Counted from the stretch's first letter, positions 1 through 44,661 are shown. The stretch is DNA of 44,661 bases from Myxococcales bacterium (GCA_038320275.1 JBBQEB010000011.1:1-44661); one strand, 5' to 3'. The notes: generated from the sequence alone by a model not told the origin. A program made the numbers and translations.

Positions 1-131
1 TGGCCCCAGCAATGGGGGGTGGGGGCGATGCCCCTCCGGGCTGGCCCAGCGAGCCACGCGCGCAGGGCCCCTGCGAGCCGGGGTGGGGCCCCCAGTCCAG
101 CTTCGCTGGCTGGGGCGGGGCAGCATGCCCC
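1..131. repeat. GC-rich palindromic REP-like intergenic element (left edge may lie outside the window)
   Basis: Hairpins CCCCAG(T)CCAGC-TTC-GCTGGCTGGGG and GGGGCAGCATGCCCC; 95-121 recurs at 25918-25944 with 25/27 identity. Confidence 0.6.
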
Positions 132-138
132 GTTTTAT

Positions 139-212
139 TGAGGCGTCGTCTAATGGCAGGACCGCGGGCTTTGAATCCGCTCATGAAGGTTCGAATCCTT
201 CCGCCTCAGCCA
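139..212 (+). tRNA. tRNA-Gln(TTG)
   Basis: Acceptor TGAGGCG/CGCCTCA, D-loop TAATGG, anticodon arm GCGGG-CTTTGAA-TCCGC, T-loop GTTCGAATC, encoded CCA at 210-212. Confidence 0.95.
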
Positions 213-235
213 ACTCTCCGCTCCGGGCGGAGCCG

Positions 236-799
236 GTGACGCCCGTGCCCAGCGCACCCACGGCGCGCCGGCTCCTGCTGGCTCCGCTCGGCGCGCTCCC
301 GCGCGCGCTCCTCGACGACGTGGCCACCGCGCTCACCCGCTTCTCGGGCGTCGAGGTGATCCTGGGGGCTGCCCTCGCGCGGCCCGCTTACGCCTACAAC
401 GAGGGGCGCGGGCAGTACCACACGACCGCCATCCTGCGGCGCCTCTCGCTCCTCCCCCCCGCCAGTCCTCAGGGCCCGGTGCTCGGTCTGACCGACGCCG
501 ATCTCTTCGTCCCGGAGTCGCCCTTCGTCTTCGTCGAGGCCGATCGCGCCGCCCGCAGCGCGGTGGTCTCGATCTTCAGGCTGCAGCACGGCCCCGAGGG
601 CCGTCCCGCGGAGCCGGAGCGGCTGCGTCACCGGGTGCAGGCCGAGGCGGTCCACGCGCTCGGGCTCCTGATGGGACTCTCCAACTGCCACGACATCCAC
701 TGCGCGATGGCGCTCGCCCACAAGCCTTCCGACACGGATCGCAAGGCCACCACCATCTGTGGCACCTGCGGCGCCGCGCTCGCGAAGAGCGGCGTGTGA
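236..799 (+). CDS. Archaemetzincin-like (peptidase M54) protein, probably non-proteolytic
   Basis: AYNEGRGQY, LTDADLF, FVF, VVS.FRL and Cx4CxM...CxxC match M54; HExxHxxGxxH reads HALGLLMGLSN. GTG 236 chosen because the ORF-track start overlaps the tRNA. Confidence 0.8.
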   Translation: MTPVPSAPTARRLLLAPLGALPRALLDDVATALTRFSGVEVILGAALARPAYAYNEGRGQYHTTAILRRLSLLPPASPQGPVLGLTDADLFVPESPFVFVEADRAARSAVVSIFRLQHGPEGRPAEPERLRHRVQAEAVHALGLLMGLSNCHDIHCAMALAHKPSDTDRKATTICGTCGAALAKSGV

Positions 800-802
800 C
801 AC

Positions 803-1591
803 ATGACGCCGCTCTGCCAGCGCGCGCGCTCGAGCTGCGGGGCCTGCTGCGGGCTCTATAACCGGCTCGATCTCTCTCGCGCCGGCATGGACGCGCTGCT
901 CGTCCGCCGGACGGAGGCGCTGGCCGACGTGCCGCGCACACCGGCGGGGTTCGCCGGCGCAGTCGCGGGCCTGCGCGCCGGCGAGGAGGCTCCCCTCTTC
1001 CCATCGGTGAGGGTCTGCCCCTTGCTGGGCTATCTCGGCAGCGAGCGCACGCGGGTCGGTTGCCTCGGGCATCCGCTCGTCACCGGCGGCATCGACCTGC
1101 GAGACGAGGGGGCCTACGACGCGAAGATCTGCGAGAGCTTCCTCTGCCCCAGCCACGCGTGGTTCAGCGAGTCGGAGGCCGAGCTGGTGGTGGAGGTCTG
1201 CGGGGCGGACCCCTTCCTCTACGGGCTCGTGGTGACCGACGTTCCGTTCGTGCGCGCCGCGCTCGCGGGTCTGGCCGCGCTCACCGGCACGGCGGTGGAG
1301 CGCCGCCACCTCACGCGCGCCCCGGCCCTCGAGGCCATGAAACGGCTCTTCGCGCTCAAGGAGGAGCTCGCGCCCGGCTCCGACGGCCTGTTCGGCGCCT
1401 TCCGACCGGGATCGGACGGCGAGCCCGTCCCACGCACCATCGACTACCCGTCACTCCAGCGGGCCAGCTCGCCGTACGACGCGCTGCTCACCTGCGTCGG
1501 CGCCGATCCGCGCTCCGGCAACGATCTCGATGCCATGGAAGAGGAGGTGCGCCGCAGGCTCGCGGGGTGCGTTGACGCGCTTTGCGCCTAG
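803..1591 (+). CDS. Cys-rich hypothetical protein (putative Zn/Fe-S binding)
   Basis: Starts 3 nt after the previous stop; motifs SCGACCG, CPLLG, GCLGHP, CESFLCP; host-like codon use. Confidence 0.75.
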   Translation: MTPLCQRARSSCGACCGLYNRLDLSRAGMDALLVRRTEALADVPRTPAGFAGAVAGLRAGEEAPLFPSVRVCPLLGYLGSERTRVGCLGHPLVTGGIDLRDEGAYDAKICESFLCPSHAWFSESEAELVVEVCGADPFLYGLVVTDVPFVRAALAGLAALTGTAVERRHLTRAPALEAMKRLFALKEELAPGSDGLFGAFRPGSDGEPVPRTIDYPSLQRASSPYDALLTCVGADPRSGNDLDAMEEEVRRRLAGCVDALCA

Positions 1592-1645
1592 AAACGGCGC
1601 CGCAAGGACGGTTCCCGTCGCCCCGCGGCCTCCTCGGGCGGGACG

Positions 1646-3745
1646 TCAGCTTCGAGGCGCCGCCTGGGCCGCGGGCACCGGGGTGGACCCACCCACCGCA
1701 GCCCGCGAGCCTCCGAGCTGGACCAGCCCGGCCGCCACGATCTCAGCGACGTCCATCACCCGCAGCTTCTCCTCGTTCCCGGTCTCGTTCACGCCGTCGC
1801 GCAGCATGGTCATGCAGAACGGGCAGCCCACCGCCACGATGCCGCCCCCCTGGCCCAGCGTCTCGGCGGCCTCGAGCACCCGGTTCTGGTTCACGCGCGT
1901 GCCGAGCTTCTCCTCGAGCCACATGCGGCCGCCGCCCGCGCCGCAGCAGAAGCCCTGGCGCTTGTTGCGCGGCATCTCCTGCACCGCGATACCCACGCTG
2001 GCGAGCGCCTCGCGGGGCGCGTCGTACACGCCGTTGTGCCGGCCGAGATAACACGGATCGTGGAACGTGACCGACTGCCCTTCGAGCGCAGCGGCACGGG
2101 ACGGCTTCAGCCGACCATCGGCCACCAGCCGGGCGATGAGCTCGGTGTGGTGCACCACTTCGTAGGAGCCGCCGAACTGCGGCAGCTCGTTCTTGATGGT
2201 GTTCAGACAGTGCGGGCACTGCACCAGCACCTTCTTCACGCCGTAGCCGTTCATGAGCTCGACGTTGGCCGCCGCCTGCGTCTGGAACAGGTACTCGTTG
2301 CCGAGCCTGCGGGCGGCGTCGCCGTTGCAGGTCTCCTCCTCGCCCAGGATGGCGAAGGACACCTTCGCCTCGCGCAGGATCTGGACGATGGCGCGGGAGA
2401 CCTTCTTCTGCCGGTCGTCGAACGCCCCGGCGCAGCCCACGAAGAAGAGGTACTCGAAGTCGCCGCCCGCCGAGGCGCGCGGGATCTCGAGGTCCTCGCA
2501 CCACTCGGTGCGCTTGTTGGAGCCGATGCCCCACGGATTGCCCTGCGTCTCGATGTTCTTGAAGACGCGGGCCGCCTCGTCGGGGAACTCCGCGTCGACC
2601 AGCACCTTGTAGCGGCGCATGTCGACGAGCCGGGGGATGTTCTCGATGAACACCGGGCAGGCCGTCTCGCACCAGCCGCAGGTGGTGCAGGCCCAGAACG
2701 TGTCCGGCGGGACCACGGTGGAGATGGCGGGGAGCGCGCTCGCTGCCGCTTCCTTCGCCGCCGGGTCCGTCAGCCGGGCGAGGCGCGTGAGATCGGGAGC
2801 GAGATCCACCAGGTGGTGGCGGATGGCGCGGTTCACCTCCTTGTGGCTGAGCGGCTTCCCGGTGACGTAGGTGGGGCAGTGCGTCTGGCAGCGTCCGCAC
2901 TCGGTGCAACTGTAGGTGTCGAGCCCCTCCTTCCAGGAGAGGTCCTTCACGGAGAGCGTGCCGTAGCTCGCGGCCTCGCTCTCGAGGTCGAGCTTGCGCA
3001 GCACCGCCGACGCGGGCGGCAGCGCCCGCACGTAGACGCTGGGAAGGCCCGTGATGATGTGAAAGTGCTTTCCGTAGGGAAGGACGTTGAGGAAGACGAC
3101 GATGATGACGAGGTGAAGCCAGAATCCCGCCATCCCCAGCGCCTGCACCGAGCCATTGGACGCTCCGAGCGCGCCGTAGATCCCGGCCGCGAGGGAGCCC
3201 GCCGGAAGCAGCGGGTCGAACGGTTGCCCGGCGAGGTGGTGGAATGCCCCGTCGAACATCATGTCGGTCAGCATGAGCCCGATGATGAAGCCCAGGATCA
3301 GGTTGCCCTCCCAGGAGAGGGTGATGCGATCCGGCTTGGTGACGGTCCGCCGCCACAGGAACGCGGCGGCCGCGACGAGCGCGAGCAGCACCATCACATC
3401 CTTCACGAAGAGGTAGGCCCGGCCGAGGGGCGCCTCCGCGCCCAGGAGCGGGAGGTGGAAGCCCGGCCCCGCGAAGCCCATCCCGAAAAGCGTGAGTGTG
3501 CGGAGCGCGAGGATGAGGAAGGCGGCGAACACGATGACGTGAAGCACCCCCGGGCCACGCTCCTCTGGGTCCACCATGCGCTTCTGGCCGAAGCCGAAGC
3601 GGAGGAGTCCTTCCAGGCGCTCACCGGTGCGGTCGAGGCGGTTCACGCCCCGCAGCGCGAGGAGCGGCACGATCCGGCGCAGCATCGTGAAGGCGAAGAA
3701 GCAGCCTGCGAGGAGCAGCAGGAGGGCCGTCAGGATCGGGCTCAT
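1646..3745 (-). CDS. Membrane-bound Fe-S oxidoreductase, FadF/heterodisulfide-reductase-related
   Basis: N-terminal TM region with His residues (KHFHI), two CxxCxxCxxxCP motifs (CTECGRCQTHCP, CTTCGWCETACP), CCG-type domains (FVGC, CPHC, HDPCY, CCGAGGG, CPFC). Confidence 0.9.
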   Translation of the reverse strand: MSPILTALLLLLAGCFFAFTMLRRIVPLLALRGVNRLDRTGERLEGLLRFGFGQKRMVDPEERGPGVLHVIVFAAFLILALRTLTLFGMGFAGPGFHLPLLGAEAPLGRAYLFVKDVMVLLALVAAAAFLWRRTVTKPDRITLSWEGNLILGFIIGLMLTDMMFDGAFHHLAGQPFDPLLPAGSLAAGIYGALGASNGSVQALGMAGFWLHLVIIVVFLNVLPYGKHFHIITGLPSVYVRALPPASAVLRKLDLESEAASYGTLSVKDLSWKEGLDTYSCTECGRCQTHCPTYVTGKPLSHKEVNRAIRHHLVDLAPDLTRLARLTDPAAKEAAASALPAISTVVPPDTFWACTTCGWCETACPVFIENIPRLVDMRRYKVLVDAEFPDEAARVFKNIETQGNPWGIGSNKRTEWCEDLEIPRASAGGDFEYLFFVGCAGAFDDRQKKVSRAIVQILREAKVSFAILGEEETCNGDAARRLGNEYLFQTQAAANVELMNGYGVKKVLVQCPHCLNTIKNELPQFGGSYEVVHHTELIARLVADGRLKPSRAAALEGQSVTFHDPCYLGRHNGVYDAPREALASVGIAVQEMPRNKRQGFCCGAGGGRMWLEEKLGTRVNQNRVLEAAETLGQGGGIVAVGCPFCMTMLRDGVNETGNEEKLRVMDVAEIVAAGLVQLGGSRAAVGGSTPVPAAQAAPRS

Positions 3746-3813
3746 GGGCGCCGACGCTAACCCCCCTTTCGAGGGGCAGCAAGGAACCTCAAGGGTTCAG
3801 CGCCGCGCTGCGT

Positions 3814-3852
3814 CGAAACGAAACGAGCCGCCCCCGGGAAGGAGGCGGCTCG
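3814..3852 (-). terminator. Probable Rho-independent terminator of the lipoprotein gene
   Basis: 9-bp stem CGAGCCGCC/GGCGGCTCG (3824-3832/3844-3852) followed on the minus strand by TTTCGTTTCG. Confidence 0.65.
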
Positions 3853-3888
3853 GGCGAATCGATGCGGCGACCGCGCTGCTCGGCAGCG

Positions 3889-4821
3889 CTACTGCTTGAG
3901 CACGGGGGCCACGAAGGCGACGCCCGGGAGGATCCCGGCCTGAGCCGGAGCGAGGCAGCCCGTCGCCACGGTTGTCGTGCAGGCCGGCAGCGTGGCCGAC
4001 GTCGCGGAGATCGCGACGGGGGTGGCGCCTGTCGCGGCGCCACTGATGACGACGAGGCCCAGGGCGTCCGTCGCGGTGCCCTTCACCAAGGTGCCGCCGG
4101 GGCCGACGTTGAGGTGCGTGACGGTATGTCCCGCCACGGCAGCGACGGTTGCCCCGGTGACCGGAGTGCCCGCCGCCCTGTCGAGGATGAACGCGAGGAC
4201 GTAGCCCGTGGTGGCGCTGACGAGGTTCGCGCGCGTGTTGCCAGCGCCGAGGACCGCGATCGCGATCTTGTCTGCGAAGGTGTCGGGAATGACGAAGGCA
4301 GGAGCGCTGGCGGCCACGCTGGCCCCGGTTCCAGCGGCGTAGGTCGTGGCAGCGGCAACGCCCGTGCCGGTGGGGGTCGTCTGCTGCTGCGGGCTGCCGG
4401 TATCGGTCACGAGAGTGACGAGCCCCAGCGTGGACACGATGGTGGTGCGATCGACGTTCGGAATCGTGTAGCTCGCGTGGTTCGCCGTGGTGGCGACGGG
4501 CGTCGCGGCGCTACCGCCGAGCGTCGCCGCGCCCACGGGGTTCGCGCTCCCGGTGGCCGTGGCCGTCAGCAACTTCACCGGATCGACGAGGGTCACGCGC
4601 AGCTTCGTCATGTCGGTGATGGACGCGCCGAGTTGCGCAGCCTGAGGAAGGACCTCGAGATCGGTCGCTCCGGAACCCACGAAGGTGAACGAGTTGCCGG
4701 AACCGCCGTCGGCCGTACCACCGTCGCCGGTGTTATTGTTATTGTTGTTGTTGCTGTCGCTGCCGCAGGCGAGCGCAGCAGCGCACGCGGTGGCCAGCGA
4801 GATCTTCCAGAGGTGGCGCAT
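3889..4821 (-). CDS. Thr/Ala/Gly-rich lipoprotein of unknown function
   Basis: GGAG RBS before ATG 4821; signal MRHLWKISLATACAAALAC with lipobox-like ALAC; Asn7-Gly linker follows. Confidence 0.8.
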   Translation of the reverse strand: MRHLWKISLATACAAALACGSDSNNNNNNNTGDGGTADGGSGNSFTFVGSGATDLEVLPQAAQLGASITDMTKLRVTLVDPVKLLTATATGSANPVGAATLGGSAATPVATTANHASYTIPNVDRTTIVSTLGLVTLVTDTGSPQQQTTPTGTGVAAATTYAAGTGASVAASAPAFVIPDTFADKIAIAVLGAGNTRANLVSATTGYVLAFILDRAAGTPVTGATVAAVAGHTVTHLNVGPGGTLVKGTATDALGLVVISGAATGATPVAISATSATLPACTTTVATGCLAPAQAGILPGVAFVAPVLKQ

Positions 4822-5103
4822 CGAGACTCCTGTGTTCGAGGGTGCAAAGGAGCGGGCAGCGGCGTAGGGACCGCGCACGCGAGAGGGCTGGGGTGTACCC
4901 CCGCCGACCCGCACTCGCCGTCTCCAATTGGGGTGACCGGACCGACGATGACGCGCCGCGTCTCACGGATTGCCGAGCTTCGCTGGCGGTAACAGAACGA
5001 GAAGTGCCCCGAGAGGTGCTCGCCGGGCCGGGCGTGATCTGCAAGGCTCTCCCCCACGTTCCTCTCTCGGACGCGACACTCGCCGAACATCAGGAGACCT
5101 TTC

Positions 5104-6420
5104 ATGTCCTTCCGCCGAGCTGCCGCAGCGCTCCTCCTCGTTCCGGGCCTGGCGCTCGCGAACGGCTACAACGTACCCAACGTCAATCCACGCGACCTCG
5201 CCATGGCGGACTCCGCGCGCGCATCGCAATCGACCGCCGCGGCGGTGTACGCCAATCCCGCGGCCCTGGCGGACGTGCAGGGACTCAACCTCTCGCTCGG
5301 CCTCTCGCTGCTCGACCTCCGCACCACCTGGAACGCTCCCGACGGCTTCACGCCAGCGCGACTCCCGAACGGGCAGCCCGGCCGCCTCACCGATTCTCTC
5401 GACTTCAAGCCGGTGCCCCCCCCGGCGCTCTTCGTGAGCTACGGAGGAAAGTTCGGCGAGCGCGGCTGGGGGGCGGGCGTGGGCATGAACATCCCGCAGG
5501 GAGGGAACGTGTTCTGGCCCGGGGACTGGGCCGGCAGGTTCCGCATCATCACGGTCGATCGCAAGGTGTACGGCTTCTATGGCACCGCCGGCGTGGACAT
5601 CGTGAAGGGGCTCAAGCTCGGCGGCGGTCTCGTCTACTACTACACGACGGAGACGCTGAACCAGGATGCGGCCAATCTGGGCCTGCCCGACATCGCAAAC
5701 CCGAACGCCGAGCTGAAGACGTCCGGGGGCGCGCTCGCGTGGGACATCGCGGCCCTCATCACCCCGGTGGAGAGCCTGCCTCTCTCCTTCTCCGTGGACT
5801 ACAAGCACCAGGGCGTCCAGACGCTGAAGGGCGATGCCAAGTTCACCAACGTCACCCCGGGCATCCTGGCGCTCGATCCGCGCCTGGTGAACCAGTCGGC
5901 GACGCACGTGCTCACCATTCCGAACGTCCTCAACGTGAACGCCGCCTATCGGGTGCTGCCGCCGCTCCTCGTGACGGCCGGCTTCACCTTCGATCGCTAC
6001 GTGGTCTATCCCGAGGACGTCTTCGTCGGCTCCAAGGGCGTGACGGTCTCGGTCCCACGCCACTACTCGAACGGCAACACCTATCGTCTCGGCGCTGAGT
6101 ACGATCTGTCGGAGAGGTACGCGGTGCGCGCGGGCGTGCTGCGCGACATCTCCGGGCTGAAGCGCGAGACCTATTCGCCGACCCTGCCCGACGCGAACGC
6201 CTGGGCGGGAGGGCTGGGGGGATCCGTCCACGTCACCCGCGACCTCGCGATCGACCTCGCGTTCTTCTACGCGAAGCTCGACGAGGTGTCCTCCACCGCA
6301 ACCACGGACGTTGCCAGCGGCCCCTTCCCCGGCAGGTACGACAGCAAGGTCTTCATCTACAGCGCGGCCGTGGTCTGGGGGCACAAGGCGACCCCCGCCC
6401 GCGACGCCGCGATGCGCTGA
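5104..6420 (+). CDS. OmpP1/FadL/TodX-family outer-membrane transporter
   Basis: AGGAG RBS; signal peptide; hatch motif LAMA...AVYANPAAL; alternating beta-strand pattern; C-terminal RAG...PTLPDA. Confidence 0.85.
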   Translation: MSFRRAAAALLLVPGLALANGYNVPNVNPRDLAMADSARASQSTAAAVYANPAALADVQGLNLSLGLSLLDLRTTWNAPDGFTPARLPNGQPGRLTDSLDFKPVPPPALFVSYGGKFGERGWGAGVGMNIPQGGNVFWPGDWAGRFRIITVDRKVYGFYGTAGVDIVKGLKLGGGLVYYYTTETLNQDAANLGLPDIANPNAELKTSGGALAWDIAALITPVESLPLSFSVDYKHQGVQTLKGDAKFTNVTPGILALDPRLVNQSATHVLTIPNVLNVNAAYRVLPPLLVTAGFTFDRYVVYPEDVFVGSKGVTVSVPRHYSNGNTYRLGAEYDLSERYAVRAGVLRDISGLKRETYSPTLPDANAWAGGLGGSVHVTRDLAIDLAFFYAKLDEVSSTATTDVASGPFPGRYDSKVFIYSAAVVWGHKATPARDAAMR

Positions 6421-6543
6421 CGGCCGGCCGCACCGGCCCGCCCTGCCGGTGCTGGAGGGCGGGCGGGTAAAGCGTTGGTATCGGCGAGCCCCGACGGCGC
6501 GCTGCGGCTCATCAGCTCTCCCGACGTGATCGTTCGCCCCGTC

Positions 6544-7473
6544 TCAGCGCCGCTCCTCCTCCGGAGGCTTCTTCGGAACCGGGGCGGCGCGAACGCGCCC
6601 GTTGCCCTCGCCACTCTTCGGCCCGGGAGCGGCCTGAGCCGCCGGAGCCTGTCGACCGGGGCCCTGGCGCGGGACGGGCGCGGCGCGCAGCGCGCCCGGA
6701 ACTGGTGCTGCCCTGGCTCCCGATCTCGGGCCGGGTACGACCCCCGGGGCGGAGGCCGCGGAGCCGTTCGGAACGGGTGCGCTGCGGTAGCCGCGCCCGC
6801 CGGCACTGGGAACCGGAGCCGGACGGGCTCCAGAAGGCGTCGGCGCTCCAGGCGTTCCGGCGCGGTTGCCGGGCAGCGGCGCCGGAGCGACACCGGACCG
6901 GTAGCCCGGCACGGGGGCGACGCCAGGCTGCTGCACAGGCGCGGGCCCGGGAGCGGAGCGATACCCGGGGGCGGGTGCGCTGCCGGAGCGATACCCGGGC
7001 GCCGGGGCCGGGGCGACGCCGGGGCGGTAGACCGGCACCGGAGCGGGGCGCGACCAGTAGGTGGGCGGCGCCGGACGCACGGCGCTGTAAGGGCCCCGGT
7101 AGGCGTAGCCGCGCCGAGGAGTGAACACCCAGTTCGTATCCCGAGGCGGGCGGTAGTCGTGCACGTGCGGGCCCGGAATGGTGCACCAGCCGCCGCCCGG
7201 GAGCGGATGCCCCTCGTAGTACGTGACGGCCACCGGGCCGCGGTAGGCGTAATAGCCGTTCTCCTGGACGTAGTACTGCGGCGCCGCCGGGTAGAAGTCG
7301 TGGACGTGCGGGCCGTCGATGTAGCACCAGCCGCCGTCGGGGAGCGCGTGCTCGCCGTAGTAGGACACCTGCGCCTGCGGAGGTGGAGGCGGGGCCGGTG
7401 GACCGCCGCGGGCGTGCACCATGCAGCCGGAGGCGGAGAGGGTGAGAACGGTGAGGAGAATGAGCCGGCGCAT
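6544..7473 (-). CDS. Pro-rich lipoprotein with two His/Cys repeats
   Basis: GGAGG RBS; lipobox SASGC; two copies of YYxxHxLPxGGWCxIxGPHVHD; low-complexity tail with repeated PGYRS. Confidence 0.8.
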   Translation of the reverse strand: MRRLILLTVLTLSASGCMVHARGGPPAPPPPPQAQVSYYGEHALPDGGWCYIDGPHVHDFYPAAPQYYVQENGYYAYRGPVAVTYYEGHPLPGGGWCTIPGPHVHDYRPPRDTNWVFTPRRGYAYRGPYSAVRPAPPTYWSRPAPVPVYRPGVAPAPAPGYRSGSAPAPGYRSAPGPAPVQQPGVAPVPGYRSGVAPAPLPGNRAGTPGAPTPSGARPAPVPSAGGRGYRSAPVPNGSAASAPGVVPGPRSGARAAPVPGALRAAPVPRQGPGRQAPAAQAAPGPKSGEGNGRVRAAPVPKKPPEEERR

Positions 7474-7562
7474 GGGTGACCTCCGGGCGTACCGCAGCCT
7501 CGCCCATGCTTAGGACGTGGCGGTGGCCAGGTCCATTCAACGGCCGTGCGAGGGGCGAAGGA

Positions 7563-8231
7563 TCAGTGCACCGTGTGCACGAGCGAGGTCCCCGCGCGAA
7601 GCGTGAGGTAGCGCTTCAGCAGGGTGCGGTACTCCCTCGAGGAGCGCGCCCCGCCCACCAGCCAATCGTCCGCGATGACGAGGCCGGGGCTGCGCTCCAC
7701 GCCCAGGTCGCGCGCCTCCTCGATGTCCTCGCGAACCGCGCGCTCCGTCCCTGGCGCCGCGAACGCCGGGATGAAGCGGGCGAGGTCGATCCCGGCGCGC
7801 GCGGCGAGCTCGACGATGACGTCGGAGCGCGATACGTCGAGGCCTCGGACCAGCGCCGCCTCGCGCAGCCTCTCGCGGAGCACCGAGGCTGCCGCGCGGC
7901 CCTGCAGGCCCGCTGCCGCCACCGCGATGAGCGCCGGTGCCGAGCTGGTGGGCGGCGCGCCGTCGCCGTCCCACAGCTCCGGCGAGAAGGGCGGCGCGTC
8001 CGGTTCCTTGGCGGCCCGGGCGAGCTCGCGGGCCCGGGCCCGGCGCTCGGCGGCGGTGGGCGCGCGCGCTTCCCAGCGCCTGGGCAGCGGGGCGTGCGCG
8101 ATCGCCGTGAACCGGCCGTGCAGCTCCTCGGCCGCGCACGCGATCCGGCGCTCCGCGATCCAGCACCACGGATCGAGGAGATCGCCGTGGAGGACGAGCG
8201 AGTACGGCGCGTTGACGTTCCGTGAGGGCAC
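7563..8231 (-). CDS. DsbA/FrnE-like thioredoxin-fold protein (DPWC instead of CPWC); start uncertain
   Basis: GDLLDPWCWIAERR, DVSRSDVIVELAARAGID, ARDLGVERSPGLVI cis-Pro loop region. Confidence 0.75.
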   Translation of the reverse strand: MPSRNVNAPYSLVLHGDLLDPWCWIAERRIACAAEELHGRFTAIAHAPLPRRWEARAPTAAERRARARELARAAKEPDAPPFSPELWDGDGAPPTSSAPALIAVAAAGLQGRAAASVLRERLREAALVRGLDVSRSDVIVELAARAGIDLARFIPAFAAPGTERAVREDIEEARDLGVERSPGLVIADDWLVGGARSSREYRTLLKRYLTLRAGTSLVHTVH

Positions 8232-8369
8232 CCGGGATGCATCATCCCCCGCGGACGGGCTGCGTAGAAGAGGCAAGCAGGCGAGGCCTCCGCGTTCCGG
8301 AGAGGGGTGCATGTGCGCGCAACGGGCAGCTGTGCGCGCCGGGCGACGACCCGCGGGCTTTCCCGAACG

Positions 8370-9293
8370 TCAAATGAGGCGCGCTTTCGACCAGCCCGCG
8401 GCGTGCGCGCGCCCCACGCCCACCGCGTGCTCGACGATTGCGCCCGCGATGTCGATGCCCGTGGCGCGCTCCAGCCCCTCGAATCCCGGTGAGGAGTTCA
8501 CCTCCATGATCTTGGGCCCGTCGTCCCCTTCCAGCATGTCGACGCCGGAGACCTCGAGCCCGATCACCCGGGCCGCCTTCACCGCAGCCTCGGCGTAGGC
8601 GCGTGGCAGCTCGATCGCCTGACCCTCCCCGCCGCGGTGGAGGTTGGAGCGGAACTCGCCGGCGCGCGCCGTGCGGCGCATCGCGGCCACGACCCGGTCG
8701 CCCACCACCACGGCGCGCACGTCCCTGCCCCGCGACTCCTGGATGAGCTCCTGGATGAGGATCTCCTGGCCGAGGGTCCAGAGCGTGTCCAGCATGCCCT
8801 CCACCTCGGCCATCGAGCTCGCGATGAGAACGCCCACGCCCTGTGAGCCCTGGAGGAGCTTCATGATGCAGGGAAGCCCGCCCACCTCCTCGACGGCCCG
8901 GGGCACCCCATCGGGATAGCGGCACGTCACCGTGCGCGGAATGTCGACCCCGAAGCGCGAGAGGAGCTGGAGCGCCCGCAGCTTGTCCCGCGCGCGGGCG
9001 ATGGGGACGGAGTTGTTGAGCACCGCCACGCCCATCATGTCGAACTGGTTCACGACCGAGAGGCCGTAGCCGGTCACCGACGCGCCGATGCGCGGGATGA
9101 CCACGTCGACGCCGGTCACCTCCACTCCACGGTGCACGACCCGGGGGCTGCCGCAGGCGAGGACGAGATCGCAGCGAAGCGTGTCGAGCACCCGCACGCG
9201 GTGGCCGCGCGCGCGGCCCGCCTCCACCAGCCGGCGCACGGAGTGGAGCTTCCGGTTGCGGGAGAGGATGACGATGGAGGAACGCCCCGGCAT
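8370..9293 (-). CDS. rimK: RimK-family ATP-grasp alpha-L-glutamate ligase (alternative starts up to 9371)
   Basis: IVILSRN, VIPRIGAS, ARDKLRALQLL, KLLQGSQGVGV, EFRSNLHRGG, EVNSSPGFEG. Confidence 0.85.
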   Translation of the reverse strand: MPGRSSIVILSRNRKLHSVRRLVEAGRARGHRVRVLDTLRCDLVLACGSPRVVHRGVEVTGVDVVIPRIGASVTGYGLSVVNQFDMMGVAVLNNSVPIARARDKLRALQLLSRFGVDIPRTVTCRYPDGVPRAVEEVGGLPCIMKLLQGSQGVGVLIASSMAEVEGMLDTLWTLGQEILIQELIQESRGRDVRAVVVGDRVVAAMRRTARAGEFRSNLHRGGEGQAIELPRAYAEAAVKAARVIGLEVSGVDMLEGDDGPKIMEVNSSPGFEGLERATGIDIAGAIVEHAVGVGRAHAAGWSKARLI

Positions 9294-9482
9294 GCGACGG
9301 GGTCCGGCGGCGGGCGGTCGCGCCGCGCCCTTCGTCTCGGAGCGCCGGGGGGGCATGCGTCGGGACAACATTAGGACGGCGGAGCGCTCGAGGCCAACGC
9401 GGCTTCCTCGCGCCGGGCCTCCGTTGCCCCCCCGGGAGCCGTGAGCTACAACCCCGGCTTTCCCGAGGGGTCACCTTTGGCC

Positions 9483-12254
9483 GTGGATTACAAGGACACC
9501 GTCCATCTGCCGCGGACGGACTTTCCCATGAAGGCGAACCTCCCGCAGCGGGAGCCCGAGATCCTGCGCGCCTGGGAGGAGGAGGACGTCTTCGCGAAGC
9601 TCCTCGCGCGGAACGCCGCCCGCCCTGGAGCGAAGAGGTTCCTCCTTCACGACGGCCCGCCCTACGCCAATGGCGACATCCACATCGGCCACGCGCTCAA
9701 CAAGATCTTGAAGGACGTGGTGGTGAAGTCGCACGCCATGCGCGGGGACGTGGCGGAATACCTGCCGGGCTGGGACTGCCACGGGCTGCCCATCGAGCTC
9801 AAGGTCGACAAGGAGCTCGGGGCGAAGAAGCGGGAGATGAGCCGGCCCGAGGTGATCCTCGCCTGCCGCCGCTCGGCGGTGAAGTGGATGGTGCGTCAGC
9901 GCACCTCCTTCAAGCGGCTGGGCGTGCTGGGCCGCTGGGATGCGCCGTACACCACCATGAGCCACGGGTACGAGGCGGCCATCGTGCGCACGCTCGCCAC
10001 CGCGGCCGAGAAGGGTTTTCTCTACCGGGGCAAGAAGCCGGTCTACTGGTGCATCCACGACCGCACCGCGCTGGCCGAGGCGGAGGTGGAGTACGCCGAG
10101 CACGTCTCGCCCTCGATCCACGTCGCCTTCGACCTCATCTCCCCGCTCCCTGCGGCCGCGCTGACCGGCCGCCCGGTGCGGCTCGTCATCTGGACCACCA
10201 CGCCGTGGACCTTGCCGGCGAACCTCGCCATCGCCGCTCACCCAGACCTGGAGTACGTGGCGTACGCACTGGGCGAGCGGCCGGTGGTGGTGGCGAAGGA
10301 GCTTTTGGCGGCCTTCCTCGCGGCGTGCGCGGGCGGCGCGGAGGTCGATCCGGCCAAGGTGCTGGCGACCTTCACCGGACGTGAGCTGGAGGGCCTCCGC
10401 TACAGCCATCCCTTCATGCCGCGCGAGGGCGCCGTCATCCTGGGTGAGCACGTCACGCTGGAGGCGGGCACCGGGCTCGTCCACACCGCGCCCGGCCACG
10501 GCCAGGAGGACTACGAGGTCGGCCAGCGGTACGGCCTGCCCATCCTCACGCCGGTGGACGGCGCCGGCCGCTTCACCGCCGAGGCAGGGCGGTACGAGGG
10601 GCGGCCCATCTTCGATGCGAATCCGACCATCGTCGCCGACCTGGCCGCGTCGGGGCACCTGCTCTCCCCTCCCGAGACGACGCTCCGGCATCCCTATCCG
10701 CACTGCTGGCGGTGCCACCGCCCGGTCGTCTTCCGCGCGACCGACCAGTGGTTCCTGTCCCTGGAGCACGCCGGCCTGCGCAGCCGGGCGCTCTCCGAGA
10801 TCGCCAAGGTGCGCTGGATCCCGCGCTGGGGCGAGGAGCGCATCTCGAACATGATCGCGAACCGCCCGGACTGGTGCCTCTCGCGCCAGCGCACCTGGGG
10901 CGTGCCCATCCCGGTCTTCTACTGCGAGGGGTGCCAGGAGCCGCTCGTGTCACCCTCGGTGATGCGCCGGGTGGCCGACGCGTTCGCAGAGGACGGCATC
11001 GAGGCCTGGTACGAGCGCGCGCCGGCCGACTTCCTGGGGGCGGAACGCTGCGGCGGCTGCGGCGGCGGCGCCTTCCGGCGCGAGGGGGACATCCTCGACG
11101 TGTGGTGGGACTCCGGCGTGTCTTGGGCGGCGGTGTGCGAGCCGAACCCCGACCTGGGCGTGCCGGCCGACCTCTACCTCGAGGGCTCCGACCAGCATCG
11201 CGGCTGGTTCCACTCCTCGCTCCTCACGGCGGTGGCGCTGCGGGGCGAGGCGCCCTACCGGGCGGTGCTGACGCACGGCTTCGTCCTCGACGCCAAGGGC
11301 AAGGCCATGTCGAAGAGCGCCGGAAACGGCGTGGACCCCGAGGAGGTCATCGCGAAGTACGGCGCGGACGTGCTGCGGCTCTGGGTGGCTGCGTCCGACT
11401 ACCGCGACGACGTGCGCATCGGGCCGGAGATCCTGGCCGGCCTGGCCGAGGGCTACCGGAAGATCCGCAACACCGTGCGCTGGGCCATGGGGAACCTCGA
11501 CGGCTTCGATCCTGCGCGCGACGCGGTGCCGATGGAGGAGCTGGAGCCCATCGACCGCTGGGCCGTGGCGCGGCTCGCCGCTTGGGTCGCCAAGGTGAAG
11601 AAGGCGTACGCCGACTACGAATTCCACCTCGCCTACCACGCCACGGTCCAGCTCTGCGCGGTGGAGCTGTCCGCGGGGTACTTCGACATCGTGAAGGACC
11701 GGCTTTACACCGCCCGGAAGGACGGAAAGGCGCGCCGCAGCGCCCAGACCGCGCTGTACCTCGTCGCGGGCGACCTCGTCCGCATGCTGGCGCCGGTGCT
11801 CTCCTTCACCGCCGAGGAGGCCTGGGGCTTCCTTCCGGGCGGGGAGGACCTCGACAGCGTGTTCTACGCGGGCTTTCCGGAGCGGAAGCGCCCGCCCGAC
11901 GCGGACGCGCTGGAGGCCCGCTACGGCGACCTCCTCGCCGCCCGCGGGATTGCCCTCAAGGCGCTGGAGGAGGCGCGCAAGGCCAAGGTCATCGGCTCGG
12001 GGCTGGAGGCCGCCATCACATTTCGCGCCGGGCCTGCACTTCTCGCCAAGCTGCGCGCCTCGGAGGCGGAGCTGCCCGCCATCTTCCTCGTCTCGAAGGT
12101 GACGCTGGCCGAGGGCGCGGACGGGGCGGAGGAGGTGCTGGTGGAGAAGGCGCCTGGCGCGAAGTGCGTCCGCTGCTGGGGCTGGTACGAGGACGTGGGA
12201 AGCGATTCCGCCCGTCCGGAGATCTGCGGGAAGTGCGCCGCGGCGCTCGCATGA
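9483..12254 (+). CDS. ileS: Isoleucine--tRNA ligase (type 1)
   Basis: DYKDTVHLPRTDFPMKANL, LHDGPPYANG-HIGH, WTTTPWTLP editing motif, GSDQHRGWF, AMSKS, C-terminal CxxC..CxxC Zn finger. Confidence 0.97.
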   Translation: MDYKDTVHLPRTDFPMKANLPQREPEILRAWEEEDVFAKLLARNAARPGAKRFLLHDGPPYANGDIHIGHALNKILKDVVVKSHAMRGDVAEYLPGWDCHGLPIELKVDKELGAKKREMSRPEVILACRRSAVKWMVRQRTSFKRLGVLGRWDAPYTTMSHGYEAAIVRTLATAAEKGFLYRGKKPVYWCIHDRTALAEAEVEYAEHVSPSIHVAFDLISPLPAAALTGRPVRLVIWTTTPWTLPANLAIAAHPDLEYVAYALGERPVVVAKELLAAFLAACAGGAEVDPAKVLATFTGRELEGLRYSHPFMPREGAVILGEHVTLEAGTGLVHTAPGHGQEDYEVGQRYGLPILTPVDGAGRFTAEAGRYEGRPIFDANPTIVADLAASGHLLSPPETTLRHPYPHCWRCHRPVVFRATDQWFLSLEHAGLRSRALSEIAKVRWIPRWGEERISNMIANRPDWCLSRQRTWGVPIPVFYCEGCQEPLVSPSVMRRVADAFAEDGIEAWYERAPADFLGAERCGGCGGGAFRREGDILDVWWDSGVSWAAVCEPNPDLGVPADLYLEGSDQHRGWFHSSLLTAVALRGEAPYRAVLTHGFVLDAKGKAMSKSAGNGVDPEEVIAKYGADVLRLWVAASDYRDDVRIGPEILAGLAEGYRKIRNTVRWAMGNLDGFDPARDAVPMEELEPIDRWAVARLAAWVAKVKKAYADYEFHLAYHATVQLCAVELSAGYFDIVKDRLYTARKDGKARRSAQTALYLVAGDLVRMLAPVLSFTAEEAWGFLPGGEDLDSVFYAGFPERKRPPDADALEARYGDLLAARGIALKALEEARKAKVIGSGLEAAITFRAGPALLAKLRASEAELPAIFLVSKVTLAEGADGAEEVLVEKAPGAKCVRCWGWYEDVGSDSARPEICGKCAAALA

Positions 12255-12880
12255 GTCGCGGCGGGGGCAAGTGGACGCTGCTCGCGGCGGTCTCCCTCGT
12301 GGGTCTCGCGGCCGATCAGCTCACCAAGTTCCTGGCGGTCGATCGGCTCACCTCGGCCTTCCAGCGCGCGGGCGCGCACGACCTCGCCGCGAAGCTCGCA
12401 GCGTACTGGCGGCTCCACCACCTGGAGCCGCTCGCGACCGAGCCGTACTACGTGTACCGGCCGCTCTGGCGCATGAGCTACGTCGAGAATCCCGCGGCCG
12501 CGTTCAGCATGTTCCGGATGGTCCCGCCCGACCTGCGCTACGCCATCTTCCTCGGCGTCTCCGCCGTGGCGGTGGTCTTCGTCTTCTTCTACTACCGGCG
12601 CCTGGACGAGCGGTCGCGGCTCATGCAGCTCGCGCTCGCCCTCGTGCTCGCCGGGACGGTGGGCAACCTCGTCGATCGCCTCGCCCGCCGGTACGTCATC
12701 GACTTCGTCGAGTGGTACTGGTGGAAGCGGCCCGACCTCATCTGGCCCACCTTCAACGTGGCCGACGCCCTGCTCGTCACCGGGATCGCGCTCCTGCTGG
12801 TGGTTCCGACCCCGCGCCCGGCCGGGGAGGCGGGCAGCCTGAGGAGCGCCGGGAGGAGGGGCGCGCTCCCCAAAATCTAG
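12251..12880 (+). CDS. lspA: Lipoprotein signal peptidase II
   Basis: ATGA overlap with ileS stop; DQLTK, N.AAAFS, GNLVDRL, VIDF, FNVAD. Confidence 0.93.
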   Translation: MSRGGGKWTLLAAVSLVGLAADQLTKFLAVDRLTSAFQRAGAHDLAAKLAAYWRLHHLEPLATEPYYVYRPLWRMSYVENPAAAFSMFRMVPPDLRYAIFLGVSAVAVVFVFFYYRRLDERSRLMQLALALVLAGTVGNLVDRLARRYVIDFVEWYWWKRPDLIWPTFNVADALLVTGIALLLVVPTPRPAGEAGSLRSAGRRGALPKI

Positions 12881-12909
12881 CGCCTCTTCCCCCGCGCCGC
12901 GTCCGCCGC

Positions 12910-13998
12910 ATGCTCCCCGTCCTCTTCACGCTCCACGTCCCCGCCGCGGTTGTCCCTGCGCTGGTCGCGCTGGCGGTGGTGATCGTGGCGCTCGCGCGGG
13001 CGTGGTCCTTTCGGCGGCAATCCGCGCGCGCCGGAGAGCGGGTGAGCTGGGGAGCGGCGCTGTGGGACGACAAGCTCGCCCTGGCGGCGCTCGCCTTCGC
13101 GGCCGCGCTGGCCTGGCGCGGCGGGCTCCTCGCCGGGCCGCTCCTGCTGCCGCTGCAGACCTACGGCATCCTCGTCGCAGCGGGCTTCCTCGCCGGCATC
13201 CTCCTCGCGCAGCGGGAGGCGCGGCGAGCGGGACAGGACGCCGAGCGCATCGGCGAGCTCGCCTTCTGGGTGCTGGTCTCCGCGCTGGCGGGGAGCCGCC
13301 TCTACTTCATCGCGGTGAACTGGCGCGACTACACCGGCGCCCATGCGTGGACGAAGCTCGGCGGGCTGCCCCTGCCGCGCGTGCTCGCCCTGTGGGAAGG
13401 TGGGCTCGTCTTCTACGGTGGGTTCATCGCCGCCGCGCTCACCGGCGTCGTGTACCTGCGCCGCTGGCACCTACCGATCCTGCCCTACGCCGACACCGTC
13501 ATCCCCTCGGTGGCGCTGGGACACTTCTTCGGCAGGCTGGGCTGCTTCGCGGCGGGCTGCTGCTGGGGAGAAGCTTGCCCCGCCGGCCTGCCCTGGTCGG
13601 TGCGCTTTCCCCCGGGCTCGCTCGCGTACGAGACGCTCGCCGAGCGGCCCGGGGCGTCGCTCCTCGCGCTCGGCCACGCGACCACCCTGCCGCTCCATCC
13701 CACGCAGCTCTACGAGGCCTTCGGGGAGCTCGGACTGTTCCTCGTCCTCGTGCTGGTGGTGCGCCCCAGGAAGCGCTTCGACGGGCAGGTCCTCGCGACC
13801 TGGCTCGCCGCGTATGCGCTGCTGCGGGCGACGGTGGAGGTCTTCCGAGGCGACGTGGAGCGGGGCGTCGTGGCGGGGCTCGGGGTGGGGCAGTGGACGT
13901 CCATCGCCATCCTGGGCGCTGCGGCGCTGGTCTGGGCCGCGGGGCGGCGGGGCGGGCTCGCCGGGCGGGCGGACGGAGGCTTGCCGCGGGCCACCTGA
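12910..13998 (+). CDS. lgt: Prolipoprotein diacylglyceryl transferase
   Basis: TYG, GSRLYF, WEGGLVFYGG, GRLGCF.AGCCWG, LHPTQLYE, R..VEVFRGD. Confidence 0.9.
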   Translation: MLPVLFTLHVPAAVVPALVALAVVIVALARAWSFRRQSARAGERVSWGAALWDDKLALAALAFAAALAWRGGLLAGPLLLPLQTYGILVAAGFLAGILLAQREARRAGQDAERIGELAFWVLVSALAGSRLYFIAVNWRDYTGAHAWTKLGGLPLPRVLALWEGGLVFYGGFIAAALTGVVYLRRWHLPILPYADTVIPSVALGHFFGRLGCFAAGCCWGEACPAGLPWSVRFPPGSLAYETLAERPGASLLALGHATTLPLHPTQLYEAFGELGLFLVLVLVVRPRKRFDGQVLATWLAAYALLRATVEVFRGDVERGVVAGLGVGQWTSIAILGAAALVWAAGRRGGLAGRADGGLPRAT

Positions 13999-14052
13999 AC
14001 ATGCGGGCTCGCGCGCTTCGCGCCGCCGGCTCGTGCACGGTACAGTTGAGCC

Positions 14053-14775
14053 ATGGCTCCCCCGCAGCGGCCTGGCGCGAAGGGCTCACCGGGCTCGTCC
14101 GGTGACGCGCGCGCCTTGGGCGAGGCCGACCGGCGCGAACGCCACCAGACGGAGGAGCTCGCCGAGGCGTGCGCTCGGACCGAGGAGGAGCTGGAGGGGC
14201 TGAAGGCTCGCTTCGAGATGTACTTCCTCGGGGTGGAGCGCAGGGAGCCAGCCCGCGAGCGCGGCGAGATGAGGCGGCGGGTGCTGCAGCTCAAGGCCGA
14301 GCTCACGCGGAACACCGGCCTGCGCTTCCGCATCGACACGTTGCACGCGCGCTTCCTGTCGTACGAGCGCATGTGGACCCGCTCCTCGCGCGAGAAGGAG
14401 GACGGGACCTACCGGCGGGACCTCGTGCGCGCGCGCAGGCACGCGCATGCGCCAGCAAAGTCCGCGGCCCCGGAGGCGGCCGGCGGAACGACCCCAGCCA
14501 CCGCCGAGAAGCCGGCCCCTCCGCCGCTACCGGCCCCCTCGACAGCGATGCCCAGAGGGCCCGGCGAAAAGAGGCTGCGCGCACTGTTCGACGAATACGT
14601 GCAGGCGAGGCGGAGCTGCAACGAGGACGTCTCGCGCGTCTCCTACGAGGCGCTCTCGCGTGCGGTGCTGAAGCAGGTGCCGGAGCTCATGGCGAAGTAC
14701 AAGGCCACGTCGGTGGACTTCAAGGTGGTCATCCAGGGAGGCAAGGCCGTGCTGAAGGCCGTGCCGCGGGCCTGA
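14053..14775 (+). CDS. Myxobacterial protein with MXAN_5187-like C-terminal domain
   Basis: FEMYFLGVERREP, NTGLRFR, and C-terminal LFDEYVQARRSCNEDVS...VDFKVVIQGGKAVLKAVP (recognised from memory). Confidence 0.75.
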   Translation: MAPPQRPGAKGSPGSSGDARALGEADRRERHQTEELAEACARTEEELEGLKARFEMYFLGVERREPARERGEMRRRVLQLKAELTRNTGLRFRIDTLHARFLSYERMWTRSSREKEDGTYRRDLVRARRHAHAPAKSAAPEAAGGTTPATAEKPAPPPLPAPSTAMPRGPGEKRLRALFDEYVQARRSCNEDVSRVSYEALSRAVLKQVPELMAKYKATSVDFKVVIQGGKAVLKAVPRA

Positions 14776-14934
14776 ACCACGACGGTGACGGGCGGGGGGG
14801 GGAGGTCCCGTATGACTGAACCGGCCGAGCACCCAACCGGAGCCGGCCATCGCTCGGTCGGGGGGCTGCCGATATCTGGGGCCGATTCATAGCCTCTCTC
14901 CAGCGGGCAACTTGCCGCGCCCCACGGAGGCTAC

Positions 14935-15333
14935 CTGCCCAAGCCCACCTTCATCCTGGTCGCGACCGCCCTCTTGCTCGGCTGCGCGCGCTCGGCTCCC
15001 GCGTCCTTGCCCACGGCGGAGGCCTCCCAGGCCTCGCTGGAGGCACACCGCGCTCGCTGGCAGGCGGAGGAAGCAGCGCTCCACGGCGTGCTCGACGGCA
15101 TCGAGGAGCGGCTCCTCACCGATCAGGGGCGGGTGCACCTCTGGGCCGAGCTTCGCGAGCGTCACGGCAGCGTGAGCGCGCTCGCGGCGAGGAACCTCGG
15201 CCAGCATGCCGGTGCCGTCGCCGCCTACCAGACCAAGCAGCACGACAAGGGGGCAGCGCTGGCGAAGAAGAACCGCATCGCCTCGCGCACCCTCACCGCC
15301 GCGGAGCGAAGCGAGGCCGGAACGGTGCGGTAG
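14935..15333 (+). CDS. Hypothetical coiled-coil lipoprotein; possible CTG start
   Basis: In-frame PKPTFILVATALLLGC signal/lipobox after GGAGG (14926-14930); in-frame TAG at 14890 rules out upstream starts; first canonical start is TTG 14974. Confidence 0.55.
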   Translation: MPKPTFILVATALLLGCARSAPASLPTAEASQASLEAHRARWQAEEAALHGVLDGIEERLLTDQGRVHLWAELRERHGSVSALAARNLGQHAGAVAAYQTKQHDKGAALAKKNRIASRTLTAAERSEAGTVR

Positions 15334-15412
15334 CTTCGCTGTTGCCTTCCCCGCTGCCCGATCGTACAAAAGCGCCCCGCGCCGGCGGAGCTCGTTCGCC
15401 GGCTGACAGGAC

Positions 15413-15485
15413 GCCTGGGTAGCTCAGTCGGTAGAGCAGGGGACTGAAAATCCCCGTGTCGCTGGTTCGATTCCGGCCCCAGGCA
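15413..15485 (+). tRNA. tRNA-Phe(GAA), CCA not encoded
   Basis: GCCTGGG/CCCAGGC acceptor, AGCTCAGTCGGTAGAGC D-arm, GGGGA-CTGAAAA-TCCCC anticodon arm, GGTTCGATTCC T-arm. Confidence 0.96.
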
Positions 15486-15572
15486 CTTCAGCACCGGTCT
15501 TGGCCGCGGCGCTTGGCGTGCCCGCCGCAAGGCGTGCGGCGCGGTCGCGAGCGGCGCCGGGCCGCCCCCCGG

Positions 15573-15971
15573 CTAGCTCTGCGGCGCGATGCGCGCCAGC
15601 ATCGTCTGGATCTGCTCCGCGTGGTGCCGGATGATATCCGGCGAAGTGCCCCACGACTCCGCCTTCCGGGCGAGCACCTCGATGGCGCTCCGGAGCGAGG
15701 CGACGGTGGGCCGATCGTAGTCGCCCCCGGACTCCTGGAACGCGAGCCGCACGGCGCCAGCGATGTTGCTCCGGAGCGCGGCCTCGTTCGTGCTCGTCGA
15801 CCCGAGCTTCACCTTCGCGCGCGCGAGCGTCTCGCTGTGCGCGAAGTAGAAGCACTCGACGACGAGGTCCCGCGCCTTGGGCGGCGTGAGGCTGTCGGTG
15901 TCGACGTGGGGCAGGTTCCAGAGCGCCTCGCCATCGACGACCGACGGGCTCCAGCCGATGAAGCAGGGCAA
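15573..15971 (-). CDS. Hypothetical helical protein; start uncertain
   Basis: Protein-like composition (LTPPKARDLVVECFYFAH, AFQESGGDYDRPT); fills the gap between tRNA-Phe and atpD. Confidence 0.6.
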   Translation of the reverse strand: MPCFIGWSPSVVDGEALWNLPHVDTDSLTPPKARDLVVECFYFAHSETLARAKVKLGSTSTNEAALRSNIAGAVRLAFQESGGDYDRPTVASLRSAIEVLARKAESWGTSPDIIRHHAEQIQTMLARIAPQS

Positions 15972-16104
15972 CGAGAATCGTCAGGATTGCGCGCCCTTCA
16001 TGCCAAACGCGATGGAATGCGTCCCTACGTTTGCAGCGACGCCGCGAAGAGGCCTCTGGGCGAGCGGCACGGGCTCATCTGCGGATTCCTCACTTGCTGC
16101 TTAG

Positions 16105-17625
<1,521 letters not shown>

Positions 17626-17634
17626 TGGCCGAAC

Positions 17635-18039
17635 ATGCCGCCGAGGCTCATGAAACTCAAAGTTGTGCTGCCCTTCGGGGTCTTTGCCGAGAAGTCTGCC
17701 GTCACGCGCATCGTCGCGGAGACCCCTGAGGGCTCGTTTGGCATCTTGCCACACCGACTCGACTGCGTCGCCACGCTCTCGCCCGGCATCCTGATCTACG
17801 AGACCGAATCGGATGGCGAAGTCTATGTCGCGATAGATGAGGGGGTACTCGTCAAGGCCGGCTTTGACGTTCTCGTGTCCGTGCGCCGCGCGATCGGCGG
17901 AACCGACCTCGGATCATTGCGCGGCTCGGTGGAAGAGGAGTTCCTGGCGATCGACGAGCAGGAGCAGACCCTGCGCACGGTCATGGCGAAGATGGAAAGC
18001 GGGTTTCTACGTCAGTTCGCGAGGTTTCACCGTGAATGA
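17635..18039 (+). CDS. atpC: N-ATPase subunit epsilon (ATG 17650 alternative)
   Basis: GSFGILPHRLDCVATL.PG; position after atpD. Confidence 0.9.
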   Translation: MPPRLMKLKVVLPFGVFAEKSAVTRIVAETPEGSFGILPHRLDCVATLSPGILIYETESDGEVYVAIDEGVLVKAGFDVLVSVRRAIGGTDLGSLRGSVEEEFLAIDEQEQTLRTVMAKMESGFLRQFARFHRE

Positions 18040-18367
18040 TGGGCCGAACGGGAAGTCCCCCGGCAACGGTGAGACGTTCGCCGTGAAGGTCAGCGCCAAG
18101 GTGTTGCGCAAGATCAAGGCGCGGCGCAACCCCACCCAGGTCTGGTTCGGCCTCGGGATGATGGGGCTCATCGGCTGGTCCGTGGTGGTTCCAACCCTGC
18201 TCGGCGCGGCACTGGGCCTCTGGATCGACGGTCGCCATCCGGGAAACCACTCCTGGACCCTCGCGCTGCTGGTGGCTGGACTCGCGATGGGCTGCCTCAA
18301 CGCGTGGCACTGGGTTGCGAAGGAAGACAAGGCCATGCGCGACCCACAGGACAATGACCATGACTAG
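18032..18367 (+). CDS. atpQ: N-ATPase AtpQ (AtpZ/AtpI-like 2-TM protein)
   Basis: VWFGLGMMGLIGWSVVVPTLLG.ALGLWID...GCLNAWHWV; GTG overlaps the end of atpC. Confidence 0.85.
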   Translation: MNDGPNGKSPGNGETFAVKVSAKVLRKIKARRNPTQVWFGLGMMGLIGWSVVVPTLLGAALGLWIDGRHPGNHSWTLALLVAGLAMGCLNAWHWVAKEDKAMRDPQDNDHD

Positions 18368-18677
18368 GCTGCCAACGTTGATCCTGGCGTGCATGGCGGG
18401 AGGAGGCCTGGGCACGGTGTTCTTCGGTGGCCTCTGGTGGACGCTTCGCAAGGGCATCTCATCCAATCACCCCGCGCTCTGGATCGTCGGCAGCGCACTG
18501 CTGCGCATGGCTGTGACCATTTCCGGATTCTACGTCGTCTCCGCTGGTGAGTGGGCGCGGCTCCTTTCGTGCCTCCTCGGCTTTTCTGTCGCACGCGTGG
18601 CCACGACGTGGCTGACCCGACAATCGGGAGAACGCCGCATTCGCAGCCCGGCACATGAGGCCCGCCATGCATCTTAG
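18360..18677 (+). CDS. atpR: N-ATPase AtpR membrane subunit
   Basis: LGTVFFGGLWWT, S.LLR, LLGF.VAR; the Arg-containing helices typical of AtpR. Confidence 0.85.
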   Translation: MTRLPTLILACMAGGGLGTVFFGGLWWTLRKGISSNHPALWIVGSALLRMAVTISGFYVVSAGEWARLLSCLLGFSVARVATTWLTRQSGERRIRSPAHEARHAS

Positions 18678-19362
18678 TCCGGACCAGGTGATCTTCTGGC
18701 AGCATGGGTTTCTGAAGCTCAACGCTACCATCGTGTTCACGTGGGGGCTGATGATCGTGCTTGCCGTGGGTTCCAAGCTGATCACGCGCAAACTGTCGCT
18801 GAACCTGAAGCGATCTCGCTGGCAGAACGCCCTGGAGATGGTCGTCACCTCCATCGAGACGCAAATCGAGGAAGTCGGCCTTCAACATCCCGAAAAGTAC
18901 CTCGGATTCCTCGGCACTCTCTTCCTGTTCCTGGCCACGGCTGCCTTGTTCACGGTCATCCCCGGCTACGAGCCCCCAACCGCTTCGCTGTCCACCACCG
19001 TGGCACTTGCGCTGTCCGTGTTCGTGGCCGTGCCGCTCTTCGGCATCGAGGACCAGGGCGTCGGCGGCTACCTCGAGTCGTATGTCGAGCCGACGATCAT
19101 CATGCTGCCATTCAATATCATCAGCGAAATATCCCGAACACTGGCCCTGGCGGTCCGACTCTTCGGCAACATGATGAGTGGCGCAATGATCATCGCCATC
19201 CTGCTCACCATCACCCCGTTCATCTTTCCAATCTTCATGACGGCGCTCGGCCTGCTCACCGGCATGGTGCAGGCCTACATCTTCAGCATCCTGGCAGCGG
19301 TCTATATCGCCGCGGCCACGCGCGCCCGCAAACCAAAGCCCGAGCCGGCGGCGGCCACTTGA
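18667..19362 (+). CDS. atpB: N-ATPase subunit a
   Basis: PPTASLSTT, SRTLALAVRLFGNM with the essential Arg, GMVQAYIF. Confidence 0.93.
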   Translation: MHLSPDQVIFWQHGFLKLNATIVFTWGLMIVLAVGSKLITRKLSLNLKRSRWQNALEMVVTSIETQIEEVGLQHPEKYLGFLGTLFLFLATAALFTVIPGYEPPTASLSTTVALALSVFVAVPLFGIEDQGVGGYLESYVEPTIIMLPFNIISEISRTLALAVRLFGNMMSGAMIIAILLTITPFIFPIFMTALGLLTGMVQAYIFSILAAVYIAAATRARKPKPEPAAAT

Positions 19363-19392
19363 GGCAGCGATGAACCCATCCAAGGAGACACC

Positions 19393-19674
19393 ATGGAAAG
19401 CATGACGATCATCGCGGTGGCATCTATTGTCATCGCTGGCATCACCACGGCATTTGGTACCATGGGGCCTGCTCTCGCGGAAGGAAGGGCAGTTGCGACG
19501 GCGTTGAGCTCGCTGGCCCAGCAGCCCGATGCATCCTCCACCATCACGCGAACACTGTTCGTCGGTCTGGCGATGATCGAGTCGTGTGCCATCTACTGCT
19601 TCGTGGTCTCGATGATCCTGATCTTCGCGAACCCATTTTGGCACAGCGTCATCGATAAAGCTGCGGGGAAATGA
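19393..19674 (+). CDS. atpE: N-ATPase subunit c
   Basis: AAGGAG RBS; helix-1 Glu30 (LAEG), QQPD loop, helix-2 IESCAIY (Glu63). Confidence 0.95.
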   Translation: MESMTIIAVASIVIAGITTAFGTMGPALAEGRAVATALSSLAQQPDASSTITRTLFVGLAMIESCAIYCFVVSMILIFANPFWHSVIDKAAGK

Positions 19675-19677
19675 TTC

Positions 19678-20775
19678 ATGCTCATCGATTGGTTCACCGT
19701 CGGGGCACAGGCGCTCAACTTCCTCATCCTGGTGTGGTTGATGAGGCGCTTTCTCTACAAGCCCATCCGGCAGGCCATCGATGAGCGGGAGAAGCGCATC
19801 GCATCCGAGCTGGCGGATGCGGACGCGAAGAAGGCCGAGGCCAAGGGAGAGCGCGACGAGTTCCAGCGCAAGAACGAGGAGCTCGATCAGCAGCGCGGCG
19901 CGCTCCTCGGCAAGGCGACGGAGGAAGCGAAGGCCGAGGGCCAGCGGCTCATCGAGGAAGCGCGCAAAGCAGCGGACATCTTGAGCGCGAAGAGGCAGGA
20001 AGCGCTGAGAAACGAGGCCCGCAACCTGAATGAAGCCATCGGTCGCCGGGCGCAGAGTGAAGTGTTTGCCATTGCTCGAAAGACGCTGACGGACCTTGGA
20101 GGACGGAGCCTCGAGGCGCGCATCGCCGAGGTCTTCATCCGCCGCGTGCGGGAGATGGATGGACCCGCGAAGGGAGGACTCGCCGAGGCCCTGAGGACTG
20201 CGTCTGAACCAGCGCTCGTGCGCAGCGCGTTTGATCTGCCAGCAGAACAGCGCGCCGCAATACAGGCGGCGCTGCGCGAAACCTTCTCGGCGGCGGTCCG
20301 CGTTCGCTTCGAGAGCGCCCCCGACCTGATCGGCGGCATCGAGCTCACCACCCAGGGACAGAAGGTGGCTTGGAGCATCGCCGACTATCTGGGGTCGTTG
20401 GAGAAGGGGGTCGAGGACCTGTTGAAGGCACACGAGGAGCCTGGACCCAAGGCCAAGGCTGCCGCCGACGTGACAACGAAGATCGCCAGGCGCGCATACG
20501 AACTGTACGAAGAGCGAGGCCAACGGAGCAACTCTGCCGGCCAGGACTGGAGCCAGGCGGAGCGGGAAGTTCGGGAAGGCGCCGGCGAACCCAAGCCCAC
20601 CCTTGAAACCGAGGTGAAGCCAGACACCACGGTAAAGCTTGCCCCGGACGCCGCGGCGGGACCGAAACCGGACGCGAAGGCCGACCCCAAGCTCGAGGCG
20701 AAGCCACCGCCAAAAGGGGAAGCCGCGGTCGGGACGAAGTCCGAGGAACGTCAGCCCCCGACGAAGAGCGCATGA
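19678..20775 (+). CDS. atpF: N-ATPase subunit b (b-delta-like fusion) with extra C-terminal domain and P/K/E tail
   Basis: [28 protein letters not shown], coiled coil, delta-like PDLIGGIEL...[10 protein letters not shown], then about 120 extra aa. Confidence 0.9.
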
Positions 20776-22421
20776 AGATGGAACCCGAGCGTCTTCAAGC
20801 CGTTCTCGACCGGGCGTTCGCTGAACTGACCCAGGTGGTGAAAGACTTCACCCCAGTTCTCGCGCCGCGCGAGGTGGGCACGATCACGACGGTCTCCACG
20901 GGCATCGCCAAGGTCGTCGGGCTCCCCAATGTAGGCTTCGAAGAGCTGATCAAGTTCCCCGGCGGAGGGTTCGGCATCGCGTTCAACGTGGACGAGGATG
21001 AGATCGGCGTCGTGCTGCTTGGCGAATACTGGCACCTGCACGCTGGCGATGAGGTCGAGCGGACGGGCCGAGTCATGGACGTGCCGGTGGGCGATGGGCT
21101 GCTGGGACGCGTGATCGACCCGCTCGGCCAGCCGCTGGACGGCGATGGACCGGTCACTGCCAAGGGGCGCCTGCCCATCGAGCGGCCAGCTCCTCACATC
21201 ATGGATCGAGCGCCGGTCACGGTTCCGCTCCAGAGTGGCCTGAAGGTCATCGATGCGCTCATTCCCATCGGACGCGGCCAGCGCGAGTTGATCCTCGGCG
21301 ACCGGCAGACGGGCAAGACGGCGATCGCGATCGACACCATCCTGAACCAGCGGGATCAGAACGTCGTGTGCGTCTACTGCGCCATTGGCCAGCGTGCCTC
21401 TGCCGTCGCCAAGGCCGTTGCTGTCCTCCGGGAGAAGGGCGCTCTGGATTACACGGTCGTGGTCGTGACCGAAGGCAATGACCCACCAGGCCTCGCCTTC
21501 ATCGCTCCCTACGCTGCGACCAGCATCGCGGAGCACTTCATGGAGGCCGGCCGCGACGTGCTCGTCGTCTACGACGATCTCACACATCACGCGCGCGCCT
21601 ACCGCGAGCTTTCGCTGCTGCTGCGCCGCCCCCCGGGTCGCGAAGCATTTCCCGGGGACATCTTCTACATCCACTCCCGGCTGCTCGAACGGTCCACGCG
21701 CCTCCGCGAGGAGCTCGGGGGTGGCTCCCTGACGGCGCTGCCCGTGATCGAGACCGAGGCGCAGGACATTTCCGCCTACATCCCGACGAACCTGATCTCC
21801 ATCACCGACGGGCAGATCTACCTGTCGCCATCGCTCTTCGAGTTGGGTGTGTTACCCGCGGTGGACGTCGGGAAATCGGTGTCGCGCGTCGGGGGAAAGG
21901 CACAACGGGCGGCGTATCGCGCCGTGGTGGGTGATCTCAAGCTCGCCTACGCGCAGTTCGAGGAGCTCGAGACTTTTGCTCGGTTCGGGGCTCGGCTCGA
22001 CGAAGATACGCGAAAGACCATCGAGCACGGGCGGCGAATCCGCGCCTGTCTCAAGCAGCCGGAGTTCAGCCCGGTCCCCGTGCCCGCGCAGATCACGGTC
22101 CTGCTGGCGCTCTCCGAGAGACTTCTCGACATGGTGCCGATGGATCAGATGAAGGAGGCCGAACAGGCGTTGCACGCGGCGGCGGGAACCATCCCGGCCG
22201 AGGTGTGCGCAAGGTTCGACACGGCCAAGACGCTCAGCGACGACGATCGAAAGGCAATTGTCGACATTGCCAGGCAGTCGGTCGTACGTTTCCAACCCAA
22301 ATCGGAGACCAAGCCGGAAGTCAAGCCAGACGCCAGGGTCGATCCCTCGCCAAGACCCGGATCGAAGCCGAAGGCCAAGGCGATCGTACCCCCGGCGAAG
22401 CCAGGCGGGGAAGCGGCATGA
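20772..22421 (+). CDS. atpA: N-ATPase subunit alpha
   Basis: [56 protein letters not shown]. Confidence 0.96.
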
Positions 22422-23311
22422 GCGAAAGCACCGCCTCCCTGCGCCACAAGCTCACCAGTGCCGGCGACCTTCAATCCGTCGTACGAACCATGAAGGCGCT
22501 GGCCGCGTCGAGCATCGGACAATACGAGAGCTCGGTGCGCGCTCTCTCCGACTACTACCGGACCGTGGAGCTGGGGTTGAGCGTGTGTCTTCGGCAAAAC
22601 GGTCCCAGCGCTTCGATCGTTACGGGATACGCAGAGGCAGATGCGGGGCCGATCGGGGCCATCGTGTTCGGGTCCGACCAGGGCCTCGTCGGCCAGTTCA
22701 ACGACCTGGTCGCGGACCATGCGATTGCGACACTGGCACCGCTGTCCGGAAAACCTCGAGTGTGGGCCGTGGGCGAGCGCGTTCATGCGCGGCTCGTGGA
22801 TGCGGGCCTGCCGGTGATCGGGCTCTTCCCGGTCCCGAACGCCGTTCACGCCATCGCTCCCCTGGTCGGACGGATCCAGATCGCGACCGAGGCCCATCGG
22901 ACGGAAGGCAAGGATGCGCGTATCTACGTCTTCCACAACCGCCCGCGGGGAGGGGCGCAATACGAGGCAGTCGACCAGCGGTTGTTACCCCTCGATGCCA
23001 CGTGGCAACGCGGTCTCATCGACGTCAAGTGGCCGACCGACAGGCCTCCCGAGGTCATGGGCGGCGTCGTCGAAACGCTGCGCGCGCTCCTGCGGGAATA
23101 CCTGTTCATCTCGCTCTTCCGGGCGTGCGCCGAATCGCTGGCGAGCGAGAACGCGAGCCGTCTGGCGGCAATGTCACGCGCGGACAAGAATATCGACGAG
23201 CTGCTGGAAGGTCTCCACGGCACGTTCCACCGGGTGCGGCAGAGGAGCATCGACGAAGAGCTCTTCGACGTGATCTCCGGCTACGACGCCTTGGCGAACG
23301 GCAGTGTGTAG
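22418..23311 (+). CDS. atpG: N-ATPase subunit gamma
   Basis: [52 protein letters not shown] overlap with atpA. Confidence 0.93.
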
Positions 23312-23489
23312 GTCACCGGAGGCGATGGCCGGGACATCGAGGCGTTGGGGGGGCATGGGGAGTGGCTCGCCCGGGCTCTTCCTCGGAAAGAAGGTCGGTT
23401 CCGCTGACCCGAGGCCAGATGCACCCCCGGCGGCGCCTACGAATTGCAGCATTTTGTCCCCGGCGCGGCCCGTGCTTGGAGGGTCAGGC

Positions 23490-23693
23490 ATGAACTCCAT
23501 CGGCGACCGCTCTGCGACCTCCCCCTACGGCGTCATCCGGGACGCACAGAAGGCGATCGACGCCGGAATGCTGAAGCTCATCGACGGCTCCGCGAGGGGC
23601 ATGGCGACCGCGCTCGGGAGCGGCGGCGCGCAAGGCGCTGCTCCGGTGCAGGCGGAGCCGCCGCCTGGCTCCACGGTGCACGTCGTCGCCTGA
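23490..23693 (+). CDS. Small hypothetical protein (67 aa), weak resemblance to YjfB-like proteins
   Basis: GGAGG at 23478-23482 before ATG; MLKLID...GSTVHVVA C-terminus. Confidence 0.5.
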   Translation: MNSIGDRSATSPYGVIRDAQKAIDAGMLKLIDGSARGMATALGSGGAQGAAPVQAEPPPGSTVHVVA

Positions 23694-23783
23694 GAGTGAC
23701 GCCAACCGCGAGGGCGCCAGCATCGCCTCTCCGCCCGGCGAGCGGGGGCCTCGAGCATGGGAGCAACGGGCGGATCGGTCCGC

Positions 23784-24527
23784 TCACGTTCCTCCGTCCG
23801 CGGCTGCTGCCCGCAGGTTCACCGCCGCAAGTCGTCCGTCGGTGAAGTAGGGATCGCCGCCGCCGTTACGGCTTTCGAGCTGCTGCTGGAACCCTGCGTT
23901 CCAGCTCACGTCGATGGCGCCCGTGTCCAGCAGGTCCGCGACGAGCTTGTCGCGCTCGCGGTCCACGTCGCGCTCGATATGGTGCGTGACCTGCCCGGTG
24001 AGGTGCGATACGCCAGCCCGCGTGTCGAAGGTCGCGGCGCCCGCCCAGAGCGGGCGCCCGTCCGCGTCGAGGGCCGCAGAACGCCAGAATCGGACGTGGT
24101 GTCGGCGACGTGGATCCGAGCCAGCTGGCCGCTCGAAGGCGAGGTCCTGCCGGCGGCCCCAGACGAAGAGGCCGCTCACCGGCGCGGATGCATAGGGACG
24201 CCTGATGATCGAGGCGGTCGCGATACGGAGGGCGCTCCGGAGGGTCGTCGCGTCGGCGGGCACCCACCCGGCGCGAAGCATGAGCCGCTGGAGCTCGTCC
24301 TCGCTGCCCACCACGGTGACGTTGATGGGGTCGCCTGGGATGCCCTCCTTCGTCACCGCTCGGCGGGGCAGTCCCTCCGATGCGGGATGAACCCGTTGGT
24401 GGCGGTGCCATAGCGCAGGGACCACCAGGTAGGCGGCCAAGAGATACGCACCGGAGCATCCGAGGAGCAGCGCGAACAGGAGCGCCCGCTCTCGATGCAC
24501 GTGGCGCGGGGCGAGGGCGGGCTCCAT
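23784..24527 (-). CDS. LssY C-terminal domain membrane-anchored protein
   Basis: N-terminal TM helix; GDPINV, PVSGLFVWGRRQDLAFE, RHHVRFW, GAATFD, THHI..DVDRERD. Confidence 0.85.
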   Translation of the reverse strand: MEPALAPRHVHRERALLFALLLGCSGAYLLAAYLVVPALWHRHQRVHPASEGLPRRAVTKEGIPGDPINVTVVGSEDELQRLMLRAGWVPADATTLRSALRIATASIIRRPYASAPVSGLFVWGRRQDLAFERPAGSDPRRRHHVRFWRSAALDADGRPLWAGAATFDTRAGVSHLTGQVTHHIERDVDRERDKLVADLLDTGAIDVSWNAGFQQQLESRNGGGDPYFTDGRLAAVNLRAAAADGGT

Positions 24528-24594
24528 CGGCTCGGTCTTATCGTTCCGCTCCGAGGGCAGCACGGTCCAGGCAGTCCGATTACTCCATGCGCCC

Positions 24595-25050
24595 ATGGCG
24601 ACCGACTGGCGCGATCACGGCGTGCGCATCGTGCGCGCCTGCGAGCTCGACCCGAACACGCCGCAGACGCCAGGCATGAACCGTGCTGCGGCCATCAGCC
24701 ACGCAAGCGCCGGGGCCCGCAAAATCTGGGCGGGCACCGTCTCCATCCATCCCCATGCGAAGACGGGCGCGCACCACCACGGCGAGCTGGAGAGCGTGAT
24801 CTACGTCGTGCGCGGACGGGCGCGCATGCGCTGGGGCGACCGACTCGAGTACACCGCCGAAGCCGGGGCGGGCGACTTCATCTTCGTACCCCCCTTCGTT
24901 CCCCACCAGGAGATGAACGCCGGGGGTGACGAGCCGCTCGAGTGCGTGCTCGTGCGCAGCGACCAGGAGCCGGTGGTGGTGAACCTCGACATCGACGTGG
25001 CGGACGAGCCCGAGCACGTGCGCTGGATCGATCCCATCCACCGCGCGTAG
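24595..25050 (+). CDS. Cupin-domain protein
   Basis: HHHGELESVIYVVRG and GDFIFVPPFVPHQE metal-binding motifs. Confidence 0.9.
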   Translation: MATDWRDHGVRIVRACELDPNTPQTPGMNRAAAISHASAGARKIWAGTVSIHPHAKTGAHHHGELESVIYVVRGRARMRWGDRLEYTAEAGAGDFIFVPPFVPHQEMNAGGDEPLECVLVRSDQEPVVVNLDIDVADEPEHVRWIDPIHRA

Positions 25051-25120
25051 CGGTCGAAGGCCCCGCGGTCGAGCGCCCGGCACCTGTGCGCTCCTGCCCG
25101 CCGGCGAGTACCACCCGAGG

Positions 25121-26509
25121 ATGCCCGCGCCTTCGCGACCGCGCGCCGCCCGACGCCGCGAGCCGGTGGAGCTCACCCGCGCCGAGGCTCGGGCCTTCCT
25201 CGTCGGACACCACGCGCTGGGGGCGCCGGAGCTTCCACCGGGCGCGGAGGGCGTGCGGGCGCTCCTGGAGCGGCTGCGCTGCATCCAGCTCGACCCGCTC
25301 GACCCGCTGGGCACCAACGCCGACCTGGTCGCGCTCGCCCGCGTGGACGGCATCGCGAAGGGCGACGTCTACCGCCACCTCCTGCCCGGCCAGGCCTTCG
25401 AGCACTTTGCGAAGGAGCGCTGCCTCCTGCCCGCGAGCGCCTTCCCCTGGTACCGCGCGCACGCTGCGGTGGAGGCGCCCTGGTGGTCGCACGAGGAGCG
25501 GCTCCGCAGGCTGCCCGAGGGCGTGGTGGAGCGGGTGCTCGCCGAGCTGCGCGCGCGCGGACCCCTCTCGGCAGGAGAGCTCGCCGACCACGGGCGCGTG
25601 GAGCCGCTCGACTGGAGCGGCTGGAAAGGCACTCCGCGCGCCGCCAAGATGGCGCTCGAGGTGCTGCAGACGCGCTGCGACGTCGTCGTCTGCGGGAGGG
25701 GCCCGCGCGGAAAGCTCTACGACGTGCCGGAGCGTGCGCTGCCGGAGGTCGCGCGCCTCCCGAACCCGCTCTTGCGGCGAGGAGGGGGCCCAAGGACGGT
25801 GGGGAGCAGCGCAACGGCGGGGGCTCGGGGTCAGCATGCCCCCAATTCGAAGGCGGCGAAGCCGGCGGCAGCGAGCGGAGCGAGCACGAGCGCCGAAGGC
25901 TCTGCCGCCGGCCACCCGTCCAGCTCCGCTGGCCGGGGCGGGGCGCAGCCCGGTTTCGATCGCTGGGCCATCCGGGAGCGCGTGGAGGCTGCCGGGTTCT
26001 TGGCGCGCGGCGGCGCCGCATCGGTCTGGTCCACGCTCCACAGCGCGCGCCGGGCGGGCGTCGCCGATGCGCTCCTCGCCGAGGGCGCGGTGGAGGAGGT
26101 GCGGGTGGAGGGCTCGCGCCGCACCTACCTCGCCCCGCTGGGCTTCGCAGGGCGTCACCATCCGGAGCCGGATGACCGCGTGCGGCTCCTCGGGCCGCTC
26201 GACCCGCTCCTCTGGGACCGGGACCTCGTCCGGACCGCCTTCGGCTTCGACTACACCTGGGAGGTCTATCGCCCACTGCACCTCCGCCGCTTCGCCTGGT
26301 ACGTCTGCCCGCTGCTCCGCGGCGGCGCGCTGGTGGGCAGGCTGGATGGCGCGGTGAGGGACGGCGCCCTGCGCATCGCCGCGGTCTGGGCCGAGCCCGG
26401 CGGGGCGCTCGACCGCGCCTCGCTCCTCGCCTGCCTCGAGCGACACGCGGAGGCGTGCGGCGTGCGCCGGGTGGTGCTGCCTCGCTCGTTTCGCGTGAAC
26501 CGTGCGTGA
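25121..26509 (+). CDS. YcaQ/AlkZ-family (HTH_42) DNA crosslink glycosylase with an internal low-complexity insertion
   Basis: IQLDP (QxD catalytic motif), winged-helix segment, LLGPLDPLLWDR, FGFDYTWEVY, LVGRLD. Confidence 0.85.
   Translation: MPAPSRPRAARRREPVELTRAEARAFLVGHHALGAPELPPGAEGVRALLERLRCIQLDPLDPLGTNADLVALARVDGIAKGDVYRHLLPGQAFEHFAKERCLLPASAFPWYRAHAAVEAPWWSHEERLRRLPEGVVERVLAELRARGPLSAGELADHGRVEPLDWSGWKGTPRAAKMALEVLQTRCDVVVCGRGPRGKLYDVPERALPEVARLPNPLLRRGGGPRTVGSSATAGARGQHAPNSKAAKPAAASGASTSAEGSAAGHPSSSAGRGGAQPGFDRWAIRERVEAAGFLARGGAASVWSTLHSARRAGVADALLAEGAVEEVRVEGSRRTYLAPLGFAGRHHPEPDDRVRLLGPLDPLLWDRDLVRTAFGFDYTWEVYRPLHLRRFAWYVCPLLRGGALVGRLDGAVRDGALRIAAVWAEPGGALDRASLLACLERHAEACGVRRVVLPRSFRVNRA
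25760..25955. repeat. REP-like element inside the glycosylase ORF (boundaries approximate)
   Basis: 25918-25944 matches 95-121 at 25/27; GGGGTCAGCATGCCCC resembles GGGGCAGCATGCCCC at 117-131. Confidence 0.6.
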
Positions 26510-26629
26510 ACGCCTCCGGGCCAGCGGCAGAGCTCGGGTCCACCTGGCCCTCGCCGGCCGGCCCACCCGCGAGCGGCGGGTGAGCGGCCCGGCGTGTACC
26601 GTGATCCGTGCAGCGTTACATCCCGCCCG

Positions 26630-27274
26630 ATGACGACCGCGTGGCTCGCAGGTGGGAGTGGCCTCGTGGGAGGCGAGCTCTTGCAGAGGCTCCTCGCCGA
26701 CCCGCGCTTCGGCCGCGTCGTGTCGGTGGGCCGAAGGTCGCTCCCGGTGGAGAGCCCGAAGCTCGTGCAGGTGAGGATCGATCTCACCGCCGTCGGGGCC
26801 GCGGAAGCGCTGTCCGCCCTCGACCCACCCTCGTCGGCCTTCTGTTGCCTCGGGACCACCCTCAAGAAGGCGGGATCGCGCGAGGCATTCCGGGAAGTGG
26901 ACCTCCTGGCGGTGCTCGCCTTCGCCCGGGCGGCCCGCGTCCGCGGAGCGCACACCTTCGTGCACGTCACCGCCCTCGGCGCCGACCCTCGCTCGCGCGT
27001 CTTCTACAACGCGGTGAAAGGGGAGGTGGAGGCGGCGGTGGCGGCGCTGGGGTTCGAGAGCGCCTACGCGCTCCGGCCGTCCATCCTCGACGGCGAACGC
27101 CCGGAGTCGCGACCTGCCGAGCGCGCCGGCCTGGCGGTGGCACGCCTGCTCGGCCCCATCCTCGGAAAGTATCGCCCCACTCCCGCCAGCAGGGTCGCGG
27201 CGGCAATGCTCGCGGTCGCGAGCGCACCCGAGCCGGGCGTGCACGCGATCGAGGCCGACAGGTTGCCCGCGTAA
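26630..27274 (+). CDS. NAD(P)-binding Rossmann protein (YraR/TIP30-like)
   Basis: AGGSGLVG, FCCLGTTLKKAGS.EAFREVD, ALGAD..S.VFYN.VKGEVE, RPSILDG. Confidence 0.88.
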   Translation: MTTAWLAGGSGLVGGELLQRLLADPRFGRVVSVGRRSLPVESPKLVQVRIDLTAVGAAEALSALDPPSSAFCCLGTTLKKAGSREAFREVDLLAVLAFARAARVRGAHTFVHVTALGADPRSRVFYNAVKGEVEAAVAALGFESAYALRPSILDGERPESRPAERAGLAVARLLGPILGKYRPTPASRVAAAMLAVASAPEPGVHAIEADRLPA

Positions 27275-27391
27275 CCCGCGCGCCGCCACGGAGCTGACCG
27301 TGGGCACGCCGTCCTCGGGAGAGTTGAGCGACGGAAGAGGCTCCGGTCAACCGTCTGAGCCCACCCGGGCCGGCAACATGAGTCTTACCGG

Positions 27392-28354
27392 GTGGACTTC
27401 CGCCTCGGCTACGTCGCGAACTGCCTCTCGATCGGGCTCACCGCGAGCCACACCTGTCGGGTGGCCGGCGCCACCCCCAAGCGACTCGCCGAGCTCACGG
27501 CGCTGAACCTCGCCGAGCTGGAAGAGATCCTGCGCTTCAACGCGCGCAGCGACATCCGGGTCTTCCGCATCGGCTCGTCCCTCGTGCCGCTCGCCTCGCA
27601 CCCGGTGAACCGCACGCGCTGGTGGCGCACCTTCTCGAGGGACCTCGGGCGCATCGGCGCGCTGGCCCGCGAAACGGGCCAGCGGCTCTCGCTGCACCCT
27701 TCACCCGCCGGCGCGTCGCTCGCCTCCGCCCACCCGCACGTCCGCGAGGCCGCCGTGCGCGAGCTGCTCTACGCCACCCGGCTGCTCGACCTGTTGGGCC
27801 AGGGCGAGGACGCCCGCGTGGTGCTGCACCTGGGCGGTGCAGCGCCGGACCGGCCCACCGCTCTCGACGCCGCGCGCCGCTTCCTCGACGTGATGCCCGG
27901 CGACGCGCGGCGGCGCATCGCCATCGAGAACGACGATCACATCTGGTCGGCCCGGGAGGTGCTTCCGATCGCGCGCGAGCACGGGCTGCCGCTCGTCGCC
28001 GACACGCTCCACAACGCGGTGCTGCCCTCGGCGCCCGCCCTCTCCACGGGCGAGCTCCTCGAGCTGGCCGCGCCCACCTGGACGGCGCTCGGGCTCCGGC
28101 CCAAGTACCACGTGGCGAGCCAGCGTCCCGGCGCCAGGCCCGGCGCGCACGCCGACGGCATCTCGCTCTCCGACTGGCGGTCGGTGAAGCGCGCCCTCCG
28201 CCATTCCGCCGACCTCATGCTGGAGGCGAAGGCGAAGGACCTGGCGCTCTTCGCCCTGCGCGAGGGCAGGAGCCTGCCGGAGGGTGCGATGGCCGAGAGC
28301 GCAGCCCTTCGTCAGGAGGCCGCGGCGCCTGCCTCCGGCGCCGGAGCGCGGTGA
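27392..28354 (+). CDS. uvsE: UV-damage endonuclease UvsE/UvdE
   Basis: RLGYVA, FRIGSSLVPLASHP, RLSLHP, VLHLGG, IENDD, HAD, DLMLEAKAKD. Confidence 0.88.
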   Translation: MDFRLGYVANCLSIGLTASHTCRVAGATPKRLAELTALNLAELEEILRFNARSDIRVFRIGSSLVPLASHPVNRTRWWRTFSRDLGRIGALARETGQRLSLHPSPAGASLASAHPHVREAAVRELLYATRLLDLLGQGEDARVVLHLGGAAPDRPTALDAARRFLDVMPGDARRRIAIENDDHIWSAREVLPIAREHGLPLVADTLHNAVLPSAPALSTGELLELAAPTWTALGLRPKYHVASQRPGARPGAHADGISLSDWRSVKRALRHSADLMLEAKAKDLALFALREGRSLPEGAMAESAALRQEAAAPASGAGAR

Positions 28355-28369
28355 CCTCCGCTCCAGCGC

Positions 28370-28858
28370 TCAGCTGTTCTTCGCCACGATGCTGGCGTTG
28401 AGCGCCAGCGCGAAGCCCGTCCAGGCCACGTAGGGCGCTGCCATCCACCCGGCGGCGCGATCGGTCTTGCCGGCCGACCAGGCGTAGGCGCCCGCCATGG
28501 GCAGGAGGAGGGCCACGTCGAGGAGCGCCACGTCGGTGCGCTTCATGCCAAAGAAGAGCGGCGACCAGGCGGCGTTCAGCGCGAGCTGCGCTCCCCACAG
28601 CGCGAGGGCGGGGCCGCGCGCGGGCGCGTCGCTCCGCCAGACGCGCCAGGCCGAGGCCGCCAGGGCGGCGTAGAGCGCCGTCCAGACCGGGCCGAAGGCG
28701 CTCGCGGGCGGCTGCCACGACGGCTTCTCCAGCGCGATGTACCAGGGGCTCCGCACCGAGCTCACGGTGGCTCGCGCCCCCAGCGCGGCCGCGGCGGCCA
28801 CCAGCGCGCCAAACCCCATCGCCGCCAGGGCCGGGTGCTTCCTCGCTCGAAGCCTCAT
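28370..28858 (-). CDS. tspO: TspO/MBR tryptophan-rich sensory protein
   Basis: WY.ALEKPSWQPP..FGPVWT.LY, QLALNAAWSPLFFG, PYVAW..FA.ALN. Confidence 0.92.
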   Translation of the reverse strand: MRLRARKHPALAAMGFGALVAAAAALGARATVSSVRSPWYIALEKPSWQPPASAFGPVWTALYAALAASAWRVWRSDAPARGPALALWGAQLALNAAWSPLFFGMKRTDVALLDVALLLPMAGAYAWSAGKTDRAAGWMAAPYVAWTGFALALNASIVAKNS

Positions 28859-28913
28859 GCGATCCTCCTCCTCGGGCCGGTTCCCTCCGGCCTGGGGCTC
28901 GCCCGCTGCGCGG

Positions 28914-29369
28914 TCAGCCCCGCGTCTCCAGCCGCTGCTGAAACCACCAGTGATGTCCCTCCAGGTCGACCGCTTCGTACCCGCGATCGGCCCAGTACTC
29001 CGCGCCGTAGTCGGTGGTGCTGGGGCCGTGGACGATCCGCGACCCGGCCGCGCGGGCGCGCTCGCAGTGGGCGTCCACGTCGTCCACGTACACCATCAGC
29101 CCCTGCGTGTTGGCGCCGCCCAGCGAGCGAGGGCTCTTGCGGTAGGCTCCCATGGCGTCGCCCTTCACGTGGGCGTCGCCTCCCACCATCACGACCCCGT
29201 CACCAAGCAGGAGCTCGGAGTGGTCGATCCGGCCGCCTTCGCCCTCCACCTTCAGCCGGACCTCGAAGCCGAACGCCTGGCAGAGCCAGTCGATCGCCTT
29301 CGCCGGCTCTGCGTAGAAGATCGCGGCGGAGATGCGCGGCCAGCCCGGAGGTGGTTCGCGCAAGGCCAT
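28914..29369 (-). CDS. VOC/glyoxalase-family protein
   Basis: AIDWLCQAFGF, HSEL.LGDG.VMV, YVDDVDAH.ERARAAG, DLEGHHW.F; starts 3 nt after the ccsA stop. Confidence 0.88.
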   Translation of the reverse strand: MALREPPPGWPRISAAIFYAEPAKAIDWLCQAFGFEVRLKVEGEGGRIDHSELLLGDGVVMVGGDAHVKGDAMGAYRKSPRSLGGANTQGLMVYVDDVDAHCERARAAGSRIVHGPSTTDYGAEYWADRGYEAVDLEGHHWWFQQRLETRG

Positions 29370-29372
29370 GGC

Positions 29373-31151
29373 TCAGGCTCCCCGGGGAAGGTGCGCCGGG
29401 GGCGGAGCCGCGGCCGGCTTCCAGAACTGGCGCGGCAGGAGGCAGAGGCCCATGAGCAGGAGCTGGGAGCCGATGAACGCCGCCAGGGCCCAGAACGCCT
29501 TGTCCATGAAGCCGTAGGAGTGGAGGCCGATGCCGAGCATGTTCACCCCGAACCAGGAGAGGCTCGTGATGACGTTGCCGAAGATGGCCATCGTCATGAT
29601 GCCCTTCTCGCGCACGAACCCGCCCCAGCGCGCGTGCAGGATGATGGCGTTCCAGAGGACGATGAGGAGGGCGCCGTTCTCCTTGGGATCCCAGCCCCAG
29701 AAGCGGCCCCAGGACTGGTCGGCCCAGATTCCGCCCAGCACCGTGCCGATGAAGGAGAAGAAGAGCGCGAAGCAGATGACGCCGTAGGCCATGGAGACGA
29801 GGGTCTTCGACGTGGTGGGGTCGAGCCGCGGGGCGAGGTGGCGGCGCAGCACGTACCCGATGGCGATGGCGCCGGCGAGGAAGGTGCCGCTGTAACCGAT
29901 GGTGATGGTCACCACGTGCGTGGCCAGCCAGAAGTTCGAGTCGAGGACGGCGCGCATCATCTCCATGGTGTCGCCATCGCCCATGAGGTGGTGCGCGACG
30001 ATGAGCGACGAGAAGCCGGCCGCGGCGGCCACCGCGGTGCCGAAGCCGCGCCGGTAGATCCGCTCCAGCACGATGCCGAGGAGCACCGCCACCCAGCCCA
30101 CGAAGATGGCGGACGAGTAGAGGTTCGTCACCGGCGGGCGGCCCTGCAGGACGATGCGCGAGACGAGCCCGGCGGTGTGGACCACGGCACCCGAGAGGAG
30201 CAGCGCGAAGGACACGGGCTGCAGGATGCGCGGCTTCACGGCCCAGGAGGCGAAGAGCGCGAGGAGCGCCAGCACGTAGATGACCATGCCGGCGTAGAAG
30301 GGCTGGGCGCGGTTGAAGAGCGTCTCGTGGTCCGCCTTGCTCTCGGCACCGGGCCGGGCGGCGACGGTCACCGCGCGCACTTTTCCCACTGCGCGGTTGA
30401 AGCTGGCTGGATCGCCGCCGGCATAGGCGAGCCCCACCTGAGCGAGCGGCACCAGCGCGGGATCGAGGTTTCCGCGCGCGCGGAGCCCGTCGGCCACGGT
30501 GCGCCAGGCGTCGCCGGAGGTGCCGGGGAGCGGCGGGAGCGGACGGAAGAAGGAGAGGCCGGCGAGCTGCTCGTAGCGCTGCGGAGCGGCGGGGTCGGCT
30601 CCGCGCGCAGCGAGCTCGGCGCCCAGGCTGGTGCCGGCGAGCTGCACCGTGTTCTCCAGCCGGTAGTAGAGGTAGACGCGCTCGAACAGGTTGAGGACGG
30701 CGCCCTGGAAGCGGCTGCGCTGCTTCGCGTCCACGACCTCGGCCGCCTGCGCCTGGCGCTGGATCTCCTCCAGGTGCGGCGCCATCGTCTTGAAGGAAAA
30801 GTAGCGGTCGGAGGTCTGCTTCAGCCCGATGAGCCCGAGGACGTCCGGGTCGTTGATGACGAAGGCGGGCTGGGCGTCGGCCACATCGGGCCGGAAGAGC
30901 ACGTCGAGCAGCCACTCGTCCGCCTCGAGGGTCCGGCCCTCGTACCGGAAGCTCTGCTGGCTCCGGATCATGAGGAGCGAGTTGCGCGCGATGGAGTCGA
31001 GCGGCTTCACCCGCCCGCCCTCCAGCACTGGCAGCCGGCCGAAGGCGGCCACGTCGAAGCCGCGGGCTTTTCCGGGCGGGAGCATGGCCGCCGCCGCGGC
31101 GCCGAGCGCCACCACCCCCACCACCCACGGCGCGATCTTCTCGAGCTTCAT
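29373..31151 (-). CDS. ccsA: System II cytochrome c synthase subunit CcsA (long form)
   Basis: LPV..GGRVKPLD, RPPVTNLY, FWLATHV, WWD domain WADQSWGRFWGWDPKEN, GLHSYG. Confidence 0.9.
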   Translation of the reverse strand: MKLEKIAPWVVGVVALGAAAAAMLPPGKARGFDVAAFGRLPVLEGGRVKPLDSIARNSLLMIRSQQSFRYEGRTLEADEWLLDVLFRPDVADAQPAFVINDPDVLGLIGLKQTSDRYFSFKTMAPHLEEIQRQAQAAEVVDAKQRSRFQGAVLNLFERVYLYYRLENTVQLAGTSLGAELAARGADPAAPQRYEQLAGLSFFRPLPPLPGTSGDAWRTVADGLRARGNLDPALVPLAQVGLAYAGGDPASFNRAVGKVRAVTVAARPGAESKADHETLFNRAQPFYAGMVIYVLALLALFASWAVKPRILQPVSFALLLSGAVVHTAGLVSRIVLQGRPPVTNLYSSAIFVGWVAVLLGIVLERIYRRGFGTAVAAAAGFSSLIVAHHLMGDGDTMEMMRAVLDSNFWLATHVVTITIGYSGTFLAGAIAIGYVLRRHLAPRLDPTTSKTLVSMAYGVICFALFFSFIGTVLGGIWADQSWGRFWGWDPKENGALLIVLWNAIILHARWGGFVREKGIMTMAIFGNVITSLSWFGVNMLGIGLHSYGFMDKAFWALAAFIGSQLLLMGLCLLPRQFWKPAAAPPPAHLPRGA

Positions 31152-32335
31152 CGGCCACCCTCCAGCGCGAGCTTTCCCGGCGCGACGGGCCTGCGGCGCA
31201 GCCCGCGCCGAAGGGAGATGGAGAAATGCACCAGCAAACCGATCGTCACGAGCACGCACGAAACGTACGGCAAGAGCCAGCCCGGATTGTCCACCACCTG
31301 CAGGATGGAGAGCGTGTCGCCCTTGCCGAAGCTGGCCTGGTAGAAGGCCTTGCCGTCGTACCTTAGCGGCTGGTTCATGTAGATGAGGACGTCGCGCTCC
31401 TCGCCCTTGGACGGGTTGGAGAGGTGCACCAGGCTCGAGAAGTTCTTGGGGATGGTCGTGCCCGCGTAGACGTCGTGGCTGAACTTCTTCAGCGTGAGCG
31501 AGTAGGGCAGGTAGCGCCGCCGCGGCCGGAGCTCGAGCCCATAGGTGTGGCCCTCGTGCGTGAAGCCCTGCGCCGCTCCGAGCCCGCTCGCCGCGAGCCA
31601 GGTGCCGTAGCTCCGGCCTCCCGCCACCGGCTCCACGTACACGGCGGTCCGGTTCACCTGGTCGTCGGCGGTGACGGGAGGCAGCTCGCGGGCCGTCACC
31701 GTCGCTCCCACCCCCGCGGTCGCGAGCGGCCGGGGGTCGCCCGCGGCGATGGTGCGAAGATCGGCGTTGCGGAGGAAGCGTTGGACGCGCAACGACACCG
31801 GCGTGCCCGGCAGCTCGATGGTCCCGCCGCGGGCGAGCAGGGACTCAGGCACCCCGTACACCTCGTCGGCCGCCGGGTCGGTGCGATCCACCACCGCGAG
31901 CTCGAGCTCGCGGGGACTCTCCACGTAGTTGAGCGTCTGGCCGTTCTCGATGGCGAGCTGGCTCTCCACCTGGAAGATGCTGGTCACGAACTCGCCCACG
32001 AAGAGCAGGATGAGCCCGATGTGGACGATCCAGAGCCCGGCCTTCTTCCAGGACAGCTCGAGCCGGTTCACCTGCGCCGCGATGAGGTTCGCGCCGAGCA
32101 CGAGTCCCACCGTTGCGCCGCCGGGCATCATGGGAACGCTGCGGCCGGTGCCCGGGATCTCGGCCCAGACGAAGAAGCTGCGGATGTAAAGGTTCACCGC
32201 GCCCAGCGTGCCGAGGCTCACCTGCGCGAGCGTGCAGGCGATGACGAGCACCATCAAGAGCGCCAGGCACACGATGCTGAGCTTGAGGGACGTGAAGACG
32301 TCCCAGACCGCCATTCCGACGTCCTTAGTCTTCAA
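31148..32335 (-). CDS. ResB/CcsB-like cytochrome c biogenesis protein (ATG 32314 alternative)
   Basis: SLKLSIV..LMVLV..CTL, GLWIVHIGL, PKNFSS, IYMNQPLRY...FYQAS, NPGW.LPY. Confidence 0.85.
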   Translation of the reverse strand: MKTKDVGMAVWDVFTSLKLSIVCLALLMVLVIACTLAQVSLGTLGAVNLYIRSFFVWAEIPGTGRSVPMMPGGATVGLVLGANLIAAQVNRLELSWKKAGLWIVHIGLILLFVGEFVTSIFQVESQLAIENGQTLNYVESPRELELAVVDRTDPAADEVYGVPESLLARGGTIELPGTPVSLRVQRFLRNADLRTIAAGDPRPLATAGVGATVTARELPPVTADDQVNRTAVYVEPVAGGRSYGTWLAASGLGAAQGFTHEGHTYGLELRPRRRYLPYSLTLKKFSHDVYAGTTIPKNFSSLVHLSNPSKGEERDVLIYMNQPLRYDGKAFYQASFGKGDTLSILQVVDNPGWLLPYVSCVLVTIGLLVHFSISLRRGLRRRPVAPGKLALEGGR

Positions 32336-32993
32336 AGCGCAGGCTCTCCAGCAGGTGGACGAACTCGGGCCTCGCCGCTGCCACCGGCTTCTCGTCGCCC
32401 GACATCTTGAAGAACCAGGTGCTGCCGCGGACCGTGGCGAGGCTCGCCACGACGCGGGTCCTGGTGGTGCCCTCGCCGGTGAAGTCGTACAGCGAGAACG
32501 CGCCGGCCTTGGTGGGGACAGTTTTGCGCGCGGCGGCCATGGCGGTCTCGTCGAGAGGTGAGAGCCCGATCTGATTTCGCCACCGGTTCACGTTGGCGAG
32601 CTCGCCGCCGGCGGGCCCGGGCAGGACGATGACGGAGACGTCGATCTTGCCCTCGCCGGACGGCTTCAAGGTCGCGTACCGCATTCCGCCCGAGAGGGCC
32701 TGCGTCCAGCCCTGGGGAAGGGTCCAGCGCACCGCGGCATCGCCGGCGGGCGTGGGCGGAGGCGGGATGTCGCCCGCCATGGACGCGCCCGGGCCGGCGG
32801 CCGCGCCCCCAGCAGCCGGCGCCTGGGAACCCGCCCCGAGGGGGGATGACGCGGCAAGCACTGGCGGCGTCGCTGGGTGGGGAACCCGCACGTGGGTGAC
32901 CTCGTCGCGGCGGCAAGCCGGCAGCAGGAGAGCCAGCGCGACGGCGGCAGCCGCCGGTCCCGACCACTTAGGGGGAGAGGTTTTGATCCGCAT
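32325..32993 (-). CDS. Lipoprotein of unknown function leading the resB-ccsA operon
   Basis: Signal ending ALALLLPAC; WTLPQGW, GGELANVNRWRNQIGL, TWFFKMSG; overlaps the resB start. Confidence 0.75.
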   Translation of the reverse strand: MRIKTSPPKWSGPAAAAVALALLLPACRRDEVTHVRVPHPATPPVLAASSPLGAGSQAPAAGGAAAGPGASMAGDIPPPPTPAGDAAVRWTLPQGWTQALSGGMRYATLKPSGEGKIDVSVIVLPGPAGGELANVNRWRNQIGLSPLDETAMAAARKTVPTKAGAFSLYDFTGEGTTRTRVVASLATVRGSTWFFKMSGDEKPVAAARPEFVHLLESLRFED

Positions 32994-32996
32994 CAA
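32983..32996. promoter_or_regulatory. Perfect FNR/Crp-family consensus box TTGAT-N4-ATCAA
   Basis: TTGATCCGCATCAA read directly; lies at the junction of two divergent cytochrome c maturation units. Confidence 0.6.
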
Positions 32997-33188
32997 CCCT
33001 GGTGAACGCATGGCGGCGCTCGTTTGTTCATGCCTGCGACGATGTGGGGGGCCCGCGCCTGTGGAAGGCGTGAGGCGGGCCGGATGTTGCTTGACTTACC
33101 ACGCAGCCCCGGCGGGTGCACGGCCGGGTTCCCTCCCGCCGCGCCATCTGCTACCCATGCGCCGCCCCGCCCCCGGAGATCGCCCGAG

Positions 33189-35510
33189 ATGAACAAGGCT
33201 CTCGAAAGCCTCGCCTCGATTTCGCTCGCCATCCTGCTGCTCGTGCTCCTGCTGCTGGGCCTCGCGACGGGCACCATCGTCGAGTCGATGCGCGGCGCCG
33301 AGGTGGCTGGCCGGGTGGTCTACTACTCCTGGTGGTTCATCGGGCTGCAGGGTGCCTTCGTCCTGAACGTGCTCGCCTCGATCGCGCTCCACTTCCCCTG
33401 GGGCAAGGAACGGGTGGGCTTCCTCACCGCTCACAGCTCGCTCGTCGTGATCCTCATCGGCGCGCTGGTGTCGTTCTTCTGGAAGACCGAGGGCCACCTC
33501 ATGCTGTGGGAGGGGGAGTCGGGGAACGAGATCGTGAACCAGGATCCGCAGGGCCGGGTGCTCGACCGCGCGACCCTGCCGTTCACCGTGAAGCTCGATC
33601 GCTTCCGCGTGGATCACTACCCGGGCACCATGCGGCCCTCCAACTTCCGCAGCGACGTGGAGATCAGCGATCCCGCCGGCCAGCCCTTCAAGGCCGGCGT
33701 GTGGATGAACCACGAGCTGGAGCACCGTGGCTGGCGGCTCTTCCAGTCGAGCTACCAGCAGGCGAACGGGCGGAGCGCGACGGTGCTCTCGGTGGCGAAG
33801 GACCCGGGCCAGCCCATCGTCTTCGTCGGCTACGTTTTGCTCGTCCTCGGCATGTGCATCGTCCTCGGGACCCGCATCGCGCAGACCCGCGCGCTCGCCG
33901 CCGGGACAGGGGCTGGCCCCGGTCGGCCCGCCGCCAAGGGTCGCTCCGGAGGAAAGGCCGCTGCCTCCGCCTTGGCGCTGCTCTTCGCGGGCGGCCTGGG
34001 CGCCTGGGGCGGTAACGCCCGCGCAGCCGACGACGCCGTCTCGGCCGCGCGCAGGCTCCCCGTCCAGCACGACGGCCGCGTGATGCCGCTCGACACCGTG
34101 GCGCGTGAGGCGGTGTGGAACGTGACGGGCGCGCGGGCGGGGAGGGGGGACGAGGCGGTGGCGCAGGTCCTCCGCTGGCTCGGGAGCCCGGACCAGGCCG
34201 TGAACGACCCTATCGTGAAGCTCGGCAGCGACGAGCTGGCGGTGGCGGCCGGGCTACCAGCGAGCGCGACCCACGCCTCGTTCTCGCAGCTCGTGAACAG
34301 CCGGGCGGTGATCCAGCTCATGGGGAGTGCGCGGCAGGCCGCCGCGAGCGGCACGCCGCGCACGGGCGTGATGGCGGCCGCCGAGAAGGTGGAGGAGCGC
34401 CTCCTGTGGATGCAGCGCTTCCTGGAGAGGGAGATCCTCCGGTCCATCCCGATCCCGGGCGACCCGAACGCGCAGTGGACGTCCATCCCGTTCACCACCG
34501 CCGGGGAGATCGCGCAGCTCGCGGGCAACGAGCGGCTCGACGGCTGGCCCTCCCGCGCGGCCATCGAGCGCGAGATCACCTACAACGACGTACGCCCCAC
34601 GCGGCTCGCCTGGATCGTGCTGGCGCTGGCGCTCGCGCTCTCCATCGCGGGCTGGAACCGCGGCAGCAAGCTCCTCGACGGCCTCTCGCTGGCGGGGCTG
34701 GTGGCCGGCTTCGCCATCATGTCCTGGGGCATCTGGGCGCGCTGGGACGTGGCGGGCCGGGTCCCCGCCTCCAACATGTACGAGTCGCTGCTCTTCCTGG
34801 CGTGGGGGGTGGGCCTGTTCGCGGTGGTCGCCTTCGCGCTGGTGCGAAACCGGCTGGTGGTGGTGAACGCGAACGCCATGGCCGCGCTCACCATGATCCT
34901 CACCGACCTCCTCCCCATCGACGCCTTCGTGCACCCCGTTCCGCCGGTGCTGGCCGGCACCTACTGGCTCGCCATCCACGTGCCCATCATCATGGTGAGC
35001 TACTCGGTGCTGGCGCTGGGCGTGGTGGTGGCGCACATGCAGATCGGCACCACCATCTTCGCCCCCAAGCGGAGCGACCTCGTCGCCCGCATGGCTGACC
35101 TTCTCTACTGGTACATCCACGTCGGCTCGATCCTCCTCATCACCGGCATCCTCACCGGATCGATGTGGGCCTCGTCGTCCTGGGGACGTTACTGGGGCTG
35201 GGATCCGAAGGAGGTCTGGTCGCTGGTGGCCTTCCTCGCCTACATCGCCATCCTGCATGGCCGCTGGGAGCGGTTCATCGGCGCCTTCGGCGTGGCGGCC
35301 CTGAGCATCGGGGCCTTCCAGACCATCCTCATGACGTATCTGGGAGTGAACTTCGTCCTCACCACCGGGCTGCACTCCTACGGCATGGGCGATTCTCCGG
35401 TGGTGAAGTGGATGGCGCTGGTGGCGGGGCTGGAAACGGTCTTTCTCCTGTGGGGCATCGTGGCTCACCGGCAACAGTTGAGGCACGAGGAGGAACTGGC
35501 GCTCCTGTGA
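33189..35510 (+). CDS. Fused ResB-CcsA (CcsBA) System II cytochrome c synthase
   Basis: ResB part (GFLTAHSS, PSNFRS, WMNHEL...LFQSSY, DPGQPIVFVGY); CcsA part (GRVPASNMYE, WLAIHV, WASSSWGRYWGWDPKEVW, GLHSYG). Confidence 0.9.
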   Translation: MNKALESLASISLAILLLVLLLLGLATGTIVESMRGAEVAGRVVYYSWWFIGLQGAFVLNVLASIALHFPWGKERVGFLTAHSSLVVILIGALVSFFWKTEGHLMLWEGESGNEIVNQDPQGRVLDRATLPFTVKLDRFRVDHYPGTMRPSNFRSDVEISDPAGQPFKAGVWMNHELEHRGWRLFQSSYQQANGRSATVLSVAKDPGQPIVFVGYVLLVLGMCIVLGTRIAQTRALAAGTGAGPGRPAAKGRSGGKAAASALALLFAGGLGAWGGNARAADDAVSAARRLPVQHDGRVMPLDTVAREAVWNVTGARAGRGDEAVAQVLRWLGSPDQAVNDPIVKLGSDELAVAAGLPASATHASFSQLVNSRAVIQLMGSARQAAASGTPRTGVMAAAEKVEERLLWMQRFLEREILRSIPIPGDPNAQWTSIPFTTAGEIAQLAGNERLDGWPSRAAIEREITYNDVRPTRLAWIVLALALALSIAGWNRGSKLLDGLSLAGLVAGFAIMSWGIWARWDVAGRVPASNMYESLLFLAWGVGLFAVVAFALVRNRLVVVNANAMAALTMILTDLLPIDAFVHPVPPVLAGTYWLAIHVPIIMVSYSVLALGVVVAHMQIGTTIFAPKRSDLVARMADLLYWYIHVGSILLITGILTGSMWASSSWGRYWGWDPKEVWSLVAFLAYIAILHGRWERFIGAFGVAALSIGAFQTILMTYLGVNFVLTTGLHSYGMGDSPVVKWMALVAGLETVFLLWGIVAHRQQLRHEEELALL

Positions 35511-35593
35511 CGCAAGGCGATACCGCCCGCCATCGCGGGAGATTTGGAAGCAGGGGCTGCGCCGCGCTCTGGCGCCGCTTAGGGATCTGTGCG

Positions 35594-35770
35594 GTGCCCC
35601 CCGTCCATTTCTTTGATCGTGCCGCCGAGCAGCCGCTCTGCCGGCGGCCTCACGGCAGCAACTGGAGCTGGACGCTCGCCCCTCGTGCCGTCTCCTGCCC
35701 CGGCTGCCTGCGGCTCCTCGCCGCGCGGCTCCCTCCCGAGGACGCCCCGCGCCCGGCAGGCGGACCGTGA
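35594..35770 (+). CDS. 58-aa putative zinc-finger micro-protein (His, Cys, CxxC)
   Basis: AGGGA upstream of GTG 35594; VHFFD..PLC...VSCPGCLRLL; its stop overlaps the next GTG. Confidence 0.5.
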   Translation: MPPVHFFDRAAEQPLCRRPHGSNWSWTLAPRAVSCPGCLRLLAARLPPEDAPRPAGGP

Positions 35771-37587
35771 GCTTCCGGGAGCAGCTCCCTCCTCCCGGCC
35801 CAGCCCGCATCGCCACCATCGCCGCAGTGGTCCTCGGGGGCGTCGTGGCCCTCGGCCTCTCCGCGCTCATCGCCATCTTCATCGTCACTGCATTCCGCGG
35901 CGGGTGAGCGGAGGGGCAGCAGAAGCGGACGCGCGCACGCGCGCGAGTGAGCCCGCAGCGCCTTCACCCAACGTACGACGAGCTTTCCCTCGGCCTCGGT
36001 GAGCGGGCGATTTCCCTGGCCGCGCGCCTCCTGGATGACGAACGAGCCGTCGCCCACCCTGGCGAGCTCGATCGCGACCGGCTGACCCAGCACGCGCCCC
36101 GCCACGAGCCACGCGCCGCCTTCGAGGAGACGCCCACAGCGAGTCGCGAGACAGTTCCGCAGACGCGCGCCTTTCGCTGCGAGCTCGAGCGTGTTCCGGA
36201 CGGACCTGAGCTCGACGCCCGGGACGATCGCGCCGGACGTGTCGAGTGGCGCGAAAGCCGGTCCGACGTTCTTTCGCCAGCCCGGTTGGGCGGCGAGGCT
36301 CTCGATCGCGACCACCTCGCCAAGCTCGAGCTTGCGGAGCCTGTCGAGCAGGTTGCCCAGCCGGTGGGCTGCGGAGCGCGCGTCTCGATCGTGTATGGCA
36401 GACAAGGCTTTCGCGAACCACCCCGCGGGGCAGGTCGAGCGGGTGGGCCAGTCGTTCGTGGCGCGCGCGTACGCCAGCGCGGCAGCCCAGGGGTCATCGA
36501 CCTGGGGACGACGCCTGCGCGCGGCCCACGCATGGATGAGCAGGCTCGCTGCGTTTCGTGAGAAGAACGACCAGGTGCCCTCCGGTACGCCGCGCTCCGC
36601 GCAGAGGAGCGTCGCGTCCTTCATGAACTGATACCAGTGGTGATTGCGCCAGGCGGACGCGGGGATGTCTTCCGGCGCGAAGAATGGCGGCGCGACGACG
36701 GAGAGGTGGAGCGGGCAGACGAGCGGTCCCGCGCGGCGCACCAGGAGCCGTAGGGCCGCCCGCGGCGTGCGTCGAGCGTGGCCGCGAAACTCGCGCGGCG
36801 CGAACCATCCTGGGCGAAGCCGGAGCGCCACTCCGGCTTCCGCGGCTTCGCAAGCCTCCAGCGCGAAGAAGGCGCCCACGGCCGCGTCGAGGATGCGTGG
36901 GAGCGGTTCCCCTGCCACGATGCCGCGCACCAGCTCGGGGACGACCCTGCGAAGCTTCGGCGCGAAGGACAGCGCCGCCGCGAAGAGGAGCGCTCCAGGG
37001 CAGCACGCCGCGAGCTGCGCGACTCGCCCGGACGCGTCGCCTACAAGGGCGCGGTAGACGAAGGTCCGCGCCAGCGGGTGAAAGCGCCGGGCCACCGCGA
37101 GCGCGGCCGGGTCGCAGGCCTGGGTGACGAGCCGAGCGGCCTCATCGAGGGTCTGGTAGGCCCGCGCGAGCTCGACCGGCCCGCTCTGCGTACCCTTCCC
37201 AGGCGCCACCCGCGCTCGCCCCGGGGAGCCCGCGCCGGCAACGCGGTCGTCCAGAGCGAAGAGCCCGAGCACAGCACGGGCGCAGCGGAACGCCTCGCGA
37301 CGCGCGCCAAGATACTCGCGACGCCAGCTCGGCGGCTCGAACGAGAGGTGCTCGATCCGGAGCGTCCAGCTGGCCAGGTCACCTCGGTGATGAGGGCGAG
37401 GCGCGAGCCGGTGGGAGAACCGCGCTCGCCGCTCGCCCGTGAGCGGCACGTCCACGTCGAGCGCGTCTCCCCAGTTCGATGCCAGGTGCAGCTCGAGCCC
37501 GCCGGGGCCGACCCGGCAGCGCAGCTCCACCCGCGTGTCGCCGAAGGTGAACGCCTCCACGATGGACCGATCGGGCGCGTGGGACAT
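35650..37587 (-). CDS. PcfJ-like domain protein; the last ~95 aa look non-coding
   Basis: ELAAKGARLRNCL...AIEL...IQEARGQGNR resembles the PcfJ C-terminal domain; the N-terminal part is unrecognised. Confidence 0.6.
   Translation of the reverse strand: MSHAPDRSIVEAFTFGDTRVELRCRVGPGGLELHLASNWGDALDVDVPLTGERRARFSHRLAPRPHHRGDLASWTLRIEHLSFEPPSWRREYLGARREAFRCARAVLGLFALDDRVAGAGSPGRARVAPGKGTQSGPVELARAYQTLDEAARLVTQACDPAALAVARRFHPLARTFVYRALVGDASGRVAQLAACCPGALLFAAALSFAPKLRRVVPELVRGIVAGEPLPRILDAAVGAFFALEACEAAEAGVALRLRPGWFAPREFRGHARRTPRAALRLLVRRAGPLVCPLHLSVVAPPFFAPEDIPASAWRNHHWYQFMKDATLLCAERGVPEGTWSFFSRNAASLLIHAWAARRRRPQVDDPWAAALAYARATNDWPTRSTCPAGWFAKALSAIHDRDARSAAHRLGNLLDRLRKLELGEVVAIESLAAQPGWRKNVGPAFAPLDTSGAIVPGVELRSVRNTLELAAKGARLRNCLATRCGRLLEGGAWLVAGRVLGQPVAIELARVGDGSFVIQEARGQGNRPLTEAEGKLVVRWVKALRAHSRACARPLLLPLRSPAAECSDDEDGDERGEAEGHDAPEDHCGDGGDAGWAGRRELLPEAHGPPAGRGASSGGSRAARSRRQPGQETARGASVQLQLLP
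35767..35907 (+). CDS. 46-aa single-pass membrane micro-protein (not in the ORF track)
   Basis: GTGA coupling to the previous ORF; hydrophobic IATIAAVVLGGVVALGLSALIAIFIVTAF with C-ending codons. Confidence 0.5.
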   Translation: MSFREQLPPPGPARIATIAAVVLGGVVALGLSALIAIFIVTAFRGG

Positions 37588-37729
37588 GGCCGAAGCATGG
37601 AGGGTGGACGGACGCGAGATGCACCCTCGACGCGCCGAGGGCGACTGCGCGGTGCCCGAGCGCCTCGTGGTGGGCCCGCGGCGAACCCGCGGGGGGCGAC
37701 CCGCGGCCCGGCGGCCGGAGCGTCACGGC

Positions 37730-38239
37730 TCACCCGGAGCTGCCCCCCAGGCGCAGCGAGGTCGCCCAGCGCGCGATGCCCGCCTTGATGCGGATGTCCT
37801 GTCCTATGTTCTCGCCGGACAGGATGAGAAAGACGACCCGCACCATACGGCCGTCCAGAGACGCGTCGACGTGGGAAGGCAAGCGCCCCGGCTTCGGGAG
37901 CAGCCACCGGACTGGACGCCTGCAGATTCCGACGGCGACGAGCGGCTCGTCGAGCCCGCTGCGATCGACGCGCAGACCGTCGTGATCGGGATAGGCGAAC
38001 GCGATCGTGTCGAACGCGCACGCGCCCAGTTCCTGGCGTTCGAGGATTGCGGTGAGGTGGCGATGAAAGTCGCTCTCCGGGTAGACGCCGCCGGGGTATC
38101 GCAAGGCGAGGGCGGCCCGCAGGAGCGGGGCGATCACGTCGGGGATGGTGGCCTCCTCCGCCGGCTCGAGCGTGAGCACCGCCGCGGGGCGGAAGGGGAG
38201 CGTGGAGAGATCGGGGTCGGGCGAGGTCACGAGGCCCAT
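37730..38239 (-). CDS. PTS EIIA (fructose/Ntr-type)-like protein lacking the phospho-His
   Basis: AILERQELGAC, IAFAY, LVAVGICRRPVRW, DGRMVRVVFLILS follow the EIIA pattern; AIPH is replaced. Confidence 0.55.
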   Translation of the reverse strand: MGLVTSPDPDLSTLPFRPAAVLTLEPAEEATIPDVIAPLLRAALALRYPGGVYPESDFHRHLTAILERQELGACAFDTIAFAYPDHDGLRVDRSGLDEPLVAVGICRRPVRWLLPKPGRLPSHVDASLDGRMVRVVFLILSGENIGQDIRIKAGIARWATSLRLGGSSG

Positions 38240-38330
38240 CCTGCGCGAGGGGCGGACGCGCGCCGTTAGGCGGCGCGGCGGCGCGCGCAGACCATGGGTA
38301 CGTAATTTTTCCGGTGCCGGTGAACCTGCC

Positions 38331-38417
38331 GCCTGCGCGCGGCGCGCGCGGACGACGGCTGCTGGCGCGGGCCACCCCGGAGGACGCACCAGCCTGCGCG
38401 CGGCGCGCGCGGACGAC
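38331..38417. repeat. Two identical 26-bp direct repeats with a 35-bp spacer
   Basis: GCCTGCGCGCGGCGCGCGCGGACGAC at 38331-38356 and 38392-38417; degenerate third copy near 38440. Confidence 0.85.
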
Positions 38418-38490
38418 AGACCCGTCGCAGGACCACCCAGCCCGCGTGCGCCGCGCGCACCGAAGTCCATCCTCCCAGGACAACGATCGT

Positions 38491-38931
38491 ATGACCCACG
38501 ACGACGAACGCCGAGCGAAGGAAGCAGCAGACCTCCATGCGCTGCTCGCGCGCTACGACCTGCGCGACGGGGACAGGCCCGACCAGCCCTACAGTGGTAA
38601 CCCCGCCATCGGGCGCGGCTGGTTCGGCATCCTGAAGGAGCTCGTCGAGGACCTCATCAAGCTCGGCTGGGACCGGAAGGTCGCGCAGATCAAGGAGAAG
38701 TTCGGGAGCTTGCGGCTGTACCCCGGCCATTGGACGCCCGAGTTCCAGGACCGCATCATTGCCGCGCGCGAGCACAGCAAGGAGATCTGCGAGGAGTGCG
38801 GAAAGGCGGGAACGCTGCGCGCGAGAGCCTCCGGCTGGCACGCGACGCGGTGCGACCAATGCTGGGAAGCCGACGAGCGAGCGAGGCGAGCGCGTGTGGC
38901 GCCGGGCGGCGACGGCGGTTCAAGCGCCTGA
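38491..38931 (+). CDS. Hypothetical protein, family A copy 1 (QxKxKFGxLRxY plus CxxC..CxxC)
   Basis: AGGA upstream; clear paralog at 40229-40648. Confidence 0.8.
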   Translation: MTHDDERRAKEAADLHALLARYDLRDGDRPDQPYSGNPAIGRGWFGILKELVEDLIKLGWDRKVAQIKEKFGSLRLYPGHWTPEFQDRIIAAREHSKEICEECGKAGTLRARASGWHATRCDQCWEADERARRARVAPGGDGGSSA

Positions 38932-39122
38932 ACCGCGCTGCGGTGTCCGGCGGAGGTTCCGCTCGTCCGCCCCCGCCGCCACGGGCTCCCCGGTGCCCAT
39001 GTCCGTCCCTCCCACATGAATGGCGGCGTGGAGGGGGAGGACACTCGGGCTCGAACGCGAGTCGGCTGCCCATCCTTCCGAGGGCAAAGCCGCGGTCGGC
39101 TGCGGCACGGAGGAATTGAGCC

Positions 39123-39803
39123 ATGATGCTGAACGGTGGGCAGTTCGGGGTAAGCAGGGAAAAGCCCCGGCGTGGCAGGAAGGCCGCCCAGGGGGAGGAT
39201 GCGGTGGAGCCCACCGCCATCGTGAGCCAGCCGTGGGTAGAACCGGGAGCTGCCAGCCTGGATTGGCTCCGGCAGGAGCTCGCAACGTGGTTGAATCGAC
39301 ATGCGGCCGAGCTCCCCGCACGCCCCGTCCTCGCGCGGAGCGGAGATGGTTTTCAATACTATCGCTTCGAAGGAGTCCGGCGCGTTCGCCTGTACGTGAG
39401 TCGGGGTCCGTTCGAAGTTCGCGTCATGGCCCGTCGCGAGCTCGTCGACATCCTGGTCGAGTTCGACGTGGCGCTCCGTCGCGATGTGCGCGGATACTTC
39501 TGCAGGCTGTGCCAGGAAAACGGCCACGACGAGGTCTTCCGGACGACCGCCTCGCTCGCTGCGGCGCACTCCTTCCGACCTTTGCTCTCCTGGTGTCGCA
39601 AGAACCTCCGGGAGGATCGGGTGCTGGTCATCGAGGGAGAGCACGATCGCTGGTCGGCCGCGCACATCTACTCGGAGAAGGAGTTCCCGTCCAAGAGCCC
39701 GCGGCTGCATCCAGGCTTCGTCGTGGAACGAGTCCTGGGCCGGCGGCGCTCTCGCTCGCCTGCGCCCGCTCGTCGATCGCGGCCTCAAGGAGAGTCTAAA
39801 TGA
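39123..39803 (+). CDS. Hypothetical protein, family B copy 1 (CxxC...HSF)
   Basis: GGAGG RBS; paralog at 40645-41232. Confidence 0.75.
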   Translation: MMLNGGQFGVSREKPRRGRKAAQGEDAVEPTAIVSQPWVEPGAASLDWLRQELATWLNRHAAELPARPVLARSGDGFQYYRFEGVRRVRLYVSRGPFEVRVMARRELVDILVEFDVALRRDVRGYFCRLCQENGHDEVFRTTASLAAAHSFRPLLSWCRKNLREDRVLVIEGEHDRWSAAHIYSEKEFPSKSPRLHPGFVVERVLGRRRSRSPAPARRSRPQGESK

Positions 39804-40126
39804 AAAGGCGAGGCAAGCCAGGGCGGCGCCCGCAGGCCGGCCGGCGGGACGGCGCAGAGGCGGAGGCTGGCCAGGCTCTGAATCCTTCGCGTGGGTCGAA
39901 TGATCGGCTCTGGACCGTCTGCAAGTCGCTTCCCACGGACTTCGAGCCGTGGGGCACGCACTCCCGCTCCTCTCCACCCTTCGGGGACTGTTCATCCGAG
40001 TGCCGCTATTTCACCAAATTGGCAGGCGCACTGGGGCAGGACTGGGGGGTTTGCGTCAACGGTGCGAGCCCCAGGGCAGGTTTGCTCACGTTCGAGCACC
40101 AGGGATGCCCGGACTACAAGCGCTGA
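39800..40126 (+). CDS. Small Cys-rich protein, DUF3027-like
   Basis: DCSSECRYF..LAG.LG.DWGVC.N..SPRAG..TFEH.GC; start overlaps the previous stop. Confidence 0.65.
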   Translation: MKRRGKPGRRPQAGRRDGAEAEAGQALNPSRGSNDRLWTVCKSLPTDFEPWGTHSRSSPPFGDCSSECRYFTKLAGALGQDWGVCVNGASPRAGLLTFEHQGCPDYKR

Positions 40127-40228
40127 CAAGGCCGGCGCGCATCGTTGCCGCGCCACGGAAGTGTGCAGTGGACTGGGGCCGGACCATGGGACCTCGTCTC
40201 GAGCGTCCCGAACAGGAACAGGGGTTCA

Positions 40229-40648
40229 ATGACGGACGCTGACGACTCGGAAGCTCGCCAGGCCGATCTCGCGCTGCGCCGGACGGAGCTCGAGGCGATG
40301 CTCGAGAAGTTCGGCGTCCGCAGCGCCCGCGACCCCGTCGAGCCCTATCGCTGTGATTGGAATGACGGCGTCGGCCGGGGCTGGTTCGGCATCATCGAGG
40401 AGCTCGTGAAAGACCTCCTCGCGCTCGGCTGGGACGGGCGGCTTTGGCAGGTGAAGTCGAAGTTCGGCACGCTGCGGTTCTATACGGAGCAGCACTCGCC
40501 CGAGCTGAGCGAACGCATCTCGGCGGCGGAGAAGGCGAGCGCGATCGTCTGCGAGCGGTGTGGGCTTCCGGGCACTCTCGTCCGGGAGGAGAACCGCTGG
40601 TGGACGACGCGGTGCGAGGAGTGCCGGCGCGCGGGTCCTTGGCTGTGA
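40229..40648 (+). CDS. Hypothetical protein, family A copy 2
   Basis: AGGGG upstream; 43/85 identical residues (ungapped, hand count) with copy 1. Confidence 0.8.
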   Translation: MTDADDSEARQADLALRRTELEAMLEKFGVRSARDPVEPYRCDWNDGVGRGWFGIIEELVKDLLALGWDGRLWQVKSKFGTLRFYTEQHSPELSERISAAEKASAIVCERCGLPGTLVREENRWWTTRCEECRRAGPWL

Positions 40649-41232
40649 GCCGACGGTCGACGACGGACGGCGTCTCCCCAAGGCCCGCAAAGCGTAGTGC
40701 TTCGCGCAGCACGCGAGAGGCGGGCGGGCGGGGGTGGCTCGAGCGCGAGTTCGCCCGGTGGCTGAAGGTCCATGCCGGCCGCTTTCCGGTCCGGCTCGTC
40801 CCGACGCGAGAGGAAGAGGGCATTCCTACAGCCTATCGCTTCCGCGGAGTGCCCTACCTCGAGCTGCACGTGCACCACGGCAACTTCGAGGTCTGGGTCC
40901 TGTACCGTGGGAAGAGCATGGACATCATCATGGAGCTCGACATCTGGCTGCGGAGGAGCCGTCACGGGAACTACCACTGCGCGTCCTGCATCGTCCCCAA
41001 AGACTACCCTACCAAGACCTTGATCGCGGCGGAGCACTCCTTCGAACCTTTCCTCGCCTGGTGCACGGAAAAGTTCCGTGACGACCAGTTCCTCAGCATC
41101 TACGAAGCTTCGAAAGGTTTCTCCTGGGCGAACATCAGGCCGATGGACAAGGTCGAGGCGGATGCACCCGGGGTTGCGCCCAACATCTTCGTGAAGCCGG
41201 TGCTCAGACGCCGCCCGAGCAAAGCAAGGTGA
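40645..41232 (+). CDS. Hypothetical protein, family B copy 2
   Basis: GTGA coupling to A2; shares WL..E...WL..HA, YRF.GV, G.FEV.V, Y.C..C, HSF.P.L.WC with B1. Confidence 0.75.
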   Translation: MSRRSTTDGVSPRPAKRSASRSTREAGGRGWLEREFARWLKVHAGRFPVRLVPTREEEGIPTAYRFRGVPYLELHVHHGNFEVWVLYRGKSMDIIMELDIWLRRSRHGNYHCASCIVPKDYPTKTLIAAEHSFEPFLAWCTEKFRDDQFLSIYEASKGFSWANIRPMDKVEADAPGVAPNIFVKPVLRRRPSKAR

Positions 41233-41260
41233 AGCCTCGCTCCTTCTCCGGCGCGGGGGA

Positions 41261-41452
41261 ATGCCAATGCATGCGCTGCTCTTAATCCTGACCGTGTACG
41301 TGAACCACTCCGCCTCGACGACCACGGTCCCGATGCCCTCCGTGGGTGCGTGCCGCCAGGTCGCAGCCAATCTCAGGAAGCAAATCGCAACCATCTCACC
41401 CCCTCCTGGCGCAGAAGTGCACGTCATCGCGAGATGTGTCGAAGCGCCATAG
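41261..41452 (+). CDS. Small protein with a hydrophobic N-terminus and two Cys (possibly secreted)
   Basis: GGGGGA RBS-like; MHALLLILTVYV, GAC...ARC. Confidence 0.5.
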   Translation: MPMHALLLILTVYVNHSASTTTVPMPSVGACRQVAANLRKQIATISPPPGAEVHVIARCVEAP

Positions 41453-41566
41453 CGCGGCCATCGAGGTGCCCGATGCGGGCACGCTATCGCTCCAGAGGTC
41501 CGCGCAGAGCAGTGGTACAGAACGCGCCGCGGCCGACCCGCCCAGCGACGACGACAGGCCCGGACG

Positions 41567-41645
41567 GTGAGTCAGTCCCGGATCTCCATCCGTAGACGCG
41601 AGCCGGGCCGTGAGCCAGTCCCGGATCTCGCCGTGGACGCGAGCC
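41567..41645. repeat. Imperfect tandem direct repeat (38/36 bp) upstream of the tusA operon
   Basis: GTGAGTCAGTCCCGGATCTC-CAT-CCGTAGACGCGAGCC (41567-41604) versus GTGAGCCAGTCCCGGATCTC-G-CCGTGGACGCGAGCC (41610-41645). Confidence 0.8.
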
Positions 41646-41740
41646 ACTCCACCGCGCCCTTTCACGGCGGCGCCCGGGCAGGCCGGCTACAAGGCTTCCC
41701 CCACGGTTGGTTCACGGCGGCCACCACGATGTCGAGAGGC

Positions 41741-41974
41741 ATGGACTCCACCCTTCACCCTGACGACGCCTGGGATGCCGGCGGCATGGGCTGCGGCGAG
41801 CTCGTCTTCGCCCTCGCCATGCGCTTGCGCGCGCTGCGCCCTGGCGCGATCTTCATGCTCACCGCCACCGACGGCGGCGCGCCGCACGACATCCCGGCCT
41901 GGTGCCGCATGACGGGCCATCCGCTCTTGCGCGCGGAGCACCCCTGCTACCTCATCCAACGAAAGGAAGGCTGA
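41741..41974 (+). CDS. TusA/SirA-family sulfur carrier
   Basis: GAGAGG RBS; WDAGGMGCGEL, L.ATD.GA.HDIPAWCR.TGH. Confidence 0.85.
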   Translation: MDSTLHPDDAWDAGGMGCGELVFALAMRLRALRPGAIFMLTATDGGAPHDIPAWCRMTGHPLLRAEHPCYLIQRKEG

Positions 41975-41976
41975 AC

Positions 41977-42339
41977 ATGGCTGGAAAGATCTGCGTCTCG
42001 ATCACGCACGCGAAGAACGACCCCGACAAGGCGACGGTGGGCTTCGTCGTCGCGAACGCCTCCGTGGCCTCCGCGCAGGAGACGGTGGTGTTCCTCTCCA
42101 CCGAGGCGGTGCGCATCGCGGTCAAGGGATACGCGGAGGAGATCCACGAGGAGGGCTTCGCGCCGCTGAAGGATCTCGTGGCGAACTTCGCGAAGGCGGG
42201 CGGAACCCTCTACGTCTGCTCGCCCTGCCTCAAGAAGCGCGGGCTCGACGACAAGCCGCTCGTCGATGGGGCAATGGTCGTGGGCGGCGCCAAGGTCGTC
42301 GAGTTCCTGGCGTCCGGCGCAGCCTGCATCTCCTACTGA
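41977..42339 (+). CDS. DsrE-family protein
   Basis: GGAAGG RBS; DKATVGF.VA, VVFLSTEAV, YVCSPCLKKRG, VVGGA. Confidence 0.88.
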   Translation: MAGKICVSITHAKNDPDKATVGFVVANASVASAQETVVFLSTEAVRIAVKGYAEEIHEEGFAPLKDLVANFAKAGGTLYVCSPCLKKRGLDDKPLVDGAMVVGGAKVVEFLASGAACISY

Positions 42340-42356
42340 CGGGTGGGACCGCGACC

Positions 42357-43946
42357 ATGAGCACCGAGCGACCCACGCCGACCGACCGGCCCACGGCCCT
42401 CGAGGAGCGTCGCCCCTCTGTGCCGCGGGCAAGCTTTGATGGCGGCAGCCTCGACTGTGGGAGTGGGCTCCTCCTGCTCATCCGCCAGCACATCGATCCT
42501 CTCGCGGACGGCGAGCTCCTGGAGATCCGCTCGTCGGAGGCCTCCGTCCGCGAGGACCTCCCCTCCTGGTGCCGTATGACGGGGAACGAGCTCGTGTCGC
42601 GTCAGGAGGTGCCCGGCGGCGCGAGCTTCCTCGTCGCGAAGGGCAAGTTCGTGCGGGACGCGGCCCTGGCTGCCTCCGGCGCCGCCGCGGCGGTGCCAGC
42701 CGGGCGCGCTCCGACGAGCGCCATGCGGGCAGCGGTCCCGGCCCACATCCCCCAGGAGCTTCCGCCCCCCGCCCCAGCCCCCGCCATCGCGCCGCTCTCC
42801 GTGATGGGCGTGGGGAGCTGGCCGCGCCCGCGCTGGATGCTCGAGGCGCTGCACGCGCACCTGGAGGGGAAGCTCGCCGATGCGGACTTCGAGGCGACGG
42901 CGGACGACGCGGTGAAGCTCGCCATCGCGGCGCAGGTCGCGGCCGGCGTGGATGTCGTGACCGACGGTGAGCAGCGTCGCGACAACTACGCGAGCTTCGT
43001 CGGGGCGCGGCTCGACAACTGCCAGCTCGTGCCCATCACCGATCTGCTCTCGTACGTCGATGACCCCGCCGAGTTCGAGCGCGAGCTACGCGCGCTCGAC
43101 GTGCCCGCGGGCAAGGTGCGCCACCCGGCCGTCCTGGGGCCGCTCTCCCGGACCCGGCCGCTCGCGGTACACGAGCTCGAGTTCGCGAAGGCGCAGACGG
43201 CGCTCCCGGTGAAGGTCGCCTTGCCGGGGCCGTACCTCCTCGCGCGCACCATGTGGATGGAGTGCATCTCGGATCGCGCGTACGCGGACCGGGGTGCGCT
43301 GGCGAAGGACGTGGTGCGCGTGCTCCGCGAGGAGCTCCATTTCCTGCTCGCGGCCGGCGCGGCGCTCGTGCAGCTCGACGAGCCGGTGCTGTCGGAGGTG
43401 GTCTTCGGCGGCAGCGCGAGCGGCAACCGCACCTTCATGTGCGGCGTCCTGGACGCCCGAGGCTCCGCCGACGTCGAGCTCGCCTTTGCCGAGGAGCTGC
43501 TCGCCGAGGTGACCCGCGGCCTGCCCCGGGAGCGCCTCGCGCTGCACGTCTGCCGCGGCAACTGGACCCCGGACGAGGGCGTCGCGCTCACCGGCGACTA
43601 CCGGCCGCTGGTGCCGCTCCTCTCGCGCGCCCCCGTTGGCACGCTCCTGCTCGAGCTCGCGACGCCCCGGGCTGGGGAGCTCGAGGTCCTGCGGAAGCTG
43701 CCCGGAGACAAGCGCATCGGCGTGGGCCTGGTGAACCAGAAGCTCCCTCGCGTGGAGCCGGTTGAAGAGGTGCTCGCCCGCGCGGAGCAGGCGGTCCAGC
43801 TGTTCGGCGTCGAGCGGGTGCTCCTCAATCCCGATTGCGGCTTCGCCACCTTCGCCGACAATCCCATCGCCTCGGCGGAGATCGCCTCGGGAAAGCTCCG
43901 CGCGCTCACCGAGGCGGCGAGGGTCCTGCGCAGCCGGCATCTGTGA
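42357..43946 (+). CDS. TusA-domain fused to a cobalamin-independent methionine-synthase-II-like (MetE C-terminal barrel) protein
   Basis: N-terminal FDGGSLDCGSGL...DLPSWCRMTGNEL; linker; VGSWPRP, TDGEQRR, QLDEP, Zn ligands LHVCRGN, LLELA, NPDCGF. Confidence 0.88.
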   Translation: MSTERPTPTDRPTALEERRPSVPRASFDGGSLDCGSGLLLLIRQHIDPLADGELLEIRSSEASVREDLPSWCRMTGNELVSRQEVPGGASFLVAKGKFVRDAALAASGAAAAVPAGRAPTSAMRAAVPAHIPQELPPPAPAPAIAPLSVMGVGSWPRPRWMLEALHAHLEGKLADADFEATADDAVKLAIAAQVAAGVDVVTDGEQRRDNYASFVGARLDNCQLVPITDLLSYVDDPAEFERELRALDVPAGKVRHPAVLGPLSRTRPLAVHELEFAKAQTALPVKVALPGPYLLARTMWMECISDRAYADRGALAKDVVRVLREELHFLLAAGAALVQLDEPVLSEVVFGGSASGNRTFMCGVLDARGSADVELAFAEELLAEVTRGLPRERLALHVCRGNWTPDEGVALTGDYRPLVPLLSRAPVGTLLLELATPRAGELEVLRKLPGDKRIGVGLVNQKLPRVEPVEEVLARAEQAVQLFGVERVLLNPDCGFATFADNPIASAEIASGKLRALTEAARVLRSRHL

Positions 43947-44049
43947 TCGCCCCGGGCGGAGCGACCCGCCCGATTGCGCCTGCGGAGCAGGGCCCACGCA
44001 CGGCGGATCCCGCACCCGAGGCCGTGGGGCGTGGCCCGGGTCCGGTCCT

Positions 44050-44661
44050 TCAAGCTCCCGCGCCGCCGGGAGGCGGCGGGTCCGGGTCCGCTCTCGCCGC
44101 CGCTCGCGCGCGCCGTCCCCGCGCCCAGACCACCGCCGCGTAGACGAGGCCGGTGACGACGCCCGCCGCGAGCAACCAGAGCTGCACCTCGTGGATGCGC
44201 CGCTTCACGTGGTCGAGGTGCGCGGCGAAGAACCAGCCCAGGGACACCACCAGCGGCACCGAGAGGAGCGCCGAGATCCCGTCGGCGAGGAGGAAGGTGC
44301 GCGCGGGGACCCCGTGCGTCCCCGCCAGCACGTAGGCGCCGAGGCGGAGCCCCGAGGTGTGGCGCGCCACGAGGATGGTGAGGAAGGCGTGGCGGGAGAA
44401 GTGGTGAAGGAGGAAGGCCCGGCGCTTCGGCGTCAGCACCTTCTTCACGCTGCGCCGCTCGAGGAGCTTGTCTCCGTGGCGCTGCGCGAGGGTGAAGAGG
44501 AGGAAGTCGCCCACCACGATGCCGGTCCAGGCCGCGACGATGGCGGGAACGAGCTCGAGGACGCCGCGTTTCGCCAGGAAGCCGGCGCTGAGCTGCACCA
44601 GCTCCTCCGGGACCGGGACGCCCACCCCGCCCGCGACGAGCAGGCCGGCGATGGCGAGGTA
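44050..44661 (-). CDS. DedA-family membrane protein (5' end beyond the window)
   Basis: G.PVPEE..L.AG, GIVVGD, ARH.SGLR, FLLAD.ISA; the frame stays open to the window edge. Confidence 0.88.
   Translation of the reverse strand, partial: YLAIAGLLVAGGVGVPVPEELVQLSAGFLAKRGVLELVPAIVAAWTGIVVGDFLLFTLAQRHGDKLLERRSVKKVLTPKRRAFLLHHFSRHAFLTILVARHTSGLRLGAYVLAGTHGVPARTFLLADGISALLSVPLVVSLGWFFAAHLDHVKRRIHEVQLWLLAAGVVTGLVYAAVVWARGRRARAAARADPDPPPPGGAGA

Follow-up and report, generated by a model that had tools for sequence, protein, structure and literature searches.

A TusA–DsrE–TusA::MetE-like gene cassette and its likely role in handling a small selenium compound taken up by the cell

Introduction

Epoxyalkane:CoM transferase (XecA/EtnE) is a single MetE-type barrel that performs zinc-thiolate alkyl transfer. 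Salvage of methyl-selenium by zinc-barrel methyltransferases has been described for the Sdm/type I mlp clusters (PMC10418091, a preprint; PMC11097638). The route described there is corrinoid-based and confined to anaerobes, and co-induction of TusA upon selenium starvation in Methanococcus is cited. According to PMC9312934 and PMC11097638, no dedicated selenium transporter is known. A TusA and a DsrE domain form the domain pair of YedF, a protein linked to SelD (PMC5322559, in extract).

Here we analyze a locus of a Myxococcales bacterium (GCA_038320275.1, JBBQEB010000011.1:1-44661; the whole stretch of 44,661 nucleotides is the window, and coordinates are counted from its first letter). A search of the open-access literature yielded no published description of the cassette and no biochemical description of its architecture, as an earlier note on this DNA had supposed. 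Public databases label the fusion protein of the cassette as an ordinary methionine synthase. The likeliest role of the operon is to handle a small selenium compound brought in from outside, and not to make methionine in the usual manner.

Results

Three tightly spaced genes were found on the plus strand, as the earlier note had read them. A stand-alone TusA/SirA-like carrier of 77 residues (41741..41974, +; Pfam TusA 34.3 bits, cut-off 28.6) is followed after 2 nt by a DsrE-like protein of 120 residues with C81-x-x-C84 (41977..42339, +; Pfam DsrE, E 4.6e-15) and, after a further 17 nt, by a TusA::MetE-II-like fusion of 529 residues (42357..43946, +; Pfam TusA at 39-95, Meth_synt_2 with E 8.5e-29). 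The fusion comprises a TusA-like domain (about residues 25-95; 42429..42641, +), in which C34 and C72 are invariant, and a single MetE-type barrel (42792..43943, +) with zinc and homocysteine ligands as well as E347 and R255. A loop insertion in the barrel holds F360-M361-C362 (43434..43442, +; C362 codon at 43440-43442). The N-terminal barrel of MetE is indeed missing: Meth_synt_1 scored 18.9 bits, below its cut-off of 27, and overlapped the same barrel. An AlphaFold2 model of the fusion (64-row alignment) had a mean pLDDT of 83.3 and a pTM of 0.85; its closest folds were MetE and 3RPD. The fusion is the sole Meth_synt_2 protein found in the host genome, which also encodes MetH, SelA and a TGA-containing SelD and gave no match for SelU. 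A dedA gene adjoining the cassette is not conserved (1/200 loci).

The cysteine motifs reported for the two carriers were recovered. C-G stands in place of CPxP in both the stand-alone TusA (C18) and the fused domain (C34), and the CSPC motif of DsrE corresponds to C81-S-P-C84. The second cysteine, in WCRMTG, is likewise present in both TusA domains (C55 and C72) but is not peculiar to them: the TusA of E. coli also carries a cysteine at the aligned position. The stand-alone motif is C18-G-E; CGE or CGD occurred in 152 of 154 stand-alone-type matches, the second TusA cysteine was kept in 152/154, and both DsrE cysteines (C81, C84) were kept in all 74 aligned loci. The DsrE-like protein is a probable thiol-disulfide partner. 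Scores against the canonical TusA model (PRK00299) were 37.8 and 25.1 bits, with a cut-off of 78, and CPxP is absent; the cassette proteins are not members. No match was obtained to the YedF model (TIGR03527) at E 0.1, and judged by sequence the cassette TusA plus DsrE resembles a split YedF but fails the YedF motifs.

Members of the TusA and DsrE families are well known to carry sulfur, and one alternative, the nearest to the earlier note, is that methanesulfinate, thiosulfate or persulfide sulfur is delivered via TusA/DsrE to the zinc-homocysteine site, yielding methionine, homocysteine or persulfide. Such sulfur chemistry would be in keeping with YeeD, which acts on imported thiosulfate and breaks it down (PMC11073785, in extract), with metY/metX/metW placed divergently in four Binatia loci and soxC near four loci, and with the possible fit of methanesulfinate and thiosulfate anions to the importer pocket described below. 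We nevertheless regard it as unlikely: CPxP is lost in the TusA domains, sulfate-assimilation, sulfonate and Sox/Hdr genes are not broadly recurrent among the neighbors scanned, and the SelD pattern and the position in sel islands (see below) would be left unexplained.

All zinc ligands expected of the barrel are there (H397, C399, E433 and C494), and they were invariant wherever covered in 200 loci, as were the homocysteine ligands S154, E205 and D341 (roles of these S/E/D positions taken from PMC7857596). Given the invariance of the latter three, free homocysteine is probably still what the zinc binds. The earlier proposal of a protein-borne substrate is thereby disfavored for the zinc-bound thiol; it is more likely to hold for the co-substrate, on Cys362/TusA. 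When the barrel is aligned with T. maritima MetE, E347 and R255 fall on two residues of its folate site, Glu583 and Arg496 (PMC539065). E347 was kept in 79/80, 80/80, 20/20 and 20/20 loci of four locus sets; the equivalents of MetE Trp539 and Arg493 are lost. A pterin methyl donor may be compatible with E347 and R255 despite this loss. C222, H256 and C303 were dropped as core residues, being conserved in the fused clade only.

The fusion belongs to none of the methionine synthase families with which it was compared. It scored 71 bits with the full-length MetE model (TIGR01371, cut-off 929.95), 159.7 bits with the split-MetE model (PRK04326, cut-off 406), the best of the NCBIfam models, 105 bits with the MesD model (PRK09121, cut-off 392), and far below every cut-off of the archaeal methionine-synthase models. 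No Meth_synt_1 partner (PF08267) was matched in the host genome (90.7% complete) or in three of four other carriers. MesX (PF08908) was found in 0/5 carriers, with control genomes likewise giving no match. The best PDB sequence match was 3RPD (E 9e-24); the barrel is 29% identical to a MesX-linked MesD and formed a branch separate from MesD in a quick tree. The failed MetE, split-MetE and MesD models, together with the MetH of the host, support the earlier view in so far as the fusion is no ordinary MetE. A fifth family of core methionine synthases, in which TusA/DsrE supply or regenerate the methyl donor and no special element chemistry takes place, would agree with the retention of all zinc and homocysteine ligands and with a fold like that of MetE and MesD. 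We consider it very unlikely in view of the host MetH, the patchy distribution, the absence of a riboswitch from the seven loci scanned, and met genes that adjoin in one lineage only.

Cys362, overlooked in the first reading, is the most telling residue of the fusion. It lies in an insertion after D341 that is absent from MesD and carries the invariant F360-M361-C362. In the AlphaFold2 model the loop has a pLDDT below 50, a poor prediction that suggests it is probably mobile; by sequence it would come after the helix bearing the pterin ligand of MetE. Position 362 is a cysteine in 180/180 fused loci and in 15/20 loci of a sister clade in which the barrel is unfused (see below). In the other five sister-clade loci the codon is an in-frame TGA. 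The TGA copies fall in two separate subclades (quick tree), SelB was present in 5/5 genomes with such copies, and hairpins 15-35 nt downstream of the TGA, candidate SECIS elements scored with no shuffled control, were seen in all five. With TGA at a conserved cysteine in Sec-decoding genomes, these sister-clade members are apparently selenoproteins. An exchange of Cys and TGA of this kind typically points to a catalytic Cys/Sec. It counts against the selenium reading that such an exchange marks a catalytic thiol and not a selenium substrate. None of the fused copies has a selenocysteine codon, and none was found in the partner genes (TusA, DsrE, OsmC-like and transglutaminase-like). The Sec form could already stand in published tables of predicted selenoproteins; PMC9312934 lists DsrE-like and OsmC-like selenoproteins, and the three mentions of methionine there concern MsrA.

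At least 540 relatives were found among at least 604 stretches in GTDB genomes (matches listed), and a metagenome scan gave 578 relatives among 593 stretches. The best 80 of the at least 540 GTDB relatives are 57-82% identical to the fusion, with hosts in the Myxococcota, Pseudomonadota, Planctomycetota, Binatota, Rokuibacteriota, Actinomycetota and others. In these 80 loci, dsrE lay within 6 kb in 74 and a stand-alone tusA in 67. The three-gene arrangement is not a matter of chance, because at least 540 relatives exist and dsrE is nearby in 74/80 loci. The cassette is patchy: it was found in 8/36 genomes of the host's family, 17/301 of one Burkholderiales family, 2/131 of Paracoccus and 38/251 of the Planctomycetota. 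The sister clade makes up 23 of the 38 Planctomycetota carriers (41-49% identity); its barrel stands alone, and the second TusA domain has an OsmC-like domain as its fusion partner in place of the barrel. Neighbors in 20 sister-clade loci included dsrE (18), tusA (18) and TusA::OsmC (19). The cassette is thus kept where the barrel is unfused, and the functional link is therefore independent of the fusion; the tie of barrel homologs to tusA/dsrE, on which the earlier note had staked its reading, is conserved. The module is widespread and apparently unstudied.

SelD was detected in 77 of 79 carrier genomes (48/50 plus 29/29; locus L006 was omitted as it shares a genome with L005, and about 12 of the 77 matches are long oxidoreductase-fusion frames). 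Among Planctomycetota, SelD occurred in 35/38 carriers versus 148/213 other genomes (p=0.002, from raw counts that ignore kinship and genome size). In the Burkholderiales family, where SelD is near-universal (261/301 of the sample), the figures were 17/17 versus 244/284 (p=0.08, not significant; kinship and genome size ignored). SelB or SelU is present in each of the three carriers that gave no SelD match (looked up in carriers only). SelA was not enriched in Burkholderiales carriers (6/17 versus 87/284), which rules out a strict link to Sec synthesis, and SelU was found in 19/35 carriers tested; the cassette therefore tracks SelD and not one downstream trait. In Paracoccus a SufS-like gene flanks the cassette on one side and selA-trxB on the other, with selB and tRNA-Sec nearby. 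A selD gene was within 6 kb in 5/160 loci, three of them of one arrangement. Physical linkage to selenium genes is present but uncommon, and restricted to few lineages; this, the Burkholderiales figures and the lack of SelA enrichment weigh against the selenium reading. Four genomes flagged as unpublished are within these tallies (G012, G800, G805 and G810; loci L013, L065, L071 and L077). Seven loci scanned with Rfam gave no regulatory RNA, with tRNA-Sec as the sole match, and no shared upstream motif was found across the operons.

The link to SelD but not to SelA, and the Cys/TGA exchange, would suit selenium chemistry in the reverse direction as well. In one form, a detoxification, a methyl-pterin would be the donor with which the barrel methylates selenium bound to protein, or selenohomocysteine. 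In another, Cys362 would receive SelD-derived selenium from TusA/DsrE as a labile cofactor in imitation of the relatives' Sec, and the true substrate would be another compound. E347 and R255, which match the pterin and glutamate-tail ligands of MetE, speak for such a direction. It is improbable in our judgment: the Trp539 and Arg493 equivalents and the entire N-terminal barrel are gone, a high-affinity importer within the operon suits scavenging and not detoxification, and there is no SelD-only carrier among the 17 Burkholderiales carriers, each of those scored having SelA or SelU.

A PhnD/E/C-type ABC importer is part of the operon in 30/80 of the best GTDB loci and 11/80 metagenome loci; in other lineages its place is taken by a porin of the DcaP type together with a secreted transglutaminase-like protein. 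The host genome is without the hybrid importer, porin, transglutaminase-like or second DsrE gene, which counts against the selenium reading. Searches of the ESM Atlas returned generic transglutaminase names only for the transglutaminase-like partner. The best solved relative of the binding protein is HtxB (E 1e-81, versus 8e-19 for PhnD). W52, R178 and D206 are kept and Ser128 and His158 present in 27/27 aligned binding proteins, and position 176 is Phe or Tyr in the 20/20 shown. The binding proteins are thus members of the HtxB-hybrid class (W52, R178, D206, Ser128, His158, Phe/Tyr176) and not of HtxB proper (Asn128, Phe158, and Met176 blocking the third oxygen). The hybrid pocket has been modeled at 88 cubic angstrom versus 68 for HtxB (PMC5700983, PMC6629693, in extract), and the excess of 20 would correspond to about one methyl group. 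The importer with its hybrid pocket in 30/80 loci suggests that the substrate of the cassette is probably an imported small oxyanion.

Outside the cassette, a hybrid protein was found after an HtxA-like dioxygenase (46% identity); it is 77% identical to, and nested among, the cassette copies. Others lie inside arsenosugar clusters of two Alphaproteobacteria (51-58% identical), and others still stand alone. From these three contexts, the hybrid class seems to carry small H- or methyl-substituted oxyanions. The service of such close relatives to an HtxA-like dioxygenase and to arsenosugar genes counts against the selenium reading, and each points to a rival substrate.

The first of these is reduced phosphorus (hypophosphite, phosphite or methylphosphinate), imported and then oxidized via the disulfide relay. 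The HtxB-like nature of the binding protein and the nested 77%-identical protein after the dioxygenase fit this, and HtxB-like binding proteins are predicted to bind phosphite (PMC6629693, in extract). Pho boxes in 110 upstream regions did not exceed those in shuffles, a PtxD-like gene was present in 1/27 carriers only, HtxA, PtxD and C-P lyase genes are not recurrent nearby, and the homocysteine ligands would be left unexplained, so that we see only a slim chance for phosphorus. Hypophosphite oxidation, the initial reading of the importer, was lowered by the hybrid pocket residues, the absent Pho boxes and the scarcity of PtxD (1/27).

The second comprises methyl- and dimethylarsenic oxyanions, which the importer would take up and the cysteine relay reduce and bind; at the barrel, homocysteine would then receive the methyl group, a Challenger step in reverse. 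The sister hybrid proteins in the arsenosugar clusters of the two Alphaproteobacteria (ArsS 445.7 bits, cut-off 300) favor this, as do the multiple cysteines, which suit As(III), and trxB after the cassette in Paracoccus. The arsenosugar-cluster families, first named for an association with selenium (model names rSAM_SeCys), are counted here for arsenic. The arsenic-cluster binding proteins form a branch of their own, however, ArsS and the arsenosugar glycosyltransferase were unmatched in 200 cassette loci and the host genome, and no ArsR, ArsC or Acr3 was detected among the recurrent neighbors scanned (110 of 195 remaining clusters, E 1e-12). Methylarsenicals are in our estimate a rather unlikely substrate.

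Discussion

Overall, the evidence leans to selenium and an imported substrate, and we put all selenium readings together at about an even chance. The individual proposal we advance, tentatively but as a plausible one, is a cobalamin-free salvage of methylated selenium, with the methyl group passed to homocysteine and the selenium to TusA and SelD. To the observed gene anatomy, residue conservation, Cys/TGA exchange, transporter pocket type and co-occurrence, this proposal adds an inferred ligand, inferred chemical steps and an inferred direction of transfer. A small selenium oxyanion, most likely methylseleninate or alternatively selenite, would enter the cell, in many relatives via the HtxB-hybrid ABC importer or the porin of the operon. 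Paired cysteines in TusA, in the fused TusA domain and in DsrE would reduce the oxyanion, and the relay would pass it on as a methyl-selenenyl adduct. The acceptor would be Cys362, or the Sec of some relatives, which would sit on the mobile loop on that side of the barrel from which the methyl donor reaches MetE. The methyl group would then move to zinc-bound homocysteine, giving methionine, and the leftover selenium would be a perselenide that TusA carries to SelD. SelD could then supply whichever selenium trait the host has. Besides the points already named, two more count against this salvage: we know of no precedent for methyl transfer from a neutral methyl-selenenyl sulfide, and E347 with R255 fits a pterin donor, i.e. 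the opposite direction.

There is a real chance that the pathway is new. A corrinoid-, SAM- and folate-free methyl transfer from environmental methyl-selenium or methyl-arsenic oxyanions to homocysteine, carried out by a MetE barrel with a catalytic Cys/Sec and a TusA/DsrE relay, served by a dedicated importer of high affinity and adding a new family of selenoproteins, is possible but doubtful as a whole. The cassette offers testable candidates for a selenium transporter and for corrinoid-free salvage in common aerobic soil and freshwater bacteria, provides a setting for the orphan binding proteins of the HtxB-hybrid class, and directs attention to an enzyme of the MetE fold whose catalytic residue would be Cys/Sec. 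Under most of the readings the database label 'methionine synthase' would be wrong; if the ligand were a methylarsenical, the cassette would bear on aerobic arsenic demethylation instead. New in this work are the assignment of the binding pocket, the lineage controls and the arsenic rival.

Several known systems share parts of the cassette. YedF (TIGR03527) with YedE/FdhTU (PMC5322559, in extract) has in common with it the pair of a TusA-like and a DsrE-like CxxC domain, the SelD link and a transporter partner; YedF is one polypeptide with CPxP and CGxC and no MetE-like enzyme, whereas the cassette has separate genes with CGE and CSPC. HtxB and the hybrid HtxB-like proteins (PMC5700983, PMC6629693, in extract) share the W52 cap, the D206-R178 pair and the hybrid residues, but the cassette copies are linked to no phosphite or hypophosphite oxidase, and the host genome has none. 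MesD with its partner MesX (PDB 3RPD; Price et al. 2021, PMC7857596) is a single barrel with the same zinc and homocysteine ligands; it is without the FMC362 loop and TusA, and the partners in the cassette are TusA/DsrE. MetE and archaeal split MetE are alike in fold, and their Glu583 and Arg496 equivalents are kept in the cassette barrel, which differs in having no N-terminal barrel in the protein or the host genome and in the loss of the Trp539 and Arg493 equivalents. XecA/EtnE is likewise a single MetE-type barrel; no alkene or CoM genes recurred among the recurrent cassette neighbors scanned. With SdmABC/type I mlp (PMC10418091, PMC11097638, in extract) the cassette shares a zinc-barrel methyltransferase of the UROD/MetE superfamily and a patchy distribution tied to selenium users. 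No corrinoid protein or reductive activase was found among the recurrent cassette neighbors scanned, and while the cassette would, under the salvage proposal, operate like Sdm/type I mlp, its functional precedent, it is no member because no corrinoid protein recurs. SdmABC/type I mlp systems are of the MtaA type, with a corrinoid protein and an activase, and belong to anaerobes; in the cassette, the Cys/Sec of the proposed relay would act in the corrinoid's stead.

Variants of the cassette in relatives

The sister clade within Planctomycetota (loci L207-L226), in which the barrel is not fused, carries tusA, dsrE, a TusA::OsmC-like gene and a MetE-like gene; a secreted transglutaminase-like protein was found in 13 of the 20 loci and a DcaP-like porin in 10 of the 20. 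Two uncharacterised genes, encoding a membrane protein of about 160 residues and a secreted protein of about 510 residues, interrupt the cassette in L049 (positions 4951-6998), L063, L094 and L235, and this insertion occurs mostly in cassettes without the ABC importer. An additional fusion, with a TusA-like domain at its C-terminus, lies immediately 3' of the barrel gene in L056 (8569-9222) and L068 (8527-9270). The fusion gene of L061 contains an in-frame TAG at 8504, at a position that is not conserved, and is either a broken copy or an assembly error.

Hybrid importers outside the cassette

On a plasmid of Ciceribacter selenitireducens (L090, 10770-14593), a gene for an HtxA-like dioxygenase (46% identical to HtxA) is followed by an HtxB-hybrid importer with 77% identity to that of the cassette. 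The pair is a candidate oxidative route for the ligand of the cassette importer. HtxB-hybrid importers are also enclosed in arsenosugar-type clusters (ArsS, TIGR04282/04283 glycosyltransferases) at L249 (5884-11777) and L092 (4031-10991); these are candidate methylarsenical importers.

Genomic surroundings of the cassette

Downstream, a DedA/VTT-domain gene (44050-44661, minus strand), truncated by the contig end, is convergent with the operon. DedA has been linked to selenite uptake; a DedA gene was found beside the cassette in only 1 of 200 other loci. On the upstream side, the cassette is adjoined by a repeated two-gene unit, composed of two ORF pairs of unknown function (38491-38931 with 40229-40648, and 39123-39803 with about 40444-41232), with paralogy visible within each pair. 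A zinc-ribbon-like CxxC...CxxC lies at the end of the ORFs in one of the pairs, and none of the four gave a Pfam match above the cut-off. The spacer 5' of tusA contains an imperfect tandem duplication (41560-41645, unit about 42 nt), which was not seen as a common motif in the relatives.

Farther off, a cytochrome c biogenesis system II gene cluster, including a ResB::CcsA fusion, occupies 29373-35510. Judged from its ORFs, the segment 16159-23311 appears to hold a complete second ATP synthase operon, starting with the beta subunit, and its gene order resembles that of N-type ATPases.
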